Shown: in pieces, positions 1 to 64,000 of the stretch | How the letters are laid out: the number at the start of each line of letters is the position of its first letter | Position numbering within the stretch: position 1 is the stretch's first letter | DNA from: a virus | Taxonomy: Duplodnaviria > Caudoviricetes | Virus record (IMG/VR): IMGVR_UViG_3300013121_000022 | Coordinates: 108,505 to 172,504 of that record | Direction: 5' to 3' (one strand) | Length of the DNA: 64,000 bases | The notes under the pieces: model-generated | Seen by the model: only the letters and a program-made list of their open reading frames with translations | Databases searched by the model: none | Told to the model about the DNA's origin: nothing | Position numbers and translations under genes: made by a program

Positions 1-128
1 AAGGTCAATTCGACAATATTGGATATACCGCAAAAGCGGCATCAGGCAGTTTTACACTATGGGCAATTGCTGTCCCTGGGCCAGTTATGGGTAAGCGAAA
101 AATCTTTTATCAAATAGGTTAAAACATT

Positions 129-1652
129 ATGGCAAACATTCAAGGTGGTTCAGATACCGCCAATATTCAAAACGTAGATGCAAATTACAATGGACAGGTC
201 AATCTTCCATATACAACTCCAGCGGGTGTCGATCAGGGTGGAGGATTATCAAAGGCGGGTTTTGCGTCTGTGGCCGCCGAATCCGATCCGGGTGAAATCA
301 CTGGTACGCGACTGATTCGGCAAATTGAGGCATCCGAAGACTTTAGAGTCCGCGCAGGACTTGATTCTTTATTGTTCCATCATTCATTTGAAGGAACAAA
401 CATCGCAAGAGATCGTATTCAGCAAAACGATACCACAGCAACTGCGGCTCAGGCTACTGGAATTTTGACTATCAATAGCGGTGCAAGCGTCACCTCTGGT
501 CAGGGTTGTAACATTCGCACCTATAGAACATTTCCGGTTTTCGGATCATATCCGACTTATATTGATATGTGGTTGCGTGAAACTAATCCATCAGCAACCA
601 ATGCGGTTAGCGAATGGGGGCTTGGTTATGTTTCTGGTGTTACCGTTCAAGTAGTGGACGGTATATTTTTCCGACGATTGTCGGGAGGTCAGTTACGAGC
701 AGTCATGGTGTTCAACAGCGTAGATGTGGCTACTGTTGATATTAACACTGCGAACGTACCTTCCCGTGATGGTTCAGGATCGTTTGACGAGGCTGAAATC
801 AATCATTATCTAATCACTTTCCATGCCGATGTTGCTAATTTCTGGATCAATGATGTTCTGGTCGCGTCCATTAAATCTTTGTCTACTCAGGGATCGCCAA
901 CCTATGCAGTAACCCAACCAATTTTTGCTCGTGTTTACAATTCAGCTGGAGCGTCGGCGGCTCGACAACTTGGTATTGCGCTTTTGTCGGCATCGCTTGG
1001 CGACATGCATTCTGGTAAGCCCTATGGTCATCAAGTGGCAGGTTTTGGTGGTGGTTCATATCAGATTCAACCCGGAACTGCATCAGGGCCAACTGTTACA
1101 CGTGGTACAGGCGCAAACGGATGGCCTACTTCTGCAACCGCTCGTGCCGCTGGTACATGGACAGCAACTTCAGCTCCGGCGCTAAATTCACTTGGTGGAA
1201 ACTGGCTAAGTCCGGCAATATCTACACTAACATCCGAAGCAGATTATCCGGTTTTTGCTTATCTTAATCCAGCGGGTGCTGTAGGTGTACCCGGAAAGAC
1301 CTTGTATATTACTCAAGTCAAATGGGGTAAAACAATTGCAACCGTTGCAGCTGCAACCAACTCCATTATTTTGAACTACATATTGGGAGTGGGATCGACT
1401 GGTTCTGGTACGGCAGTGGCAGAAGCGGCGGCAGCTGTTGCAGCTCGCGGAATTGTATTGGATAACATTCCATTCAAATCAACTGCCGCTATTGGTGATT
1501 ATGTTGAAGGTGGTCAAATGGATTTCTCGCAAGCTCCATTGGTTGTTCCTCCGGGATGCTATCTTCACTTTATTGTTCGTCCATTCGGAACTGTCGCGTC
1601 TAATACTTTGGTTGTCGCAAGTTCAGTTGCGTTTGCTGGATATTTTGAATAA
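129..1652 (+). CDS. putative virion/tail structural protein (Gly/Ala/Thr-rich, beta-rich)
   Basis: 507-aa ORF with tail-fibre-like composition, directly upstream of three tail-like paralogues. Confidence 0.55.
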   Translation: MANIQGGSDTANIQNVDANYNGQVNLPYTTPAGVDQGGGLSKAGFASVAAESDPGEITGTRLIRQIEASEDFRVRAGLDSLLFHHSFEGTNIARDRIQQNDTTATAAQATGILTINSGASVTSGQGCNIRTYRTFPVFGSYPTYIDMWLRETNPSATNAVSEWGLGYVSGVTVQVVDGIFFRRLSGGQLRAVMVFNSVDVATVDINTANVPSRDGSGSFDEAEINHYLITFHADVANFWINDVLVASIKSLSTQGSPTYAVTQPIFARVYNSAGASAARQLGIALLSASLGDMHSGKPYGHQVAGFGGGSYQIQPGTASGPTVTRGTGANGWPTSATARAAGTWTATSAPALNSLGGNWLSPAISTLTSEADYPVFAYLNPAGAVGVPGKTLYITQVKWGKTIATVAAATNSIILNYILGVGSTGSGTAVAEAAAAVAARGIVLDNIPFKSTAAIGDYVEGGQMDFSQAPLVVPPGCYLHFIVRPFGTVASNTLVVASSVAFAGYFE

Positions 1653-1664
1653 GACATATATCTA

Positions 1665-2501
1665 ATGCCAAATACAGCACTCAATAGAACAATTGCATTG
1701 GTATTGACAAATAAAAGCGGCGGCAGTGTCGTACAGGGCGATGTCGTGATTGTTGGGTCGGCTACTGCTTCATCTTTTGTTACCAACTCTACTTTAGCTT
1801 TAGTGACAGACGTAATTGGGGTTGTTATTGAACCCAATGGAATTGCGAATAATTACGATGGACTGATTGCGATTCAAGGTTATGTTCCAAAAATAAACTT
1901 GTCGTCATCCGCTTCTTTGGGTGATACATTTCATTTGGATTCAGTCGCCAAACAAGCCGTTCCACACTCGGATCGGAGATCGTCTGATTTTGGTCAGGTT
2001 TTGACTACCGGATCGACTCCACGAGCTTATTTGTTTGGGCAAAATAAAATTCCATCATACGCAAAACTCAGCGACGTTAAATCGGCTGGAACAAATGGTG
2101 GAACATTCACATCTGGATCGTGGCAAACTAGAACACTGAATACGGAAGACACAGATGACGATGGTATCGTGTCTTTGTCATCAAATCAGTTTACTTTACA
2201 GGCCGGAACATATCGAATTTGTGCATCAACTCCTGCTTATTATATTGCGGCTCATAAAGCCAAACTATACAATATTACTGCGGCGGTTGATGTAATTCTC
2301 GGAACAACCGAGATGTCGTATACGGACGGATCAATTACTACCAGATCGATGGTCGTTGGACAATTTACAATATCGTCTGCCAGTGTTTTTGAAATACAAC
2401 ATCGATGCGAAATCACTAGAGCAACCGATGGACTTGGATACCGATCAAACTTCGGAGTTGCAGAAGTCTATACCGTTGTTGAACTCTGGAAATTGTACTA
2501 A
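1665..2501 (+). CDS. putative tail fibre/receptor-binding-associated protein, paralogue 1
   Basis: 278 aa; shares TALNRTI..LTNKSG and GGTxTSGSWQTRTLNT..NQFTLQAGTY blocks with next two ORFs. Confidence 0.55.
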   Translation: MPNTALNRTIALVLTNKSGGSVVQGDVVIVGSATASSFVTNSTLALVTDVIGVVIEPNGIANNYDGLIAIQGYVPKINLSSSASLGDTFHLDSVAKQAVPHSDRRSSDFGQVLTTGSTPRAYLFGQNKIPSYAKLSDVKSAGTNGGTFTSGSWQTRTLNTEDTDDDGIVSLSSNQFTLQAGTYRICASTPAYYIAAHKAKLYNITAAVDVILGTTEMSYTDGSITTRSMVVGQFTISSASVFEIQHRCEITRATDGLGYRSNFGVAEVYTVVELWKLY

Positions 2502-2503
2502 CT

Positions 2504-3331
2504 ATGCCAACAGCTCTTAATCGATCTATTGTTGTTTTTTTGACCAATAAAAGCGGATTGCAAGTTAGTTATGGATCGGTGGTTGTCCTAAATGCTGTTT
2601 CGAGTAGCTTTACCTTGAATACTACCGAAGGCTTGATCAACAATTCGGTGGGTGTCGTGGCCGAACCTACAGGCATTTCTAACGACGCTCAAGGTGCGGT
2701 AATTATTGGCGGTTATGTTCCTCAGATCAACTTGGATTCCGGATGTACGATTCTTGATTTTATTAAGACATCCAGCACAAGCGGAAAAGGAAAACCATTT
2801 ACCCCTAAAGGCAGGGGCGCATTTGGACAAGCTCTTACCGCATCTGTCAATCCAGAAGCAATCCTGTTTGGATCGATTTTATCGGTTGAATCGTATGCAC
2901 TGTTTGTTGATCAAAAATCGGCTGGAACGGGTGGCGGGACATCTACATCTGGATCGTGGCAAACTAGAACACTGAATACGGTAATTAGCAATAGCGATAA
3001 TATTGCATCGTTATCGTCAAACCAACTTACATTACAAGCAGGAACATATCGACTTAGAGCTAGAGCGCCTGCCTACTTTACCGATAGAACTCAAGCACGT
3101 TGGCGCAATGTGACTGATGGCACAACAACACTGGTTGGTAGCACAATTTACCTAACGGCTGGCGCTTACGATGGCGCGAATTGGGTTGAAGGGGAATTTA
3201 CGATTATCGCAGCTAAAACTTTTGAATTACAGCAACGCGTCACTGTAACGTCGGCTACATATGGATTCGGCGTTAACCCAAGTTTCGATGAAAACGCGAT
3301 ATATGCTACGGTTGAACTCTGGAAATTATGA
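2504..3331 (+). CDS. putative tail fibre-associated protein, paralogue 2
   Basis: 275 aa; same conserved blocks. Confidence 0.55.
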   Translation: MPTALNRSIVVFLTNKSGLQVSYGSVVVLNAVSSSFTLNTTEGLINNSVGVVAEPTGISNDAQGAVIIGGYVPQINLDSGCTILDFIKTSSTSGKGKPFTPKGRGAFGQALTASVNPEAILFGSILSVESYALFVDQKSAGTGGGTSTSGSWQTRTLNTVISNSDNIASLSSNQLTLQAGTYRLRARAPAYFTDRTQARWRNVTDGTTTLVGSTIYLTAGAYDGANWVEGEFTIIAAKTFELQQRVTVTSATYGFGVNPSFDENAIYATVELWKL

Positions 3332-4161
3332 CAAACACAGCTTTACAACGCACAATTGCAAGTCTTCTTTTGAACTCATCAGGCGGAAATGTAAGTAAGG
3401 GCGATGTAGTGATAGTCGGATCGTCGGTTGCGTCTTCCTTTACTACAACAACGACAGTTGGTTTACAAAGCGATCTGATTGGTGTTGCACTTGAAGATAT
3501 TCCTTCTGGATCGCAAGGCATGGTTGCGGTTCAGGGCTATGTGCCGAAAATCAATTTGTCAGCGTCCGCGTCGTTGGGCGATACATTTTGTACGCATTCG
3601 GTTGCCAAACAAGCCGTTCCTCATTCATTGAGGCAAATTGGTGACTTTGGTCAGGTTTTGACTACCGGATCAACCCCCGAAGCAATTTTATTTACAGTTG
3701 TTGATCGACCAGCAATAGCTGTTCTTAGAGACGAAAAAGCTGCTAACACACAAGGTGGAGCAAGTACAAGCGGATCGTGGTTGACTCGTGATTTGAATAC
3801 CGAAGTATACGATCCATATGGCATTGTATCGCTTTCGGCCAATCAATTTACTCTACAAGCCGGAACTTACAAAATCAGAGTCACATCTCCATTTATGACA
3901 GCTTCTGGCGCACGAATTAGACTAAGGAACATAACCGATTCAACTACAACTTGCGTGGGTACAAGTGCTTACAATCAGACTCCCGATCTTGTAGAATGTA
4001 TTAGCACGATTGACGATGTGTTTACAATTTCGGCGGCGAAAGTGTTTGAAATTCAATATCGAGTTGTATTGTCCAGAGCAACCAACGGATTGGGTGTAAG
4101 CGGTGGCGATTTAGGCGAAGTCGAAGTATATACCAGAGTCTTTATTGAGAAGATCGACTAA
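3328..4161 (+). CDS. putative tail fibre-associated protein, paralogue 3
   Basis: 277 aa; same conserved blocks; ATGA overlap with previous gene. Confidence 0.55.
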   Translation: MTNTALQRTIASLLLNSSGGNVSKGDVVIVGSSVASSFTTTTTVGLQSDLIGVALEDIPSGSQGMVAVQGYVPKINLSASASLGDTFCTHSVAKQAVPHSLRQIGDFGQVLTTGSTPEAILFTVVDRPAIAVLRDEKAANTQGGASTSGSWLTRDLNTEVYDPYGIVSLSANQFTLQAGTYKIRVTSPFMTASGARIRLRNITDSTTTCVGTSAYNQTPDLVECISTIDDVFTISAAKVFEIQYRVVLSRATNGLGVSGGDLGEVEVYTRVFIEKID

Positions 4162-4237
4162 AATTTTAATATTGACGGATTAGCAATCTTGCCTTACCAT
4201 TTATCATCCGCAATTGTAGAGAAAGGCTTGACAAATT

Positions 4238-5011
4238 ATGCTGGTTTATGTTTCTGGAAAATACTCCGCCGATCCAGATTCGACGGATGACGCAGATTCT
4301 CAGGTTCTTGAAAATATCAAATTGGCCGGACGAGTTGCCGGAGAATTATGGGACAAAGGACATGCTGTTTTGTGTCCACACACCAACACTAATCATTTCC
4401 TTGTGCCAGTCAAAAATACCACATGGGAAGATTACATGCGCGGCGATTACATGATGATCGCTCGATGTGATGCTGTGGTAATGCTTCCGAATTGGGAAAC
4501 CAGTCGGGGGGCGCGAGCTGAATTGGCTTATGCGGAAGGCTTAAAAATTCCGATCTACTATTATCCACAACTACCTGAATTGCATCCTACCGAAGTGTTA
4601 TCACCAGTGCAATGCAAGCGTTTTGCAGAAACACTTGGACAAATGTATCGAACACATCTTTCCAAGAATCACGATTATAGTCCGGCCAATATTCTTGGCA
4701 TGGGTGAAGTTGGAGGCGTGGTTCGCTTGTGGGATAAAGCAATTCGACTGGCAAATTTGAATGGTATTCAACTTCATCTTAATGACGTATATTTCAGTAA
4801 TCAGTCGGATGAATTCAAGCCTTTGATTTGGTCGTTGCTGGTCAATACTTTAAGTCTAGTAAACAAGCTGGGCTTTAGATTCAAAATCACAAAAATTATG
4901 GTTGGTAAAACAAAATCCGCAAAGAACGAATCGATTGATGATACCTTGATCGATTTATCGGTTTATGCGATTATTCAGCGCCTGCTAATGGCGGGAGAGT
5001 GGGGTAGATAA
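4238..5011 (+). CDS. DUF4406-like (nucleoside deoxyribosyltransferase fold) fused to DUF1599-like nucleotide-modification-associated domain
   Basis: N-term VYVSGKY..CDAVVMLPNWETSRGARAE; C-term KNHDY..RLWDK..ESIDDTLIDLSVYAII. Confidence 0.65.
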   Translation: MLVYVSGKYSADPDSTDDADSQVLENIKLAGRVAGELWDKGHAVLCPHTNTNHFLVPVKNTTWEDYMRGDYMMIARCDAVVMLPNWETSRGARAELAYAEGLKIPIYYYPQLPELHPTEVLSPVQCKRFAETLGQMYRTHLSKNHDYSPANILGMGEVGGVVRLWDKAIRLANLNGIQLHLNDVYFSNQSDEFKPLIWSLLVNTLSLVNKLGFRFKITKIMVGKTKSAKNESIDDTLIDLSVYAIIQRLLMAGEWGR

Positions 5012-5012
5012 C

Positions 5013-5762
5013 ATGAGAGGTTTAGAATTTGAAAAGAAATCGGGAGGGGCGGCAATTTTCTTGGCGTTGCTTGGTTTGGTTACAATTATGATTGCGTTGT
5101 TCTTTTTGTATCTGAACAATCAGTTTTCGGCTTTTGGATTTGTTGAAGCGACGGGTGGAGAAGTATTGTCAGTCAAAAACAACATCTGGACAATCGGAGT
5201 TGATGTGAAGTCGGGCGGTTCGTTTGGTATGTTGGCGGGATGGGCTGGTTCAATTTTAGTCACTGTTATTCAATTGATCTTTTGGGTTCACGATCCTAAC
5301 GTAATTTTCAGGACAACAGATAAGTTGTTTCGACAGCTTATGTACTTGCTGATTGTCTATGATTTCTTATCAACCGTCTATTACTTGACAAGTTTGGGCA
5401 TCGAGACTTTTCCACTCGAATTGCCTTTTGCAATGGCGACGTGGCATGTCTTTACGCTGAATGGACTTATTCAGTTTGGACTGATCTTGTTTATTTCGTT
5501 TGCCTTTTTGTCGGTAGGATCGGAGTTCTGGTTGGCTCTTGGATGGACTTTATTCTCGTTGCACATTGTCGAAGCAATATCAGTAGTTCAAAACTGGCTT
5601 GACAATGCTCAGGAATCTTTTGAGCGTTCGAGATTAAATAAAGTTGATAGGCGCATCGATCAAATGAAACAGCAATCCCAAACCAATCAGGCGCGGCCTG
5701 CTCAAAACTTCAATCGGCCAAATCAGCCACAGCGCACATATCAGCCACAATCACAAACTTAA
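5013..5762 (+). CDS. multi-pass membrane protein with Gln-rich tail
   Basis: 249 aa, several hydrophobic segments. Confidence 0.6.
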   Translation: MRGLEFEKKSGGAAIFLALLGLVTIMIALFFLYLNNQFSAFGFVEATGGEVLSVKNNIWTIGVDVKSGGSFGMLAGWAGSILVTVIQLIFWVHDPNVIFRTTDKLFRQLMYLLIVYDFLSTVYYLTSLGIETFPLELPFAMATWHVFTLNGLIQFGLILFISFAFLSVGSEFWLALGWTLFSLHIVEAISVVQNWLDNAQESFERSRLNKVDRRIDQMKQQSQTNQARPAQNFNRPNQPQRTYQPQSQT

Positions 5763-5764
5763 AC

Positions 5765-5802
5765 AAAAAAAGAGACATCATCGCAATGATGTCTCTTTTT
5801 TT
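5765..5802. terminator. bidirectional intrinsic terminator
   Basis: A7-GAGACATCAT-CGCA-ATGATGTCTC-T7 between convergent genes. Confidence 0.85.
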
Positions 5803-5809
5803 ATTCAAC

Positions 5810-6325
5810 CTACAACTCAATGTACTTGCGCCATTCTTCCTTGATCTCTCCACCAAACCGAGAAATTACAAAGGTGTTGCCTCTTGGCGTCTTTGGTTCA
5901 CTCAGCAACTTCATGCCTGCCTCATTGGGCGTCCTGCTTCCCTTTTTGGTATTGCATTTCTTGCAGGAGCAAACCGTGTTACCCCAAGTGTTTAATCCCC
6001 CTTTGGACTTGGGAATAATGTGATCAACAGTGGGAGCTTTCCATTTGTTACTCTTGTCGGTTGTGATACCGCAGTATTGACAAATGTGGTTGTCACGCTT
6101 GAACACGCCTTGACCACTCCACACAGCGCCACGTCGGGGTACATTGATGTATCGCTTCAACACAATTACACTTGGAATTTCAAATACAATCGACTGAGAT
6201 CGAACGTGCTTGCCAGTTCCCTCTACAAAATTGGCGCGTTCATTCAAAATCAAATTGATTGCTCGTTTGTCGCTCATAGTTGCATGAGGCGATCCGTCTG
6301 CGTTCAATACCAGAACTTGAGTCAT
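5810..6325 (-). CDS. HNH endonuclease
   Basis: VLVLNA..RDNHICQYCG..TVDHIIPKSKGG.NTWGN.VCSCKKCNTKKG; start moved to ATG after GAAAGGA. Confidence 0.9.
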   Translation of the reverse strand: MTQVLVLNADGSPHATMSDKRAINLILNERANFVEGTGKHVRSQSIVFEIPSVIVLKRYINVPRRGAVWSGQGVFKRDNHICQYCGITTDKSNKWKAPTVDHIIPKSKGGLNTWGNTVCSCKKCNTKKGSRTPNEAGMKLLSEPKTPRGNTFVISRFGGEIKEEWRKYIEL

Positions 6326-6349
6326 GTTTGTAATTCCTTTCTTGAAGTG

Positions 6350-6423
6350 TACTCCCGACAGGACTTGAACCTGCAACCTTGAGATTAAAAGTCTCTTGCT
6401 CTACTCTATTGAGCTACGGGAGC
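6350..6423 (-). tRNA. tRNA-Lys(TTT)
   Basis: cloverleaf, anticodon loop CTTTTAA, T-loop TTCAAGT. Confidence 0.92.
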
Positions 6424-6428
6424 ATAGG

Positions 6429-6501
6429 TGCATCCGGTGGGACTTGAACCCACAACCTTGAAATTAAGAGTTTCCTGCTCTGCCAATTGAGCTACGGATA
6501 C
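6429..6501 (-). tRNA. tRNA-Lys(CTT)
   Basis: cloverleaf, loop CTCTTAA. Confidence 0.92.
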
Positions 6502-6504
6502 ATC

Positions 6505-6518
6505 GATCTGCGCCGATC
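6505..6518 (-). repeat. dispersed 14-bp motif GATCGGCGCAGATC
   Basis: perfect copy overlapping the -10/start of the tRNA-Lys promoter. Confidence 0.85.
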
Positions 6519-6649
6519 ATAACACATTGGTCGGTTAGTTGTCAATCAACAACTGGAGTGGAATACACTAACACAACGCCCAAAGTTGGTTGAACTTCTT
6601 TGCAATACACTGCCGAGATCGACAGTTACGATAAACAACACTTCCTGAT

Positions 6650-7129
6650 TCATGTTTCATCCTCCATTTCGATTTCACCACTTTCCAGTGTTGTAAATTT
6701 TACACCTTGCGCGTAATACTTTACAACTCCCGCATGGCGTTGTAGTTGAACCATGCCGCCATACTCTTTGTAATAGAATGCAACCAGTTCGGTTGCTAAC
6801 TGATTGTGTTCTTGGAATTTACATTCATAAAATTTTCCGTCCGGCATCATCCAACCATTAACTTCTTTTTTGAATGGTGTTGGCGTGGGCGGAAAATCAT
6901 TGTAAAACTGAACATACACCGACTCGTATTCATTATTGTACATTGTGTATGTATTAAGAACCTGCAAAGTCGCAGGTTTGATTGTGTAACTCGATCCAAC
7001 TCCCCAATACATTCGAGATGGAAACATGGACTTGAAATGAACCAAGTATGGGCCAACTTCACAAGGTGGACATTCTGGATTGGCGTATGTTTCGATAAAC
7101 TTCACAGCATAAATGGTTTCTGTTTTCAT
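6650..7129 (-). CDS. hypothetical protein (leaderless)
   Basis: TTGACA..TATGAT-N6-ATG on minus strand. Confidence 0.65.
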   Translation of the reverse strand: MKTETIYAVKFIETYANPECPPCEVGPYLVHFKSMFPSRMYWGVGSSYTIKPATLQVLNTYTMYNNEYESVYVQFYNDFPPTPTPFKKEVNGWMMPDGKFYECKFQEHNQLATELVAFYYKEYGGMVQLQRHAGVVKYYAQGVKFTTLESGEIEMEDET

Positions 7130-7204
7130 GCGGTTATCATAGATCAAAAAAGTATTTGTGTCAAGTGTTTGACAAACCCAAAAAATTCAAGTATCATTGC
7201 CGCC

Positions 7205-7513
7205 ATGAGACAAGTGAGCATCGTATTTATCAAGACGGGAGATCAAAACTCTGACATCCGCCGACTCAAATTGATTTTGGCACAGTCCAAAAAGGGGCAA
7301 GGCGCTGATGGACTGTCTATTGATTTTCGAGAATCGTTCAACGACACATCGGGTGTTGTGGTTGATTTTGAAAATGTTTCGATTGGTGTAGACACAATCG
7401 ATGTATGGCGCAAACGCGGATACTCGGTTTCAGAAGATCAGGTACAAGAAATTCAACCAGAAATATTGACGGACGCGAAACCTGAAACACGAATAGATTA
7501 TAATGATTTTTAG
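7205..7513 (+). CDS. hypothetical protein (leaderless)
   Basis: TTGACA-N17-TATCAT-N7-ATG. Confidence 0.6.
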   Translation: MRQVSIVFIKTGDQNSDIRRLKLILAQSKKGQGADGLSIDFRESFNDTSGVVVDFENVSIGVDTIDVWRKRGYSVSEDQVQEIQPEILTDAKPETRIDYNDF

Positions 7514-7517
7514 AAAT

Positions 7518-7590
7518 GCGCCTGTGGTGTAATGGTCAACATGACACTCTTATAAGGTGTGGATTGAAGGTTCGAGTCCTTTCGGGCGTA
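7518..7590 (+). tRNA. tRNA-Ile(TAT)
   Basis: anticodon arm ACACT-CTTATAA-GGTGT. Confidence 0.85.
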
Positions 7591-7594
7591 CAAT

Positions 7595-7666
7595 GGCGAG
7601 GTAGCTAAGCGGTTAAGGCAACTGTCTGCAAAACAGTGATGAAGGGTTCGACTCCCTTTCTCGCCT
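7595..7666 (+). tRNA. tRNA-Cys(GCA)
   Basis: loop CTGCAAA, U73 discriminator. Confidence 0.92.
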
Positions 7667-7668
7667 CT

Positions 7669-7740
7669 GCTTCCGTAGTTCAAAGGATAGAATACCAGTT
7701 TCCTAAACTGCCAATCTCGGTTCGAGTCCGAGCGGAAGCA
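7669..7740 (+). tRNA. tRNA-Arg(CCT)
   Basis: loop TTCCTAA. Confidence 0.9.
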
Positions 7741-7758
7741 CAAGAAAGAGAACTATTA

Positions 7759-8853
7759 ATGAAAATCAAAACCGATGTATTACTCTCCGCACTATCTGAT
7801 ACACTCAAAGCAACAAAAGAAAACGCAACAAACCCAACGCTGGCCTACATCAAAATAGAAAAAGACACAGACTCAAATCGCTGTTCGTTAGTTGGAACGA
7901 ACATGGAGTTTACCGTTGGCCGAACTATCGATGTTGAGGGAAATGAATCTGTTTCGCTGTTGATTGATGGCAGAAAAATTCACGACATCATTTCATCTGT
8001 GCCTGACGAGTACATCACCGTTACTATTCTATCTCAAAAAATTAAAGTGTCGAGTTCGATTAGCGAACTTACTCTATCAACTTTGGTTGCTGATGATTTT
8101 CCAAAAGTTGACAACGGTGGAGAACGTGCCGCACTGGTAAGCTCAGATTCTTTGGCGCTTTGGAGAGAGGCGATGTGGTGTACATCTTCTGATGTCCATG
8201 ATACCTTTAAGAATGGTGTCAACCTAACGTTTGATAAGTCGGGTAAATCCATTCATGTTGAAACAGGGAATGGATTTAGATGCTCTATTCTGAAATGTCC
8301 GGCGCAAGAGGTTTATGGCAACTTCAATGCTCTTGTTCCAGTAAACAACTTGATCAAAATGATGTCATTGGCAGTTGAAGACGTATTTGGCATTTTTGTC
8401 TCTAGCTCTTATATTGTCTTTCAATCCAAAAATGGTTTTACTCGATCTGCGCTGATCGAAGCAAAGTTTCCAGAATGGTTGTCAAAAATCAAAAAGACTA
8501 CTTTGGTCGGAATCAAAGTTGACCGAGATTCAACCCTGCAATCTCTCAAGTCGGCCTTGATTGTTGCTAAGGATTCAGCGAACAAGGTGATCTTGACGTG
8601 GGACAATACTCAAATTCATATTCACGCCGAATCGGAAACCGGAAACGTAGATTTGCATGTTCCGCACAAAGGCTTGATTGGAGATCAGAAAGTCTCTTTC
8701 AAGATTGGTTTTGACTGTATATCGTTGCGCGATGCGCTGACGTTCGGCGGAGATGTTACTATGTGGTTGACTTCTAGTGATCTGTATGCTCGTTTTAGTC
8801 GAGAAAAAGATGATTGGATTGGAGTAGTTATGCCACGAAAGGTGTCACAATGA
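7759..8853 (+). CDS. dnaN: DNA polymerase III beta sliding clamp
   Basis: 364 aa; PTLAYIKI, GTNMEF, DDFPKV, TGNGFR, LIEAKFP motifs. Confidence 0.85.
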   Translation: MKIKTDVLLSALSDTLKATKENATNPTLAYIKIEKDTDSNRCSLVGTNMEFTVGRTIDVEGNESVSLLIDGRKIHDIISSVPDEYITVTILSQKIKVSSSISELTLSTLVADDFPKVDNGGERAALVSSDSLALWREAMWCTSSDVHDTFKNGVNLTFDKSGKSIHVETGNGFRCSILKCPAQEVYGNFNALVPVNNLIKMMSLAVEDVFGIFVSSSYIVFQSKNGFTRSALIEAKFPEWLSKIKKTTLVGIKVDRDSTLQSLKSALIVAKDSANKVILTWDNTQIHIHAESETGNVDLHVPHKGLIGDQKVSFKIGFDCISLRDALTFGGDVTMWLTSSDLYARFSREKDDWIGVVMPRKVSQ

Positions 8854-9467
8854 ACAATACTACTTTGGTTGTTACTTTGCTGGATGAATCTGGATCGATG
8901 CTTGAACAAGACAAATCAGAAGTGGCAGTTCTAGCCTTCAATCAATTTGTCAAGGATCAAAACAATATTCCCGGATGCTATTTTTCGTTACATGTGTTTT
9001 CAGATCGCCAGAAGATCGCGGGTACTCCGCGCACCATTCCCCATCTTCGGACTATATTTGAAAATGTTCCGTCAAATATAGTCAAATTCACACGCGATCA
9101 GTATGATCCAGAGGGTTCTACTCCATTGTACGATGCGTTATCGGATTTGATTGATTTGATTGGTATGCGATTGTCTCTGTTGCCAGAATATGATCGTCCT
9201 TCTAAAGTTATTTTTGTGGTTATCACAGACGGTCAGGAAAATTCCAGTAAGCATACAAAGTATGCGGACTTGATGGAAAAAATTAAACATCAACAAGAAA
9301 AGTATTCTTGGGAGTTTGTTTTTGCGATGTCTGGTGTTACATATAACGAATTTCAAAGCGTCGCTAATTTCTCGACAACATTTTCTGCGTCTGACTCCAA
9401 AACGGTTGAAGCGAGTTATGCGAGTTCATCGCGATATGTCACCAGTTCAAGAACCGATAAACACTAA
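8850..9467 (+). CDS. von Willebrand factor A domain protein
   Basis: MIDAS DESGSM, TPLYDA, ITDGQENSS. Confidence 0.9.
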   Translation: MNNTTLVVTLLDESGSMLEQDKSEVAVLAFNQFVKDQNNIPGCYFSLHVFSDRQKIAGTPRTIPHLRTIFENVPSNIVKFTRDQYDPEGSTPLYDALSDLIDLIGMRLSLLPEYDRPSKVIFVVITDGQENSSKHTKYADLMEKIKHQQEKYSWEFVFAMSGVTYNEFQSVANFSTTFSASDSKTVEASYASSSRYVTSSRTDKH

Positions 9468-9468
9468 A

Positions 9469-10050
9469 ATGCGATCTCGGCGAATTGTTTTTACGTCCGA
9501 TCAACATTTCGGGCACGCGAATATCATCAAGTATCAACATCGTCCATATAAAAATGTGGACGAGATGGATTCTGCCTTAATTGAATCGTGGAACGCAAAA
9601 GTCGATCACGATGATATTGTGTTTCATCTTGGAGATTTTACACTTGGCGATGAACGACAGGCCGCAAGATATTTCTCTCGACTGAACGGGGCGATTGGCG
9701 TTGTACGCGGCTCGCACGATGACAGATGGTATAAAAATTCGGTTTACTATCGATCTCGATCTGGAATTCCAGTAAAGTTACTCGGAGATCGTTTCGACTA
9801 TTCATCTGCGATGATCGGTGAGGACGGGCGTAATCTGTTGATCGTGATGTCTCATTATGCAATGGCGCGATGGCCGATTTCGCATTATGGATCGCTACAT
9901 GTATTTGGACACTCACATGGAAACTTTGAAGGCATCGGAAAATCAGTTGATGTTGGGGTTGACGTTTATCCAAACCTATTGTATATTGAGGAAGTAGTCG
10001 AAATCTTGGCGAAAAAATCATCACCTGAGAACCATCTGAGAAAGAGTTGA
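9469..10050 (+). CDS. calcineurin-like metallophosphoesterase
   Basis: SDQHFGH, HLGDF, GSHD, GHSH. Confidence 0.9.
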   Translation: MRSRRIVFTSDQHFGHANIIKYQHRPYKNVDEMDSALIESWNAKVDHDDIVFHLGDFTLGDERQAARYFSRLNGAIGVVRGSHDDRWYKNSVYYRSRSGIPVKLLGDRFDYSSAMIGEDGRNLLIVMSHYAMARWPISHYGSLHVFGHSHGNFEGIGKSVDVGVDVYPNLLYIEEVVEILAKKSSPENHLRKS

Positions 10051-10052
10051 AA

Positions 10053-10622
10053 ATGGGACAGCGATATTACTTTCCGAACGTCAAAAACTGGCAAGATGCC
10101 TTGAATAGCTTGGATTTGGGGTTACAACATTTTGGGTTTACCATGAAGTTGTCCGGCGTCATGTTTCAGGGTATGGGCAAGACGGTTGTGCTTGTGTTGC
10201 CTTCCTCTGAACTTCCTCATGCCGCAGTTGAAGTTGTCGAACTTGATGCCGAGCAAGCGGCGGCATTGGTCAAGCAAACCGATCAACCCGAAGTGTTGGC
10301 TGGACACGATGGACAAGACAAGGTATGGGTTCGTAAACTTCAATATGAAGTGTCGGGTCATACACAACAACAAGTTTGGTGGGCGGATCACTTTACCTGC
10401 CAGTATTGTGGACGTGGATTGCCGGAAGTTCAGTTGACCATCGATCATTTTCATCCGCTGGACTTGGGCGGAGTAAACGATTCGAGCAACTATCTGACAG
10501 CTTGCAAGAAATGCAATAAGAATAAGGGCAATACGCCTGCTTTGAAGTGGTGCGCCGACAATCATCTGGATTACAATTTGCTGGTTGATTATTTGCGCCA
10601 GAGAAAATTAACTCGTAAGTGA
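10053..10622 (+). CDS. HNH endonuclease domain protein
   Basis: CQYCG..LTIDHFHP..GG..NYLTACKKCNKNKG. Confidence 0.85.
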   Translation: MGQRYYFPNVKNWQDALNSLDLGLQHFGFTMKLSGVMFQGMGKTVVLVLPSSELPHAAVEVVELDAEQAAALVKQTDQPEVLAGHDGQDKVWVRKLQYEVSGHTQQQVWWADHFTCQYCGRGLPEVQLTIDHFHPLDLGGVNDSSNYLTACKKCNKNKGNTPALKWCADNHLDYNLLVDYLRQRKLTRK

Positions 10623-10636
10623 TACAATAGCGAGAT

Positions 10637-10709
10637 GCCGCTATAGTTCAGTTGGCAGAACGTCATCTTGGTAAGATGAAGGTGGTGGGTTCGATCCCCA
10701 CTGGCGGCT
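10637..10709 (+). tRNA. tRNA-Thr(GGT)
   Basis: loop TTGGTAA. Confidence 0.92.
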
Positions 10710-10723
10710 CTTTGGAGTATCTA

Positions 10724-10936
10724 ATGGACGTTATCAATTTAGCAACCGGACAATGTGTAAGCTATAGTTTATCCGAAAAACAGGCTTTGATTGCGGCAGT
10801 TCAACAGTTTGATCGTAAAAACTGGCAGACTTGGAACTATCCAACTCCAGATCAAGTTGTATTTATTGAGGGACAACATACAATCGCATTGGGCGATTGG
10901 TGTGTACTCAAAACAGAAAGAGAGACAGCATGTTAG
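10724..10936 (+). CDS. hypothetical protein
   Basis: GGAG RBS after tRNA. Confidence 0.6.
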   Translation: MDVINLATGQCVSYSLSEKQALIAAVQQFDRKNWQTWNYPTPDQVVFIEGQHTIALGDWCVLKTERETAC

Positions 10937-11178
10937 TTTATCGAGTATCAGTCAAGGCAGTGGTCACAGAAGAAAACGAAAAGAATACCGATCAGGTCAA
11001 GATAAAATTTGTGGACATCGGCATTTACGATGTTCAGGCCAACGACTATAATGCGGCGGCTGAAAAAGCTTATGAGGTTGCGAAAGACAATCCAACTTAC
11101 AAAGAAATTACAGCTGACGTTGAAGTTGAAGTGGTCGCAACCAATATCAAACTTCTGTCAAAGCCAGATGAATTGTAG
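10930..11178 (+). CDS. hypothetical protein
   Basis: GAAAGAGA leader, coupled to previous ORF. Confidence 0.6.
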   Translation: MLVYRVSVKAVVTEENEKNTDQVKIKFVDIGIYDVQANDYNAAAEKAYEVAKDNPTYKEITADVEVEVVATNIKLLSKPDEL

Positions 11179-11307
11179 TTCTTGACAGATTGAATTTTTG
11201 AGATTAGAATGTAAATATCTTTGCTATCAACGTTTCTAGGTCATCAGGACTTAGCGCATAAACGAAACGGACGAGTGATAGTGAGCGTACTCACTCAAAA
11301 CTTGAAC

Positions 11308-11727
11308 ATGAAAAATAACTTGAAAACTCCATGCAGATACTGTCCGTTTAGATCGTCGTCTTTACCGAGATGGTTGGGCGGTATTGAACCCGAACAATTT
11401 ATCAATGATGCATTGAGCGAGTCTGGAAATGCATGTCACATTGATCTCGAACATCAACGTGAATTTTGGCAGAACGAGCAGGACAGTGGTCAACTTAACA
11501 ATGTGGATGACAGTATTATCGATGAGTTGATCGAATCTGATGTTGAACAATGCGCTGGAGCACTAGCTTTTGGTTCGATTATGGGCAAGGTATATCGAAA
11601 TAAAAACAAAGAAGCGCAACGCAGGATGGTCGGAAACGTTGACGGTATAATGAACTATAAAGAATTTTTAGTTCATCATGCCAGTACAGATAATTTCAGG
11701 CGCAAGTCTGATGGAAAAAGATTTTGA
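11308..11727 (+). CDS. Cys/His motif protein (DUF6283-like)
   Basis: PCRYCPFR..ACH..QCAGA. Confidence 0.55.
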   Translation: MKNNLKTPCRYCPFRSSSLPRWLGGIEPEQFINDALSESGNACHIDLEHQREFWQNEQDSGQLNNVDDSIIDELIESDVEQCAGALAFGSIMGKVYRNKNKEAQRRMVGNVDGIMNYKEFLVHHASTDNFRRKSDGKRF

Positions 11728-11760
11728 CAAAAACCATCCGTAAAATATTGCGATGGTTAT

Positions 11761-11847
11761 GCAATCGTGGTGGAACTGGTATACACGCAAGCCTAAGAAG
11801 CTTGTTCCCGTTATAAAGGATTGGAGGTTCAAATCCTCTCGATTGCA
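11761..11847 (+). tRNA. tRNA-Leu(AAG)
   Basis: anticodon arm CAAGC-CTAAGAA-GCTTG, long variable arm, A73. Confidence 0.85.
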
Positions 11848-11925
11848 CAAAGGTGTTGACTAGATATATATAGTCGCCTTGCTGTTGAGGCCAGATTCCG
11901 AAAACACTGGAACAACAGTATACCC

Positions 11926-12011
11926 GCATGAGTGGCGAAATGGTAGACGCGCAATGCTCAGAACGTTGTGACCTTAAATAAGTCGTAAGGGTTCGAGTCC
12001 CTTTTCATGCA
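11926..12011 (+). tRNA. tRNA-Leu(CAG)
   Basis: loop CTCAGAA, long variable arm. Confidence 0.9.
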
Positions 12012-12068
12012 CAGACTTATGTACCACGCGTACAAAAAGTTACAGAGTCCCGCAATGGACTCCGGTTA

Positions 12069-12151
12069 GCCGATATGGTGGAATGCAGACACACTACGTT
12101 TAGAGCGTAGCGATCTAAAAAATCGTGCAGGTTCAAATCCTGTTATCGGCA
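12069..12151 (+). tRNA. tRNA-Leu(TAG)
   Basis: loop TTTAGAG. Confidence 0.9.
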
Positions 12152-12234
12152 CAAGACTGATGTTCAAATAATCCGTATCCAGATTCTTTTGAACTGAGTC
12201 ACCGATGCAATCGGCGGATAACGGTTGCATCAAC

Positions 12235-12318
12235 GCCTGATTGGTGGAATGGTAGACACACGACACTTAAAATGTCGCGATCTCAACAATCGTAAGAGTT
12301 CGAGTCTCTTATCAGGCA
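12235..12318 (+). tRNA. tRNA-Leu(TAA)
   Basis: loop CTTAAAA. Confidence 0.92.
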
Positions 12319-12336
12319 CACGAAAGGTTTATAAAT

Positions 12337-12930
12337 ATGACAATCAAAGCAATCGTCTTTGATCTTGATGGGGTTTTGGTGGATACGCCTGAACTTCACT
12401 ATGAAGCTCTCAACCAAGCGTTGGGGCTTTTTGGTTTTAATATCTCTCGACAAGATCACGATTCAAAATTCAATGGCCTGCCAACTCGGACTAAACTGGA
12501 AATGCTAAACGTTGATCCGGCGATTCGCGGATTGGTAATGGAACTAAAACAACAATATACTCGGCAGGCAATTTCCAAAATTCAACCAAACTATCAAAAG
12601 ATTATGATGCTGAGAAGTCTATCGTGGCGCTATCATCTTGGAGTTGCTTCTAACGCACTCCAAGACACCTGTTATTCGATATTGGAAGCAGCTCGACTGG
12701 ATTCGTATTTTACAACTGTGTGGGGCGGAGATGGGGTGAAAAAAACAAAGCCCGATCCAGAGATATATAGGAAGATTATCAAAAAACTTGAAGTACAACC
12801 AGATCAATGCTTGGTTCTGGAAGACACTCAATACGGTGTTCAGGCCGCACTAGGTGCTGGTGCTCAATGCATTCAAGTAACCTATCCTCAAGTTCATAGT
12901 GGATTATTCGTGCGAAAGGGCTTATTATGA
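12337..12930 (+). CDS. HAD-superfamily phosphatase (beta-PGM-like)
   Basis: FDLDGVLVD, KPDPEIY, LEDT. Confidence 0.9.
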   Translation: MTIKAIVFDLDGVLVDTPELHYEALNQALGLFGFNISRQDHDSKFNGLPTRTKLEMLNVDPAIRGLVMELKQQYTRQAISKIQPNYQKIMMLRSLSWRYHLGVASNALQDTCYSILEAARLDSYFTTVWGGDGVKKTKPDPEIYRKIIKKLEVQPDQCLVLEDTQYGVQAALGAGAQCIQVTYPQVHSGLFVRKGLL

Positions 12931-13679
12931 ATATAGTGATTCCCATGTCGGGCGCGGGAAAAAGATTTTTGGATGCAGGCTATACCGATCCAAAACCATT
13001 CATTTTAGTCGATGGTCAACCCATGATTATGCGTGTGACCAACAACGTCTCGGTTAGATCATCCAAAAATCATAACAACATAGTTTGGCTGGTTAGAACT
13101 GAACACCTTGATCGCGCTCAAGATATTCAGCAGGAAATGCGAGATCGCAATATCATTCCCAATGCAACCTACAACATCATAAAAGTTTCCGGCCTCACAC
13201 AAGGCGCGGCGTGTACTGTATTAATGGCCTCTGGTATTATCAATAACGATCAACCTTTAATTATTGCTAACTCCGATCAACTGACCGATTCTTCGGTTGA
13301 TGGATTTGTTGAGTATTGTCAAAAGAACAACGCGGATGGCGGTATTATCACGTTTCGATCAAGCGCCGACAAATGGAGTTATGTTCGTTTGGATAAGCAA
13401 GGAATATTGGTTGATGAAGTTGCTGAAAAAGTTGTCATTTCAAATCTTGCCACTCTTGGAATTTACTATTTTCGGCGTGGTTCTGATTTTTGTTCAGCGG
13501 CTGTGAAATCTATCAGGTATAACATGCGGCATCGCAATGAATTCTATGTTGCACCTGTATTCAATGAAATGATTTTGCTTGGCAAGCGAATTTATCACTA
13601 CGAAATTCCAGATTATTGTGCACATGGACTTGGAACTCCCGAAGACCTTGAAAGGTATTTACTGCATGGACGCCAATAA
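12927..13679 (+). CDS. sugar nucleotidyltransferase-like protein
   Basis: IVIPMSGAGKRF..PKP, NSDQ, EFYVAPV, GLGTPEDL. Confidence 0.85.
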   Translation: MNIVIPMSGAGKRFLDAGYTDPKPFILVDGQPMIMRVTNNVSVRSSKNHNNIVWLVRTEHLDRAQDIQQEMRDRNIIPNATYNIIKVSGLTQGAACTVLMASGIINNDQPLIIANSDQLTDSSVDGFVEYCQKNNADGGIITFRSSADKWSYVRLDKQGILVDEVAEKVVISNLATLGIYYFRRGSDFCSAAVKSIRYNMRHRNEFYVAPVFNEMILLGKRIYHYEIPDYCAHGLGTPEDLERYLLHGRQ

Positions 13680-14394
13680 CTCATATACACAAATGCAGAA
13701 AAAATATTACGAAGAAAACGCGACGATAATGGCAGTGGAGGATCATCGCGGCCACAATAACAATCCAGATTATTACGGAATTCTATTATCAGACATCACA
13801 ACCAATCCAGAATACTGGACTGGTAAAACCGCCCTAGACTTTGGTTGTGGAACTGGACGAAATATTGCCAATCTGTATCGTTTAGCAAAGTGGAAATTTG
13901 TCGATGGTTGCGACATTGCGCGAAACAACTTGTATGAAGCACATCGTTTATTGACGGAACGTGGTGTTTCCGGTTTTACACTTTACCCCGTCTCAGGCGT
14001 TGATCTTGGTGGTATCCCAAGTAAAAAATATGACTTTGTAATGTCAACCATTGTTCTTCAACACATCGCCGTGTGGTCAATTCGACTGAGTATTTTAACT
14101 GACATCTTTCGAGTGATGAAATCGGGCGGATTATTCTCGTTTCAAGTTGTTAAATATCCGTTGCCGCGAGATCGATATAATATCGCTGACTATCATGAAG
14201 ACAAATGGGATGCGCCAAATACAAATGGAGGGTACGATTTTAGCGTAGATAACGAACAAGATTTGATAAATGACTTGACACGCATTGGGTTTGAAGTGAT
14301 TGAAACAATAAGCAGACCTGAATGGGAATATATCAATCAAGAATACGCTCACAATAACAATCGTTGGGTATTTGTTAAGGCGCGTAAACCATGA
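13666..14394 (+). CDS. class I SAM-dependent methyltransferase
   Basis: ALDFGCGTGR, YDFV, VLQHI. Confidence 0.88.
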   Translation: MDANNSYTQMQKKYYEENATIMAVEDHRGHNNNPDYYGILLSDITTNPEYWTGKTALDFGCGTGRNIANLYRLAKWKFVDGCDIARNNLYEAHRLLTERGVSGFTLYPVSGVDLGGIPSKKYDFVMSTIVLQHIAVWSIRLSILTDIFRVMKSGGLFSFQVVKYPLPRDRYNIADYHEDKWDAPNTNGGYDFSVDNEQDLINDLTRIGFEVIETISRPEWEYINQEYAHNNNRWVFVKARKP

Positions 14395-15149
14395 TAAATG
14401 GTACGTATATCTTTCATGTTTTTGAAACACTCACGATTTCAAATTTGTATTCGGCTATCGATAGCATAGTAAGTCAGACGTTCGATAGCAATCAGTTTGA
14501 CTTCGTGTTGTACAATTCGTCGCGTTATTGGGAAAATTCCGAGAGATTGCTCGATGGAATTCAGTCTCGGTTGCATGGCATGTTTCGGAGTTTTAGATTT
14601 ATCAATCCAGACGTTCCTACCGACTCGACTCTAGCTGATTTACAGTGGCAAATCAGCAACATTGATGGATCGGACTTCTATTTCACACATAAGGCCGATT
14701 TTGTGTTAGGAGATAAAACTATCCAGAGAGTTGCGAATTTATTTGAGAACGTACATCAGCCTCTTTATGTTAGTTTTTGCAAGTTCGATGTCAGAGAAGA
14801 TGTCAACGATCTTGAAACTTATATACTCTCAGGTAGATCGTTTGACAGAATTTTAGATCGTGCGGATGCGTGGGATGTAACTGCTTGCCTTCCAAAAGAT
14901 TGGGAAACCCACGACTACAGGTTTCTTGGCTATCGGGGATGGGATGGAACAATGCATTGCTACAACGAACAAGCTAGACGAAATATACAACTTACTGACT
15001 TTTGCAGCTTGGACACTGTGCAATCAAATCGAACAAACGGCATCGACTGGATTTTTGGTGATACTCGATTTTGGGCGCTTCATAAGTTTCATGCCTTACC
15101 TAACGGCAGGGGCGATGCCCGTAAAGATTTAGATGGAAAACGATTCTAA
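14391..15149 (+). CDS. putative glycosyltransferase-like protein
   Basis: DSIVSQTF motif, operon context. Confidence 0.45.
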   Translation: MINGTYIFHVFETLTISNLYSAIDSIVSQTFDSNQFDFVLYNSSRYWENSERLLDGIQSRLHGMFRSFRFINPDVPTDSTLADLQWQISNIDGSDFYFTHKADFVLGDKTIQRVANLFENVHQPLYVSFCKFDVREDVNDLETYILSGRSFDRILDRADAWDVTACLPKDWETHDYRFLGYRGWDGTMHCYNEQARRNIQLTDFCSLDTVQSNRTNGIDWIFGDTRFWALHKFHALPNGRGDARKDLDGKRF

Positions 15150-15778
15150 TGAACACCCTCATTGTCATCGCGCATCACAATGGATCGCGGTACATTCCGG
15201 CTTTGCTGGATAGCTTGAAGTGGCATGATCGGAAAGATATTGTCGTTATAGATACTGGCTCAACGTCCAACGAACTCGATCTATTGCCACAAGATATACA
15301 GGTCGATGAAATTTATGGTGGATATTGTGTTGGCGCATATAAATGGGCATATCGATGGTATCCTGATTACGACTCGTATTTTTTTATGCACGACTCCATG
15401 AGGGCAAAAACAAATTTTCTTCCGGCCTTTCAGTCAAAAGGCGATGTTGTTGCATGGATCGATTTTCCAATGGATTATGGTGAACAAGAACGCGAGTACA
15501 TTGAATCGCAGTACGGGAAGGATAATCATTCGCCCAACGCAATCTTTGGGCCAATTTTTTACGCCACTCATCAGGCAATGCAGGGTCTGGCGAACAACAA
15601 TAAATTTCCGCGCAACCCTAAAAATCGAGCGGAACTTTGCGCCTCTGAACGTGCTTTTGCCATAGCTTTTCATCAGTGTGGATTTCGAGTCGATCATCTT
15701 GAAGAATATGACAACCAGCGTTTGGACATTAGTCGAGATTACGTGTTGTTTGATAAGTTCAGACCAAATCGAGTATAA
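15149..15778 (+). CDS. family-2-like glycosyltransferase
   Basis: IVIAHHN..IVVIDTGST, FMHDS, ERAF. Confidence 0.7.
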   Translation: MNTLIVIAHHNGSRYIPALLDSLKWHDRKDIVVIDTGSTSNELDLLPQDIQVDEIYGGYCVGAYKWAYRWYPDYDSYFFMHDSMRAKTNFLPAFQSKGDVVAWIDFPMDYGEQEREYIESQYGKDNHSPNAIFGPIFYATHQAMQGLANNNKFPRNPKNRAELCASERAFAIAFHQCGFRVDHLEEYDNQRLDISRDYVLFDKFRPNRV

Positions 15779-15780
15779 AT

Positions 15781-16023
15781 ATGTTCAATAAGTATGTGTA
15801 TGAAATTTTGAAGACAAGCATTGTGTGGTATCCGATCATTGGCTTGGTTTTTGCGACAGGAGTAATGATTCGGATGATTCTAGATGATCCGCTATGGTTT
15901 ATTAGGCACATAAATCAACAGCGTGAACGACATATGTGGTTTGCGATGATATTGATGTCTGCCTGCCTTTGGCCTTATTTTCTTGGTAGACTGATTTGGA
16001 GTAGTGTTCAAAAACTTTTATAG
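15781..16023 (+). CDS. small membrane protein
   Basis: two hydrophobic segments. Confidence 0.55.
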   Translation: MFNKYVYEILKTSIVWYPIIGLVFATGVMIRMILDDPLWFIRHINQQRERHMWFAMILMSACLWPYFLGRLIWSSVQKLL

Positions 16024-16033
16024 GACAACTAAC

Positions 16034-16243
16034 ATGCCATACCGAAATGTTCGTAATGATGCAAGAAATTCCGATCCAAACGTTACTTTGCAAGAATTAA
16101 TGCAAATGTTGAGCACTGTAATAAGTTGTGGAGGATGTGCCAACTTGACATCTGTTGCCTCACAACATACTTGCAAGACATGTGGCCGGACTCTGTGTGG
16201 CGAATGCGGTAATCTCTGTAAAGATCATCGAAAGGTTTCGTGA
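16034..16243 (+). CDS. small zinc-finger protein
   Basis: CGGC, CKTC, CGEC, CKDH. Confidence 0.6.
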   Translation: MPYRNVRNDARNSDPNVTLQELMQMLSTVISCGGCANLTSVASQHTCKTCGRTLCGECGNLCKDHRKVS

Positions 16244-16652
16244 TGTTCATGAATGAAACTGGTATTTCCATAGGATTTGATACGGTAATTCCACCAAACG
16301 ATTTTTGCGTTTTTGTTGTACCCATATTTGATATCAAGTAGTCATTCGTTTTCACCGAGCAAACCGCCTGAACTTAGATGCTGTAGAGTTGCTAACACAG
16401 ACCTGAGTGTTGTAGTTGAATCAATTAATTTCCGCTCACGTAACGAAAATTTTTTTGGAGCTGTTTTTGCTCTGTATGCTCTAACCGCAGGATCGTTATC
16501 CAAAATTATTACATTGGAAAAACCTCAAGTCTGCTTCTCTGTTCTATCACAATCTAATTCAGGTCGTTCAAATCACCGATTGGCGGTTGAGGCATTATAC
16601 TGCGACAAACCCATTGTGTTTGCATATGTAGATCGACATCGAAAGACATTCC

Positions 16653-16681
16653 TTGACTTAGTTGCTGAACTAGGGTAATAT
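16653..16681 (+). promoter_or_regulatory. sigma70-type promoter of the RNase P RNA
   Basis: TTGACT-N17-TAATAT just upstream of the P1 helix. Confidence 0.75.
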
Positions 16682-16687
16682 CAACGT

Positions 16688-17070
16688 GATCGGCGCAGAT
16701 CAAGTTGTCGAGCTCGAAAGAGTTAGGAACTTCCCGACGATACAGGAGCAATCCTGAAAACCCTCCACATGAAAACAGCAAGTGTGGACAGTTCGACTGA
16801 ACTGATGTCAACGGCAACAGAGAACATTCCGCTCGAAAGAGTAACGGGTGAAAAGGACGGTGATACCCGTCCGGCATGTCAAGGTAACTTGCTTGCATAG
16901 GCGACAGGACAGGGGATCGCAAGGTGGCGCAAGATAGGCTACGGTTTATCTTGTAGAACCGCAGTATAAACGGTACGACAGAATAACACTCAGTCGCACT
17001 AGGATATACCATCAACCCGATGAGAAAGATGACAACCTAAACAGAATCGGGGGTATGATCGGCGCAGATT
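16688..17070 (+). ncRNA. rnpB: RNase P RNA (divergent, phage-encoded)
   Basis: P2 GTTGTC/GACAAC, P3 GAAA hairpin, P4 AGGAACTTCCCGA with ACAGAATCGGGGGTA, P5 CGAT/ATCG-CAAG, GCAACAGAGAA and GGGTGAAAAG joiners. Confidence 0.88.
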
Positions 17071-17145
17071 GGTTCTTGACAAAAAAATATAACCGATCCA
17101 TAATAATCTCAACTTCCACTATCTCACAGAAAGAGGATACCGAAC

Positions 17146-17322
17146 ATGGAACTCAAAATTGTTTCTGCAAAAGCTGGTGATCAGTACGTGAATCTGGTGG
17201 GTCAAACATTTCCGGTGGTTCGTGAACTGGAAACAATCTACGTGATTGAAGTTGAGGGCAAAAGCGTCTATGTTCGTGAGGACGACTGCGAAGTAAAAAT
17301 CATTGAACCAGTTGCGGCCTAA
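17146..17322 (+). CDS. small hypothetical protein (58 aa, below ORF-track cutoff)
   Basis: GAGG RBS; MELKIV..EPVAA. Confidence 0.6.
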   Translation: MELKIVSAKAGDQYVNLVGQTFPVVRELETIYVIEVEGKSVYVREDDCEVKIIEPVAA

Positions 17323-17382
17323 ATAATTATTCTACTTGACAGGCTTTATCAAGTCAGGTAGAATAATTTGCGTGAGGGTCAT

Positions 17383-17616
17383 ATGAAATATACCGATAAG
17401 TTTGAAGTGGACACTAACGGTAAAATCATTGGTGCTGAAACGCATCCGAATGCGCCCGTAATTGTAAATTTTTATCGTGTTGTCAACGGCAAGAAGCGAT
17501 ACAATAAACTTGCGAAGCGGTTACATTTTTTTACCGAACAACACTTTCAGAGCAACACCGATTTCTTGAATCGAATGAGCGCACGTAAAGATCGGGTATA
17601 TTATCGGGCAAACTAA
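17383..17616 (+). CDS. hypothetical protein
   Basis: TTGACA/TAGAAT promoter and GAGG RBS. Confidence 0.6.
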   Translation: MKYTDKFEVDTNGKIIGAETHPNAPVIVNFYRVVNGKKRYNKLAKRLHFFTEQHFQSNTDFLNRMSARKDRVYYRAN

Positions 17617-17623
17617 ATAACAA

Positions 17624-17694
17624 GCGGGTATAGTATAACGGTATTATAAAAGCCTTCCAAGTTTAAGACGCGGGTTCGACTCCCGCTATCCGCT
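17624..17694 (+). tRNA. tRNA-Gly(TCC)
   Basis: loop CTTCCAA, U73. Confidence 0.88.
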
Positions 17695-17835
17695 CAGAGA
17701 ATAGCACGAGTGACTAACGTTGCGAAATGGTTGAATACAGAGTCCTGACGTTGATCTATACTGCTTAGGCACACATGGATCATGAGGTCAAAAAACTAAT
17801 CCTCAACACATCCGGCATTATGCTAATTTTGCCAT

Positions 17836-17908
17836 GCGGTTGTAATTCAGTTGGTAGAATATCTCTTTGCCAAAGAGAATGTCGTGGGTTCGAGTCCCAT
17901 CAGCCGCT
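17836..17908 (+). tRNA. tRNA-Gly(GCC)
   Basis: loop TTGCCAA. Confidence 0.92.
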
Positions 17909-17979
17909 CTTGTTATAAAGTCCTAAACTGAAATAGACCATAGTTCCGACAACATGTATCAACCTTACGCCACGATTAA

Positions 17980-18051
17980 GCCGATGTAGCTCAATGGTAG
18001 AGCAACTTCCTTGTAAGAAGAAGGTTAAGGGTTCAAGTCCCTTCATTGGCT
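17980..18051 (+). tRNA. tRNA-Thr(TGT)
   Basis: loop CTTGTAA. Confidence 0.9.
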
Positions 18052-18118
18052 CAGTGTCCCATCAACAATTTATAGCAGGAGTCTTATCCTACTATGGACA
18101 GGGAATATGGGACAATCT

Positions 18119-18191
18119 GCCGGATTAGCTCAGTTGGTAGAGTATCTTTTTCGTAAAAAGAGGGTCACGAGTTCGATTCTCGTATCCGGCT
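18119..18191 (+). tRNA. tRNA-Thr(CGT)
   Basis: loop TTCGTAA. Confidence 0.92.
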
Positions 18192-18227
18192 CAGGTTCGT
18201 TTCATTGTGTCTCATTTAGGAATGAGA

Positions 18228-18255
18228 CAAAGCCTCTTGACAAAGAGGCTTTTTT
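18228..18255 (+). terminator. intrinsic terminator overlapping the next -35 box
   Basis: AAAGCCTCTT-GACA-AAGAGGCTTTTTT containing TTGACA. Confidence 0.7.
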
Positions 18256-18271
18256 GATCTATATTTGTCTC

Positions 18272-18478
18272 ATGACATCTAAAACCGATAAGCCAAAGAA
18301 AATTGAAGCAGGACGCTATTTGTATCGTGGTGTAATTATTCGTCGCAATCCATCAGTCGCGTCGGGTTGGTATGGATCGTGGTTATTCAACGACAGCGGA
18401 GCAGATAGTTTGAATGATGCCTGCCAACAAATCGATTCTCGAATTGAGGCCAGAAAAAATGAAACTATCAATCGCTAA
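18272..18478 (+). CDS. hypothetical protein (leaderless)
   Basis: TTGACA-N17-TATATT-N6-ATG. Confidence 0.65.
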   Translation: MTSKTDKPKKIEAGRYLYRGVIIRRNPSVASGWYGSWLFNDSGADSLNDACQQIDSRIEARKNETINR

Positions 18479-18806
18479 TCTCCGAAAAAGCGAAATTCCT
18501 TCCGAAGTAAAGAATCGTGTTTTAGATTTGATCAAAACCCATCGTACTCGTGCTTTGTCTTTGGAATATCGAGACAATCTTTATCTTGACGAAGGATCGG
18601 ACTATACGTTTTATTTGAACGGTGAACAAAAATCTGTTTCCATGATGTCCGCCGAAGGGTTTCATGCTGGTGGTCAGCCGATTGAATATAAGGTTGGCGC
18701 AACCCTGCCTCTGCCATTTGGTGTGTGGGTCGTGGAAAGGAAATTGTTTTTGGGTAAATATCTTATTCGCATTATTCACAACAACGGACAAAAGGAGCTG
18801 AAATGA
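18459..18806 (+). CDS. hypothetical protein
   Basis: GAGG RBS, coupled ORF. Confidence 0.6.
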   Translation: MKLSIANLRKSEIPSEVKNRVLDLIKTHRTRALSLEYRDNLYLDEGSDYTFYLNGEQKSVSMMSAEGFHAGGQPIEYKVGATLPLPFGVWVVERKLFLGKYLIRIIHNNGQKELK

Positions 18807-19003
18807 AGTTCTATTATGTGGCCTATACATGGGTAGATAACACATCAAACGGAGTCGGTAATGCATACATTACTTCTACAGGGCTAGACAACAAAACCGC
18901 AATTGAACTCGTCAAACAAAACATTATCGATTTGCTGGCTAAAGAAAGAGATAATCCTAACGTTGTGATTACAAACTTGATTGAATTAAGGAGTCTCGAC
19001 TAA
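18803..19003 (+). CDS. hypothetical protein
   Basis: AAGGAG RBS, ATGA overlap. Confidence 0.6.
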   Translation: MKFYYVAYTWVDNTSNGVGNAYITSTGLDNKTAIELVKQNIIDLLAKERDNPNVVITNLIELRSLD

Positions 19004-19004
19004 T

Positions 19005-19241
19005 ATGAAACGCCAATACTATCTCACTTACGTTAAGCTCCCGCCCGAAGACGAATTTGATGAATGGACGCAAATCGCCAAAACAAAAACTTTATCACAA
19101 GCGTCTCAGGCAGCTGTCGATGCAGGTGCTGAGGCAGTGATTTATTTCGTTACTGATACGCTGGCAGGTCGTCATTGGTATCGCAATTCTGTTTGCATCA
19201 ATGACTTGGTTCACTACAACAAAATTGTTTTTGCGGCATAA
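19005..19241 (+). CDS. hypothetical protein
   Basis: AAGGAG RBS. Confidence 0.6.
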   Translation: MKRQYYLTYVKLPPEDEFDEWTQIAKTKTLSQASQAAVDAGAEAVIYFVTDTLAGRHWYRNSVCINDLVHYNKIVFAA

Positions 19242-19253
19242 AGGATTCATAAC

Positions 19254-20147
19254 ATGGGATACGCACACATCGAAAATCTTTACAAGCCACATGTAAAAGA
19301 ACTTCTCTTTATGTTTCGGGAAGTCTATGCACTCGAAAAGATACATGGATGCTCCGCCGAAATTAAGTTTACCGCCGAGATTGGAACTGGCAAAGTTGAT
19401 GTTAGTTTTGACGGTGGGCTATTGTCGCCAGAACAATTCTCAAACATTATCGACAAGTCTATTGTAGAAAAGTTCGTGGAACTGAACAAGCAATACAACA
19501 ACGAAAGCATGTCTGTGTTTGGTGAGCTCTACGGTGGATCGATCAACCATATGAGCAAGGTGTATGGAGAGGAAAAACGCTTTGTTGTTTTTGATGTCAA
19601 GGTTGGCGATGTTTTCTTGTCTGTGCCACAGGCCGAAGACACAGCGAATCGACTTGGACTGGAATTCGTATCTTACAAGCGCATTCCGGTAACGATTGAA
19701 GCCATTGATGCTGAACGGGACGCCGAATCGGTTCAGGCTATCCGCGTCGGAATGGGTTCTGGCAAATATCGCGAAGGTGTGGTTTTGCGTCCGTTGTTTG
19801 AAGCACGACTGAATAACGGCGAGCGAATTGTAGCCAAACACAAGCGTCCAGAACATTCTGAAACAAAGACTCCGCGAACTCTGAATGAGGATGAACTGAA
19901 AGTCCTGTCCGATGCCAATGAAGTTGCAGAGGAATGGGTTACGGAAACCAGACTCCAGCATGTCTTGGACAAGATTACCGGAACACGAGATATGAAGTTG
20001 ATGGGAACGGTAATAAAGGCCATGACTGAGGATGTGTACCGAGAGGCGCATGGCGAAATCGTGGAATCCAAAGCTATTCAAGGCGCAATCAGCAAGAAAA
20101 CGGTTGCGCTTTACAAGAACTACCTTGAAACCGACAGCGTTCAATAA
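19254..20147 (+). CDS. ATP-dependent RNA ligase (Rnl2-like)
   Basis: motif I EKIHG, GELYG, FDV, EGVVLR, terminal K motif. Confidence 0.85.
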   Translation: MGYAHIENLYKPHVKELLFMFREVYALEKIHGCSAEIKFTAEIGTGKVDVSFDGGLLSPEQFSNIIDKSIVEKFVELNKQYNNESMSVFGELYGGSINHMSKVYGEEKRFVVFDVKVGDVFLSVPQAEDTANRLGLEFVSYKRIPVTIEAIDAERDAESVQAIRVGMGSGKYREGVVLRPLFEARLNNGERIVAKHKRPEHSETKTPRTLNEDELKVLSDANEVAEEWVTETRLQHVLDKITGTRDMKLMGTVIKAMTEDVYREAHGEIVESKAIQGAISKKTVALYKNYLETDSVQ

Positions 20148-20384
20148 CAAAATTGAAGCACTGCTAGTCGATTTACATCGATGGGGAGTGCTTCAATGTA
20201 TTATCCGACAAGATCAAATGTTTTGCACTCCACCTGTAGCCGGACGTCCATCAATTGTTGATATGTTTGAAGTTGAATGGAGCGTTCATTCAGTCAAAGA
20301 CGTTCCAGAGATCGTCTTGTACGTGACGGACACTACAGCCTACACGCGATTGCACAAATGGAATCAGAAAGAAAGCTTACTGAC

Positions 20385-21110
20385 ATGGACAATCTAAAAG
20401 AGATTGGGCAAACATGGATTGTTGAATTTCCAAGAACAAAACATCTTCCATTTCGCCCTAACGCCACTCGTGATGACCTAATTGCTACCCAAGTTCAGGC
20501 AAGCATTATTTTTGATCCGGCAGTTGTCGTATCAACAACTGAAAAAGTAGACGGGGCACAATTGGGAGTTGGAATTGTTGATGGTAATCTTTGTATCCGC
20601 AACCGAAATCACGTGCTCAATAAAGGTTATCTCAGTCGCGGGGCGGCAGGCCGACAATTTGCGCCAACATGGACGTATTTTTACAAGCGAATTGAAGCAC
20701 TAAAGGCAATGGAAAAGTTCGCAGGTGAGCCTTTGGTAATTTACGGAGAGTGGTTGTATGCGGTTCATTCAATTGTTTATGACACTTTAACTGTTCCGTT
20801 TTTGAGTTATGATATTTATTTGCCGGAACAAAAGATATTTATTAAAGGTGCTCTGGCTAGATCGCTACTAGAAAACTTTGGATGGTCAGTTGTTGAACAA
20901 CTTGAAAACAAGGGATCGTATGAAGAATTGTCGAAGTTGTGTCACCAAAAATCGGCCTATGGATCGACTAAGCGAGAGGGTGTTTATCTGTCGGTCTGCG
21001 CCGATAAAAAATCAGTCACACATCGATTCAAAATGGTACGTTCAGATTTCATTACTGGTGAACACTGGTCTAAGCGATCTATTATCAAGCAACCTATGGT
21101 GAGGTTTTAA
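20385..21110 (+). CDS. RNA ligase family nucleotidyltransferase
   Basis: PRTKHLP, TEKVDG, YGEW, REGV, RFKMVR. Confidence 0.85.
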   Translation: MDNLKEIGQTWIVEFPRTKHLPFRPNATRDDLIATQVQASIIFDPAVVVSTTEKVDGAQLGVGIVDGNLCIRNRNHVLNKGYLSRGAAGRQFAPTWTYFYKRIEALKAMEKFAGEPLVIYGEWLYAVHSIVYDTLTVPFLSYDIYLPEQKIFIKGALARSLLENFGWSVVEQLENKGSYEELSKLCHQKSAYGSTKREGVYLSVCADKKSVTHRFKMVRSDFITGEHWSKRSIIKQPMVRF

Positions 21111-21355
21111 TGATTCACTTAACACAAAAATCAAAAGATGATCACACCCATATTGACAAGGGCGATGTCGTTGTTACGCTTTGCGAACAACATGTTCCGT
21201 TTACGACAGCACAGGCAGATTGTGTGAGACATGCTATCAATCTTCTGGCGGTTGCCAATCAAAACATTTAATCTAGTTCCATTTGATGATGGAATATACA
21301 GCACTTGACAATTTGGATTTATTATTATAATATGGTCGCACAGGAGTAAATACTT

Positions 21356-21691
21356 ATGCCAAGTTCTGATTTGCGAATTGTTCAAAAATTTCATAATCGA
21401 TATTCCGCCGAAGACTTGCAAAATCTGAGTCGTGCTAGTTACCATCGTTGTGCATACCTAGATAGCTTTGGCGGAACATGTGTATATGAAATTTTAGGAG
21501 CAACCGAACAACATAAGCCGATTTGCTATTATGTTGTCGAAGTGGCTGACGCTTATAAGCATCGTGGATCGATTAGAAACGGAGATATTGTGGCGGTAGT
21601 GTATTTTCCTGATGATCCAGATGGAAAGGAACGCAACAAAGAGTTTCGCAAGCACATTGATACTGTAAAGGTCGATCTTCGACTAGAATGA
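21356..21691 (+). CDS. hypothetical protein
   Basis: TTGACA/TATAAT promoter, AGGAG RBS. Confidence 0.65.
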   Translation: MPSSDLRIVQKFHNRYSAEDLQNLSRASYHRCAYLDSFGGTCVYEILGATEQHKPICYYVVEVADAYKHRGSIRNGDIVAVVYFPDDPDGKERNKEFRKHIDTVKVDLRLE

Positions 21692-21799
21692 GGTTTGGTA
21701 GCCAGACAAATATAACAAGTTGGCCGCACTCAATTTTTTAAGTTTTACCTATTGACATTTAGTTCATAAGCGTCTATACTGTCTTCTGTAAGTGAGAGA

Positions 21800-21956
21800 G
21801 AGATTGAGAGAGACGGGCGCAAGTCCGGCGAGTACGCAAGTTCTGATATACCACTCAGCCAGCCAGATAGAACGGTGGAGCGAACAATGGAGTGGCAACC
21901 CGATAAGCAGGGTTGGCAAGCGCACTGATAGTAGGAACGCTGTCAGGCTCAATCTT
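21800..21956 (+). ncRNA. candidate structured RNA, about 157 nt
   Basis: own TTGACA-N17-TATACT promoter; closing helix GAGATTGAG/CTCAATCTT and internal helices. Confidence 0.6.
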
Positions 21957-21988
21957 ACAAAAAACACAACCGAAAGGATAACGCGGCA

Positions 21989-22180
21989 ATGTCAAAACTC
22001 AATTTGGGCGACACGGTGTATGTAAAGGGTTTTCGGAATCAAGGGACAACGACCATTGCTCGGTTTATGATCAATAAAAAGGGCGGAGTTGTATTGAACA
22101 ATCCGATTAACGGTTTGTGGTGCTGGAATGTGAAGGATTTGGTTAAGATCAAATTACCAAAGGTGTTTAATGGAAATTAG
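21989..22180 (+). CDS. hypothetical protein
   Basis: GAAAGGA RBS. Confidence 0.55.
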   Translation: MSKLNLGDTVYVKGFRNQGTTTIARFMINKKGGVVLNNPINGLWCWNVKDLVKIKLPKVFNGN

Positions 22181-22355
22181 CGTGGGATTGAAAGTCACAT
22201 GGAATGACAACGGATTAACCCGATGGGATTATTTTGAACTTGTCATTCGCAACGGGCAGGAATTAGTTTTGTCGGGTTTTGGAAAAACCGTTCACATCAA
22301 GGTTGAGGACTTGAAATATATCGAACCATTTGGAAAGTTACCAGAAAACGGTTGA
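22170..22355 (+). CDS. hypothetical protein
   Basis: AAGGTG RBS. Confidence 0.5.
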   Translation: MEISVGLKVTWNDNGLTRWDYFELVIRNGQELVLSGFGKTVHIKVEDLKYIEPFGKLPENG

Positions 22356-22490
22356 TGCCATTTGTATACTCTGTGATGTAGAAATCCAGCATACCGCGTT
22401 CGCGGAGGCATAAGAATGGGTGCAACCTGTGGTCTTGTCTGAGTAGGCAAAGGTCATGAACTTTGTTTGAATGGCATCATCCGTTTTCTG
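22342..22490 (+). ncRNA. candidate structured RNA, about 150 nt
   Basis: about 21-bp closing stem CAGAAAACGG-T-TGATGCCATTT/GAATGGCATCA-T-CCGTTTTCTG. Confidence 0.55.
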
Positions 22491-22569
22491 ATAAATTCGG
22501 TGGTACGATAACGCAAGTAATCTTGAAATTGATCCTTGACAGGATAGCAAAAGCGACTATAATTTTTTT

Positions 22570-23570
22570 CTGTTGGCCTGAACTTTACAAAAATTACTGA
22601 GGGCGCTAATGGAGTTCAACTCTCCATCAGTAACATATCCAAATTGGAGTGGGGTAGTGCATACCCAAATCAAGGGAGGAAGCAAGCGAAAGCAAGCTGA
22701 AACCTGAGATTGAAACTCTAAGGCGGAGGGAACATCTAGTTCCCTTAGATAAAACCCGTAAGGGTAATAAAGGCGGATACCAATGGTCTGCCGGATGCAA
22801 ATCTCAACTAGACGAACTATCTTCGCTTGTGTTGGTGTAGGTGGTCGGCAAGAAATTGCAGGCTACTGAACAGCTAAGCCCACTGAAAAGGTGGTGAGTC
22901 CGAAAGACAAAACAATAAGATAGAGGGTAACAAGTTCGTTCGCAAGACGGGCGCTTACAAGACAATCGGCATCACTCCTAGCGGAACTTGCCAGAAAGTT
23001 AAGCGGTTACTGACAGCAAATCAGTGGCGGCAAAATGTGTGGTGTGGTAAAGGGATGCGTAAAAGTGTCTACAACCCGACAGGATACATCACGCACAATT
23101 GGAAAAACTCTGCCTGAAGCTCAGGCTTGGCCTCTTAAGCAAATGCAATCGCAAAAATAAAGTCCTGTAGGTGTACGAGATTTACAGATACCCCTTCATT
23201 ACCGTAACCAATCGGTGAATCAAGGCCACGAGCTTTGATATGTGCAACGAGTGAAGGATGTTCGGCGGCTTGCAACCGTTGGGCATCAGGCGCGGCGAGT
23301 GCATAGAAGATTTCGTAAACCTGAGTGGGTTGGGCTAAACCCACAAAAAGAAACTAAGCGACATCGTAAGCACAACGATACGCAAGGATAGCGGGGTAAA
23401 GTGTAGGATGATTGGGGTAACTCGATCTTGGAACAGAGCGGACACTGTGACGAACAGAACTGCTTGACTCTACACTAAAAAACGGAATGTGGCCTGAACC
23501 GTTTCTTGAAACGACTACCCTCTGGACTATATAGTCGAATGGACATATAATTCAGAGAGTGGTCATTTTT
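22570..23570 (+). ncRNA. large ornate ncRNA, about 1 kb (GOLLD-like candidate)
   Basis: consensus TTGACA/TATAAT promoter upstream, no + strand ORF, many GNRA hairpins, terminal hairpin plus T run. Confidence 0.65.
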
Positions 23571-23597
23571 GTTTAACCGAAAGATGGAAAATTTTAC

Positions 23598-24194
23598 ATG
23601 AAGATGAATGCTGTTATGGTCGGAGATGTACACGGCAAGTGGGATCAATTCAAGTCGATTGCTGAAAAGGCAACGATGCCTGTGTTTCAGGTCGGTGACT
23701 TTGGATTTGGACTACGGAATCGTAAGCCCAACATCAAAGGCGATTGGCGTTTCATTCGCGGCAATCATGACGATCCAAGTTTAGCTAAAAAGGACAGTCA
23801 TTATGCTGGCGACTTTGGCGTTTGGAACGGAGTGTTCTTTGTTTCGGGCGCAGCTTCAATTGATGTTGGTCAGCGTACTACTGGTGTTGACTGGTGGCCG
23901 GATGAACAATTGAATTACACGCAAATGCAAGAGGCATACAATCTGTATGTAAGATTTAAGCCAAAAATTGTTATCACTCATGATTGTCCAGATCATTTCA
24001 AGTCGCATTTTATGACCTATGTCATCAAGCGATCCTCGACCGGAGTTTTATTGAATGCACTATATGAATTTCATGAGCCAGAGTTGTGGGTTTTTGGTCA
24101 TCACCACAAAAGTCAGCAAACTCGATTCGGAAAAACAATGTTTGTTGGCCTTAGAGAACTTGAAACCCAAGAAATTGAATGGACGATTCCATAA
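23598..24194 (+). CDS. calcineurin-like metallophosphoesterase
   Basis: GDVHG, VGDFG, GNHD, THDCP, GHHH. Confidence 0.9.
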   Translation: MKMNAVMVGDVHGKWDQFKSIAEKATMPVFQVGDFGFGLRNRKPNIKGDWRFIRGNHDDPSLAKKDSHYAGDFGVWNGVFFVSGAASIDVGQRTTGVDWWPDEQLNYTQMQEAYNLYVRFKPKIVITHDCPDHFKSHFMTYVIKRSSTGVLLNALYEFHEPELWVFGHHHKSQQTRFGKTMFVGLRELETQEIEWTIP

Positions 24195-24214
24195 TATAGT
24201 CAAAAGAGAAGATC

Positions 24215-24856
24215 ATGACAACCTGTAAATGCTGTGGATCAATTATTACCAATGGAAACTCTCGTACATGGGATGAAATTCCGAGTTGCTTCAACTGGAG
24301 TCGTCGGGCGGTTGAAGTTGCTTTAGTTCAAAACTCCCCTATTGTGTTTTATGGCAATGTATGGGCATCGATCATAGCAGAGGCAACCAAGATTCTTGAT
24401 AAGGAACTGGCGGTTTATCATGTCAAACCTTGTCCTTGCGGCAACTTCCGAAGCGCAGTTGCTTCGTGTACATGTTCGGTTAGACAAATTCAGTCGTGGG
24501 AGCGTAAACGCGATTTTCAAAGAGCATTGAGTGTGTATCATTTATGGATTGAAATTCATGATGCTGATGGACGACTAGATATTCATCAAAACAGGACAGA
24601 AAAGATCGCTGATATTGTCAGTCGATCTAAAAGAGCACGAGATAAATTATCTAAGATCGATTCAAATCTCATTGAGGATTCGGGACAATCTCTATTACAG
24701 GCATGGGACAGACAATCTCATATGTCGTATCGTTTACCAGCAATCAAGCATGTTGCAACCAGTATTGCATCTCTCTCGGCTTTATACTCAAGCGTCAACC
24801 ATCTTTCGGCGGTACATATCGCTGAATCCATCCAATATCAGCGCAAAAATTGGTAA
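24215..24856 (+). CDS. degenerate ComM/YifB (Mg-chelatase-like) C-terminal domain protein
   Basis: PCPCG..CTCS..QI, VATSIASL, HIAESIQY; no Walker A seen. Confidence 0.6.
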   Translation: MTTCKCCGSIITNGNSRTWDEIPSCFNWSRRAVEVALVQNSPIVFYGNVWASIIAEATKILDKELAVYHVKPCPCGNFRSAVASCTCSVRQIQSWERKRDFQRALSVYHLWIEIHDADGRLDIHQNRTEKIADIVSRSKRARDKLSKIDSNLIEDSGQSLLQAWDRQSHMSYRLPAIKHVATSIASLSALYSSVNHLSAVHIAESIQYQRKNW

Positions 24857-24891
24857 TTGACAAATATATCATTTTGATCCACAATAACTGC

Positions 24892-25320
24892 ATGAACACT
24901 ACAAAATACATTCCTCGGCCTGACGCAACTTATCCAGAAATTCTGAAAACTCTCAAACATACCGCTACATATTTCAATGAATTGGTGGCGGCTATGGGAC
25001 ACAAGATCAAGTTTTTGGTTGCCGATGGAGAAATTGTTGTATCGGCAGATGGAATATACGAAGTATGTCGGATTGCTTTTTCTCGTGTTGAACAGAAATC
25101 GTTTGTGAAGAACACTACAACTCCGAAGTGGGAAGTGTATGCCTTGAAAACACTGCGGAGCACTCATTGGGATGAACCCGATGACGTTGATGCAGTTGAA
25201 CTTGGTGAAACCAACAACTTTTGGGAACTCCTACCGCTGGTCGTTGGCATATTTTACAAAATTCAAACCGAACAATGGTTGGAAAACAAGGCTGAACAAG
25301 AAAGCGATAAGGATTTATGA
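24892..25320 (+). CDS. hypothetical protein (leaderless)
   Basis: TTGACA-N17-CACAAT-N6-ATG. Confidence 0.65.
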   Translation: MNTTKYIPRPDATYPEILKTLKHTATYFNELVAAMGHKIKFLVADGEIVVSADGIYEVCRIAFSRVEQKSFVKNTTTPKWEVYALKTLRSTHWDEPDDVDAVELGETNNFWELLPLVVGIFYKIQTEQWLENKAEQESDKDL

Positions 25321-25499
25321 GCGACCACATTGCCCGTACTCAAAAGATCGTCAACCGCCGACACACTGACACTACAAAAATCTGCTACGGTTCGCCAACC
25401 GCTCACCAAAACGGCAAAGATCGAGCTTCACGCCGAACACGCCGCATCGTCAAAGCATTTCTTCGCAATCAAAATTTTGAATAAAGAAAGCAGGTAGAC

Positions 25500-25718
25500 A
25501 TGGTAAATTTTCTTTTGGGCGTTGTTATGGTTTCAATCATTAACGTAATAGCAAGCATTATTTACACTGTGGCCTATACATCTGTCGAATCGAAATACGA
25601 TTTTTTTGTTGCTTTGAGTGTCCGCGTTGCGCTATCTGTCTTCTGGCCTATCACCGTATTCTTTTGGGTTTTAGCGGACATCATTCGGTTCTGGCAGAAG
25701 CGTTACATTGAAAATTAG
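25500..25718 (+). CDS. small membrane protein
   Basis: two hydrophobic helices. Confidence 0.55.
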   Translation: MVNFLLGVVMVSIINVIASIIYTVAYTSVESKYDFFVALSVRVALSVFWPITVFFWVLADIIRFWQKRYIEN

Positions 25719-25758
25719 TTCTTGACAAAATACGGTCAAATGAGTATAACAAGCCAAG

Positions 25759-25890
25759 CGATCTGCGTGTTTTTGATAAGTTGAAATCGATGGAAGATAC
25801 AATACCCTGTCTCATCGGGCGAATCAAGAACCAACCAGAAACGGGATGCGATTTCAAGAGTAAAGGGATTTGAGAGATCGGCGCAGATCG
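25759..25890 (+). ncRNA. candidate rod-shaped RNA with internal bubble (6S-like shape)
   Basis: promoter TTGACA-N17-TATAAC; CGATCTGCGT/GCGCAGATCG and TTGAAATCG/CGATTTCAA helices. Confidence 0.5.
25876..25889 (+). repeat. GATCGGCGCAGATC motif
   Basis: perfect copy. Confidence 0.85.
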
Positions 25891-25902
25891 AGATTTATAT
25901 CT

Positions 25903-26256
25903 ATGAAAAATAAATTCAAAGTTGCCGCTCCATACGGACTAAAAACTGCTTATAGGTGGATTGTTGCGCCTAATGGAACTCCAGTGCTTGGAGTATCAAC
26001 CGGAGAATACTTGCAACGTATCGGCAATTTACGCGAGTCGGTTGTATATGTATTGAAAAGATCGGACAATCCAAAGCGCAAATGGGAAAACGATGTATCG
26101 CGCTGTTTGTATTGTGATTATGGCGGCATTATCAGAAAGATTATCCATTATCTTCATCGAACTCGCACTTTTGAAAAATGGGAACTTGACGACATGGGTG
26201 ATGAAATGCTAGATCACCTGAACGAATTGAGAAAAAGATACTTGACATCAGAGTAA
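25903..26256 (+). CDS. hypothetical protein
   Basis: 117-aa ORF. Confidence 0.55.
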   Translation: MKNKFKVAAPYGLKTAYRWIVAPNGTPVLGVSTGEYLQRIGNLRESVVYVLKRSDNPKRKWENDVSRCLYCDYGGIIRKIIHYLHRTRTFEKWELDDMGDEMLDHLNELRKRYLTSE

Positions 26257-26280
26257 AGCCTGCTATAATCGTTGAGGTTC

Positions 26281-26353
26281 GGGCAATTAGCGTAGTTGGG
26301 AACGCATCTCAATGGCATTGAGAAGATCATGGGTTCGAGTCCCATATTGTCCA
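26281..26353 (+). tRNA. tRNA-Ala(GGC)
   Basis: G3-U70, loop ATGGCAT. Confidence 0.92.
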
Positions 26354-26373
26354 CAGGAAAGAAATAATAACAC

Positions 26374-26670
26374 ATGAAAGCATTGTTACTCAAGGCTGAT
26401 AGATCGGAGCGGATGGTTGAACCAATCAACGGGAGATTTGACTTGAATCAAATCTACTCTCTGATTGGGTGTGAAGTTTTTCAACCCATTCAACTCAATG
26501 ACAACCGGAAAGTTTTATTGGTCGATGAAGACGGAAAACTAAAAAAACTACCAATCAATCAAAGGGCAACAAAGCTTTTTCATCAAGCAGGCGGAGCGGA
26601 ATTTGATTTTGTAGTTGGTGATGTGTTGGTTGTTGTTAACAGCGGAAGTCAGTACGTTGGGTATTTGTAG
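26374..26670 (+). CDS. DUF3846-like protein
   Basis: LVDEDGKLKKLPINQRAT..VGDVLV. Confidence 0.75.
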   Translation: MKALLLKADRSERMVEPINGRFDLNQIYSLIGCEVFQPIQLNDNRKVLLVDEDGKLKKLPINQRATKLFHQAGGAEFDFVVGDVLVVVNSGSQYVGYL

Positions 26671-26675
26671 TTTTT

Positions 26676-26748
26676 GGGCAGGCATGTTCTAAGGGAGCGA
26701 GGAATACTTGCAATATTCCTGTTGTGGGTTCGATTCCCATTCTGTCCA
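26676..26748 (+). tRNA. tRNA-Ala(TGC)
   Basis: G3-U70, loop CTTGCAA, atypical D arm. Confidence 0.85.
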
Positions 26749-26751
26749 CTA

Positions 26752-27410
26752 TGATGCAACGTAAAGATAGTGATTGCATCATTATTAATAATATCTGTGT
26801 CCTATCTGTCTGGTCTGGTTTGGTCAGAGAAAAACATCGGAACACTAGGCGAAGATTTTCGAGCAGATTTCATAAATTGGTTTATGCGCGATGGGCTTGT
26901 CAGTCCAATGACAATCGCGTTGAAGGGTGCGCCTCTGTAACCGCACTCCCATAACATGAGGCAAAGCTTGTAAGAGACAAGTGGAAGTAGGGTTTTCAAG
27001 TCTGCTATCTAATAACCACACTCCGTCACTAGGGAAGCGTGAGCCGAAACGATGTGGCGCAGAGGAAAAACTTGCAGACATGCACATTTCAAATTCTATA
27101 TTCTGTTGTTCAGGGCGAGTGATTGACTGATCATCAACATTCGTTATAATCATCGCGTAAAAACTGTTGCCATAACAGTAGCGCACTAGACTATACACTT
27201 TCGCTGGTCTAGGTTGAACAATACCAATGACATAGAGCATCACAAGTGGGAGATACGAGCGAATGCTTTGAAGCAGTAATGCTTCTTAACCCACGTGAGT
27301 CGTCCCGAATCTTACAGCTAGTGGTCGGTGGCGTGAAGGAAAAATCCTTTCACAGAAATGTGTCGCTTAATAATTTAGTTGGTATGTCTTATCGGCTTTG
27401 CAACCGATTG
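26752..27410 (+). ncRNA. large structured ncRNA, about 650 nt (ROOL-size candidate)
   Basis: no credible ORF, dense hairpins, bounded by two tRNA-Ala genes. Confidence 0.55.
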
Positions 27411-27444
27411 ATTTGAACAACAGAACATAGAATTTGAAGTTTTT

Positions 27445-27517
27445 GGGCGATTAGCTTAGTTGGGAGAGCATTTCGTTCGCAACGAAAAGGTCGCGGGTTC
27501 AACTCCCGTATCGTCCA
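27445..27517 (+). tRNA. tRNA-Ala(CGC)
   Basis: G3-U70, loop TTCGCAA. Confidence 0.92.
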
Positions 27518-27532
27518 CAGAAAGAAAACAAT

Positions 27533-27853
27533 ATGACACCAGATATGGCGGCACAGAAGTGGCAATCCGTTCTCAAAAAACAAGATCAACAGCGTCAGCA
27601 AATTGAAGGGATGCTCACTATTGAGTTTGACCAAAAAGTTTTTCGCGCTGATACAGTCAAACCAAAACCACGTGCATGTGTTGCATCAGTACACGTACAA
27701 ACCATTTTCAATTTATGGTCATCCGCGTCTCAAGACAATCTTATTATGACCATCGATGAAATTTTGGAAGTTGTTTCAAATCACTATCAGAGTTTGGGAT
27801 GGCTAACCGAAGTATCAGAAGAACGAGTTAGAATTTTATATCCAGAACAATAA
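27533..27853 (+). CDS. hypothetical protein
   Basis: ORF fills the gap between tRNAs. Confidence 0.55.
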   Translation: MTPDMAAQKWQSVLKKQDQQRQQIEGMLTIEFDQKVFRADTVKPKPRACVASVHVQTIFNLWSSASQDNLIMTIDEILEVVSNHYQSLGWLTEVSEERVRILYPEQ

Positions 27854-27854
27854 T

Positions 27855-27926
27855 CAGGGTGTACGTCAGCGGCAGACTACTACGTTTGGATCGTAGGGGA
27901 CACTGGTTCGAGTCCAGTCATCCTGA
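27855..27926 (+). tRNA. tRNA-Pro(TGG)
   Basis: C1-G72, loop TTTGGAT. Confidence 0.88.
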
Positions 27927-27937
27927 CAAAAAAAAGA

Positions 27938-28192
27938 ATGACACATTTTCTCAATCGCCAGTTTCAGTATATTCATCACTCAGATCATTTTTGTGATCTC
28001 CGGCCAAATTGTACGCATCGAGACTTTTGGATGGCAGGCGATAAATTCGAGTGGGTGTTGAAGCAAAATCATCTGAATGGGCAACTCGATGTTTTGTATA
28101 ATTCAAAAAGCGATCTTGAAACACTAAAATGGTGTCCCAATTGCGGGGGTAATATCGAATCAGTTATTCAATTTGTGATACAATTTTGTTAA
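27938..28192 (+). CDS. hypothetical protein with CPNC motif
   Basis: ORF fills the gap between tRNAs. Confidence 0.5.
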   Translation: MTHFLNRQFQYIHHSDHFCDLRPNCTHRDFWMAGDKFEWVLKQNHLNGQLDVLYNSKSDLETLKWCPNCGGNIESVIQFVIQFC

Positions 28193-28193
28193 T

Positions 28194-28267
28194 CGGGATG
28201 TAGCGCAGTTCGGTAGCGCACTTGCATGGGGTGCAAGGGGTCGCTGGTTCAAATCCAGTCATTCCGA
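28194..28267 (+). tRNA. tRNA-Pro(GGG)
   Basis: loop ATGGGGT. Confidence 0.92.
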
Positions 28268-28271
28268 CTAT

Positions 28272-28344
28272 ACAGGTGTACCTCAGCGGTTAGAGCGCCT
28301 TTCTTACAAAAAGGAAGTCGGGGGTTCGAGTCCCTCCACCTGTA
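28272..28344 (+). tRNA. tRNA-Val(TAC)
   Basis: loop CTTACAA. Confidence 0.9.
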
Positions 28345-28346
28345 CT

Positions 28347-28375
28347 AAAGCAACTCACGACTGAGTTGCTTTTTT
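28347..28375. terminator. intrinsic terminator
   Basis: AAAGCAACTCA-CGAC-TGAGTTGCTTTTTT. Confidence 0.8.
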
Positions 28376-28376
28376 A

Positions 28377-28505
28377 TTACAGGCACAAGTGTCTACAACG
28401 AGACAGCGCCGGAAAAACTGTAAACCAAGCACAGCACAAGACCAGCAATAAATAGATACCGCACACAACAACGGGCACAATCCAACTCAAAAATTTTTTC
28501 TTCAT
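28377..28505 (-). CDS. 42-aa hydrophobic Cys-rich peptide (not in ORF track)
   Basis: MKKKFLSWIVPVVVCGIYLLLVLCCAWFTVFPALSRCRHLCL; TGt-TAAAAT-N6-ATG; stops at the terminator. Confidence 0.55.
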   Translation of the reverse strand: MKKKFLSWIVPVVVCGIYLLLVLCCAWFTVFPALSRCRHLCL

Positions 28506-28519
28506 AGGTGGATTTTAAC

Positions 28520-28822
28520 ATGGATTACACTGAAATGAAATCACAGATCGATACCTTGATGCACGAGAAAGAAAAAATAGATTCGCAGATTTCGTCCATT
28601 AAACGACAGTACATTCAAGAACACTGTCCCTATAAAGTTGGGCAGAAAATTATTCGTGCGGGTTATGAATATGAGATTCGATCTATCTACTTGGATTTGA
28701 CTGAGGAAAATACTTACATTTTAGGATGCATCAGGATTGGCGCAACGGGTCGTAGAGCATTCAGGGAATTGACATTTAGACCAAGTAAGTCTCAGGTCGA
28801 GTTTGACAACTCAAATGTGTAG
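28520..28822 (+). CDS. hypothetical protein
   Basis: AGGTGG RBS. Confidence 0.6.
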   Translation: MDYTEMKSQIDTLMHEKEKIDSQISSIKRQYIQEHCPYKVGQKIIRAGYEYEIRSIYLDLTEENTYILGCIRIGATGRRAFRELTFRPSKSQVEFDNSNV

Positions 28823-28852
28823 TGTTATTATGTTTGCAATAGAAAGGTTGAT

Positions 28853-29119
28853 ATGTCTAAATTAAAGTCTGCTCTATCATGGGTGTTTTGGTTGCTTGTT
28901 CGGGTTATAGCCTTCCCGTTTCGACTGCTGGTTCAGTTTTCGTGGAAAATTCGGATGGCATGGTCGTACAATAAAGCGAACATCCAAAAATCAATCAGGG
29001 CTTTTTTTGTTGTCTGGATTTTAATACTGGCTTTGATCGTGTGTTTTTTCTTGGCCGGAGCTTTGATTGGCCTGCTGGTTGCAGGGTATCACATTGCATT
29101 GGGGTTGTTCGGGGTATAA
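28853..29119 (+). CDS. membrane protein
   Basis: GAAAGG RBS, hydrophobic. Confidence 0.6.
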   Translation: MSKLKSALSWVFWLLVRVIAFPFRLLVQFSWKIRMAWSYNKANIQKSIRAFFVVWILILALIVCFFLAGALIGLLVAGYHIALGLFGV

Positions 29120-29127
29120 TAATTCAT

Positions 29128-29201
29128 CGGGATGTGATCGAGCATGGCAAGACTCTCCACTCGGACTGGAGGAATCGTTGGTTCAAATCCAACCATCCCG
29201 A
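29128..29201 (+). tRNA. tRNA-Pro(CGG)
   Basis: loop CTCGGAC. Confidence 0.88.
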
Positions 29202-29207
29202 CACTTT

Positions 29208-29576
29208 ATGAACTTCATTGCCCTAGCAATCATTGCCCACTTGAGTTGGTACAATCCGGCCTTGTGCTATACAAGACCAATCAACTGTTTCGATCCCGAT
29301 CACTGGTGGGTCATGGCGGCAGGATCGGACGCCAGAGAATGGTACAACAAATCTCTGGCGTGTCCCGAAACATATCCAATTGGATCGAAATGGATTATCA
29401 CTAACTCACGCAATCAATTGGCCGATGGACAATATCTATGCATGGATCGGGGCGGCATGATTGTTCAGAACGAAGATAGTTCAGTCGTCTTGGATTTGTT
29501 ACGCAAAACCCCCATTTGGCACGAAGTGGTTCAGGTATTTGTTTTAGTTCCCAATCCCCTAGATAAACGACGATAG
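29208..29576 (+). CDS. putative secreted protein with 3D/DPBB-like domain
   Basis: SWYNP..ACP..YPIGS..CMDRGG. Confidence 0.5.
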   Translation: MNFIALAIIAHLSWYNPALCYTRPINCFDPDHWWVMAAGSDAREWYNKSLACPETYPIGSKWIITNSRNQLADGQYLCMDRGGMIVQNEDSSVVLDLLRKTPIWHEVVQVFVLVPNPLDKRR

Positions 29577-29588
29577 AAAGACAAACAC

Positions 29589-29855
29589 ATGATTGTCACG
29601 AAAGAATTTTTAAACGAGAGAGCTAAACGTTCAGTCGAAGCAGGATACCCAAAGCAAAAGTGGATTGAGTTTTGCGAAATGCTATTGAATATCGACTGCG
29701 GCTTTGAACTCCACTTGAAAGAGGCCAAGACAACTGTTTCCAACAATCCGCAACAGGGAGTCAATCGACTAAACACCAAAGTACGTGGGCTTACATCCCA
29801 AGACGGTGGTCGAAAAATCCACCTTGACTTTAGACACACTCGGCAAGTTCTATAG
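29589..29855 (+). CDS. hypothetical protein
   Basis: 88-aa ORF. Confidence 0.55.
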   Translation: MIVTKEFLNERAKRSVEAGYPKQKWIEFCEMLLNIDCGFELHLKEAKTTVSNNPQQGVNRLNTKVRGLTSQDGGRKIHLDFRHTRQVL

Positions 29856-29895
29856 GGCTTGACGATTTGTTTTGCGGCGAGAGATAATTATTTAT

Positions 29896-29971
29896 GGAGT
29901 TGTCAGCATAACAGGCCATGCGTCCCGACTTCGCCTAAAGAAGATATGAGTTCGAGTCTCATACAGCTCCC
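29896..29971 (+). pseudogene. tRNA-like element with collapsed anticodon stem
   Basis: acceptor GGAGTTG/CAGCTCC, D stem GCAT/ATGC and T arm ATGAG-TTCGAGT-CTCAT intact; anticodon stem unpaired. Confidence 0.7.
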
Positions 29972-29974
29972 AAA

Positions 29975-30280
29975 TAACCTGAACAACACAAAGCCGACTT
30001 AGTTCATTGGATTGGACTGAGAGGGAGATTATAAAAGAGTGTTGTTGATTTACAAACAGGGAAGTCCAATTTAATCTGACTTGGACATTACTGGATATGA
30101 GAATGTTGTAAAGTAATAGATTGCGGTATCTGTTTACATAGGTCAGGAACTTCCCATTCAAGCCCTGCTGGTCGGCATTGCGCCGATTAGTGGAGCATGG
30201 TACTCAGCGGGTGCGGGAACACCCTTAAGATAGAGTATCAGCAACGCCACAAACGTTGATAAAACCGTCTGACCGTATTT
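29975..30280 (+). ncRNA. candidate structured RNA(s)
   Basis: AACAACAC/GTGTTGTT, GTCCAA/TTGGAC, GGTCAG/CTGACC and CTGGTCGGC/GCCGATTAG helices; no ORF. Confidence 0.45.
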
Positions 30281-30324
30281 GTTACTTGACAACATTCTCG
30301 TATCCAGTATAATCAGAAACACAT

Positions 30325-30397
30325 GCCGATGTAACTCAACGGTTAGAGTATCATTCTGATAAGATGAAGGTTGGAGGTTCGATTCCTCTCATCGGTA
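30325..30397 (+). tRNA. tRNA-Ile(GAT)
   Basis: loop CTGATAA. Confidence 0.92.
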
Positions 30398-30402
30398 CAC
30401 GA

Positions 30403-30525
30403 GACTGTTCGCACTTCATAGGACGCGTAATTGCATAGAAGTGAACGTTCATAAAGATTAGACTTGTCGTTTTTATGAACCGTAAGTTACCGCATAGACT
30501 TAAGGGAATGCGGCGGGAACAAGTC
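30403..30525 (+). ncRNA. candidate multi-branch RNA
   Basis: closing TGTTC/GAACA plus CACTTC/GAAGTG, GTTCATAAAGA/TTTTTATGAAC, CCGCAT/ATGCGG. Confidence 0.45.
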
Positions 30526-30612
30526 ACCATGCAACCAACCGACAGAGGTTCAAGGAATTATCGACTGTTTGCCAATAGCATAGAATCTTAGAGTTCATAG
30601 AAATTGGATTAT

Positions 30613-30686
30613 CTAGGTATAGCTGAGTTCGGTAAAGCACTACGTTTGGAGCGTAGGGATCGAAAGTTCAAATCTTTCTACCTAGA
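30613..30686 (+). tRNA. tRNA-Pro(TGG), second copy
   Basis: loop TTTGGAG. Confidence 0.88.
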
Positions 30687-30908
30687 CCTGCTTAATGATG
30701 GGTAGCGTCCATCCGAAATCCGAACGTTATCGGAATGTTGATGGCATAGTATCTTTATGTGTTCACCGAGAATTGCGCGATCAACTTATGGTCAGCCATA
30801 AAGAGACACCTGCTGATGCTGACGTTGCATATTGGTCGGGCAGAAACCCGAATAACCAACGCAACCGAGTCGAGTGGTGTGACTTCCCCGTAGAGAGTAA
30901 CGGTGCTT

Positions 30909-30983
30909 GCAACTATAGCTCAGTTGGTTAGAGCGTTTCGTTGACATCGAAAAGGTTCACAGGTTCGAGTCCTGTTAGTTGCA
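30909..30983 (+). tRNA. tRNA-Val(GAC)
   Basis: loop TTGACAT. Confidence 0.92.
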
Positions 30984-31264
30984 CAAACGTTTTGCTTCAT
31001 GGGCAAGACGGGTCAAGCGGAACGGTGGGTTCAATTCCCTGCAACGACAAACGTGCATTCGCTTGACTAGAAACGCTTTCAAAGAAATCCTCTGGCCTTG
31101 CCATTGCAGGGTAGTCCTGAAAAATTTTCCTTAGCGGGAAGAAAGAGCAAGGCGGCGAATCACGAAATGGCCGAAGTAACGGGTCGGCTAAACGCTAAGA
31201 GAAAGTGTCCGGCACATTGATTTCTTTGAAAGCATTTCTATAAACTCTCGAAAGGAACTTGAAC

Positions 31265-31756
31265 ATGAAAACTATCGCTGGAATTTTACAGTTGGCTTTG
31301 TGGGTGATTGGTCTGCCAAGTCTGATTGTTATCGGATTGATTGAGGCCGGACTTAAAATTACCACAAAGATCGTTACGTTGGTGTTATTGATTTTGTTTT
31401 TGTTTGTAACACCATTTGCGCTATTGTTTGCGGGAGTGGCAGGCATGACTCCGGCTGAAATGTGGAAAGTCTTGAAGGTAATTCTTCGGGCAAACTCGGC
31501 GCAGATCATTGGTCATAAGATTTACGAGATTGGCGCAGAACACGCCGAAGACTCCAGCAAGGATCACAAAACGGATGGGGTTGTAGTTGAAATTTTGGCA
31601 ACTCGACAGGATTTTGAAAACATTCGCGATCAGGCCAACGAACAATTGCTTTGGTTTTCCAACATGACGTTTCGTTCATTGGGAACGACTGAGAAATTCA
31701 TCTACAGCTTTTATCTGGTCAACCTGCAACTTGACAAGTGGAAGCGACGCAAGTAA
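31265..31756 (+). CDS. membrane protein
   Basis: GAAAGGA RBS, hydrophobic N-half. Confidence 0.6.
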   Translation: MKTIAGILQLALWVIGLPSLIVIGLIEAGLKITTKIVTLVLLILFLFVTPFALLFAGVAGMTPAEMWKVLKVILRANSAQIIGHKIYEIGAEHAEDSSKDHKTDGVVVEILATRQDFENIRDQANEQLLWFSNMTFRSLGTTEKFIYSFYLVNLQLDKWKRRK

Positions 31757-32055
31757 AATATAACCGTTGCCGACTTGATTGAAACTTCTACGGAAGTGGA
31801 CGGGCAACGCTGAAATCAGCGATGGATCGATAGGTGATCTAACAACTCAGAAAGAGCATGGTGTTCCGAAGCTCCCTTATCCGTCAGTCAATGAGTCGCT
31901 CGATGCCTACACCGGAGGCGAATAGCGAACAAGAAGCTTAGCAAAGCATAAGCCACAACGGACATCGCTAAAAAAAGTGGTATAAGGCGACATAATTTGA
32001 ACCACCAAACAGATTGTTTATGCAATCTTACCCAATCAATTGCTGTCGCATATTT

Positions 32056-32126
32056 GGCCTGCTCCGCTAATGGTAGGCGTACTCATTCTCAATGAGTCAA
32101 CCAGAGTTCGATTCTCTGGCAGGTCA
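32056..32126 (+). tRNA. tRNA-Glu(CTC)
   Basis: loop TTCTCAA. Confidence 0.88.
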
Positions 32127-32159
32127 CAAGATAATAGTTGGAAAGTGTTTTACAATCAT

Positions 32160-32230
32160 GGCCTATTCCTCTATCGGCAGGAGCACTCACTTTCAATGAG
32201 AGAAGACGGGTTCGACTCCCGTATAGGTCA
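32160..32230 (+). tRNA. tRNA-Glu(TTC)
   Basis: loop CTTTCAA. Confidence 0.88.
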
Positions 32231-32433
32231 CAGCGCACGATACGGTTTCATTCAATGTATCGGGCAAGTCACAGCGGACTTGAAAAACGCAGCTTATCGG
32301 TGATGCCAATGTTACAAAAAACGAGATGCCTGAACGAAGAAAAGCTACAGGTAGCAGTAACTTCTCAGGCTATGGTTTGTCGTCTTCTGTGTGATGGGAA
32401 CTGATTGAACGGGCGAAGACGACAAACCATCAT

Positions 32434-32505
32434 TGACGGTTATCACAATGGTAGTGAAACTTACTGTTAATAAGTGCTATGGACGTTCGACTCGTCTACC
32501 GTCAG
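32434..32505 (+). tRNA. tRNA-Asn(GTT)
   Basis: loop CTGTTAA, G73. Confidence 0.88.
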
Positions 32506-32506
32506 C

Positions 32507-32800
32507 ATGTTTACTCAAGCGATAAAAGACTTACAAGCAAAGAAAACCGTTCAGGTTCGTCCACGTGGCAATTCAATGACTGGACGCATAAACAGTGGTC
32601 AACTGGTCACAATTCGTCCCTGTGAACCTTCTAAGGTCAGCAAAGGGCAAGTTGTACTGGTTCGGGTAGGGCGGAACATGTATTTGCATTTGGTGGTAGA
32701 TACAAAACCGGACAGTGTATTGATCGGCAACAATCACGGCAAGATCAATGGTTGGGTGTTCCGAGAAAAAGTGTACGGGATAGTCGAGAAAGTTGAATGA
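32507..32800 (+). CDS. S24/S26 peptidase-like protein
   Basis: PRGNSMTGRI..YLHLV..IGNNHG. Confidence 0.65.
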   Translation: MFTQAIKDLQAKKTVQVRPRGNSMTGRINSGQLVTIRPCEPSKVSKGQVVLVRVGRNMYLHLVVDTKPDSVLIGNNHGKINGWVFREKVYGIVEKVE

Positions 32801-32895
32801 ACTATAAACGCAAGCGATGCCGCCGACAAGTACGATGCAATTTATGCACTGATAACCGAATTGGTAATTCAGCCAAGAACGGGATCAAAAAAGCA

Positions 32896-32909
32896 GATCG
32901 GCGCAGATC
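32896..32909 (+). repeat. GATCGGCGCAGATC motif
   Basis: perfect copy 19 nt upstream of tRNA-Asn. Confidence 0.85.
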
Positions 32910-32927
32910 ATCTCGTAAAAACAACAT

Positions 32928-32999
32928 TGGCCTCTAGCTCAATGGCAGAGCATCCGGCTGTTAACCGGAGGGTTGCTGGTTCGAGTCCAGCGAGGTCAG
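32928..32999 (+). tRNA. tRNA-Asn(GTT), second copy
   Basis: loop CTGTTAA. Confidence 0.92.
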
Positions 33000-33002
33000 C
33001 AT

Positions 33003-33174
33003 AGCAGGTGAGTAGAAAACGACGACTGGATTATTCCAGCGTTATCTAGTGTGGTTCTAAATGGTAGCACTAGGAACATAAATCCGGCCAACCGACATAG
33101 GAGTAACAGACTCGCCCTCTTACCGTATTTGTGTTCTGGCAGAAACCAATGTCGAAAAACCATACTCACCTGTT
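33003..33174 (+). ncRNA. candidate multi-branch RNA, about 170 nt
   Basis: 12-bp closing helix AGCAGGTGAGTA/TACTCACCTGTT; CTGGA/TCCAG, CTAGTG/CACTAG, GAACATAAAT/ATTTGTGTTC. Confidence 0.6.
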
Positions 33175-33302
33175 TTTTATTGTATCACCCTAAACGGAAG
33201 CTTTGGCCGATCTGTGTGCGCTTCGGAAGCTAGACTACGATACTCACAGGAAGATGAACGGAGAAGTAATTACTCTCAAAAATCGGGAAGTGGTACAATT
33301 AT

Positions 33303-33374
33303 GCCATTGTAGCTCATTGGTAGAGCATCTATCTGAAGAATAGAGGGTTGTGGGTTCGATTCCCACTGATGGCA
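33303..33374 (+). tRNA. tRNA-Phe(GAA)
   Basis: loop CTGAAGA. Confidence 0.9.
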
Positions 33375-33378
33375 CTAT

Positions 33379-33458
33379 GCGTTGGAGCGGTGATGGGTGA
33401 CACCAACTGACTGTAAATCAGCCGATTCGTCTTGCAGGTTCAAATCCTGTCCAACGCA
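33379..33458 (+). tRNA. tRNA-Tyr(GTA)
   Basis: loop CTGTAAA, extended variable arm. Confidence 0.88.
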
Positions 33459-33484
33459 CTGATAATTTCTTGAAAGGAACTTGA

Positions 33485-33679
33485 ATGGAGATCAAAAAGG
33501 GTCACACACTGGTTTACTCGATTGAATTAATTCGAGTTGCATCAGACAAAAACAAGGCATGGCCGAAGTATAAATACCTGATTATCGACGGAAAAAAAGT
33601 TCGATTTGAATTTGAATCGACATCCTATGCCAGTAGTTATTTTGTCGTTGCCAAGTACAAAAGAGAAATCACTTATTAG
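33485..33679 (+). CDS. hypothetical protein
   Basis: GAAAGGA RBS. Confidence 0.55.
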   Translation: MEIKKGHTLVYSIELIRVASDKNKAWPKYKYLIIDGKKVRFEFESTSYASSYFVVAKYKREITY

Positions 33680-33682
33680 TTT

Positions 33683-33753
33683 GCATCTATGGCGTAACGG
33701 TAGCGCAGTAGCCTTTTAAGCTTTTGGTCAGGGTTCGACTCCCTGTAGATGCA
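33683..33753 (+). tRNA. tRNA-Lys(TTT), second copy
   Basis: loop CTTTTAA. Confidence 0.85.
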
Positions 33754-33756
33754 CAT

Positions 33757-33830
33757 GCGCTTGAAGCTGAGTCTGGAACAGCAAGAGACTCTTAATCTCA
33801 AGGAAGTGGGTTCGATGCCCATCAAGCGCA
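33757..33830 (+). tRNA. tRNA-Lys(CTT), second copy
   Basis: loop CTCTTAA. Confidence 0.88.
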
Positions 33831-34053
33831 CACACAACACGAGTTGTTGATCATCGTGCAAGGAACAGTAAGCATTGTGGATGGATGTATTACAGGTAGA
33901 TGGACATTTGCAAAGCGTGGTCAAAATTACGATGTCAAGTTAGTAAAACAATGTGTACTCAATCGGGTCTAGGCAATGTCTCAGATAGGAGCTCCACTTC
34001 ATTTGAGTAAGTCCGACAGTCGAAAGCGATCTAATAAGGCTGGAGCTGAAAAA

Positions 34054-34067
34054 GATCGGCGCAGATC
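34054..34067 (+). repeat. GATCGGCGCAGATC motif
   Basis: perfect copy in an ORF-free spacer. Confidence 0.85.
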
Positions 34068-34215
34068 AACTTTATCACACTACAGGAAGCGATTCCACCT
34101 AAGAAGCAATACGAGTTTGGTAGGCGACTGAATGGACTTGATTCGCGGCAAGGTCTAAACAGTGAACGTACAATGAACGAAAACATCAAACGCCTTGTGT
34201 GATAAAATCTCTGCA

Positions 34216-34818
34216 ATGAGACGTATCCGACACGGAACTTCAATCAAATTCGCCTTAAATAAATTTTCGCCCATGCAACACAAAGATGAATTCTTATGGT
34301 TATGGGATCATCTGCCTCCACTTGAAACAGTTTTGGAAATTGGCATGGGTTATGGCGCAACAGCGGCGTTGTTTGCTTTTTCGGGCGCACAGGTTACAAC
34401 GATTGATCCAAAAGTAAAAACCGAATTGTATCAAGAGGTTGATGAAAACGAAGAATACACATTTGACTCACCGGAGTTCAAAAAGTTAGCGTGGTGGGCA
34501 AAGCCAGTTCGCTGGATAAGAAAATCAAGTCTTGACAAAACAGTAATTAGTGATGTAGAATTACCAAGCAATCAGAAATACGATTTACTACACATTGACG
34601 GAGATCATTCGCCAGAGGTATGTAGATCGGATTGGGAAACGTTCTCTCCAATGGCAAAGATAGTTGCCATTCATGATATTTATGGATGGGACAATGATAT
34701 GCACTGGAAGGATGGGCCAAGAGGTTTGTGGAGTGAACTTCGGGAAAGTAAGCAGTATAAAATGCAAGAGTGTTGTTTGCATGAAAGCGGCGGAATGGGA
34801 TTGATATGGATGTCATAA
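34216..34818 (+). CDS. class I SAM-dependent methyltransferase (Methyltransf_24-like)
   Basis: VLEIGMGYG, DLLHIDGDH, IVAIHD. Confidence 0.85.
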   Translation: MRRIRHGTSIKFALNKFSPMQHKDEFLWLWDHLPPLETVLEIGMGYGATAALFAFSGAQVTTIDPKVKTELYQEVDENEEYTFDSPEFKKLAWWAKPVRWIRKSSLDKTVISDVELPSNQKYDLLHIDGDHSPEVCRSDWETFSPMAKIVAIHDIYGWDNDMHWKDGPRGLWSELRESKQYKMQECCLHESGGMGLIWMS

Positions 34819-35069
34819 CTGCGGAATATACGATTAGGCCAGCACGATATGCCAAAAAAATGTTTGCAGTAGAAACCGTTCCAAATGGAACGGGATGGAA
34901 AACAAAAGCAGATCGGGCGGCAGAGGCCGCACAAGGAAAAACAGTTCGTTACTCACATCGCGAAAAGTCGTACATTTTATCGGCTAGACAAGTCGAAAAA
35001 TTCAAAGCTTTGATGTCAAGTAACAACAATATTTTCACTAAAGAATTGCTCGCGAGGACTAACGGCTAG
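34806..35069 (+). CDS. hypothetical protein
   Basis: 87-aa ORF; 3' end overlaps tRNA-Asp. Confidence 0.55.
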   Translation: MDVITAEYTIRPARYAKKMFAVETVPNGTGWKTKADRAAEAAQGKTVRYSHREKSYILSARQVEKFKALMSSNNNIFTKELLARTNG

Positions 35070-35122
35070 GTCGTTTCTCTGTCAAAGAAACAGTCAAGCG
35101 GGTTCGACTCCCGTCGTGGGCG
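35048..35122 (+). tRNA. tRNA-Asp(GTC)
   Basis: loop CTGTCAA, G73. Confidence 0.85.
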
Positions 35123-35128
35123 CACGTT

Positions 35129-35321
35129 GTTGTTAGCATTGAGAGTGTAGCACATTTTTGATTGACGCCGACTTGTTGCGTCGGACGTGCTATCACACGA
35201 CAATCAAAAGTCCCTCACAAGGGATAAGTTGTCAGGCAACCATTGATAGATGTGACAATGAAAGGGCTACCGGAACTTATCCGGTTTCGATCTTGATCGA
35301 AACCCTCTCAATGCTAACAAC
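35129..35321 (+). ncRNA. candidate pseudoknotted RNA, 193 nt
   Basis: perfect 17-bp closing helix; crossing helices TAGCAC/GTGCTA and TTTTGATTG/CAATCAAAA. Confidence 0.65.
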
Positions 35322-35323
35322 TA

Positions 35324-35453
35324 ATTTACAAGTAGTAGCATATAACATACGATAGCATAAGGCTGACTACTTTGAGGCTGAAGCTTGGTTGCAAACAATT
35401 AGTAAGCCGGAACAGCTCTGACTACGCGAAGTTGTATGCTGTTGCTTGTAAAT
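35324..35453 (+). ncRNA. candidate structured RNA, 130 nt
   Basis: 23-bp closing helix ATTTACAAGTAGTAGCATATAAC/GTTGTATGCTGTTGCTTGTAAAT with G-U pairs. Confidence 0.6.
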
Positions 35454-35459
35454 TAATCT

Positions 35460-35531
35460 GCCGCTGTAGGCTAATGGATAAACCGCTAGTCTTCGGAACT
35501 AGCTTTCAGGGTTCGAGTCCCTGTGGCGGCG
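35460..35531 (+). tRNA. tRNA-Arg(TCG)
   Basis: loop CTTCGGA. Confidence 0.9.
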
Positions 35532-35644
35532 CTGAGTTATCTGGTTGCTTGCACGAGATGGATCGATACGTTGACGTGAGTTATTCTCAATAAAATTTAT
35601 GTATTGGCGTGAAGAACCAAACATAGAAATAACCAGACGTTTAT

Positions 35645-35863
35645 ATGACCGAACTTGTTCGCGAACTAATCAATAAACTGCTAGACGGAAAGCGGATTTA
35701 TCTTCCTAACGGACAAGTAATCGGCATGGGAGAAGATTTTTCAATCGGTTATATGTATATGACTCAGAGTGGCGAATGGTTCGTTGGTGCAATAACCATT
35801 GACTTGACTGGTCTGGTTCAGGTAATAGAAAAATACAATCTCTCTCTTGATAATGTTCGCTAA
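35645..35863 (+). CDS. hypothetical protein
   Basis: 72-aa ORF. Confidence 0.55.
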   Translation: MTELVRELINKLLDGKRIYLPNGQVIGMGEDFSIGYMYMTQSGEWFVGAITIDLTGLVQVIEKYNLSLDNVR

Positions 35864-35865
35864 AT

Positions 35866-35937
35866 GCTCTCGTTCGTTAATGGATAAACGACAAAGCTTC
35901 TAACTTTCCCCTGTGGGTTCGACTCCCGCCGAGAGTA
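35866..35937 (+). tRNA. tRNA-Arg(TCT)
   Basis: loop CTTCTAA. Confidence 0.85.
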
Positions 35938-35942
35938 CACTT

Positions 35943-36149
35943 ATGATCAAAAAACAAAAAGTCAATCCTAACGCCATTGCGTATCCCGAAGTTACTGGAT
36001 GGACGTGGATCGGAAATTCAAGTAAAGAAACCGCCGATGAAGCAGTACGTGGATACCAAGTGGCATTTCCAGAATACAAGAAATTACGGGCAGTTAAGTT
36101 TGTTGTGCCAGATACAAAAATCAAGTTTGCGGTATATATGAAGGCTTAA
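35943..36149 (+). CDS. hypothetical protein
   Basis: ATG 6 nt after tRNA end. Confidence 0.55.
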   Translation: MIKKQKVNPNAIAYPEVTGWTWIGNSSKETADEAVRGYQVAFPEYKKLRAVKFVVPDTKIKFAVYMKA

Positions 36150-36151
36150 AC

Positions 36152-37033
36152 ATGAACACAAAAATGACTCGAACCTACAAACCCTATAAGTCTCTGGAAA
36201 ATACATTTGCTGAACATGGACTGAAACTTAAGGTTGTATCTGATCCAATTACTGGACGCGGAAACAAAAATCAGGCGCAGATCGATATTACGGGCAATCA
36301 TTTTCGTTTGTACGCTGGCAAGAATCCTGAAACCAAAATTGCTGTGCAACACGCCGATGGCAAACACATTTTGCTGATGGTGAACGAACCAGAGACGACA
36401 TTCAAAACCGAAGTCACTCACCCAATCAAACGAGACAAGATCATCAAGGTTGTTCCTAAACAATCAAAATGGTCAACTGAAAAATATCTAATTGAACGTA
36501 TTTTACCAGCAGGTGTACGGCACTTTTTGATGGGTCAAGACGAGCGCGGCTTGTTTATTTCAACTGTAGCCAACGTCACGACTGTTCAAAGCGCATTGAA
36601 TTCATTGAAACGCAAGCCAATTGTTGAGGCCGAGAAAAAGGTCAAGGTCGTTCGTCAAGGTGAATGGTTCTTTGTTCCGGCGACCAAAGAGGAAGTACAC
36701 TCGATTGAACTGAGTGGCATAACACATCGCAATCATTCAATTGGTGATGCAACCAAAGTTCGCAGTGGCAAGCCTCATGTTGCACAAGAATTGGTGGTTG
36801 CCGAAATTTATCCGCTTGGACATTTCTTGCCGGAAGTCGAATTGGGTTATAACCTAACACGCTACAACAACGATCCGGTTGTGAACAACATGAACACTCC
36901 TTATTATTTTGCGGTGTTTGTTCGCGGTAAAGTTGCACATGAAGATCATAAGTCGGTTCAGTTCAGTTGCTGGATGAAGGTCATCAAGAATAACGAACGT
37001 CCTAATGTTACGGGCGGAAAGTGGTTTGATTAA
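36152..37033 (+). CDS. conserved phage hypothetical protein (RQGEWFF motif)
   Basis: RHFLMGQDE, RQGEWFFVP, RGKVAHEDH. Confidence 0.7.
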   Translation: MNTKMTRTYKPYKSLENTFAEHGLKLKVVSDPITGRGNKNQAQIDITGNHFRLYAGKNPETKIAVQHADGKHILLMVNEPETTFKTEVTHPIKRDKIIKVVPKQSKWSTEKYLIERILPAGVRHFLMGQDERGLFISTVANVTTVQSALNSLKRKPIVEAEKKVKVVRQGEWFFVPATKEEVHSIELSGITHRNHSIGDATKVRSGKPHVAQELVVAEIYPLGHFLPEVELGYNLTRYNNDPVVNNMNTPYYFAVFVRGKVAHEDHKSVQFSCWMKVIKNNERPNVTGGKWFD

Positions 37034-37202
37034 TTCTTGACAGTATCAGAACTTGTGATACAATTCCGTTCATCATTGCAGAGCACACTTAGAAAGTTGA
37101 AAAAATACTTTCAGCACCTGTGTTTCTTTCGTGAAGTTGCCGAGTGGTAAAACCTAACTTCAAGCCGAACGCTTATTGCTGTGCGATAACAGCAATGACA
37201 AT

Positions 37203-37288
37203 GGCCTTGTGGTGGAACTAGGTAGACACAGCAGACTCAAAATCTGCCGCCCTAAAAAAGCGTGAAGGTTCGACTCCTTTCAAGGCCA
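37203..37288 (+). tRNA. tRNA-Leu(CAA)
   Basis: loop CTCAAAA, long variable arm. Confidence 0.92.
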
Positions 37289-37295
37289 CACGTTG

Positions 37296-37383
37296 GTTTG
37301 CGGAATAGGCGACAGCAAACATCTGGATCGGCATTACGCGGAGTCTTCCCTGCCGATGAATAAATGAAGACCTTGACCTATTC
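37296..37383 (+). ncRNA. candidate compact double-pseudoknot RNA
   Basis: four 6-7 bp helices in order A B A' C D C' D' B'. Confidence 0.55.
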
Positions 37384-37390
37384 AAATTGA

Positions 37391-37462
37391 CGCGGGGTAG
37401 AGCAGTGGTAGCTCGCTTGGCTCATAACCAAGAGATCGCAAGTTCGAGTCTTGCTCCCGCTA
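37391..37462 (+). tRNA. initiator tRNA-fMet(CAT)
   Basis: CGCGGGG start with unpaired C1, loop CTCATAA. Confidence 0.9.
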
Positions 37463-37466
37463 CTTT

Positions 37467-37539
37467 GGCTAGTTTCGTTAATTGGATAAACGGGTAGTCT
37501 CCAAAACTATTCCTGAGAGTTCGAGTCTCTCACTGGCCG
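37467..37539 (+). tRNA. tRNA-Trp(CCA)
   Basis: loop CTCCAAA, G73. Confidence 0.88.
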
Positions 37540-37541
37540 CA

Positions 37542-37772
37542 ATGCGAATTCATTTCGACAGAACAAAATTTGATCTTGTATTATTCGGTGCTCGTTCGCA
37601 AGGGTGTCAGTTTGTTTTTCAAGATCGAACCTATAAATTCATAGGCAACAAGAAGTACGCAGATGTTGCCAACAAAATCTTTCATGGATGGGTTATGGAT
37701 TACACAATGGAAGACGCCAAACGTTATACTCGTTGGGCGAAAGAAGTATGTCAGCGTAGTTCAGATGGATAG
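37542..37772 (+). CDS. hypothetical protein
   Basis: ORF between tRNAs, 3' end overlaps tRNA-Arg. Confidence 0.5.
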   Translation: MRIHFDRTKFDLVLFGARSQGCQFVFQDRTYKFIGNKKYADVANKIFHGWVMDYTMEDAKRYTRWAKEVCQRSSDG

Positions 37773-37823
37773 AACGCATTCCTGCGAAGAATGAGGTCGT
37801 GAGTTCGAGTCTCGCCGTTGACA
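37750..37823 (+). tRNA. tRNA-Arg(GCG)
   Basis: anticodon arm CATTC-CTGCGAA-GAATG. Confidence 0.88.
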
Positions 37824-37930
37824 CAAGCACTCATTATCATGGGTGCTTTTTTTATTGATCGGCGCAGAGCGCGCCTTTAATATTGACACTTGAAATCAAC
37901 TAAGGGACAATTAAGAAAAGGAAAACATTC

Positions 37931-38992
37931 ATGGCAAAAAAATCAATCAATCAAGAACTTGAAACAGTGCTATCGAATATCGATAAGAAATACGGAGAGG
38001 GCGCAATTGTCAAAGTATCCGAAACCGAGATCAAGCATATCCCCGTTGTATCAACAGGATCGTTGAGTCTCAATCATGCGCTAGGCGTCGGCGGATACCC
38101 ACTGAACCGTATCACTGAAATTTATGGGCCAGAATCGTCCGGCAAAACAACACTCTGTATTCACGCAATTGTTGAAGGTCAAAAGAAGTTTCCAGATCGA
38201 CAGGTTGCCTTTGTGGATATGGAACATGCTTTGGATATTGCATATACCGAAGCACTTGGAGCGGACTTGGATCGCTTGTATGTGTCACAGCCCGATACTG
38301 GCGAACAAGCACTAGAGATTACAGAAGCATTAGTTCGATCTGGTCAGTTTTCAGTCGTGGTTGTCGATTCGGTTGCAGCTCTTGTCCCTAAAGCCGAAAT
38401 TGAAGGCGAAATGGGCGATGCTCAGGTTGGGCGACAAGCTCGATTGATGAGTCAGGCTATGCGTAAAATTTCTCCGGCGCTCAAGTCGAACGATATTGAT
38501 CGATCATGCGCCTTGATTTTTACTAATCAAATTCGGATGAAAATTGGCGTTATGTTTGGCAATCCAGAGACGACTAGCGGCGGCAACGCCTTGAAATTTT
38601 ATTCCAGTATCCGGCTAGATGTTCGCAAAACTGCGACAGTCAAAGATGCGGAAAAAGTCTCTTTATCAAATACAACTCGCGTCAAGGTGGTGAAGAACAA
38701 GGTTGCTCCGCCATTCCGTGAGGCGATCTTGGATATTGAATTCGGCAAAGGTATCGATTTGGCGTCTGAACTGATTACACTTGGACTTGAATACAATATT
38801 TTGGTCAAGCGTGGTGCGTTTTTCTCGTATAACGATAATCGTCTTGGTCAGGGAGCGGTAAACACCAAAAAATATATTTCCGAACACCCTGAGTTGGCAT
38901 CTGAACTTACAGAGAAAATCGAGCAGGCTATTGCATCGGGTGTTGAAAAGCAAGTGGTTATCAAATCAGACACTGACTTAAGTGAAGAATAG
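37931..38992 (+). CDS. recA: recombinase RecA
   Basis: [46 protein letters not shown]. Confidence 0.98.
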
Positions 38993-39029
38993 TCTTGACA
39001 AAGATTGATATTTAGTTTATTATGCCGCT

Positions 39030-39254
39030 ATGCTGATTTACAAATTCCCAAACGATCCAGAGTTCAGTGAGGCATTGAAGAGTCTTGTAAACGGCATAGC
39101 GGTAAACTTGAAAATCAGCATTCAGGTTCATGTAGCGGATAATAAAGTTGAAATCATAAGTAGTGATGTGGTAGACTTAGATGGTACACGCTATCCGGCT
39201 GAAATGGTTATCAAGCAATCGATTGATATGGTTGTCAAAACACTAAGAAAGTAA
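39030..39254 (+). CDS. hypothetical protein (leaderless)
   Basis: TTGACA-N17-TATTAT-N6-ATG. Confidence 0.6.
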   Translation: MLIYKFPNDPEFSEALKSLVNGIAVNLKISIQVHVADNKVEIISSDVVDLDGTRYPAEMVIKQSIDMVVKTLRK

Positions 39255-39256
39255 AT

Positions 39257-39349
39257 GGAGTAGAGGCGAATACTGGTTTGTCGCGTTTGTTTGCTAAACA
39301 AATCCACGATGTAAATCTGGTGTGGGTTCAATTCCTGCCTACTCCGCCA
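39257..39349 (+). tRNA. tRNA-Ser(GCT)
   Basis: loop TTGCTAA, long variable arm, encoded GCCA end. Confidence 0.88.
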
Positions 39350-39353
39350 AAAC

Positions 39354-39647
39354 ATGGCTAAAACAATTCGTAATTACGAAGATTTTAAAAAATCGTCTTT
39401 ACCAAAAAGCAGAACAAGAAGTTTACAGAGATTTATTGATGGAGTGCGAATCACAGGCGCACTAGGACGAGCATTAATGTCTAACCCATCGACTGTGCCA
39501 GTTGGCCTTAGAAGCAAAGGACGATCATTTGAATCGTTTGGGTTGTTTAATGTTGTTCGAGATTCAAGACCTCCGTTCCATGTACTGTCATGGAGTCTGA
39601 CCGAGAAGGGAAAGCAAATCAAGCAACGATTGATGGAACTTGACTAA
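39354..39647 (+). CDS. hypothetical protein
   Basis: ORF fills the gap between tRNAs. Confidence 0.55.
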   Translation: MAKTIRNYEDFKKSSLPKSRTRSLQRFIDGVRITGALGRALMSNPSTVPVGLRSKGRSFESFGLFNVVRDSRPPFHVLSWSLTEKGKQIKQRLMELD

Positions 39648-39650
39648 CAT

Positions 39651-39725
39651 GGTGGCTATTGTGTAGTGGTCTGCACGAAGTGCTGTGAACACTTAGGTAA
39701 GGGTTCGATCCCCTTTAGTCACCCA
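39651..39725 (+). tRNA. tRNA-His(GTG)
   Basis: G-1, C73, loop CTGTGAA. Confidence 0.9.
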
Positions 39726-39751
39726 CGAAATAAACAGAAAGAGAGAAAGAT

Positions 39752-39964
39752 ATGTTAAATGACGAGCAGATAAAATCTTTGAAGGAAGACGGAATTCAAC
39801 TCAACCACACTGAAAACAACTTGAGCTGGATTGCTACAATTGGTTATCTACCTTTTCCGCGTGGCATTGGTGATACCAAAGAATCGGCATTGTATAACCT
39901 GTTGATCGATGTTGGTCTATTGAAAATTGAGAATAGGATTAATCCGATCTTGTTGTGGCGGTAA
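39752..39964 (+). CDS. hypothetical protein
   Basis: GAAAGAGA leader. Confidence 0.55.
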   Translation: MLNDEQIKSLKEDGIQLNHTENNLSWIATIGYLPFPRGIGDTKESALYNLLIDVGLLKIENRINPILLWR

Positions 39965-39996
39965 GTCCAACTCTGTCAAAATTTAGAAAGATTATC

Positions 39997-40251
39997 ATGC
40001 CATTTCAAACAATCCGAGAAGCTATTGCCGATGTTGAGAATTTGCCTGAGTTCATGAAAGAATTTCCAAGTATCATCGAGCTGCCCAACGGAAAGTTCGA
40101 CTGGTTCTGCCTCAAGGGTAGTAAGGCCGGATACTACAACGACAGCAACTTATTTGTTCCTCTCAAGCATTACACGATTGTCCGAGAGTGGAGCGGTAGT
40201 AAATGGATTGAAGTTGGTATTCCGGTCATTGTAGAACGCGTAAGATGGTGA
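39997..40251 (+). CDS. hypothetical protein
   Basis: 84-aa ORF. Confidence 0.55.
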   Translation: MPFQTIREAIADVENLPEFMKEFPSIIELPNGKFDWFCLKGSKAGYYNDSNLFVPLKHYTIVREWSGSKWIEVGIPVIVERVRW

Positions 40252-40266
40252 TGTAATGTCACCAAT

Positions 40267-40361
40267 GGGTAGGTGGCAGAGTTCGGCTGATTGCGCTAGT
40301 CTTGAAAACTAGAAATCTTGCTAACAAGCAAGGTTCGTGGGTTCAAATCCCACCTTACCCG
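40267..40361 (+). tRNA. tRNA-Ser(TGA)
   Basis: loop CTTGAAA, long variable arm. Confidence 0.92.
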
Positions 40362-40392
40362 CTAGTAACATATAACTTGAAAGAGAGAGAAT

Positions 40393-41637
40393 ATGCAGAT
40401 CAATTTTTGGATTCCCGTTGTTGTAGTTGCCGTGATTACGGGGTTGGCGGCAATCTTCTTTCATCCGAAAGAGACGGTACGTAGGTCGGGCTATTATCGT
40501 AAGTTTTCTCAATCACCATCAGTGACATGGTATGAGGCACTTGCGGTATTTTGCGCGGCCTTTTTTATTCAATGGCTTGGATGGAATATAGCCATTCGTC
40601 AGCAGGCCAGTGCGGTTGAGTTTTTAAATGGACACATCGCGGCCAAAGGATCGACTGACTGGCAGTTTGATGTATGCGATAGTTATTCCACAGATAAGGA
40701 CGGTAATCGAACTTGCACAAGTCATCATACGGAGTATCGAACCAACTATTGGGCGAACACCAATTATGTTGAATTCTTTCCATCAGAAGGACACTTGAAT
40801 TACGGAGATGTGAAACGAAACGATCCGCCTCCCCAACGATGGGCTTTAGCGCAAGTTGGCGATCCGGTTACGACATTGCACACTTACACCAATAATGTCA
40901 AAGGTGCTGGACGACTCAACCAGATGTTTCCTAACTCGCCTTTGACACAAACCTTGCGCGATCAAAATGCATTTCCGCCATTACCTACTTCCCTTCACTC
41001 GTTCGATTATGCACCAAAGGTGTTTTATATTGGTGGAACTCCCCAAAACGGAGAGACTTATAGCGATGTAACAGTCAAGTTTCGCGACGGGAAAATCAAT
41101 AGCGTCCATGTATATACCCTGAACGAATCATCTCGCGAAATGAACAAGATCAACGATCCGCTAGGCAACTCCAAGCAGGCGAATACCCAAGTCTTTTTTG
41201 TTGTGGGTCAACCAATTGAATACGCCAATGCTTACATGGATTATGCCGAAGGCGGGGGCAAGAATGATGTCAATGTCTTTGTCGGCCTGTCAGACGATGG
41301 TCAGACAGTTGTATGGGCAACAGTACGATTTGGGCTGGTGGGATTTGATCAAACCGACGAATCGAACGGTGGATCAAACGCCATGCTGGACATCAAATTA
41401 GGCCGCGAGCTGCGGCACAAGACACTGACTGAACTTGGCGGCTACACTGGTGTGGTCAAGTTGTCCGGCGAATACGTCAATCTGTATTTTGATCGTGTGC
41501 CAAACAAACAATTCAAGTTTTTGGAAGCAGAGTTTGAACCGCGTGGTGGTTGGGCGGTATTCGTGAACTTCACAACGTATATAGTGGCGCTCGTGTTGTT
41601 GGTTGTGGCGTTTATCGTAAACGTAGAAGAAATTTAA
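40393..41637 (+). CDS. membrane-anchored protein with large extracytoplasmic domain
   Basis: N- and C-terminal TM segments; adjacent to LemA-like gene. Confidence 0.65.
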   Translation: MQINFWIPVVVVAVITGLAAIFFHPKETVRRSGYYRKFSQSPSVTWYEALAVFCAAFFIQWLGWNIAIRQQASAVEFLNGHIAAKGSTDWQFDVCDSYSTDKDGNRTCTSHHTEYRTNYWANTNYVEFFPSEGHLNYGDVKRNDPPPQRWALAQVGDPVTTLHTYTNNVKGAGRLNQMFPNSPLTQTLRDQNAFPPLPTSLHSFDYAPKVFYIGGTPQNGETYSDVTVKFRDGKINSVHVYTLNESSREMNKINDPLGNSKQANTQVFFVVGQPIEYANAYMDYAEGGGKNDVNVFVGLSDDGQTVVWATVRFGLVGFDQTDESNGGSNAMLDIKLGRELRHKTLTELGGYTGVVKLSGEYVNLYFDRVPNKQFKFLEAEFEPRGGWAVFVNFTTYIVALVLLVVAFIVNVEEI

Positions 41638-41663
41638 TCATAACGAAAGAGAGAAAACGACAA

Positions 41664-42332
41664 ATGAATACATCGAGTTATATCAAATATGGAGTCATGG
41701 CTTTTCTGATCAGTGCCGTGTTACTTGGCCTGATTGCAGTGAACGGTTGGATTGGTGTTCAGAATGCATCCGCTGATTATGAGGCCGAAATTCCGGCGCA
41801 AATGTCGATTTGTGCTACTAAAGTTGACGCTGGTTATCAAACGATTCAGTTACAATATCAGATCAATCAATCACAGGGCGATACCATCAAGGGTTATCTG
41901 GCGATGATGTTTCAGTCGGCGGTTGATCCCAATGGTCAAGAAACCTTTGCTCAATCTCAGAACAATTTGATTACCGCTGTAATGCAGTATTCTGTTTTGG
42001 GAAATACTGATTTGAATGCGCTTGCCCTGAATGTTCAAGATACCGTTGCGACAGTGTTTTCTGAATTTTCTTCTTGTTTAGGTCGGGCAAATGCATTGAA
42101 GGCTGAATACAAAAAGGCACTTACGCGTTGGCCGAATAGTATCTTTGCCGATCAACTCAACTTGCCGAATAAGTTCAATGGAGAAGGCGCTAATATGCCC
42201 AAGCGAGATATTGACGGAGACGGTTATTTGACTGTGTTTGATTATCAAACGACCATTGTCTCTAGCCTCACAGCAGGTACATTTGATACGGGACAACTGC
42301 CGCAATTGGTGTTACCAACACAAGCTCCGTAA
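41664..42332 (+). CDS. LemA-like membrane-anchored helical protein
   Basis: N-terminal TM; YKKALTRWPNSIFA resembles LemA C-terminal motif. Confidence 0.55.
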   Translation: MNTSSYIKYGVMAFLISAVLLGLIAVNGWIGVQNASADYEAEIPAQMSICATKVDAGYQTIQLQYQINQSQGDTIKGYLAMMFQSAVDPNGQETFAQSQNNLITAVMQYSVLGNTDLNALALNVQDTVATVFSEFSSCLGRANALKAEYKKALTRWPNSIFADQLNLPNKFNGEGANMPKRDIDGDGYLTVFDYQTTIVSSLTAGTFDTGQLPQLVLPTQAP

Positions 42333-42358
42333 ATAAATTAATAGTAGGACAGAATTTC

Positions 42359-42388
42359 AACTCCACTGGCAACAGTGGAGTTTTTTTG
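42359..42388 (+). terminator. intrinsic terminator
   Basis: AACTCCACTG-GCAA-CAGTGGAGTTTTTTT. Confidence 0.85.
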
Positions 42389-42429
42389 ATTTCCGAATGG
42401 TATAATATCTTTATTCATGGAGAAAAAAT

Positions 42430-44307
42430 ATGACTCTTAAATTGGGCGCACACTGTTTAACTGGCACATCGGATGCCATACGTTTGGCGCAAGCCGGAAT
42501 GAAAATATTCAAGGTTATCGACAACGCTGGTATGGCGGACGATATTTTGAAAATTGTTCCAGACGCAACTATCATTGGATTGATTAGCACCGACTATCGT
42601 CCGGTGGAAGATTACGACAAACTTACACCTAAACAGGCCGCAAACAAATTCTTCAACAACATCGTTGGAGGAATGCGATCTGCGAAGTCAGTCAAAATGT
42701 GGGAAGGGCCAAACGAACCGTTGTGCGATACGATGGAACGCATGGATTTTTTCAATGCTTTTACTATTGAAATGATCGATCTCATGGCCGCAGAAGGCTG
42801 GAAATATGTGGTGGGTGGTTTTTCGGTTGGACAACCCCGTTTAGATATACCAGTATGGGAACATTATTTGCCTGCTATTCGCTACGGAATGCAACATGGT
42901 GCGTGGTTGGGCTTGCATGAATATTCGTGGCCGGATATGCGATGGATGTATGGTCATAACCAGATTGATCCTAATGAAGACGCCGGAGATGAAGGTTGGG
43001 TTACACTTCGCTATCGCAAGGTCTATAGACAATTTTTAATTCCAAACAACTTGGTAATCCCGCTAATTATGACTGAGGCGGGAATTGATTCGGGCGTCAA
43101 CCCGAAACCATTTGACGGTGGGGGTAATTTCCGCGATCAGGGTTATCGCGACGGAATCGATCAATGGAACAATGCGGTTCAAGAACCGAATGCTTATTAC
43201 GCTCGAAACTTGATGTGGTATGAATCGGAACTCGCCAAAGACGACTATGTTGTGGGCGCAACAGTTTTTACCATTGGAAGCACAGCTCGCTGGACGGATT
43301 TTGATATTGCAGGCACTGGTGTTATCGATGAACTAATAAAATATTTCAATGGCACTAAAAAGTTCGAGCCTTATCCGTCGGCCTACAAGCCTCTCAACAA
43401 TCAGTTAGTCAATCCATCATTTGAGGGCGGCTATTACAAACACAACGGAATCACTGAACTGCCCGTACCGGATGGCTGGAAATTTTGGTATCAAACTGAC
43501 ACCAGTTTACGACTTCCTAATCAACAGTTTCAGTTTTATCCGCCAGAAAACGTTGTATGGAATTACATTCAGGCTAATCGACGCGATCAAATTGCATTTT
43601 TCCGATCCGGCAAACGCATTCTAAAATGCTTCAAGGGTTGGGGAGCAATCTGGTTCAAGTTCAGTCAAAAGGCAAAAACAGTTGTTGGGCACACTTACAG
43701 GTTTTCGGTAGATGTATATCCAGATTTAGTTGCTGATTACGATAAATTCGGCAACAAAGTTTTTGCCACTGATCCGATCTGCGGTGAGCATCGCGTTACT
43801 CTGGACGATGGTTGGTTTGATTGGCAGGATGGACGCAAACACCGATTTGGTGAATGGAGTACATTATCGGCCTCATTTGTTGCTACTCAATCAGAACATG
43901 AAGTTGGATTTGAAATTAGAGGTCGTTACGGACTCAAAAACAATGGCTGGTTTATTGACAATGCGATCTTAGAAGACACAAGTATAAACGTTCCGCCTGT
44001 GGTCACTCCACCTGTGGTCGTTCCGCCCGTTGTTACTCCACCTGTAGTGACTCCGCCTCCAGTAGTTGTTTCTCCAGAAACAACATTATCTGTTTTGGAT
44101 CGAGTAAAAGTAAATTCGCTGATCGGATTGAGAGTTCGGGAGACTCCAAGTATTACAGGAAAAATTTTAGCCGTTGAATCTTATGGCGCAAAGGGTTATG
44201 TCATGCGCGATAAAGTTGTCAAAGATGGAGTGACTTGGTATAAAGTTTTGTACGACAACGATATATACGGTTGGTCATCAATGGCCTATTTGGAGAAAAC
44301 GTCATGA
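42430..44307 (+). CDS. putative glycoside hydrolase with carbohydrate-binding-like domain, Pro/Val linker and SH3b domain
   Basis: WEGPNEP, GLHEY, MTEAG; NPSFEG; (PPVVT)n; LRVRETPS..WYKV..GW. Confidence 0.7.
   Translation: MTLKLGAHCLTGTSDAIRLAQAGMKIFKVIDNAGMADDILKIVPDATIIGLISTDYRPVEDYDKLTPKQAANKFFNNIVGGMRSAKSVKMWEGPNEPLCDTMERMDFFNAFTIEMIDLMAAEGWKYVVGGFSVGQPRLDIPVWEHYLPAIRYGMQHGAWLGLHEYSWPDMRWMYGHNQIDPNEDAGDEGWVTLRYRKVYRQFLIPNNLVIPLIMTEAGIDSGVNPKPFDGGGNFRDQGYRDGIDQWNNAVQEPNAYYARNLMWYESELAKDDYVVGATVFTIGSTARWTDFDIAGTGVIDELIKYFNGTKKFEPYPSAYKPLNNQLVNPSFEGGYYKHNGITELPVPDGWKFWYQTDTSLRLPNQQFQFYPPENVVWNYIQANRRDQIAFFRSGKRILKCFKGWGAIWFKFSQKAKTVVGHTYRFSVDVYPDLVADYDKFGNKVFATDPICGEHRVTLDDGWFDWQDGRKHRFGEWSTLSASFVATQSEHEVGFEIRGRYGLKNNGWFIDNAILEDTSINVPPVVTPPVVVPPVVTPPVVTPPPVVVSPETTLSVLDRVKVNSLIGLRVRETPSITGKILAVESYGAKGYVMRDKVVKDGVTWYKVLYDNDIYGWSSMAYLEKTS
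43990..44070 (+). repeat. coding tandem repeat (PPVVT)n linker
   Basis: about five degenerate 15-bp units. Confidence 0.75.
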
Positions 44308-44786
44308 AATTGTATGCGCGAGTATTAACAGTTTTTGTTACATCGATTGTAACGATGATTGGACTTGTAGGTTTTAGTTTGCTGGCAACTCCATTTGCTT
44401 TATCGGCGGTTGCAACTCCTACTGCTCCGTTTCTATGTTTTGATAGCGTGGGTGAACCATATATTCTCGTGCCTCTCAAAACTCAATTAGCTTTGACTGA
44501 AATCGCATTAACTCCAACATCAACCCCAACGCGATTTCCAACACCAACTAACCTGCCAGAAAAACCGTGTTCAATAGGAACTGCGACGGTGGTTACTTCT
44601 GTTTTGAATGTAAGATCGGGTGCTGGCACAACGTTTTCTCTTGTCGGTGCTTCTCTGAAAAAAGGTGATACGTTTGACATCGCAGAGGTTAAAGGTACAT
44701 GGTTACGCCTGTGCGATTCAACGCAAAAATGGGTCAACTCTAAACTCGAAAACGGCACAGTCTTAGTAACCTACAAACTAAAATAA
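44304..44786 (+). CDS. secreted SH3b-domain protein with Pro/Thr linker
   Basis: signal-like N-term, TPTSTPT, LNVRSGAGT..WLRL..WV. Confidence 0.8.
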   Translation: MKLYARVLTVFVTSIVTMIGLVGFSLLATPFALSAVATPTAPFLCFDSVGEPYILVPLKTQLALTEIALTPTSTPTRFPTPTNLPEKPCSIGTATVVTSVLNVRSGAGTTFSLVGASLKKGDTFDIAEVKGTWLRLCDSTQKWVNSKLENGTVLVTYKLK

Positions 44787-44789
44787 CCG

Positions 44790-44818
44790 AACTCCAACCG
44801 AAAGGTTGGAGTTTTTTT
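44790..44818 (+). terminator. intrinsic terminator
   Basis: AACTCCAACC-GAAA-GGTTGGAGTTTTTT. Confidence 0.85.
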
Positions 44819-44856
44819 GTCTTGACATTTTTCTATACTTGAATTATAATGCCCTC

Positions 44857-46854
44857 ATGACATACTATTCTATTTCGGGCATCCTCAAGATGTGGCGCGA
44901 TCTCGTTGAAGTGTATTCGCCGGACGACAATCTCAACAACTTTTTTAGTGAGTTGCGGGATTACGACAATCAAATCAGCCTTGCCTTAGAATTAGACGAT
45001 ACCAATCTTACGGCAATATTGATTCTGGACAATGTACTTAAGCAGTATCTTGAAAATAAAAGCATCAATCTAAGCGAAATCGCCGGATCGAGAAGTAATG
45101 TTCTGAAATTCTTGGTTGAATATCAGAACTTAAATGACGCTTTACACGCGCCAGAGATTGAATCTTTGGTCAAGGATTTTCAAGATGGTATTGCAACATC
45201 ACTAAATAACGTTCAATGTTTGACACCCTCTGTTGCTGAACTAATCAGCAATCGTTTCATGTTGGCCGAAATACGCTTGGCCGCACTGAAATCAAACCGC
45301 GATCTCAAGGTATTCAAGTTTTCATCCGGCAACAACGACGCCACTGACTTTGTGTTTTTCAAAGAAGTGCGCCAATACTTTGATGTCAATATTTTGTTGC
45401 AACTCGCCGCAAATCCGCATTTTCCAAATAGCATTAGTCTTCACTTGATTCGAGATGTTGTCAATGAAGAATTCTCGTATTTTGTCTTTTTGATAAAGAA
45501 CGGTGACAATGTTTATTTGGTTGCCGACAACCCCGATTTACCTTCACCTGACTACAAGAACAGAGGCCGATCTCGATCTATTTCGCGCAAGTTTAGTGCT
45601 CGAATCGACGCTCATTATTTTCCGTATAGTTTTATGAACGTTGAGTTCAACAAAAAAACAGCTCTGTACGAAATCAAAAATTTTTACTCAACCGATCTCG
45701 TGCCTGCCGATCAATCGAATATCGTTGGTCGCTTAAATGAAATGGATGCCGAAAGCATTGTGTGGGTGTATATGTTGTTTTGGTTATTTAAGCAAAAGTT
45801 CTTTGCCGATGAACCGATTCAACTTGAGCAATCCTATACAGGTGCGATGATTAGGACTGGAATTGAGTCTCCGAAAGTTTCAAACGCCATTATCAAGGCG
45901 TATCCAGCATTAAATGTTCAATCACTAACAACATCCTTGTTGACTAATTCAAATCCAGAGATTGTCAAACAGTGGAAATATGAACCTACGCATCAAAATC
46001 AATGGATGGAAGATCGCTATGCTGATAAAATCAAAAACACAGATCGGATATTGAATTACGTTGAAGTTCCGGCCTTGCCAGACGACTATAACGTTAAGAC
46101 CGGAAACATAATTCAACATCACAAAAAAGATACTGACAGTTTTTTTGGTCAAGATAAACTAGAGGTTGCAATTCCGCTCAGAGGCGTATCTGTTACCGAT
46201 ATGGGATCGGCGCAAACTTTGGAGCAAAACAGAATATTTTTTGCCCGTCTTTCTCAAGCTCGATCAATTCAGGTTTTGGCACAACAAGAGTTCAACGCAA
46301 CTCGTAAATCTGTTTTTGCATGGTATTTTTCACAAGTTGTACAAAACATCTCAGAACTTAAACGCGCCATTGCGACTGAAACGTTTATGTGTAATGTCTC
46401 AGTGCATAATTCTTATTCTCCAGATCGTCCTAGCATGGCGGATTCGTTTGACAGTCACATGGAATTGAGAAACATTTTTGTTCTTTTGCCGATTGAAAAA
46501 AGGCGGGGATGGTACGATGACGAGCAGGTGGTGTTGTTAGGTGGCGGAGATAGATTTAGACAATGCTACTTCACTAATGGTCAGGCGTCGTATGTCGCTA
46601 AATTCTATGTACGCGACAGCGATTCAATCGCCAGAGTGTGTAATTTATCGGTATCTGATTTACCTGATGTATTACAACACGTTCGGGGTGTTGATCGCTA
46701 TATTGGAAATTCAATACTGTCTCGTATCGATCCATTGGATAATTTGAAAAATCCCTGGAACAAACTTGACTATAGCATTGAAATTGCATTATCCAAGCGA
46801 GCTCTGAATGCCATTCGCAAAGAATACGGGATCAAGAAAGAAAATCAGTCATGA
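44857..46854 (+). CDS. large hypothetical protein (leaderless)
   Basis: 665 aa; TTGACA/TATAAT-N6-ATG. Confidence 0.75.
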   Translation: MTYYSISGILKMWRDLVEVYSPDDNLNNFFSELRDYDNQISLALELDDTNLTAILILDNVLKQYLENKSINLSEIAGSRSNVLKFLVEYQNLNDALHAPEIESLVKDFQDGIATSLNNVQCLTPSVAELISNRFMLAEIRLAALKSNRDLKVFKFSSGNNDATDFVFFKEVRQYFDVNILLQLAANPHFPNSISLHLIRDVVNEEFSYFVFLIKNGDNVYLVADNPDLPSPDYKNRGRSRSISRKFSARIDAHYFPYSFMNVEFNKKTALYEIKNFYSTDLVPADQSNIVGRLNEMDAESIVWVYMLFWLFKQKFFADEPIQLEQSYTGAMIRTGIESPKVSNAIIKAYPALNVQSLTTSLLTNSNPEIVKQWKYEPTHQNQWMEDRYADKIKNTDRILNYVEVPALPDDYNVKTGNIIQHHKKDTDSFFGQDKLEVAIPLRGVSVTDMGSAQTLEQNRIFFARLSQARSIQVLAQQEFNATRKSVFAWYFSQVVQNISELKRAIATETFMCNVSVHNSYSPDRPSMADSFDSHMELRNIFVLLPIEKRRGWYDDEQVVLLGGGDRFRQCYFTNGQASYVAKFYVRDSDSIARVCNLSVSDLPDVLQHVRGVDRYIGNSILSRIDPLDNLKNPWNKLDYSIEIALSKRALNAIRKEYGIKKENQS

Positions 46855-47357
46855 AAATTTTAACTCCACAGGCTCAACAAGATCGCGAAAATTTTATCAA
46901 CGCCGATCTGTCGGCCTGCACATGCAATACAGGACATCCACCATGTTCTTTTTGTACTCACCCTGGAAACCCAATCAATCAGGACTTGAAATATAGTCCT
47001 GATTGCTGGATGGATGTTCATACTACCGACTCTATTCGAGCAGAACTAAACACCGAGACACGATTTTACTTGTTGGCTATAAGAAGCATTTGTCAAAAGG
47101 GATTTGACGCAATCGCAAAGCCATACTTGGACAAGAACGGATTTCATTTTGTGGTTGATGAGGAACATTGGTGTATATACGACTCAAATATGCGCTTTAT
47201 GATTATCGATTCGTTTGACGGACGACATGACGGGCGCGATATTGAACATATTGAACTAAGCAACATTGTCCAGTTTTTACAAATCAGCATCGATGGCAAA
47301 TACACCATCGGTATGATGTGTGAAAACTATAGTTCCAAAGCCAAATCGAGGTCTTGA
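46851..47357 (+). CDS. hypothetical protein with CxC..HPPCxxC motif
   Basis: CTCNTGHPPCSFCTHPG. Confidence 0.6.
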   Translation: MKILTPQAQQDRENFINADLSACTCNTGHPPCSFCTHPGNPINQDLKYSPDCWMDVHTTDSIRAELNTETRFYLLAIRSICQKGFDAIAKPYLDKNGFHFVVDEEHWCIYDSNMRFMIIDSFDGRHDGRDIEHIELSNIVQFLQISIDGKYTIGMMCENYSSKAKSRS

Positions 47358-47388
47358 CTAATTTGAATTATGAGATATAATTTATACA

Positions 47389-47530
47389 CTAATTGCTTGC
47401 GTAGAATAGCAGGGAGTAGGCAACCTTAATTTGTTCAGTAAATAAAATCTGACCTGAACTGGTTGTTGACTAGGAAGCTCAACCCCTGGGTTGGGTGGAG
47501 TCGCAAATGAAATACCTGCCTAGCAGTTAG
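47389..47530 (+). ncRNA. candidate structured RNA, about 140 nt
   Basis: TTGACT/TATAAT promoter; CTAATTGCT/AGCAGTTAG and GCAGG/CCTGC helices; abuts tRNA-Ser. Confidence 0.55.
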
Positions 47531-47533
47531 TAT

Positions 47534-47630
47534 GGATAGGCGGCAATGGTTGGCGCAAGCAGACCGCTTGGAAAGCGGTTAGTCGTGATAGTGATATTGC
47601 GGCTTATGGGTTCGATCCCCATCCTATCCT
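47534..47630 (+). tRNA. tRNA-Ser(GGA)
   Basis: loop TTGGAAA, long variable arm, atypical D arm. Confidence 0.82.
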
Positions 47631-47635
47631 CAATA

Positions 47636-48160
47636 ATGTTCAACGGAGTTTACGTGCAAAAGAAATTTTATCAACTCGGTGATTTTGGTCAAGCGACAAA
47701 CGAAAAGCTACCAACACCACGATTGGAATTGAGATGTGGATTAGACGTGGATTTGGCAAGTTGGCAATGGATATATCGATTGGTATTTAATGACGTTAAC
47801 GGAAATGAATCTGCTATCGATATTGCTACTGAACACACGTACGAGAATCCGGTTGCCTCTGATGGTTTGTATTTGCCCGAAGGACTTGATAACATGATTT
47901 CCAGCGACTCACTGGAATTGGGTATTCGGGCATTTGGAGTTTATGGCGCAAGAATTTTTCAAATTGGATTTGCGCCCGTAACAAACGCGTATCAGATTTT
48001 AGAAAAGGCTGAGTGTCTATCCTGTATAAGCGCGGGACGTGATCAGTCCTTAATGGTTGGCGTAACCGATTATGGATTGCAGGTGTGGTGTAAGAACTGC
48101 GATAAAAATGTTTTGCATATAGATTTTCAAGGTCGGCGTCATCCTGTTGTGTTTGGATAA
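47636..48160 (+). CDS. hypothetical protein with CxxC pairs
   Basis: CLSC, GLQVWCKNC. Confidence 0.6.
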   Translation: MFNGVYVQKKFYQLGDFGQATNEKLPTPRLELRCGLDVDLASWQWIYRLVFNDVNGNESAIDIATEHTYENPVASDGLYLPEGLDNMISSDSLELGIRAFGVYGARIFQIGFAPVTNAYQILEKAECLSCISAGRDQSLMVGVTDYGLQVWCKNCDKNVLHIDFQGRRHPVVFG

Positions 48161-48162
48161 TT

Positions 48163-48249
48163 GGAGTTGCCCATAGGCGCGGTTAGCTATCTCGAACATA
48201 GTGAAGTCGATTAATTATCGGCGTGAGAGTTCGACTCTCTCCAACTCCG
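48163..48249 (+). tRNA. tRNA-Ser(CGA), reduced D arm
   Basis: acceptor GGAGTTG/CAACTCC-G, loop CTCGAAC, long variable arm. Confidence 0.75.
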
Positions 48250-48254
48250 CACTT

Positions 48255-48425
48255 ATGAATACTGTAATAGAGCAATTCAAAATGAATCTTCCTGTATGTG
48301 AATGTTGTTTTTCGTATCTTGTCACTCTGCATTATTTGTACGACTACAAAAATAGATACTGCGAGTTTTATCGTTGCTGGTCATGCGATCATGAATGGTG
48401 GAAGCATAAAAGACGTGAAACTTAA
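48255..48425 (+). CDS. small zinc-ribbon protein
   Basis: CECC..CWSCDHEW. Confidence 0.5.
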   Translation: MNTVIEQFKMNLPVCECCFSYLVTLHYLYDYKNRYCEFYRCWSCDHEWWKHKRRET

Positions 48426-49314
48426 ATTCTTGAACTTGGGAATTGCACTTGGAATTTTTTGCGCCATTGCTTTACAGTGGCAAGGTGGGTTTGACTGCCT
48501 GTGGTTCTTTTGTCGTCCGTATCATTCTGGTACGACAATTCCGGCGTTTGGACACATATTGCTATTCCCTCTTACATTTCTATCTTTTCCGTACTCATGG
48601 ATGATGGTGGTTTTTATAACCCTATCATCCATTTTTTTTGTTCATACTGTGCTTCGTCTGTCGGATTGGTATTTAACGGTTGCATTGCTATCTCCAATAA
48701 CATGGATGGAGCTATGGTTAGGCCAAATTGAATTTTTATATATGCTTGGCGTAGCCTTGATTGTATTGGATGAAGAAAAAAGAAAATCGGATTGGTGGAC
48801 GGGAGTTGCGATCTTGCTGTTATCAGTCAAGCCTCAAATGTCGTGGTTGCTACTCGTATTCGTGGTCTGGTGGATTTATAAAGATGGTCGAAACGTGGGT
48901 GTTGTGTTTATTCCGTTGGTGCTGGCCGGACTGCTTTCGTTTTGTTTTTATGGCTGGTGGATACCAGACTGGTTGAGGGCGATTCCAAATGTGTATGGTT
49001 GGTCGGCAATATACCCTTATGGATTTTTAGCATTGCCGCTTGCATGGTTGCCTACCAATAGACGAAATAAAATTTTTCTGACGCTACTGGTATCATTGGT
49101 GGTTAATCCGCACGTCCTGATGTATCACTCGGTTTTGATCGCTCTATTTATTCCGTTTGGGCACGTGGTATCTCTGATGCTTTTTGTGTTCAAGGCATTG
49201 GACTTGAGCATTATTATTCCCTTAGCTTGTTTGTTGGTGTTTGGAATAATCTGCCTAAAAACGCCTTATCTCTTGAATATTGCTCATAAGTTAGGTATTG
49301 ACATTTATAAATAG
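48415..49314 (+). CDS. GT-C membrane glycosyltransferase (GT87/DUF2029-like)
   Basis: multi-TM; LGQIE and SVKPQ motifs. Confidence 0.7.
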   Translation: MKLKFLNLGIALGIFCAIALQWQGGFDCLWFFCRPYHSGTTIPAFGHILLFPLTFLSFPYSWMMVVFITLSSIFFVHTVLRLSDWYLTVALLSPITWMELWLGQIEFLYMLGVALIVLDEEKRKSDWWTGVAILLLSVKPQMSWLLLVFVVWWIYKDGRNVGVVFIPLVLAGLLSFCFYGWWIPDWLRAIPNVYGWSAIYPYGFLALPLAWLPTNRRNKIFLTLLVSLVVNPHVLMYHSVLIALFIPFGHVVSLMLFVFKALDLSIIIPLACLLVFGIICLKTPYLLNIAHKLGIDIYK

Positions 49315-49367
49315 TTGTCATATAATTCTCTCAACCTAAATACTATTCTTGAAGAAAGAGGATTTCA

Positions 49368-49715
49368 ATGTACGACACACTTTCACTAACCGAAAAGTTG
49401 GAGTTGTGGGGCAAACTTAAAGTTGAACTCGCGGCTCTTGAAAACGAGATCGAACCGCAAATTTTGTCGCTTGGGAATTCTCAAATTGTCGGCAAGGTTT
49501 CGGCAAAAATTTCAGAACCCCGCGATTCGTTTGACTACCAAAAAGCAGCTGCCAAGATCAAAGCCCCGTTTGCGGTAATTAAGCAACACACTACACCAGT
49601 TACAGACTGGAAAGCGGTATGTGAGGCAGTGGGTCTACCAGACAGCGTAAAAGAGATGTTCCGCATCCCAAGCAAGAACGGCAAGCGCAAGGTCAACTTC
49701 TCTCTGCTGGACTAA
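49368..49715 (+). CDS. hypothetical protein
   Basis: promoter and GAGG RBS. Confidence 0.65.
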   Translation: MYDTLSLTEKLELWGKLKVELAALENEIEPQILSLGNSQIVGKVSAKISEPRDSFDYQKAAAKIKAPFAVIKQHTTPVTDWKAVCEAVGLPDSVKEMFRIPSKNGKRKVNFSLLD

Positions 49716-49721
49716 TCAAAC

Positions 49722-49750
49722 AAAAAGACTTCCAATTGGAAGTCTTTTTT
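49722..49750. terminator. bidirectional terminator
   Basis: AAAAAGACTTCC-AATT-GGAAGTCTTTTTT. Confidence 0.85.
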
Positions 49751-49752
49751 AT

Positions 49753-50091
49753 TTAACGTCCGATCAATTCAATCGGTGGTCGCTCTCTGCCCATGACGTT
49801 ATGCCGAACGTATCTAACGTCTTTTACAACTCCATCACCGATGGGTTGAAAATCACCGAACTCCAATGGCTTGATTGTTGGCGTGGGCTTGATCAAATAC
49901 AGTCGAATGGTATCGGACACGATAACAGACACATTGTAGACAAGGGGCAAGACAAAGGGAAGGACAAACACCCATATCAATGAGACAAAGACATCTAAGG
50001 CGTTGTCCGTTGTCACGCTATATGCCGCAACACCCAACATTGCAATAAAGACACATTCCAGTGTGCATCTCCAAACAGTATTTAGTTTCAT
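49753..50091 (-). CDS. membrane protein
   Basis: two TM segments, coupled to upstream gene. Confidence 0.6.
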   Translation of the reverse strand: MKLNTVWRCTLECVFIAMLGVAAYSVTTDNALDVFVSLIWVFVLPFVLPLVYNVSVIVSDTIRLYLIKPTPTIKPLEFGDFQPIGDGVVKDVRYVRHNVMGRERPPIELIGR

Positions 50092-50852
50092 AATTTATTC
50101 TCCCGTAATTCTGCAACAAAACGATCTATTGATCGGGGTGTCAAGTTTAGATCAACGGCGGCTTGACGTTTGCTAAATGTCTCGCCCTGAGACTCTATCC
50201 AAGACAAATATGCCTTGAAACCAGACAAGCCACGTTGAAATGTCGGGACTTGTCGGCCAACTGTCTGTCCGTCCGATGCAAATACAGTTTTTGAAGTGTC
50301 TCGAATTGTCGGACTCGGAGTCTGGCCTGCTTCTAGGCGCATTTTGGTTGTCTTGAGCTTTGTCTCGTTGTAATCGCGTCGCGCCTGCTCACTGTCGATC
50401 CAGTCTTGACGATCTTTGCTCCATCTGTCAATCCGTTCTTGATATTTTCGATACTCTCCACCAAAGGCAAAAGAAAGAGTTACGATAGCAAAGATTGGCC
50501 CTAACGCCAACACACTAATCATTGTAATGTTGTTGATTCCATTGCGTTCGCCAATCGTGCTTGCTTGAATGAAATTATAGGTCAACGAAATTCCAAGCGA
50601 TACGATCAGGGCAATAACCGCTAATCTATTTCGACTGGAAATTGCCGAGAACGCTTCTGCTAACATACCGCCCTCAACGACAAGCGCCGCTAAGAAAGAT
50701 TGTTGCGGACTCATAACGGATGAAAAGGCTGAATATGCCGAGACAAATAAAGTCAATAGTCCGGCGACCAACAATCCGCCATACAAATAAAGCACTGGCG
50801 GAAACGATGGCTTAGGAATCGTGTATTCATTGCTGTTCTGCAAGTTGTCCAT
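50088..50852 (-). CDS. 4-TM membrane protein with coiled coil and C-terminal HTH
   Basis: TM block, charged helix, SKRQAAVDLNLTPRSIDRF. Confidence 0.65.
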   Translation of the reverse strand: MDNLQNSNEYTIPKPSFPPVLYLYGGLLVAGLLTLFVSAYSAFSSVMSPQQSFLAALVVEGGMLAEAFSAISSRNRLAVIALIVSLGISLTYNFIQASTIGERNGINNITMISVLALGPIFAIVTLSFAFGGEYRKYQERIDRWSKDRQDWIDSEQARRDYNETKLKTTKMRLEAGQTPSPTIRDTSKTVFASDGQTVGRQVPTFQRGLSGFKAYLSWIESQGETFSKRQAAVDLNLTPRSIDRFVAELRENKL

Positions 50853-51021
50853 AGCGTTGCTTAATCCATTCGTCTAAAGTAGATTGATGTACTCGCCATT
50901 GCCCACCAATTTTGAAACCGGGCAACTCTTTGGATCGAAAGAACCGCTTGACTGTCCATTCGTCCAATCTCAATATCTCTGCAACTTCGGTAGGAGTTAA
51001 AATTTTATCGTGCTTGTCCAT
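50827..51021 (-). CDS. excisionase-like winged HTH protein (HTH_17)
   Basis: LTPTEVAEILRL..ELPGFKIGGQWRV. Confidence 0.88.
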   Translation of the reverse strand: MDKHDKILTPTEVAEILRLDEWTVKRFFRSKELPGFKIGGQWRVHQSTLDEWIKQRYGQLAEQQ

Positions 51022-51105
51022 ATCTTAATTATGCACAATATGTAAAAATCTTGCAAATTTTCAAAATTGCTTGACGACTGTGGATCGGCGTGGTATATTC
51101 TTGCC

Positions 51106-51435
51106 ATGACAACTACTTATCCAAAACCAAACTTTTTAGCGGTCTGTTCCTGTGGTAAACGCGCAATTATTTATTACGATCATGAGACGGATGATTTTGT
51201 GCCTTCCGATTCTTCGTGGTTGTTTGTGTATCAGAGTGAAGTTGAGCCTTATGATACTCGTGGTTGGAACTGTGGTCAGGCCGGACATACATCGCATTAC
51301 ATCAACCATAGTCAACACGAATTGGATGCCGAGATAGACCTTGCCACAGCAACAAAAACGCCACAACCAGCACCCATCAAAAAACAAAAACCGAAGACAA
51401 AAACAGAAACCGACGATAAATATAGCCTGTTTTAA
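51106..51435 (+). CDS. hypothetical protein (leaderless)
   Basis: TTGACG-N17-TATATT-N6-ATG. Confidence 0.6.
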   Translation: MTTTYPKPNFLAVCSCGKRAIIYYDHETDDFVPSDSSWLFVYQSEVEPYDTRGWNCGQAGHTSHYINHSQHELDAEIDLATATKTPQPAPIKKQKPKTKTETDDKYSLF

Positions 51436-51503
51436 TCCAAATATATCGCAAGGCTGAATTTGGGATATTTGACATTTTATTTGTTTTGATCTATAATGCC
51501 TGC

Positions 51504-51728
51504 ATGTCAAAGAAAATCAAGCATCAAAAAATTTCGCTATGGAAGATCATTCGCCAAATTAATCCAGACAGCACGAGTGGTATTCTAAGACGAGATTTTG
51601 AAGACAACTGTGTTTGGGTAAATGGCAGTCCGGTCAATAGTGAAACATACCCTATTCAAAAGGGTGATGTCGTTCGATATTATCCTAATGGCGCGGGAAC
51701 TAAACCCGTATACGAGAGGAAAGTATGA
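51504..51728 (+). CDS. S4-like RNA-binding domain protein (leaderless)
   Basis: RRDFEDNCVWVNG..IQKGDVV. Confidence 0.55.
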   Translation: MSKKIKHQKISLWKIIRQINPDSTSGILRRDFEDNCVWVNGSPVNSETYPIQKGDVVRYYPNGAGTKPVYERKV

Positions 51729-51925
51729 GAACACAAACATTGAAGTTCATTGATGCTAATGGCAAAGAAGTTGATCCTTTGGACTGGTTGGCTGGTCTGA
51801 CAGGAAACTGCAAGTGCTATCGTAAGCGACGCGGCAAGTGGGTAGAAATTCTGCCGCTATGGGCTGACGAAACGACAAAGTCGAGTGTCAAACAAAACGA
51901 AACGAAAGGCCGCAAACGATCATGA
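51725..51925 (+). CDS. hypothetical protein
   Basis: GAGG RBS, coupled. Confidence 0.5.
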   Translation: MRTQTLKFIDANGKEVDPLDWLAGLTGNCKCYRKRRGKWVEILPLWADETTKSSVKQNETKGRKRS

Positions 51926-52455
51926 GAAAAATCGTCATTGTCAATAAAACACAATGGTCAACCCGCGATCTGCGCCGATTCGTCAATCGGGCGTGTCATG
52001 AGGTTCTGCTAGATCATGAAGTTCCGGTTGTGCATTGCACGTTCAAGACTGGTCGTGCCGCCTTAATTGGTGGTTGTTCGGGTTGGGCGATACTACATGG
52101 ATCGACTATGCAGGTCTGTGTTGGCAAGCAAGTTATCGATAAAATCGATCTTGCATTTGTAATTGGTCATGAGCTCGGACATCTCAAGGGTCTCAATCAT
52201 GCTCAGATGCGTGGTTCGTGTCGCTGGCGGAGAGATCGCGAAAACAAACATCGCGAGATATACAGTTGGGGTGATTCTCTGCCGCTCGCCAAGCAGGTTG
52301 TAAAAGAACACATTAGACCATCTGCCGTTGACAAGGCCGAACATTGCCAGACAATGATCAAGCAGTGGAAATCGAAAGTCAAACGCGCCAACACTGCCCT
52401 AAAGAAGTGGGAACGCAAACTGAAATACTATCAAAAGAAAGAAGATGTCGCATGA
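51922..52455 (+). CDS. zincin-like metallopeptidase domain protein
   Basis: HELGHLKGLNH. Confidence 0.7.
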   Translation: MRKIVIVNKTQWSTRDLRRFVNRACHEVLLDHEVPVVHCTFKTGRAALIGGCSGWAILHGSTMQVCVGKQVIDKIDLAFVIGHELGHLKGLNHAQMRGSCRWRRDRENKHREIYSWGDSLPLAKQVVKEHIRPSAVDKAEHCQTMIKQWKSKVKRANTALKKWERKLKYYQKKEDVA

Positions 52456-52807
52456 AGATCGCCGGTTATCCGTCTATTGCTGTTATTCGTGCAATCCGTT
52501 CTACGATCAACAAATCTCTGTGGCGCGTTAGCATGAAATTTATAATTCTCGTAATTGCGTAATGGCAATTGCCTCTGCCTATGGGCTTAAAACAGTCAGG
52601 GTATCAACTAAAAAACTTATCAACCAACTATTTGAGCTATCAAAAAGAAAAAAAGAAAGCGAATAAACATCATGGATTTCTTAGGCGTATTACTCATTGG
52701 TGGATTGGTGATCGTGTTGGTGTCTTTACTTCTGTGCATTCTGTGGTTGGAAAACGATCTGGCGATTAAAAAGTTGGCCGAAAAAATTGAGCGCAATGGA
52801 AGGATGA

Positions 52808-53614
52808 TTGACCGTGAATAAACTAAGTGTTGTATTTCCTGACGCCTATTCAGGCGGAGTAGTAGACGAGGATTTCTATGAAGAATGGCAGGCGTTTAGT
52901 GCGCTTAAAATTCCATGCTTTGTAATTGATCTCAACGAAGTGGTTAGCGATTTTTTTCCGTACCATCGTTTTCCAGAAAGTATTAAAGGCACAACTGTTG
53001 TCTATCGCGGATGGATGCTCAGTCAAGGTCGGTATCAGTGGTTGCAAGACAGCGTGGAGTATCACGGCGCAATGATGTTGACTAACATCAATCAATATCT
53101 GAACACTCACTATCTTACGAACTGGTACGACAATCTGAGGAATTTTACTCCGGCCACTGCCTTCTATCCAATTGGAACTGTCTTTAGTGATTTGCAACCT
53201 ACTGTGTTCCCCGAATGGTATAAGGGTAGTTGTTTTGTTCGCGACGCAGTCAAGTCAAACACCACGACACGCAGATCGATTGCACACACGACTCACGAAA
53301 TCAATGACATCGTAAACCTGATCGATCTATACAAGGGGTTAGAGCATTGCATTTGCCTGCGACAGATTGAACCACTTGAAAACAAAACTCGTTATTGGGT
53401 AGTGAATGGTCGTGTGTATTCTATGATCGGACAACCAAAAATCAACTTGAATGTTGATTGGAGTGTGATCGACTCGCCGTTTTACTCGCTGGACATTGCT
53501 TACAACCCCAAACTGAAATGCAATCGGATTGTTGAAATTGGGGATGGACAAGTGTCAGGTCGCAAAGGTTTACTGGCCTCTGATTTAGCCAAATTACTGC
53601 AAATTATGCGGTAA
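52808..53614 (+). CDS. ATP-grasp domain protein (DUF4343-like)
   Basis: YRGWML, FVRDAVKS, IVEIGDGQVSG. Confidence 0.8.
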   Translation: MTVNKLSVVFPDAYSGGVVDEDFYEEWQAFSALKIPCFVIDLNEVVSDFFPYHRFPESIKGTTVVYRGWMLSQGRYQWLQDSVEYHGAMMLTNINQYLNTHYLTNWYDNLRNFTPATAFYPIGTVFSDLQPTVFPEWYKGSCFVRDAVKSNTTTRRSIAHTTHEINDIVNLIDLYKGLEHCICLRQIEPLENKTRYWVVNGRVYSMIGQPKINLNVDWSVIDSPFYSLDIAYNPKLKCNRIVEIGDGQVSGRKGLLASDLAKLLQIMR

Positions 53615-53657
53615 ATTTACGCTTGACATCTATTCTTGTTTATGCTAATATACCTGC

Positions 53658-53930
53658 ATGAACAAGAGAGTGACGTATAACGCAATCAACAAAGTAATCG
53701 CCCCTGATGAACTGGTGAAGGGTGATGGCTACCACTATTTTGTCATCAACTCAGACAACAAAATTCGTGAAACCACTTCTGTGCCTGTATGTTTTCTAAG
53801 CGACTTGACTTTGGATCAATGGATGGCCGAATACGCCGAGATCAAGGCGTCCGGTCATGAACCATTCGGCGGAAATGAATGCAAATCCAATGTATGGCAT
53901 GGCACTATCGTGATACGAAAGGTCAAATGA
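53658..53930 (+). CDS. hypothetical protein (leaderless)
   Basis: TTGACA-N17-TAATAT-N6-ATG. Confidence 0.65.
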   Translation: MNKRVTYNAINKVIAPDELVKGDGYHYFVINSDNKIRETTSVPVCFLSDLTLDQWMAEYAEIKASGHEPFGGNECKSNVWHGTIVIRKVK

Positions 53931-54193
53931 ATTACGAAAACTTGGAACGCACTCAAACCCTCATCCACATTACTGCTGGTCATGGCAAAGCAGTGCACTA
54001 TGCCTACAAAACAGAGTATCGCGATCTGCAAACAAAAGAAGTTGTTGAATCGCGGATTTATTCGTTGTGCGGATCGGAAGGTGCTGGTGGTGGTTCGCGA
54101 TTGGTTCAGACCGGAATCAGTGGAACGACTGATCGTCCCGTAACTTGCAAACGATGCTTGAAGTCTTATGGAGAACCTAAACAATGTCAATGA
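53927..54193 (+). CDS. hypothetical protein
   Basis: VTCKRC motif, coupled. Confidence 0.55.
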   Translation: MNYENLERTQTLIHITAGHGKAVHYAYKTEYRDLQTKEVVESRIYSLCGSEGAGGGSRLVQTGISGTTDRPVTCKRCLKSYGEPKQCQ

Positions 54194-54666
54194 AAGATAC
54201 GGTATACAAAATCCTAAAAGCACACGGTTTAGTTGAGGAATTTGAGCAGGCCAAAGGCGGAGAGTTTCATTTGCGACTGGTCAACGATCCGTATATGCCT
54301 CTGGTCATCGAAAAAATTTCCGACAACGAGGTTTCGGTTGCTCACTACGGAGAATTAAACGGCGATGCCATGCGTAATCCAGAGATGGTATTCAAAATTG
54401 TGCCCGATACATCAATCAGGCTGACAAAAAAAGGTATGGTCAAAAAAGACATCGTTGTTTGGAAACCCACTTACTTCCGCAACGACTACATGGGAGCTGA
54501 ATCATTTGTCTATAACGTTCGGGAAGGCGTCGAATATTACGGTGCAACACTTGCTATGTCGCTAAAATCGTTTCAGGCTATGTGGTCAAAAAATTTAATT
54601 GATCAGGGCTTTGCCAAGAAAGATTGTATTGCCATTTCAAATACGCACAACCTGAAAGAGAAATAA
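54184..54666 (+). CDS. DUF1249/DUF6908-like protein
   Basis: YMPLVIE..VAHYGELNGDAMRNPEMVF..WSKNLIDQGF. Confidence 0.75.
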   Translation: MSMKDTVYKILKAHGLVEEFEQAKGGEFHLRLVNDPYMPLVIEKISDNEVSVAHYGELNGDAMRNPEMVFKIVPDTSIRLTKKGMVKKDIVVWKPTYFRNDYMGAESFVYNVREGVEYYGATLAMSLKSFQAMWSKNLIDQGFAKKDCIAISNTHNLKEK

Positions 54667-54820
54667 TGCTATACATGGTGGTTGCAGGAAAACGAAGAAT
54701 CGAAATTTCAACTAACTGATCAGGGATCGCTATGTTGTACACCTATACCTGTGATGATAGATTTGATTCTTGACAAGCAAGAGTAATTGTGTATAATCAG
54801 CCTTAGTTCTTTAACAATTT

Positions 54821-55133
54821 GGGAGCGACAGGATTCGACGGATACAGATAGCTGACGGATCGATCACAAAATAACTGACAATACTTCTAAAGAAGTTGCA
54901 CAGTTTGAAGCAATGTTCGCACAGTTCGCCTCACAGGGAGCTGTCATCGCCGCCTAAAGCGGTTCGCAGTGACGTTTGTGTATTCGTATAAATACACTGG
55001 TGGCCTTTCATCCCCGCACGTTCGGCAACTCGTAAAGTTGTCCCTTACTTCGCTAGGTTAAACGAAGAATGATCGTAACATCTGAAAGCACATGATCGGT
55101 AGACGGACGTGGGTTCAATTCCCACCGCTTCCA
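54821..55133 (+). ncRNA. ssrA: tmRNA
   Basis: GGGAGCGACAGGATTCGAC start, G3-U acceptor, T arm GGGTTCAATTCCC, tag ORF 54877-54957 after ATAACT ending IAA-stop; own promoter. Confidence 0.95.
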
Positions 55134-55373
55134 CTAGACTACATCAAGCAAAGAACACTTGATTAGCCGTACAAGCAGAGTAGGTTTATTGGAGATAAAC
55201 AATGAATACCAATAATAACAACAACTGCAATCAGTTCTAACGGCAAGCGATGCTTGCCCGACTAGATAGGCGTCGGGCAAGCGTCGTTTGCTAAACGAGG
55301 CGTTGAAAATCTCCTACGCCTACAAAGCCGAAAGGCCGGAGCGTTAGACAGGAGTAACTTAAAAACTGAATAT

Positions 55374-55446
55374 TGCCGCGTAGCATAATGGTAGTGCGCC
55401 TGCCTTTGAAGCAGGGTCAGCAGAGGTTCGATTCCTCTGGCGGCAA
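55374..55446 (+). tRNA. tRNA-Gln(TTG)
   Basis: loop CTTTGAA. Confidence 0.88.
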
Positions 55447-55482
55447 CATGCGTTTTTTGGTGTCGCATCGAACAACCATCTT

Positions 55483-55553
55483 TGTCTTGTCGTATATTGG
55501 TATTATGGGAAGCTCTGAACTTCCAGAACGAGGTTCGATTCCTTGCGAGACAG
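55483..55553 (+). tRNA. tRNA-Gln(CTG)
   Basis: loop CTCTGAA. Confidence 0.88.
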
Positions 55554-55569
55554 CTAGAAAGAGAAAAAC

Positions 55570-55947
55570 ATGATAATTACCAGCGAACAAATTGATGCCT
55601 TGATTAGAATGTTTGGCGAACTTGGATCAACTGCCTATACCATTGCCTTAACAAAAGTGTATGCCGATGGTATTGTTAATTTGGTCTGGTCGGTTGGCGT
55701 GTTTGGCCTTTCGATTGTCGCTTGGACTGTAGCGGCTTATACGGGTCGTTATCGGGAAAAACATGACGACGATCTATCGAGAGACGGTGTGGGAGTTCTG
55801 TGGGCAGTCCAAGTTATCGCATGGGTGATAATGACAGTCAGTATTTTTGTGTCATTATCCGCTCTGTCAAACGGCGTTAGTCGAATGATTGCGCCGGAAT
55901 GGTGGGCGATTCAGGAACTGGTCGACCTGAGCAAAACACTACGATGA
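55570..55947 (+). CDS. membrane protein
   Basis: two TM segments. Confidence 0.65.
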   Translation: MIITSEQIDALIRMFGELGSTAYTIALTKVYADGIVNLVWSVGVFGLSIVAWTVAAYTGRYREKHDDDLSRDGVGVLWAVQVIAWVIMTVSIFVSLSALSNGVSRMIAPEWWAIQELVDLSKTLR

Positions 55948-56252
55948 ACATTCAATGCAAACACTGCGGGAGTATCAATCGAGTTGTCAAAGTCAACAAT
56001 GATTTTGACAGACCTTATATCAGTTGTGACGTGTGTCGATCTGTTTTAGTTGTAAACACAACTCGATTGAAATTGAATGCGTTTTTCTGGAACACCCTGC
56101 TATATTTGATTGTGGTCGATCTATTTGTTGGCATAGCCTGTTTAGCATTTCAAGGTATATTGCATCAATGGATTGAACCGGATGCTACTGTGTTGTATGT
56201 GCTGTCGGCGGTAACAGCAATCAATATTGTGGCAATAAAGATTACAAACTGA
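55944..56252 (+). CDS. zinc-ribbon membrane protein
   Basis: CKHC..CDVC plus two TM. Confidence 0.55.
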   Translation: MNIQCKHCGSINRVVKVNNDFDRPYISCDVCRSVLVVNTTRLKLNAFFWNTLLYLIVVDLFVGIACLAFQGILHQWIEPDATVLYVLSAVTAINIVAIKITN

Positions 56253-56253
56253 T

Positions 56254-56326
56254 GCCGATGTAGCTTAGTTGGTAGAGCGTATCCCTCATAAGGATAAGGT
56301 CAAGGGTTCAAGTCCCTTCATCGGCA
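56254..56326 (+). tRNA. tRNA-Met(CAT) elongator (or Ile2)
   Basis: loop CTCATAA, paired 1-72. Confidence 0.88.
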
Positions 56327-56380
56327 CAAGAAAATCAATAACCCGATGTGTTGTTGATTTTTTATTTAACGAGAGAGATC

Positions 56381-56947
56381 ATGAAACCTATTGTAATGAG
56401 TTCCGCAAGCGTGGTTAGTTTGAAACACAAACGAAAAACCATTACGCATCGAATTCTAAAAGAAAAGTTGTATCCCAATGTAGTCAAGATTGAGTACAAG
56501 ACAACAATCGCCGGAAAGCATTATTGGTGGGGAACGTCCGACGCAGAATCAGACATTTCGCAGTCGATTGTGTGTCCATATAGCGTGGGAGATCAATTAG
56601 CGGTTCAGGAGTTGTGGGCGCTAAATGGCGGACGCTATGTGTATGCCGCCGATAATCGATCCGAAAGCGGATCGTGGCAACCTGCTCATATTATGCCGAT
56701 TGAGGCATGTCGCTTTTTCTTGGAAATCACTGGCCTAGATTGTGAGATGATAAAATTTATCAGTCAAAGTCAAGCAATGGCGGAAGGCTTGTGGAAAAGC
56801 AAAACACATGGTTGGATGCCCGGTGGATATGATGAATGGAAAGCGGCTTATATTCATCAATGGAAAGAAACCAATCCAAACCACAAATTCAGCGATACAT
56901 GGGTTTGGCGAATTGTCTTCAAGCAAAAGGATCATGATTCATGGTAA
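56381..56947 (+). CDS. phage ASCH/PUA-like protein
   Basis: CPYSVGDQLAVQE..MPIEACRFFLEIT..AMAEG..WVWRIVF. Confidence 0.7.
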   Translation: MKPIVMSSASVVSLKHKRKTITHRILKEKLYPNVVKIEYKTTIAGKHYWWGTSDAESDISQSIVCPYSVGDQLAVQELWALNGGRYVYAADNRSESGSWQPAHIMPIEACRFFLEITGLDCEMIKFISQSQAMAEGLWKSKTHGWMPGGYDEWKAAYIHQWKETNPNHKFSDTWVWRIVFKQKDHDSW

Positions 56948-57207
56948 AACGACATGTGGCTGTAGCGCATACGATCCATCGATATATCAGCTGGATCGAA
57001 AAACAACCTGAGAAATATAACGTTGTCCGCCGACAGTTAGGGCATCACTGGCAAGCCTTTCATAAAATCAACATCAAGAAAGAAGTCCGACGCACTTTTG
57101 TCGAGACGATCAACACCCCTGAAAGCTTTTATGAATTTTTAGAGTTTTGCTTTATATCTTCACCCTCAGACTACGAATATCTTAAGGCAAAAATCAGGCG
57201 TTCGTGA
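56941..57207 (+). CDS. hypothetical protein
   Basis: coupled ORF. Confidence 0.5.
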   Translation: MVKRHVAVAHTIHRYISWIEKQPEKYNVVRRQLGHHWQAFHKINIKKEVRRTFVETINTPESFYEFLEFCFISSPSDYEYLKAKIRRS

Positions 57208-57237
57208 TAGAATCTTCGTAATCACAGGAGGTTCGCT

Positions 57238-57570
57238 ATGAACTTTATTATCGAAAATTTCGACAAGCTGTTAGGCGTTGCCGCGCTGATTGCGGTCATC
57301 ATCAATATCTTTAAGTATTTTGGATTGGTGAAAGATGGACAGTCAGGAGTCTGGAACACTGCCTTGAGTTTGATTGCCGCCGCAGTTATCTTTTATGTTC
57401 GGCAACAGTTTCCGGCCTATGCCGAAAATTTGGATACTCAGGCTGGACAAATTGCCGCAGTGCTGACCGCAGTGCTGACATTTTTGGTTCAGTTTGGTGG
57501 TGCATTGGCAACCCACAAGCTGGCAACCGCTGGCAAGATGTCATTTATTGGCAAATCCCTTAGCAACTAA
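57238..57570 (+). CDS. holin-like 3-TM membrane protein
   Basis: AGGAGG RBS, three TM, basic C-term, followed by terminator. Confidence 0.55.
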   Translation: MNFIIENFDKLLGVAALIAVIINIFKYFGLVKDGQSGVWNTALSLIAAAVIFYVRQQFPAYAENLDTQAGQIAAVLTAVLTFLVQFGGALATHKLATAGKMSFIGKSLSN

Positions 57571-57582
57571 ATACGTTTCACT

Positions 57583-57612
57583 AAAAAGGACTCCATTAGC
57601 GAGTCCTTTTTT
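57583..57612 (+). terminator. intrinsic terminator
   Basis: AAAAAGGACTC..GAGTCCTTTTTT. Confidence 0.8.
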
Positions 57613-57653
57613 AGTTATTGACTGTCAATCAAAAATCAGGTAAGATGTCTGGC

Positions 57654-58022
57654 ATGACAAAATTATCATTTTGGAAACAAGAAAAGAGCGACTGCTTTAT
57701 TGATCTCAAAAACCACTTTGATGGGAAAAATTCGCGCATCAAATTCATAGAAATGAACGGATGGGGACAGATCGATACACTCCGAGTTGTGTTTGATGTA
57801 TATGGATTTCGGGTTAGTGGCTGGTTCATCCTTGATAAAAAAATCTTGCAAGTTGAACACATTTCGATAGATGAGGATGTGGCTACAGCCGAAGATTTCG
57901 GCGGACTTCTTTCAGTTTTGACTGGAACTTATACCGCAAAGGCGGTTTGGAACGATAACGGATTGTATTCTCTCGAAAGGATTGAAATAGCTGATGGAGA
58001 ATCAAAGCATACCGAATTTTGA
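57654..58022 (+). CDS. hypothetical protein
   Basis: TTGACT/TAAGAT promoter. Confidence 0.6.
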   Translation: MTKLSFWKQEKSDCFIDLKNHFDGKNSRIKFIEMNGWGQIDTLRVVFDVYGFRVSGWFILDKKILQVEHISIDEDVATAEDFGGLLSVLTGTYTAKAVWNDNGLYSLERIEIADGESKHTEF

Positions 58023-58034
58023 TCTGCGCCGATC
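58021..58034 (-). repeat. GATCGGCGCAGATC motif
   Basis: perfect copy, reverse orientation. Confidence 0.85.
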
Positions 58035-58130
58035 CAAGATCAAGTTATACTGGATCGTAATTTTTTCAAGCGTATTTGTGGTGGCAGGCACATTTCTGGC
58101 GTTTCTGTTTCTAACATCTCAGGTTTAATT

Positions 58131-58697
58131 ATGTGGAATTTTATACTCGATAATACGCCTTGTCGGTGTGGTGATGTAATTGTTCCGGCAGGCGTCAAAA
58201 GTTATATGTTTGAAGGACGTATTCACGAACGGCAAGATTCTGGCTTGATGTGTGAGGCTCGTAAATCTAAAGCCGAACAAGAGTTGATAGAAGAAAATCA
58301 ACTTTTGAGTCGGTTATTGCATTTCAATAAACGAGTCTTCGATTTAGCGTCCACTAAAACGCCGTTTGTCGTGGTCGCTCAGGATGAACCTTATTTTCGT
58401 GAAGTTTATAATCTGATTCGATCTCATGAACAATCGTTGGGACGTTGGGACGCTAAGGACGAAGAACTTTTTTGTGCATTGACTGAACCCGACCTGGTAA
58501 ACTTGGTCGAAGAACAAAAAATTTATCACGATAACTTTGTGATCGCCTGCAAGTATTGTGAACAAAGTGTGTCCACCAATGCCGATCCGAGTGAGTGGAA
58601 GATCAAACACAAACCTGATTGCCGCTGGCTATTGGCCGAACAACGACTTGAGAGAATTGAGAGAAAATATGTCCACCCCACACTTATCACCCCTTGA
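58131..58697 (+). CDS. hypothetical protein
   Basis: CKYC..HKPDC. Confidence 0.6.
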   Translation: MWNFILDNTPCRCGDVIVPAGVKSYMFEGRIHERQDSGLMCEARKSKAEQELIEENQLLSRLLHFNKRVFDLASTKTPFVVVAQDEPYFREVYNLIRSHEQSLGRWDAKDEELFCALTEPDLVNLVEEQKIYHDNFVIACKYCEQSVSTNADPSEWKIKHKPDCRWLLAEQRLERIERKYVHPTLITP

Positions 58698-58935
58698 CGT
58701 TTCTTTTGTTTTCGAAAACGGCGACACAACCGCCCAAGATACCATCAACGATCTCCGCAACAAAATCCGGCAGGCATGGCAACCCACCGATCATGTGATG
58801 CCGCCCACGACTGAAACCGATCCAAAGGTATGGGCAGACGCTTTTCAGAAGTGTTATCCCAATGCCAACGTTCCGTTTGAAGTAGCTGAACGCTGGTTTC
58901 GCAGATCGCTTCAATCTGGACGATTATATGGATAA
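58669..58935 (+). CDS. hypothetical protein
   Basis: coupled ORF. Confidence 0.5.
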   Translation: MSTPHLSPLDVSFVFENGDTTAQDTINDLRNKIRQAWQPTDHVMPPTTETDPKVWADAFQKCYPNANVPFEVAERWFRRSLQSGRLYG

Positions 58936-59152
58936 TCCAACGACCTTCAAGGTAGGCGACATAGTCAAGGCCACTCATTTCATTCGTCGGGTAGATGGAC
59001 GCTACGCTCTGTATTCTGGCGATCTGGCGACCATTATCCGAATTTATCAAGACGATCCCGACGTATCTTTTGGGCAGGGTTGTATGAACGATATTGTCTG
59101 CTATCAGGAAGGCCATTTGTTTTGGCGAACTTGTTATGAAACAAATCACTAA
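58928..59152 (+). CDS. hypothetical protein
   Basis: FKVGDIV motif. Confidence 0.5.
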   Translation: MDNPTTFKVGDIVKATHFIRRVDGRYALYSGDLATIIRIYQDDPDVSFGQGCMNDIVCYQEGHLFWRTCYETNH

Positions 59153-59444
59153 ATTTGTATGTGACCTTTGTGCCACTGAATATAACAGCGCCGAAAAAGC
59201 TTTGGCTTGCGAAAATCTGCCTACCGATACCCCGTCGCGTCAGGTCGAAGATTTAGTCGTCTCGCCGGACGGAGTGGTTGGAGTTGTGCTGGAAATTCAA
59301 TACAAAGTCGATTATGGTCTTGTGCGATTGGGAATTACGTCTAGGTCGCAGGTGGTTGTGCGTGAATATCCTGTGTACACCAAGACATATCCCGCACAGG
59401 GCGTCTGCACACTCGCTTATATTCAAGAGGCATTACAGAAATGA
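59136..59444 (+). CDS. hypothetical protein
   Basis: CDLC..ACE motif. Confidence 0.55.
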   Translation: MKQITKFVCDLCATEYNSAEKALACENLPTDTPSRQVEDLVVSPDGVVGVVLEIQYKVDYGLVRLGITSRSQVVVREYPVYTKTYPAQGVCTLAYIQEALQK

Positions 59445-59752
59445 TCTACATCTTAGTTCCGCCCACGAACAAGGTAAAAATTCAACTTCTGCACATTCAC
59501 AAGTTGTCAGTAAACGGACAGCACATTACATTTTGCGGCAGACGATTTGATGAAGATCGTTTTCAGCCGACGACTGAAAAACCTAGCATGGCCGGAACTC
59601 GATCCTGCAATCATTGCGCCGAATCTTACGAGCATCACACGCGGGTTGTTGGCGCAATTCAACCCGAAGACGATCTCATTCCGGGCGACAGCGGTACAGT
59701 TAAACGAATGCCGCCCAATTCAGGTTGGGCAGAAACGGAGCAAACAACGTGA
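59441..59752 (+). CDS. hypothetical protein
   Basis: GAGG RBS, coupled. Confidence 0.5.
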   Translation: MIYILVPPTNKVKIQLLHIHKLSVNGQHITFCGRRFDEDRFQPTTEKPSMAGTRSCNHCAESYEHHTRVVGAIQPEDDLIPGDSGTVKRMPPNSGWAETEQTT

Positions 59753-59953
59753 GTAATTTAATGTGGATTTTTTGTAAAAAAGGTGAAATCATTGTCGGTT
59801 GGCTAGAATCAATTGGCAGGTTATCCGTAAAAGCATGGGAAGCAATCGTGCGTCTTTATTGGCGTGTGGTTGCGCCCAACAAAGCGTACAGTCGACGTGG
59901 CGCAAAGGTCGTCAAATCCAAATCAAAGGTTCGCGTTGGTCGCACACGTGGTT

Positions 59954-60080
59954 AACCGTTGGGCGGATAATTGCTGAGGCTCTCTGTTAAAAACCAGAGT
60001 GCCGCATGATGAAACTCTGCGGCGGCAATGTCCACAAAGCGTCATGTCGGGAAGCCTCCGAAACAGACCGCCCAAAGGTT
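59954..60080 (+). ncRNA. candidate pseudoknotted RNA or leader
   Basis: TTGGGCGG/CCGCCCAA closing; ATTGCTG/CGGCAAT crossed by GAGGCT/AGCCTC. Confidence 0.5.
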
Positions 60081-60122
60081 ACGGTTAGCCCGCACGCGGC
60101 TCACGCAAGTCCGTTGGTAAAC

Positions 60123-60365
60123 ATGATCAAGTTACAGATTGAATACAACGAAAGCGATCCAAGTTTTGTGATCGAATACCAGAATCGAGTCAATCAACTT
60201 TCGGCTGTGATAATTGAAATGATGGAAAAAAATCCCGCATTGATATTGTCGCCTGTCTTTCGCGAGTTGATGGTTGAGAAAGCTAAAGAACTCGACAAGT
60301 ACAACGCAAAGGTCTATGGTAAATTACACGTAGATAATTCCTTTGCGCCGCTCAAGGTGGACTGA
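60123..60365 (+). CDS. hypothetical protein
   Basis: 80-aa ORF. Confidence 0.55.
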   Translation: MIKLQIEYNESDPSFVIEYQNRVNQLSAVIIEMMEKNPALILSPVFRELMVEKAKELDKYNAKVYGKLHVDNSFAPLKVD

Positions 60366-60691
60366 TGCAAAAGATACTTGGCAAGAAACTGTCAGGCAAA
60401 ACCAAAGAACTCATCAAGATTAGCGCTAAAACTGGTTTCTATATTGTCACCAAAGATCAGAGTAACGCCAAAAATATAGTGTACACCGCTAAAACAATGG
60501 GCCTGAAAATCCATGAACCCATTACCTTTTATGAATTTATGTATCGTCAATACGGACGCAAGGTAGATGGAGTGCTGATTGACAACGCAGATTTATTGCT
60601 GGCGTTTTACATAGCCGATTTAAATGTTCGAGTTCACGCTGTAACCATGACGTGGGACGAGATTGACGATAAAATACTCCCTACCCCTTAA
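60365..60691 (+). CDS. hypothetical protein (P-loop-like start)
   Basis: GKKLSGKTK..VLIDNAD. Confidence 0.6.
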   Translation: MQKILGKKLSGKTKELIKISAKTGFYIVTKDQSNAKNIVYTAKTMGLKIHEPITFYEFMYRQYGRKVDGVLIDNADLLLAFYIADLNVRVHAVTMTWDEIDDKILPTP

Positions 60692-60718
60692 TTAAAAATT
60701 TTTTGAAGGAATCCCGAA

Positions 60719-61006
60719 ATGAGCCGAGAAGAACTTGAACACCTGTTTAAAAAACACCACGACAAATTTTTGAACTTCCACGATGTAGTCAATCCCCGTT
60801 CACGACGCCCCGATCTTAACGCCTTCCTGTTGTTGGATTCGCTTCTGCCAAATGGCAGAGATATTATCGGCGGAGCAGATCATGATGTTGTGTATTTGAG
60901 CATCAATCCCGCTAGACTGGCCGAAGTGGTATCCGAAGATCAAGTCATTGAACTCATCCGCTGTGGCGTCCGTCTCGAACCAAATGGCCTTGAAATGTTC
61001 GCTTGA
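60719..61006 (+). CDS. conserved phage hypothetical protein
   Basis: SRRPDLNAFLLLD..ELIRCGV; AAGGA RBS. Confidence 0.65.
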   Translation: MSREELEHLFKKHHDKFLNFHDVVNPRSRRPDLNAFLLLDSLLPNGRDIIGGADHDVVYLSINPARLAEVVSEDQVIELIRCGVRLEPNGLEMFA

Positions 61007-61335
61007 TCTAAAATAAGGGGTAGGGTTAATTAAATTTTTTTGTGAAGGGTATTGGGGCATCCCCGCCCCGTTGACCATAATGGCCGAGAGGGGGAGGGGG
61101 TGTCCTCTGAGATCGTGATGACTGAATCATATAACGAATAAGACCAGCTCCATACCCACACCCCCATGCCCCTGCGCCCTTGTTTATACAATGCGCCTCC
61201 CCTGTATAGACAAGCGAGAATACGATTAGATATATATCTAATTGTTTGTGTGCGTGTATATACAAGCACACATACACCACGCGCCTGTTTTATAATGCGC
61301 TTGACATGTTTATATATATGTGCTACATTATAACC

Positions 61336-62490
61336 ATGACCTACAAATTGACAGCCCACACCCTGAGTATTCTTCAAGATCAATTGTCCAAGCTCCAGAA
61401 GACAGCTCGCAAGATTGGTCAGGTCGCTCCTGCCCTCACTGTGGAAGGTACGGAAGATATAACCCATGAGGATGGATCGGTTACACGCTATACGCTGGTA
61501 TCTATCACTGGCGATGCTCCCCGCATCAATGGATGGGTATTTGTGGGCAAAATAGAATGGGTCGAAGGACAACCCTTGATTTCGGTGGGCTTGACCGGAG
61601 AAAACATTCCCGCGTCATTTCGGCAGGCTGTGCCCGTATGTGATCATTGTCAGGTGCGCCGCAATCGCAATGCTATCTTTATTCTGCGCTCAGAAGCAGG
61701 CGATCAATGGAAGCAGGTAGGCCGCACGTGCTTGAAGGACTTTACCGGACACGCCGATCCCAATGCTATTGCTTCTTATGCGGAATCGCTTAACGACTTT
61801 ATTGCCGACATTGCTCAGGCCGAATATGAAGATCATGGTTATCGCTCAGGCCGCAAGCCGGAATTGATCAACACACGCCGCTTTGTTGCCTGTGTTATTT
61901 CGGCTGTGCGTTCGGATGGATACTTTGTCACTCGGAAGCAGGCCGAAGAAAAGAACACACTCTCAACCAGTGATCGCGTAATTTCGGCTATGTTCCCGCC
62001 GATCTCCAGTCAAGAAAAACCACTTGTTCCCACACAGGCCGATTTGGACGAAGCAGATAAGATCATTTCGTGGGCAAATCAAATCGACGCCAACACGACA
62101 AACGACTATCTCTACAATCTGCGCGTAATGGCCGGAGCAAGCGCCTTTGATCTGCGCCGATCCGGTTTGGTCGCTTCAATGGTCGTGGCTTATCGTCGCG
62201 AGAAAGATCAACTCAACACAAAATCGGCCAAGCCCGTTAGTCAACACGTTGGAAAGATTGGCGACAAAATTTCGGAAACCCTGACCGTCAAGAACTCAGT
62301 CGAGTGCAACAATCAATATTCGTCCATTCTTTACACGTTTGAAGATCAAGCCGGAAACGTCTATATCTGGTTCGCTTCTCATGCCGTAGCCGAAGTCGGC
62401 CAGACTTATACCGTTACCGGAACGATCAAAGATCATACCGAATTTCGCAACGTCAAGCAAACCGTTCTTACTCGGTGCAAGGTCAACTAA
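61336..62490 (+). CDS. phage protein with CxxC and C-terminal OB-like domain (leaderless)
   Basis: CDHC..VGRTCLKDF; GTIKDHTEFRNVKQTVLTR; TTGACA/TACATT-N6-ATG. Confidence 0.75.
   Translation: MTYKLTAHTLSILQDQLSKLQKTARKIGQVAPALTVEGTEDITHEDGSVTRYTLVSITGDAPRINGWVFVGKIEWVEGQPLISVGLTGENIPASFRQAVPVCDHCQVRRNRNAIFILRSEAGDQWKQVGRTCLKDFTGHADPNAIASYAESLNDFIADIAQAEYEDHGYRSGRKPELINTRRFVACVISAVRSDGYFVTRKQAEEKNTLSTSDRVISAMFPPISSQEKPLVPTQADLDEADKIISWANQIDANTTNDYLYNLRVMAGASAFDLRRSGLVASMVVAYRREKDQLNTKSAKPVSQHVGKIGDKISETLTVKNSVECNNQYSSILYTFEDQAGNVYIWFASHAVAEVGQTYTVTGTIKDHTEFRNVKQTVLTRCKVN
62149..62162 (-). repeat. GATCGGCGCAGATC motif inside a CDS
   Basis: perfect copy encoding DLRRS. Confidence 0.8.
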
Positions 62491-62491
62491 C

Positions 62492-62761
62492 ATGCCAAGC
62501 CAATCTATCCACAGTGTCCAAGCCAAACAAATTCTAGTGGACTGGTGCGATCAAGAGGGAATCAGCATCAAACAATTGTCCCGCATGATTCATTGCGAAT
62601 ATCAACACGTCTGGAACATTATGCGCGGTACATATCCAGTCACTCTCCCCACTTTGGCAAAGCTTTTGATCTATTTGGGAGAAACTGGCCCTGCCGTGAA
62701 AATGGCCGAGATCATCAAGGCCGAAGGAACACACGAAGACTATGACGACCTGCAACCATAA
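62492..62761 (+). CDS. XRE-family HTH protein
   Basis: ISIKQLSRMI..VWNIMRG..TLPTLAKL. Confidence 0.7.
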   Translation: MPSQSIHSVQAKQILVDWCDQEGISIKQLSRMIHCEYQHVWNIMRGTYPVTLPTLAKLLIYLGETGPAVKMAEIIKAEGTHEDYDDLQP

Positions 62762-63057
62762 TTGACATCGGAGCAACAACCGAAGATGGTCGCGATACAT
62801 TTCGTTGCCTCATTTGCGGATCACGGTGGTCAATGCGCGAATACGAGAAACGGCTCAAAGCCGATCAGAACAACAAGAAAATCAAGCGAAAACAGCGCAA
62901 AAATAGATTATTGACTTTTTACCTAAAACAGACTATATTGAGGTCATGAAAAACACATTCAAAAACCCAACGATTTACATCTGGTCGGTTTTAGCCTGTA
63001 TGTTTGGATTTACCTTCAACGCGATTGGCTTGATCGGAATTCTCTTGCGAGACTAAA

Positions 63058-63375
63058 ATGAACACCCAATACTTTTCAGCCAAAGTCAATTTGCCGGACG
63101 GAACAACCGACATTCGTAAGAAAACAACGCATCAATACACGCACGCAGTGGTCGCCCATTGGCGCGATGGTCTGCGCTGTAAAGACGGAACGGTTTTTTA
63201 TTATCGTGCTTGGTTCTACGCATCAAGCGAAAAACTGGCAATCTCTCGCCGGAACACAACTGCCGCCCAACACTTACAAGCTCAACGCGAATACCCCGAT
63301 CCCAATTACGCCTATCCAGACGAATTCATTGTTCTGCCCGTTGAACTCACTCCCCTGACCAAGAAAGCGAAATAA
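63058..63375 (+). CDS. hypothetical protein
   Basis: YTHAVV motif. Confidence 0.6.
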   Translation: MNTQYFSAKVNLPDGTTDIRKKTTHQYTHAVVAHWRDGLRCKDGTVFYYRAWFYASSEKLAISRRNTTAAQHLQAQREYPDPNYAYPDEFIVLPVELTPLTKKAK

Positions 63376-63379
63376 GATC

Positions 63380-63832
63380 ATGTCACTGACCATCAACGAA
63401 ATCGCCAAAGAAGTACGTGCTCAACTCAAGGCCGAATTTCCCCATGCCAAATTTTCGGTAAGAATTGACAAGTATTCAGGCGGATTCTCCCTGAACGTCG
63501 ATCTGTTGTCTGCGCCCTTTGAGGCAATAATTTTCGATGAAGGATACACTGGTGAGCGCAAGGCGTATGCACAAATGAATCACTACACTCTGCGCCAAAA
63601 CGAAACAGTTCCAGTCAATCCGCCTCCAGAGAGCTGGGAAGAAGTGAAAGCGAGCTGGCATGTCACTCAAGAGTGCTGGACTCTTTTGCGACGAGTTGAT
63701 CAAATCGCGAACAAACACAATTGGGATCATTCGGACATCCAAAGCGACTACTTCGATGTGAACTATTACTTTCATCTGGCAATCGGACAATGGGATCGCC
63801 CGTTTACCAACACCGCAAAGGAAACACAATGA
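63380..63832 (+). CDS. LPD29 (large polyvalent protein-associated domain 29) protein
   Basis: AKEVRAQLKAEFP..KFSVR..YSGG..SDIQSDYFDVNYY. Confidence 0.8.
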   Translation: MSLTINEIAKEVRAQLKAEFPHAKFSVRIDKYSGGFSLNVDLLSAPFEAIIFDEGYTGERKAYAQMNHYTLRQNETVPVNPPPESWEEVKASWHVTQECWTLLRRVDQIANKHNWDHSDIQSDYFDVNYYFHLAIGQWDRPFTNTAKETQ

Positions 63833-64000
63833 GCGACATTCTGGAAGGTCTATTGTTTCACGTCTATCGTTCGGACAAAATGGATTGCACCAATGGCGGT
63901 TTGTCTTCACAGGCCGACAAGGGAGTTCTGGTCAACATCGACTGCCCGATCTTTGTTGCTTCTGAATCCGCTCCCGCTTATAAGCTTGTGCGTCAAACAA

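Follow-up and report, generated by a model that had tools for sequence, protein, structure and literature searches.

What occupies the 336 bases between the genes for tRNA-Asp(GUC) and tRNA-Arg(UCG) in the tRNA island of this phage? The window analyzed here is a stretch of 64,000 nt, corresponding to bases 108505 to 172504 of a 172,504-bp IMG/VR phage record that is complete and has direct repeats at its termini. The phage has 46 tRNA genes plus a tmRNA, nearly all of them on the plus strand. The original prediction placed two structured RNAs back to back in the gap and held that they fill it almost exactly. This proved correct: element 1 (35129-35321) and element 2 (35322-35455) account for 327 of the 336 bases between the two tRNAs and abut at 35321|35322 with no linker (Table 1).

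Table 1. Features in and around the interval between tRNA-Asp and tRNA-Arg, in window coordinates
Feature	Position	Strand	Remarks
Nearest strong upstream promoter-like site	34532..34561	+	TTGACA, 18 nt, TAGAAT; 11/12
tRNA-Asp(GUC)	35048..35123	+	no encoded CCA
Single-stranded 5-nt tail from tRNA-Asp to the first helix	35124..35128	+	
Element 1 closing helix, 5' strand	35129..35145	+	pairs with 35305-35321; pair probability 0.94-1.0
Candidate pseudoknot core	35147..35209	+	P1, P2 and P3; HDV-like topology, non-canonical
P1 of the core	35147-53/35187-93		
P2 of the core	35156-64/35201-09		
P3 of the core	35168-72/35180-84		7-nt loop
6-bp hairpin with CACA loop	35210..35225	+	pair probability 0.8-0.97
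TTGTCA/TGACAA hairpin with large loop	35229..35258	+	weak prediction; pair probability ~0.44
Adjacent hairpins: CCGGA/TCCGG and 10-bp palindrome GGTTTCGATC/GATCGAAACC	35270..35304	+	two G residues common to both
Element 1 closing helix, 3' strand	35305..35321	+	contiguous with element 2
Element 2 closing helix, 5' strand	35322..35346	+	25 bp with 35431-35455; 4 G-U
Element 2 interior, 84 nt	35347..35430	+	two copies of CTGACTAC
Element 2 closing helix, 3' strand	35431..35455	+	
4-nt tail ATCT before tRNA-Arg	35456..35459	+	expected RNase P leader
tRNA-Arg(UCG)	35460..35532	+	

Both elements are closed by long helices. That of element 1 is the perfect 17-bp helix originally described, with 17 of 17 pairs Watson-Crick. 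The helix of element 2 had been described as 23 bp long with G-U pairs; both the helix and its G-U pairs exist, but it extends to 25 bp, composed of 21 Watson-Crick and 4 G-U pairs with no A-C on the plus strand. All three hairpins predicted within element 1 were located: CCGAC/GTCGG (which forms P3 of the candidate core in Table 1), CCGGA/TCCGG (35270-74/35280-84), and TTTCGATC/GATCGAAA, the last of which lengthens to 10 bp (35283-92/35295-35304). When folded with ViennaRNA, element 1 reaches -75.8 kcal/mol (z = -6.8) and element 2 reaches -45.6 kcal/mol (z = -5.1), and no shuffled sequence folded equally well for either. We also scanned the genome for uninterrupted long-range helices with an inner span of at least 80 nt and at least 17 Watson-Crick pairs: the real genome has three such helices and 40 dinucleotide-shuffled versions of it have none, indicating that they are real features and not products of chance. 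The three are those of element 1, element 2, and a further element at 30089-30309, all within 5.4 kb of tRNA island.

Element 1 without its closing helix, an interior of 159 nt, retains structure (z = -3.0 for the plus strand and -4.5 for the minus strand), comprising a 9-bp helix around a 5-bp hairpin, followed by three or four more hairpins. The 84-nt interior of element 2, again with the closing helix removed, folds no better than shuffles (z = +0.3), and this element is essentially a 25-bp stem presenting a large open loop. Within this unstructured loop, the 8-mer CTGACTAC occurs twice (35363-70 and 35418-25; we estimate the chance of coincidence at ~5%), as does GGCTGA (35361-66 and 35376-81); these repeats could be binding sites or could be due to chance.

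The G-U pairs of element 2 had been taken to favor RNA over a DNA cruciform; a reading at the level of RNA is supported for element 2 but not for element 1. Element 2 forms 9 G-U pairs on the plus strand, where it folds at -44.8 kcal/mol, and 3 on the minus strand, where it folds at -32.1 kcal/mol; this excess of G-U pairs and the better fold, by 12.7 kcal/mol, argue that element 2 is a plus-strand RNA feature. Element 1, by comparison, folds slightly better on the minus strand (-79.7 kcal/mol, versus -74.6 kcal/mol on the plus strand), and, because its helices are perfect palindromes, its sequence demands no RNA over DNA.

Element 1 had also been credited with a clear pseudoknot. Both crossing helices exist: one consists of 6 Watson-Crick pairs (35148-53/35187-92) plus a G-U at 35147/35193, and the helix that it crosses consists of 9 Watson-Crick pairs and is the only one of the two that is individually significant. 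For the 6-bp helix, the chance probability is ~0.012 for the exact local arrangement, before correction for alternative placements. Its 5' strand can alternatively pair with GCUAC at 35267-71, creating a nested 5-bp GUAGC/GCUAC helix (pair probability of ~0.8) that is used in both the minimum-energy and the centroid folds, and a rough energy comparison places the pseudoknotted and nested folds within a few kcal/mol of each other. Given the weakness of the 6-bp helix and a nested competitor of comparable energy, a pseudoknot in element 1 is possible but not clear.

The surroundings of the gap bear on how it might be expressed. All 44 neighboring tRNAs, and the ORFs as well, lie on the plus strand, a strong promoter-like site is situated upstream, and the next terminator-like sites downstream are at 37825-37875, from which the Asp-Arg gap appears to lie inside a tRNA/small-ORF polycistron. 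The tRNA genes of the window encode the discriminator base and a single C, with CCA absent; T (U in the RNA) occupies position -1 nearly always, with AT at -2/-1 in most. Many tRNA pairs in this phage are only 1 to 3 nt apart, which fits dimeric precursors. The phage also encodes RtcB (genome positions 43245-44483, minus strand), two PF09414 RNA ligases (window positions 19254-20147 and 20277-21110), and a CCA-adding enzyme with an HD domain (genome positions 22292-23989), which, with the 46 tRNAs and the tmRNA, makes a complete RNA heal-and-seal toolkit.

Neither element has a recognizable family. The Rfam scan proposed as a check was run with Rfam 15, and, both at the gathering threshold and at E ≤ 10, it returned the two tRNAs and noise only. 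A small gene hidden in the gap was rejected: no ORF spanning the region matched a family, and one such ORF extends into tRNA-Arg. The original description of the gap as two unknown noncoding RNAs is thus upheld insofar as the sequence is noncoding, structured, and unmatched in Rfam; the number of RNAs is another matter, as the closing helices abut with no processing signal between them, such that two RNAs and one bipartite 336-nt RNA are not separable from the sequence.

Searches for relatives gave a similar picture. Among 50,697 GenBank phage records (megablast and blastn), tRNA-Arg alone was matched and the elements were not. The 17-mer helix arm had four chance matches in IMG/VR, with no similarity beyond the 17-mer, and anchors composed of the tRNA-Asp 3' half and the tRNA-Arg 5' half had no match in that database. 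Single-sequence covariance models (R2 for element 1 and R1 for element 2) detected nothing above noise in the phage's own genome, in which both elements are single-copy, in 35 distant large-phage records (20 with homologues of a 293-aa neighbor protein and 15 with RNA ligase), or in 151 Anaerolineae genomes. The phage is itself an orphan, given that its neighbor proteins have only distant relatives; for the 293-aa protein, the best of these share ≤35% identity among 5.8 billion clusters. The RecA of the phage is ~56% identical to that of many bacteria and is uninformative as an anchor. The adjacent methyltransferase, whose gene is 230 bp upstream, has relatives at 55% (P0025, on an ENA contig of 156,216 bp) and 51% (P0026, on a JGI contig of 7,645 bp), the only ones to exceed 50% identity, and the contigs of both were not present in the IMG/VR scan or in two metagenome scans. 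The giant-RNA region, when used as a bridge to another phage, produced no blastn match. By sequence, both elements match no known family and look like new phage small RNAs.

On balance, we think that the Asp-Arg gap probably specifies a noncoding plus-strand spacer RNA that is transcribed together with the tRNAs and freed when the tRNA ends are processed; the helices and their statistics, the strand bias of element 2, the lack of a coding signal, and the geometry are shown by the sequence, whereas the transcription, processing steps, stability, and trans-acting role of this RNA are what we infer. The spacer RNA would be made within the tRNA/small-ORF polycistron, trimming of the CCA-less tRNA-Asp 3' end would cut 5 to 6 nt ahead of the first helix, and RNase P cleavage at tRNA-Arg would occur 4 nt past the last helix. 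Because the enzymes acting on tRNA ends would cut on both sides, an RNA of ~336 nt would be set free automatically, with tails of 5 to 6 nt and 4 nt. The released RNA would have two domains (193 and 134 nt), and, since the 17- and 25-bp closing helices follow each other directly on one strand, they could stack into a ~42-bp rod. In this arrangement, both termini would meet at the center of the rod, as in a nicked dumbbell, and should therefore be shielded from exonucleases. One end of the rod would bear a compact multi-hairpin lobe, which may be pseudoknotted, and the other would bear the 84-nt, largely unfolded loop. The 25-bp helix would be long enough for host RNase III, whose cleavage there would split or trim the domains. 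The likely role of such a molecule would be that of a protein-binding or decoy RNA in the RNA-repair/tRNA toolkit of the phage.

Several features of the genome support a spacer RNA of this kind, including the CCA-less tRNAs, the U that almost always precedes them at -1, and the presence of the CCA-adding enzyme, the RNA ligases, and RtcB, as do at least three further long-stem elements in other tRNA gaps, all of which fold better on the plus strand. Also in its favor are the helices in excess of chance, the strand difference of element 2, the plus-strand setting with its promoter-like and terminator-like sites, the ORFs unmatched to any family, and, from other phages, the 243-nt element and the T4 precedent described below. 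Counting against it are the unstructured interior of element 2, the palindromic nature of element 1 and its slightly better fold on the minus strand, and the lack of a homologue in any search, hence of a covariation or conservation signal.

The further long-stem elements are a varied set, and no paralogy exists among the five. The element at 30089-30309 (221 nt, with a 21-bp closing helix) is the most stable of them (z = -10.4, with 14 plus-strand G-U pairs); its helix has a 3' arm that coincides exactly with the spacer of a perfect TTGACA-16-TATAAT promoter (30286-30313) driving tRNA-Ile, and upstream of it, at ~29896-29971, is a tRNA-like sequence with acceptor and T arms that was not called by ARAGORN. 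The element at 27086-27440 (355 nt) has a closing helix in two 14-bp segments and ends 4 nt ahead of a tRNA-Ala, and a promoter-like site, TTGACT-16-TATAAT (27123-27150), is situated just inside its 5' arm. Similar leaders precede this tRNA-Ala and the one before it, at 26676, a likeness suggestive of duplication. The third, at 31075-31233 (159 nt), located 90 nt past tRNA-Val, is closed by a perfect 15-bp helix; it is the weakest case, with z = -2.5 for the whole element and an unstructured interior. The better fold on the plus strand is clear for 27086-27440 and 30089-30309 and only slight for 31075-31233.

Two elements of other viral genomes are also of note. One, from a distantly related phage of 235 kb (IMGVR_UViG_3300031997_000001), is a multi-hairpin element of 243 nt with a 22-bp closing helix (L007:5066-5308); it ends 6 nt upstream of tRNA-Pro, has z = -4.8, and is unmatched in Rfam. 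It resembles element 1 in architecture but is not homologous by the element 1 model, and, as only one such case, it calls for caution. The other (L009:6868-6999), located in a 122-kb provirus record at 3 kb from the nearest tRNA, is a perfect inverted repeat of 31 bp with a 70-nt interior and is probably unrelated.

The first alternative to a spacer RNA, which we regard as unlikely, is a cis-acting cassette whose duplexes serve as host RNase III entry sites or as folding insulators, with the enclosed sequence being functionless; such a cassette would cut the long tRNA/mRNA transcript into pieces. In keeping with this, a long closing helix is the only feature common to the five island elements, whose sequences are unrelated, and element 2 combines an unstructured interior with an uninterrupted duplex of 25 bp. 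Uninterrupted duplexes of this length are textbook RNase III substrates, as in the processing stalks of rRNA and T7, and, as in the rRNA-type stalks, the flanks of the RNA enclosed in element 2 pair into a long duplex, which would be cut to free that RNA. The elements depart from such stalks in that the RNA enclosed here measures 84 to 159 nt and in that the phage encodes no RNase III gene. Moreover, 336 nt would be a costly cut site in a genome in which most tRNA pairs are separated by 1 to 3 nt, and the interior of element 1 is itself structured on the plus strand.

Also to be weighed is a function, or a former mobility, at the level of DNA: the elements could be inverted repeats without any RNA function, either remnants of small mobile elements with terminal inverted repeats that entered the spacer of a tRNA dimer or protein-binding or cruciform sites. 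Both are bounded by terminal inverted repeats, element 1 is made of perfect palindromes and has no strand bias, and, among the other island elements, the 3' repeat of 30089-30309 is a perfect promoter spacer and the 5' repeat of 27086-27440 is followed, immediately to its inner side, by a promoter. We nevertheless consider this reading quite improbable. The flanks are devoid of a target-site duplication, the elements are single-copy in a genome without a paralogue, and the matches to the 17-mer repeat arm in IMG/VR are due to chance only. Each of the four mismatched positions in the repeat of element 2 reads as G-U, and never as A-C, on the plus strand, an outcome expected by chance 1 time in 16. 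Despite the inverted repeats, the absence of a target duplication and of a second copy argues against a MITE-like element.

A third reading concerns the candidate pseudoknot core of element 1, which would be a divergent, P4-less HDV-like (theta-type) putative self-cleaving ribozyme, cut between 35146 and 35147. Cleavage at this site would generate 5'-OH and cyclic-phosphate ends. In an extended version, the P4-less HDV-like fold would sit in the 17-bp clamp and the cut ends would be handled by the RtcB or RNA ligases of the phage, for example, in trimming or circularization; circularization of the spacer RNA is conceivable, as the stacked helices already bring both of its ends together. Both the ribozyme assignment and this extension of it strike us as very unlikely, even though the site has several of the attributes of theta ribozymes.

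We wrote a scanner from the theta-ribozyme layout given in the supplement of PMC10879173 (Kienbeck et al. 2024). The strict layout had zero matches in the window. A relaxed descriptor allowing a P3 of 3 to 5 bp and short linkers, which was loosened after the site had been seen, returned 35147-35209 as the only plus-strand match in the window and, over both strands of the 172 kb, as the single strong match; the other relaxed matches, one on the minus strand of the window and one in the remaining 108 kb, are both of minimal size. Shuffles yielded 0.44 relaxed matches per 64-kb strand, all totalling 16 bp, versus 21 bp here. Like theta ribozymes (PMC10879173), the site is in a phage and downstream of a tRNA, and its sequence allows a nested double pseudoknot in which P1 crosses P2 with P3 inside. 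Its P1 is 7 bp, with the G at +1 forming a G35147-U35193 wobble at the putative cleavage site; its L3 has 7 nt, within which a 2-bp P1.1 is possible at the canonical positions; and C-G-A stands ahead of P2'. Theta-ribozyme phages are reported to be strongly enriched in genes for CCA-adding enzyme and RNA ligase (PMC10879173), both of which this phage has, along with RtcB.

Other features depart from the theta layout. In element 1, P3 is 5 bp and not 3, and linkers of 3 nt (ACG) between P2 and P3 and 2 nt (AC) between P3 and P1' appear where the fold has none. A catalytic C that opens J4/2 behind a P4 helix, or behind an L4 linker of 5 nt or more as in the published theta set (PMC10879173), is lacking: only 5 nt (CACGA) separate P1.1' from P2', and L4, at 0 to 2 nt, is essentially absent. 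The L3 and P1.1 sequences deviate from the consensus, and the putative cut site is 23 to 24 nt past the end of tRNA-Asp, inside the 17-bp clamp, whereas cleavage in the theta subgroup is within 5 nt of the tRNA 3' end (PMC10879173). Among the HDV families of Rfam, none scored at E ≤ 10. With three defining features lacking, we do not assign element 1 to the HDV-like ribozymes.

Other classes were set aside. An RNase P-like "AAAGUCC" in element 1 was dropped, as it is within a local hairpin and RNase P models were unmatched; an anticodon-arm decoy was dropped, as the P3 loop (UUGUUGC) and the loop of the phage tRNA-Asn (CUGUUAA) have only U33-GUU in common; and a retron msr-msd RNA is excluded, with RVT_1 unmatched anywhere in the 172-kb genome. 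In Y RNAs (YrlA type, Ro60), too, a small RNA is closed by a long stem between its 5' and 3' ends, but the elements here are without a tRNA-like domain, the T-loop is absent, and RF02553 is unmatched in them; inspection by eye did not find in the elements the GCGTAT stem motif of the Ro-linked RNAs of this phage, which lie elsewhere in the genome.

For the spacer RNA that we favor, RNAC and RNAD of phage T4 offer the best analogy, and one that is positional only. In T4, rnaD (119 nt) and then rnaC (139 nt) stand back to back right after tRNA-Arg. Like the candidate RNAs here, they are paired back-to-back noncoding RNAs of 120 to 190 nt within a phage tRNA cluster, on the tRNA strand and a few bases from a tRNA. 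T4 rnaC terminates in a T-arm and an acceptor stem like those of a tRNA and is not closed by a long helix, and rnaD has only weak structure, whereas the elements here have closing helices of 17 and 25 bp and lack a T-arm; there is no sequence similarity between the T4 genes and the elements. The roles of RNAC (species 1) and RNAD (species 2) are still unknown (PMC3014915; PMC9697503).

Among the 46 tRNAs of this phage are at least three, and probably five, long-stem RNAs that are unrelated in sequence, and phage tRNA islands are turning out to be rich in uncatalogued structured RNAs. RNAC and RNAD of T4 are the founding examples from such islands and are still without a function in the literature after fifty years. 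If the spacer RNAs are stable and are bound by the RNA-repair proteins of the phage, they would provide a handle on the role of the RNAs in tRNA clusters.
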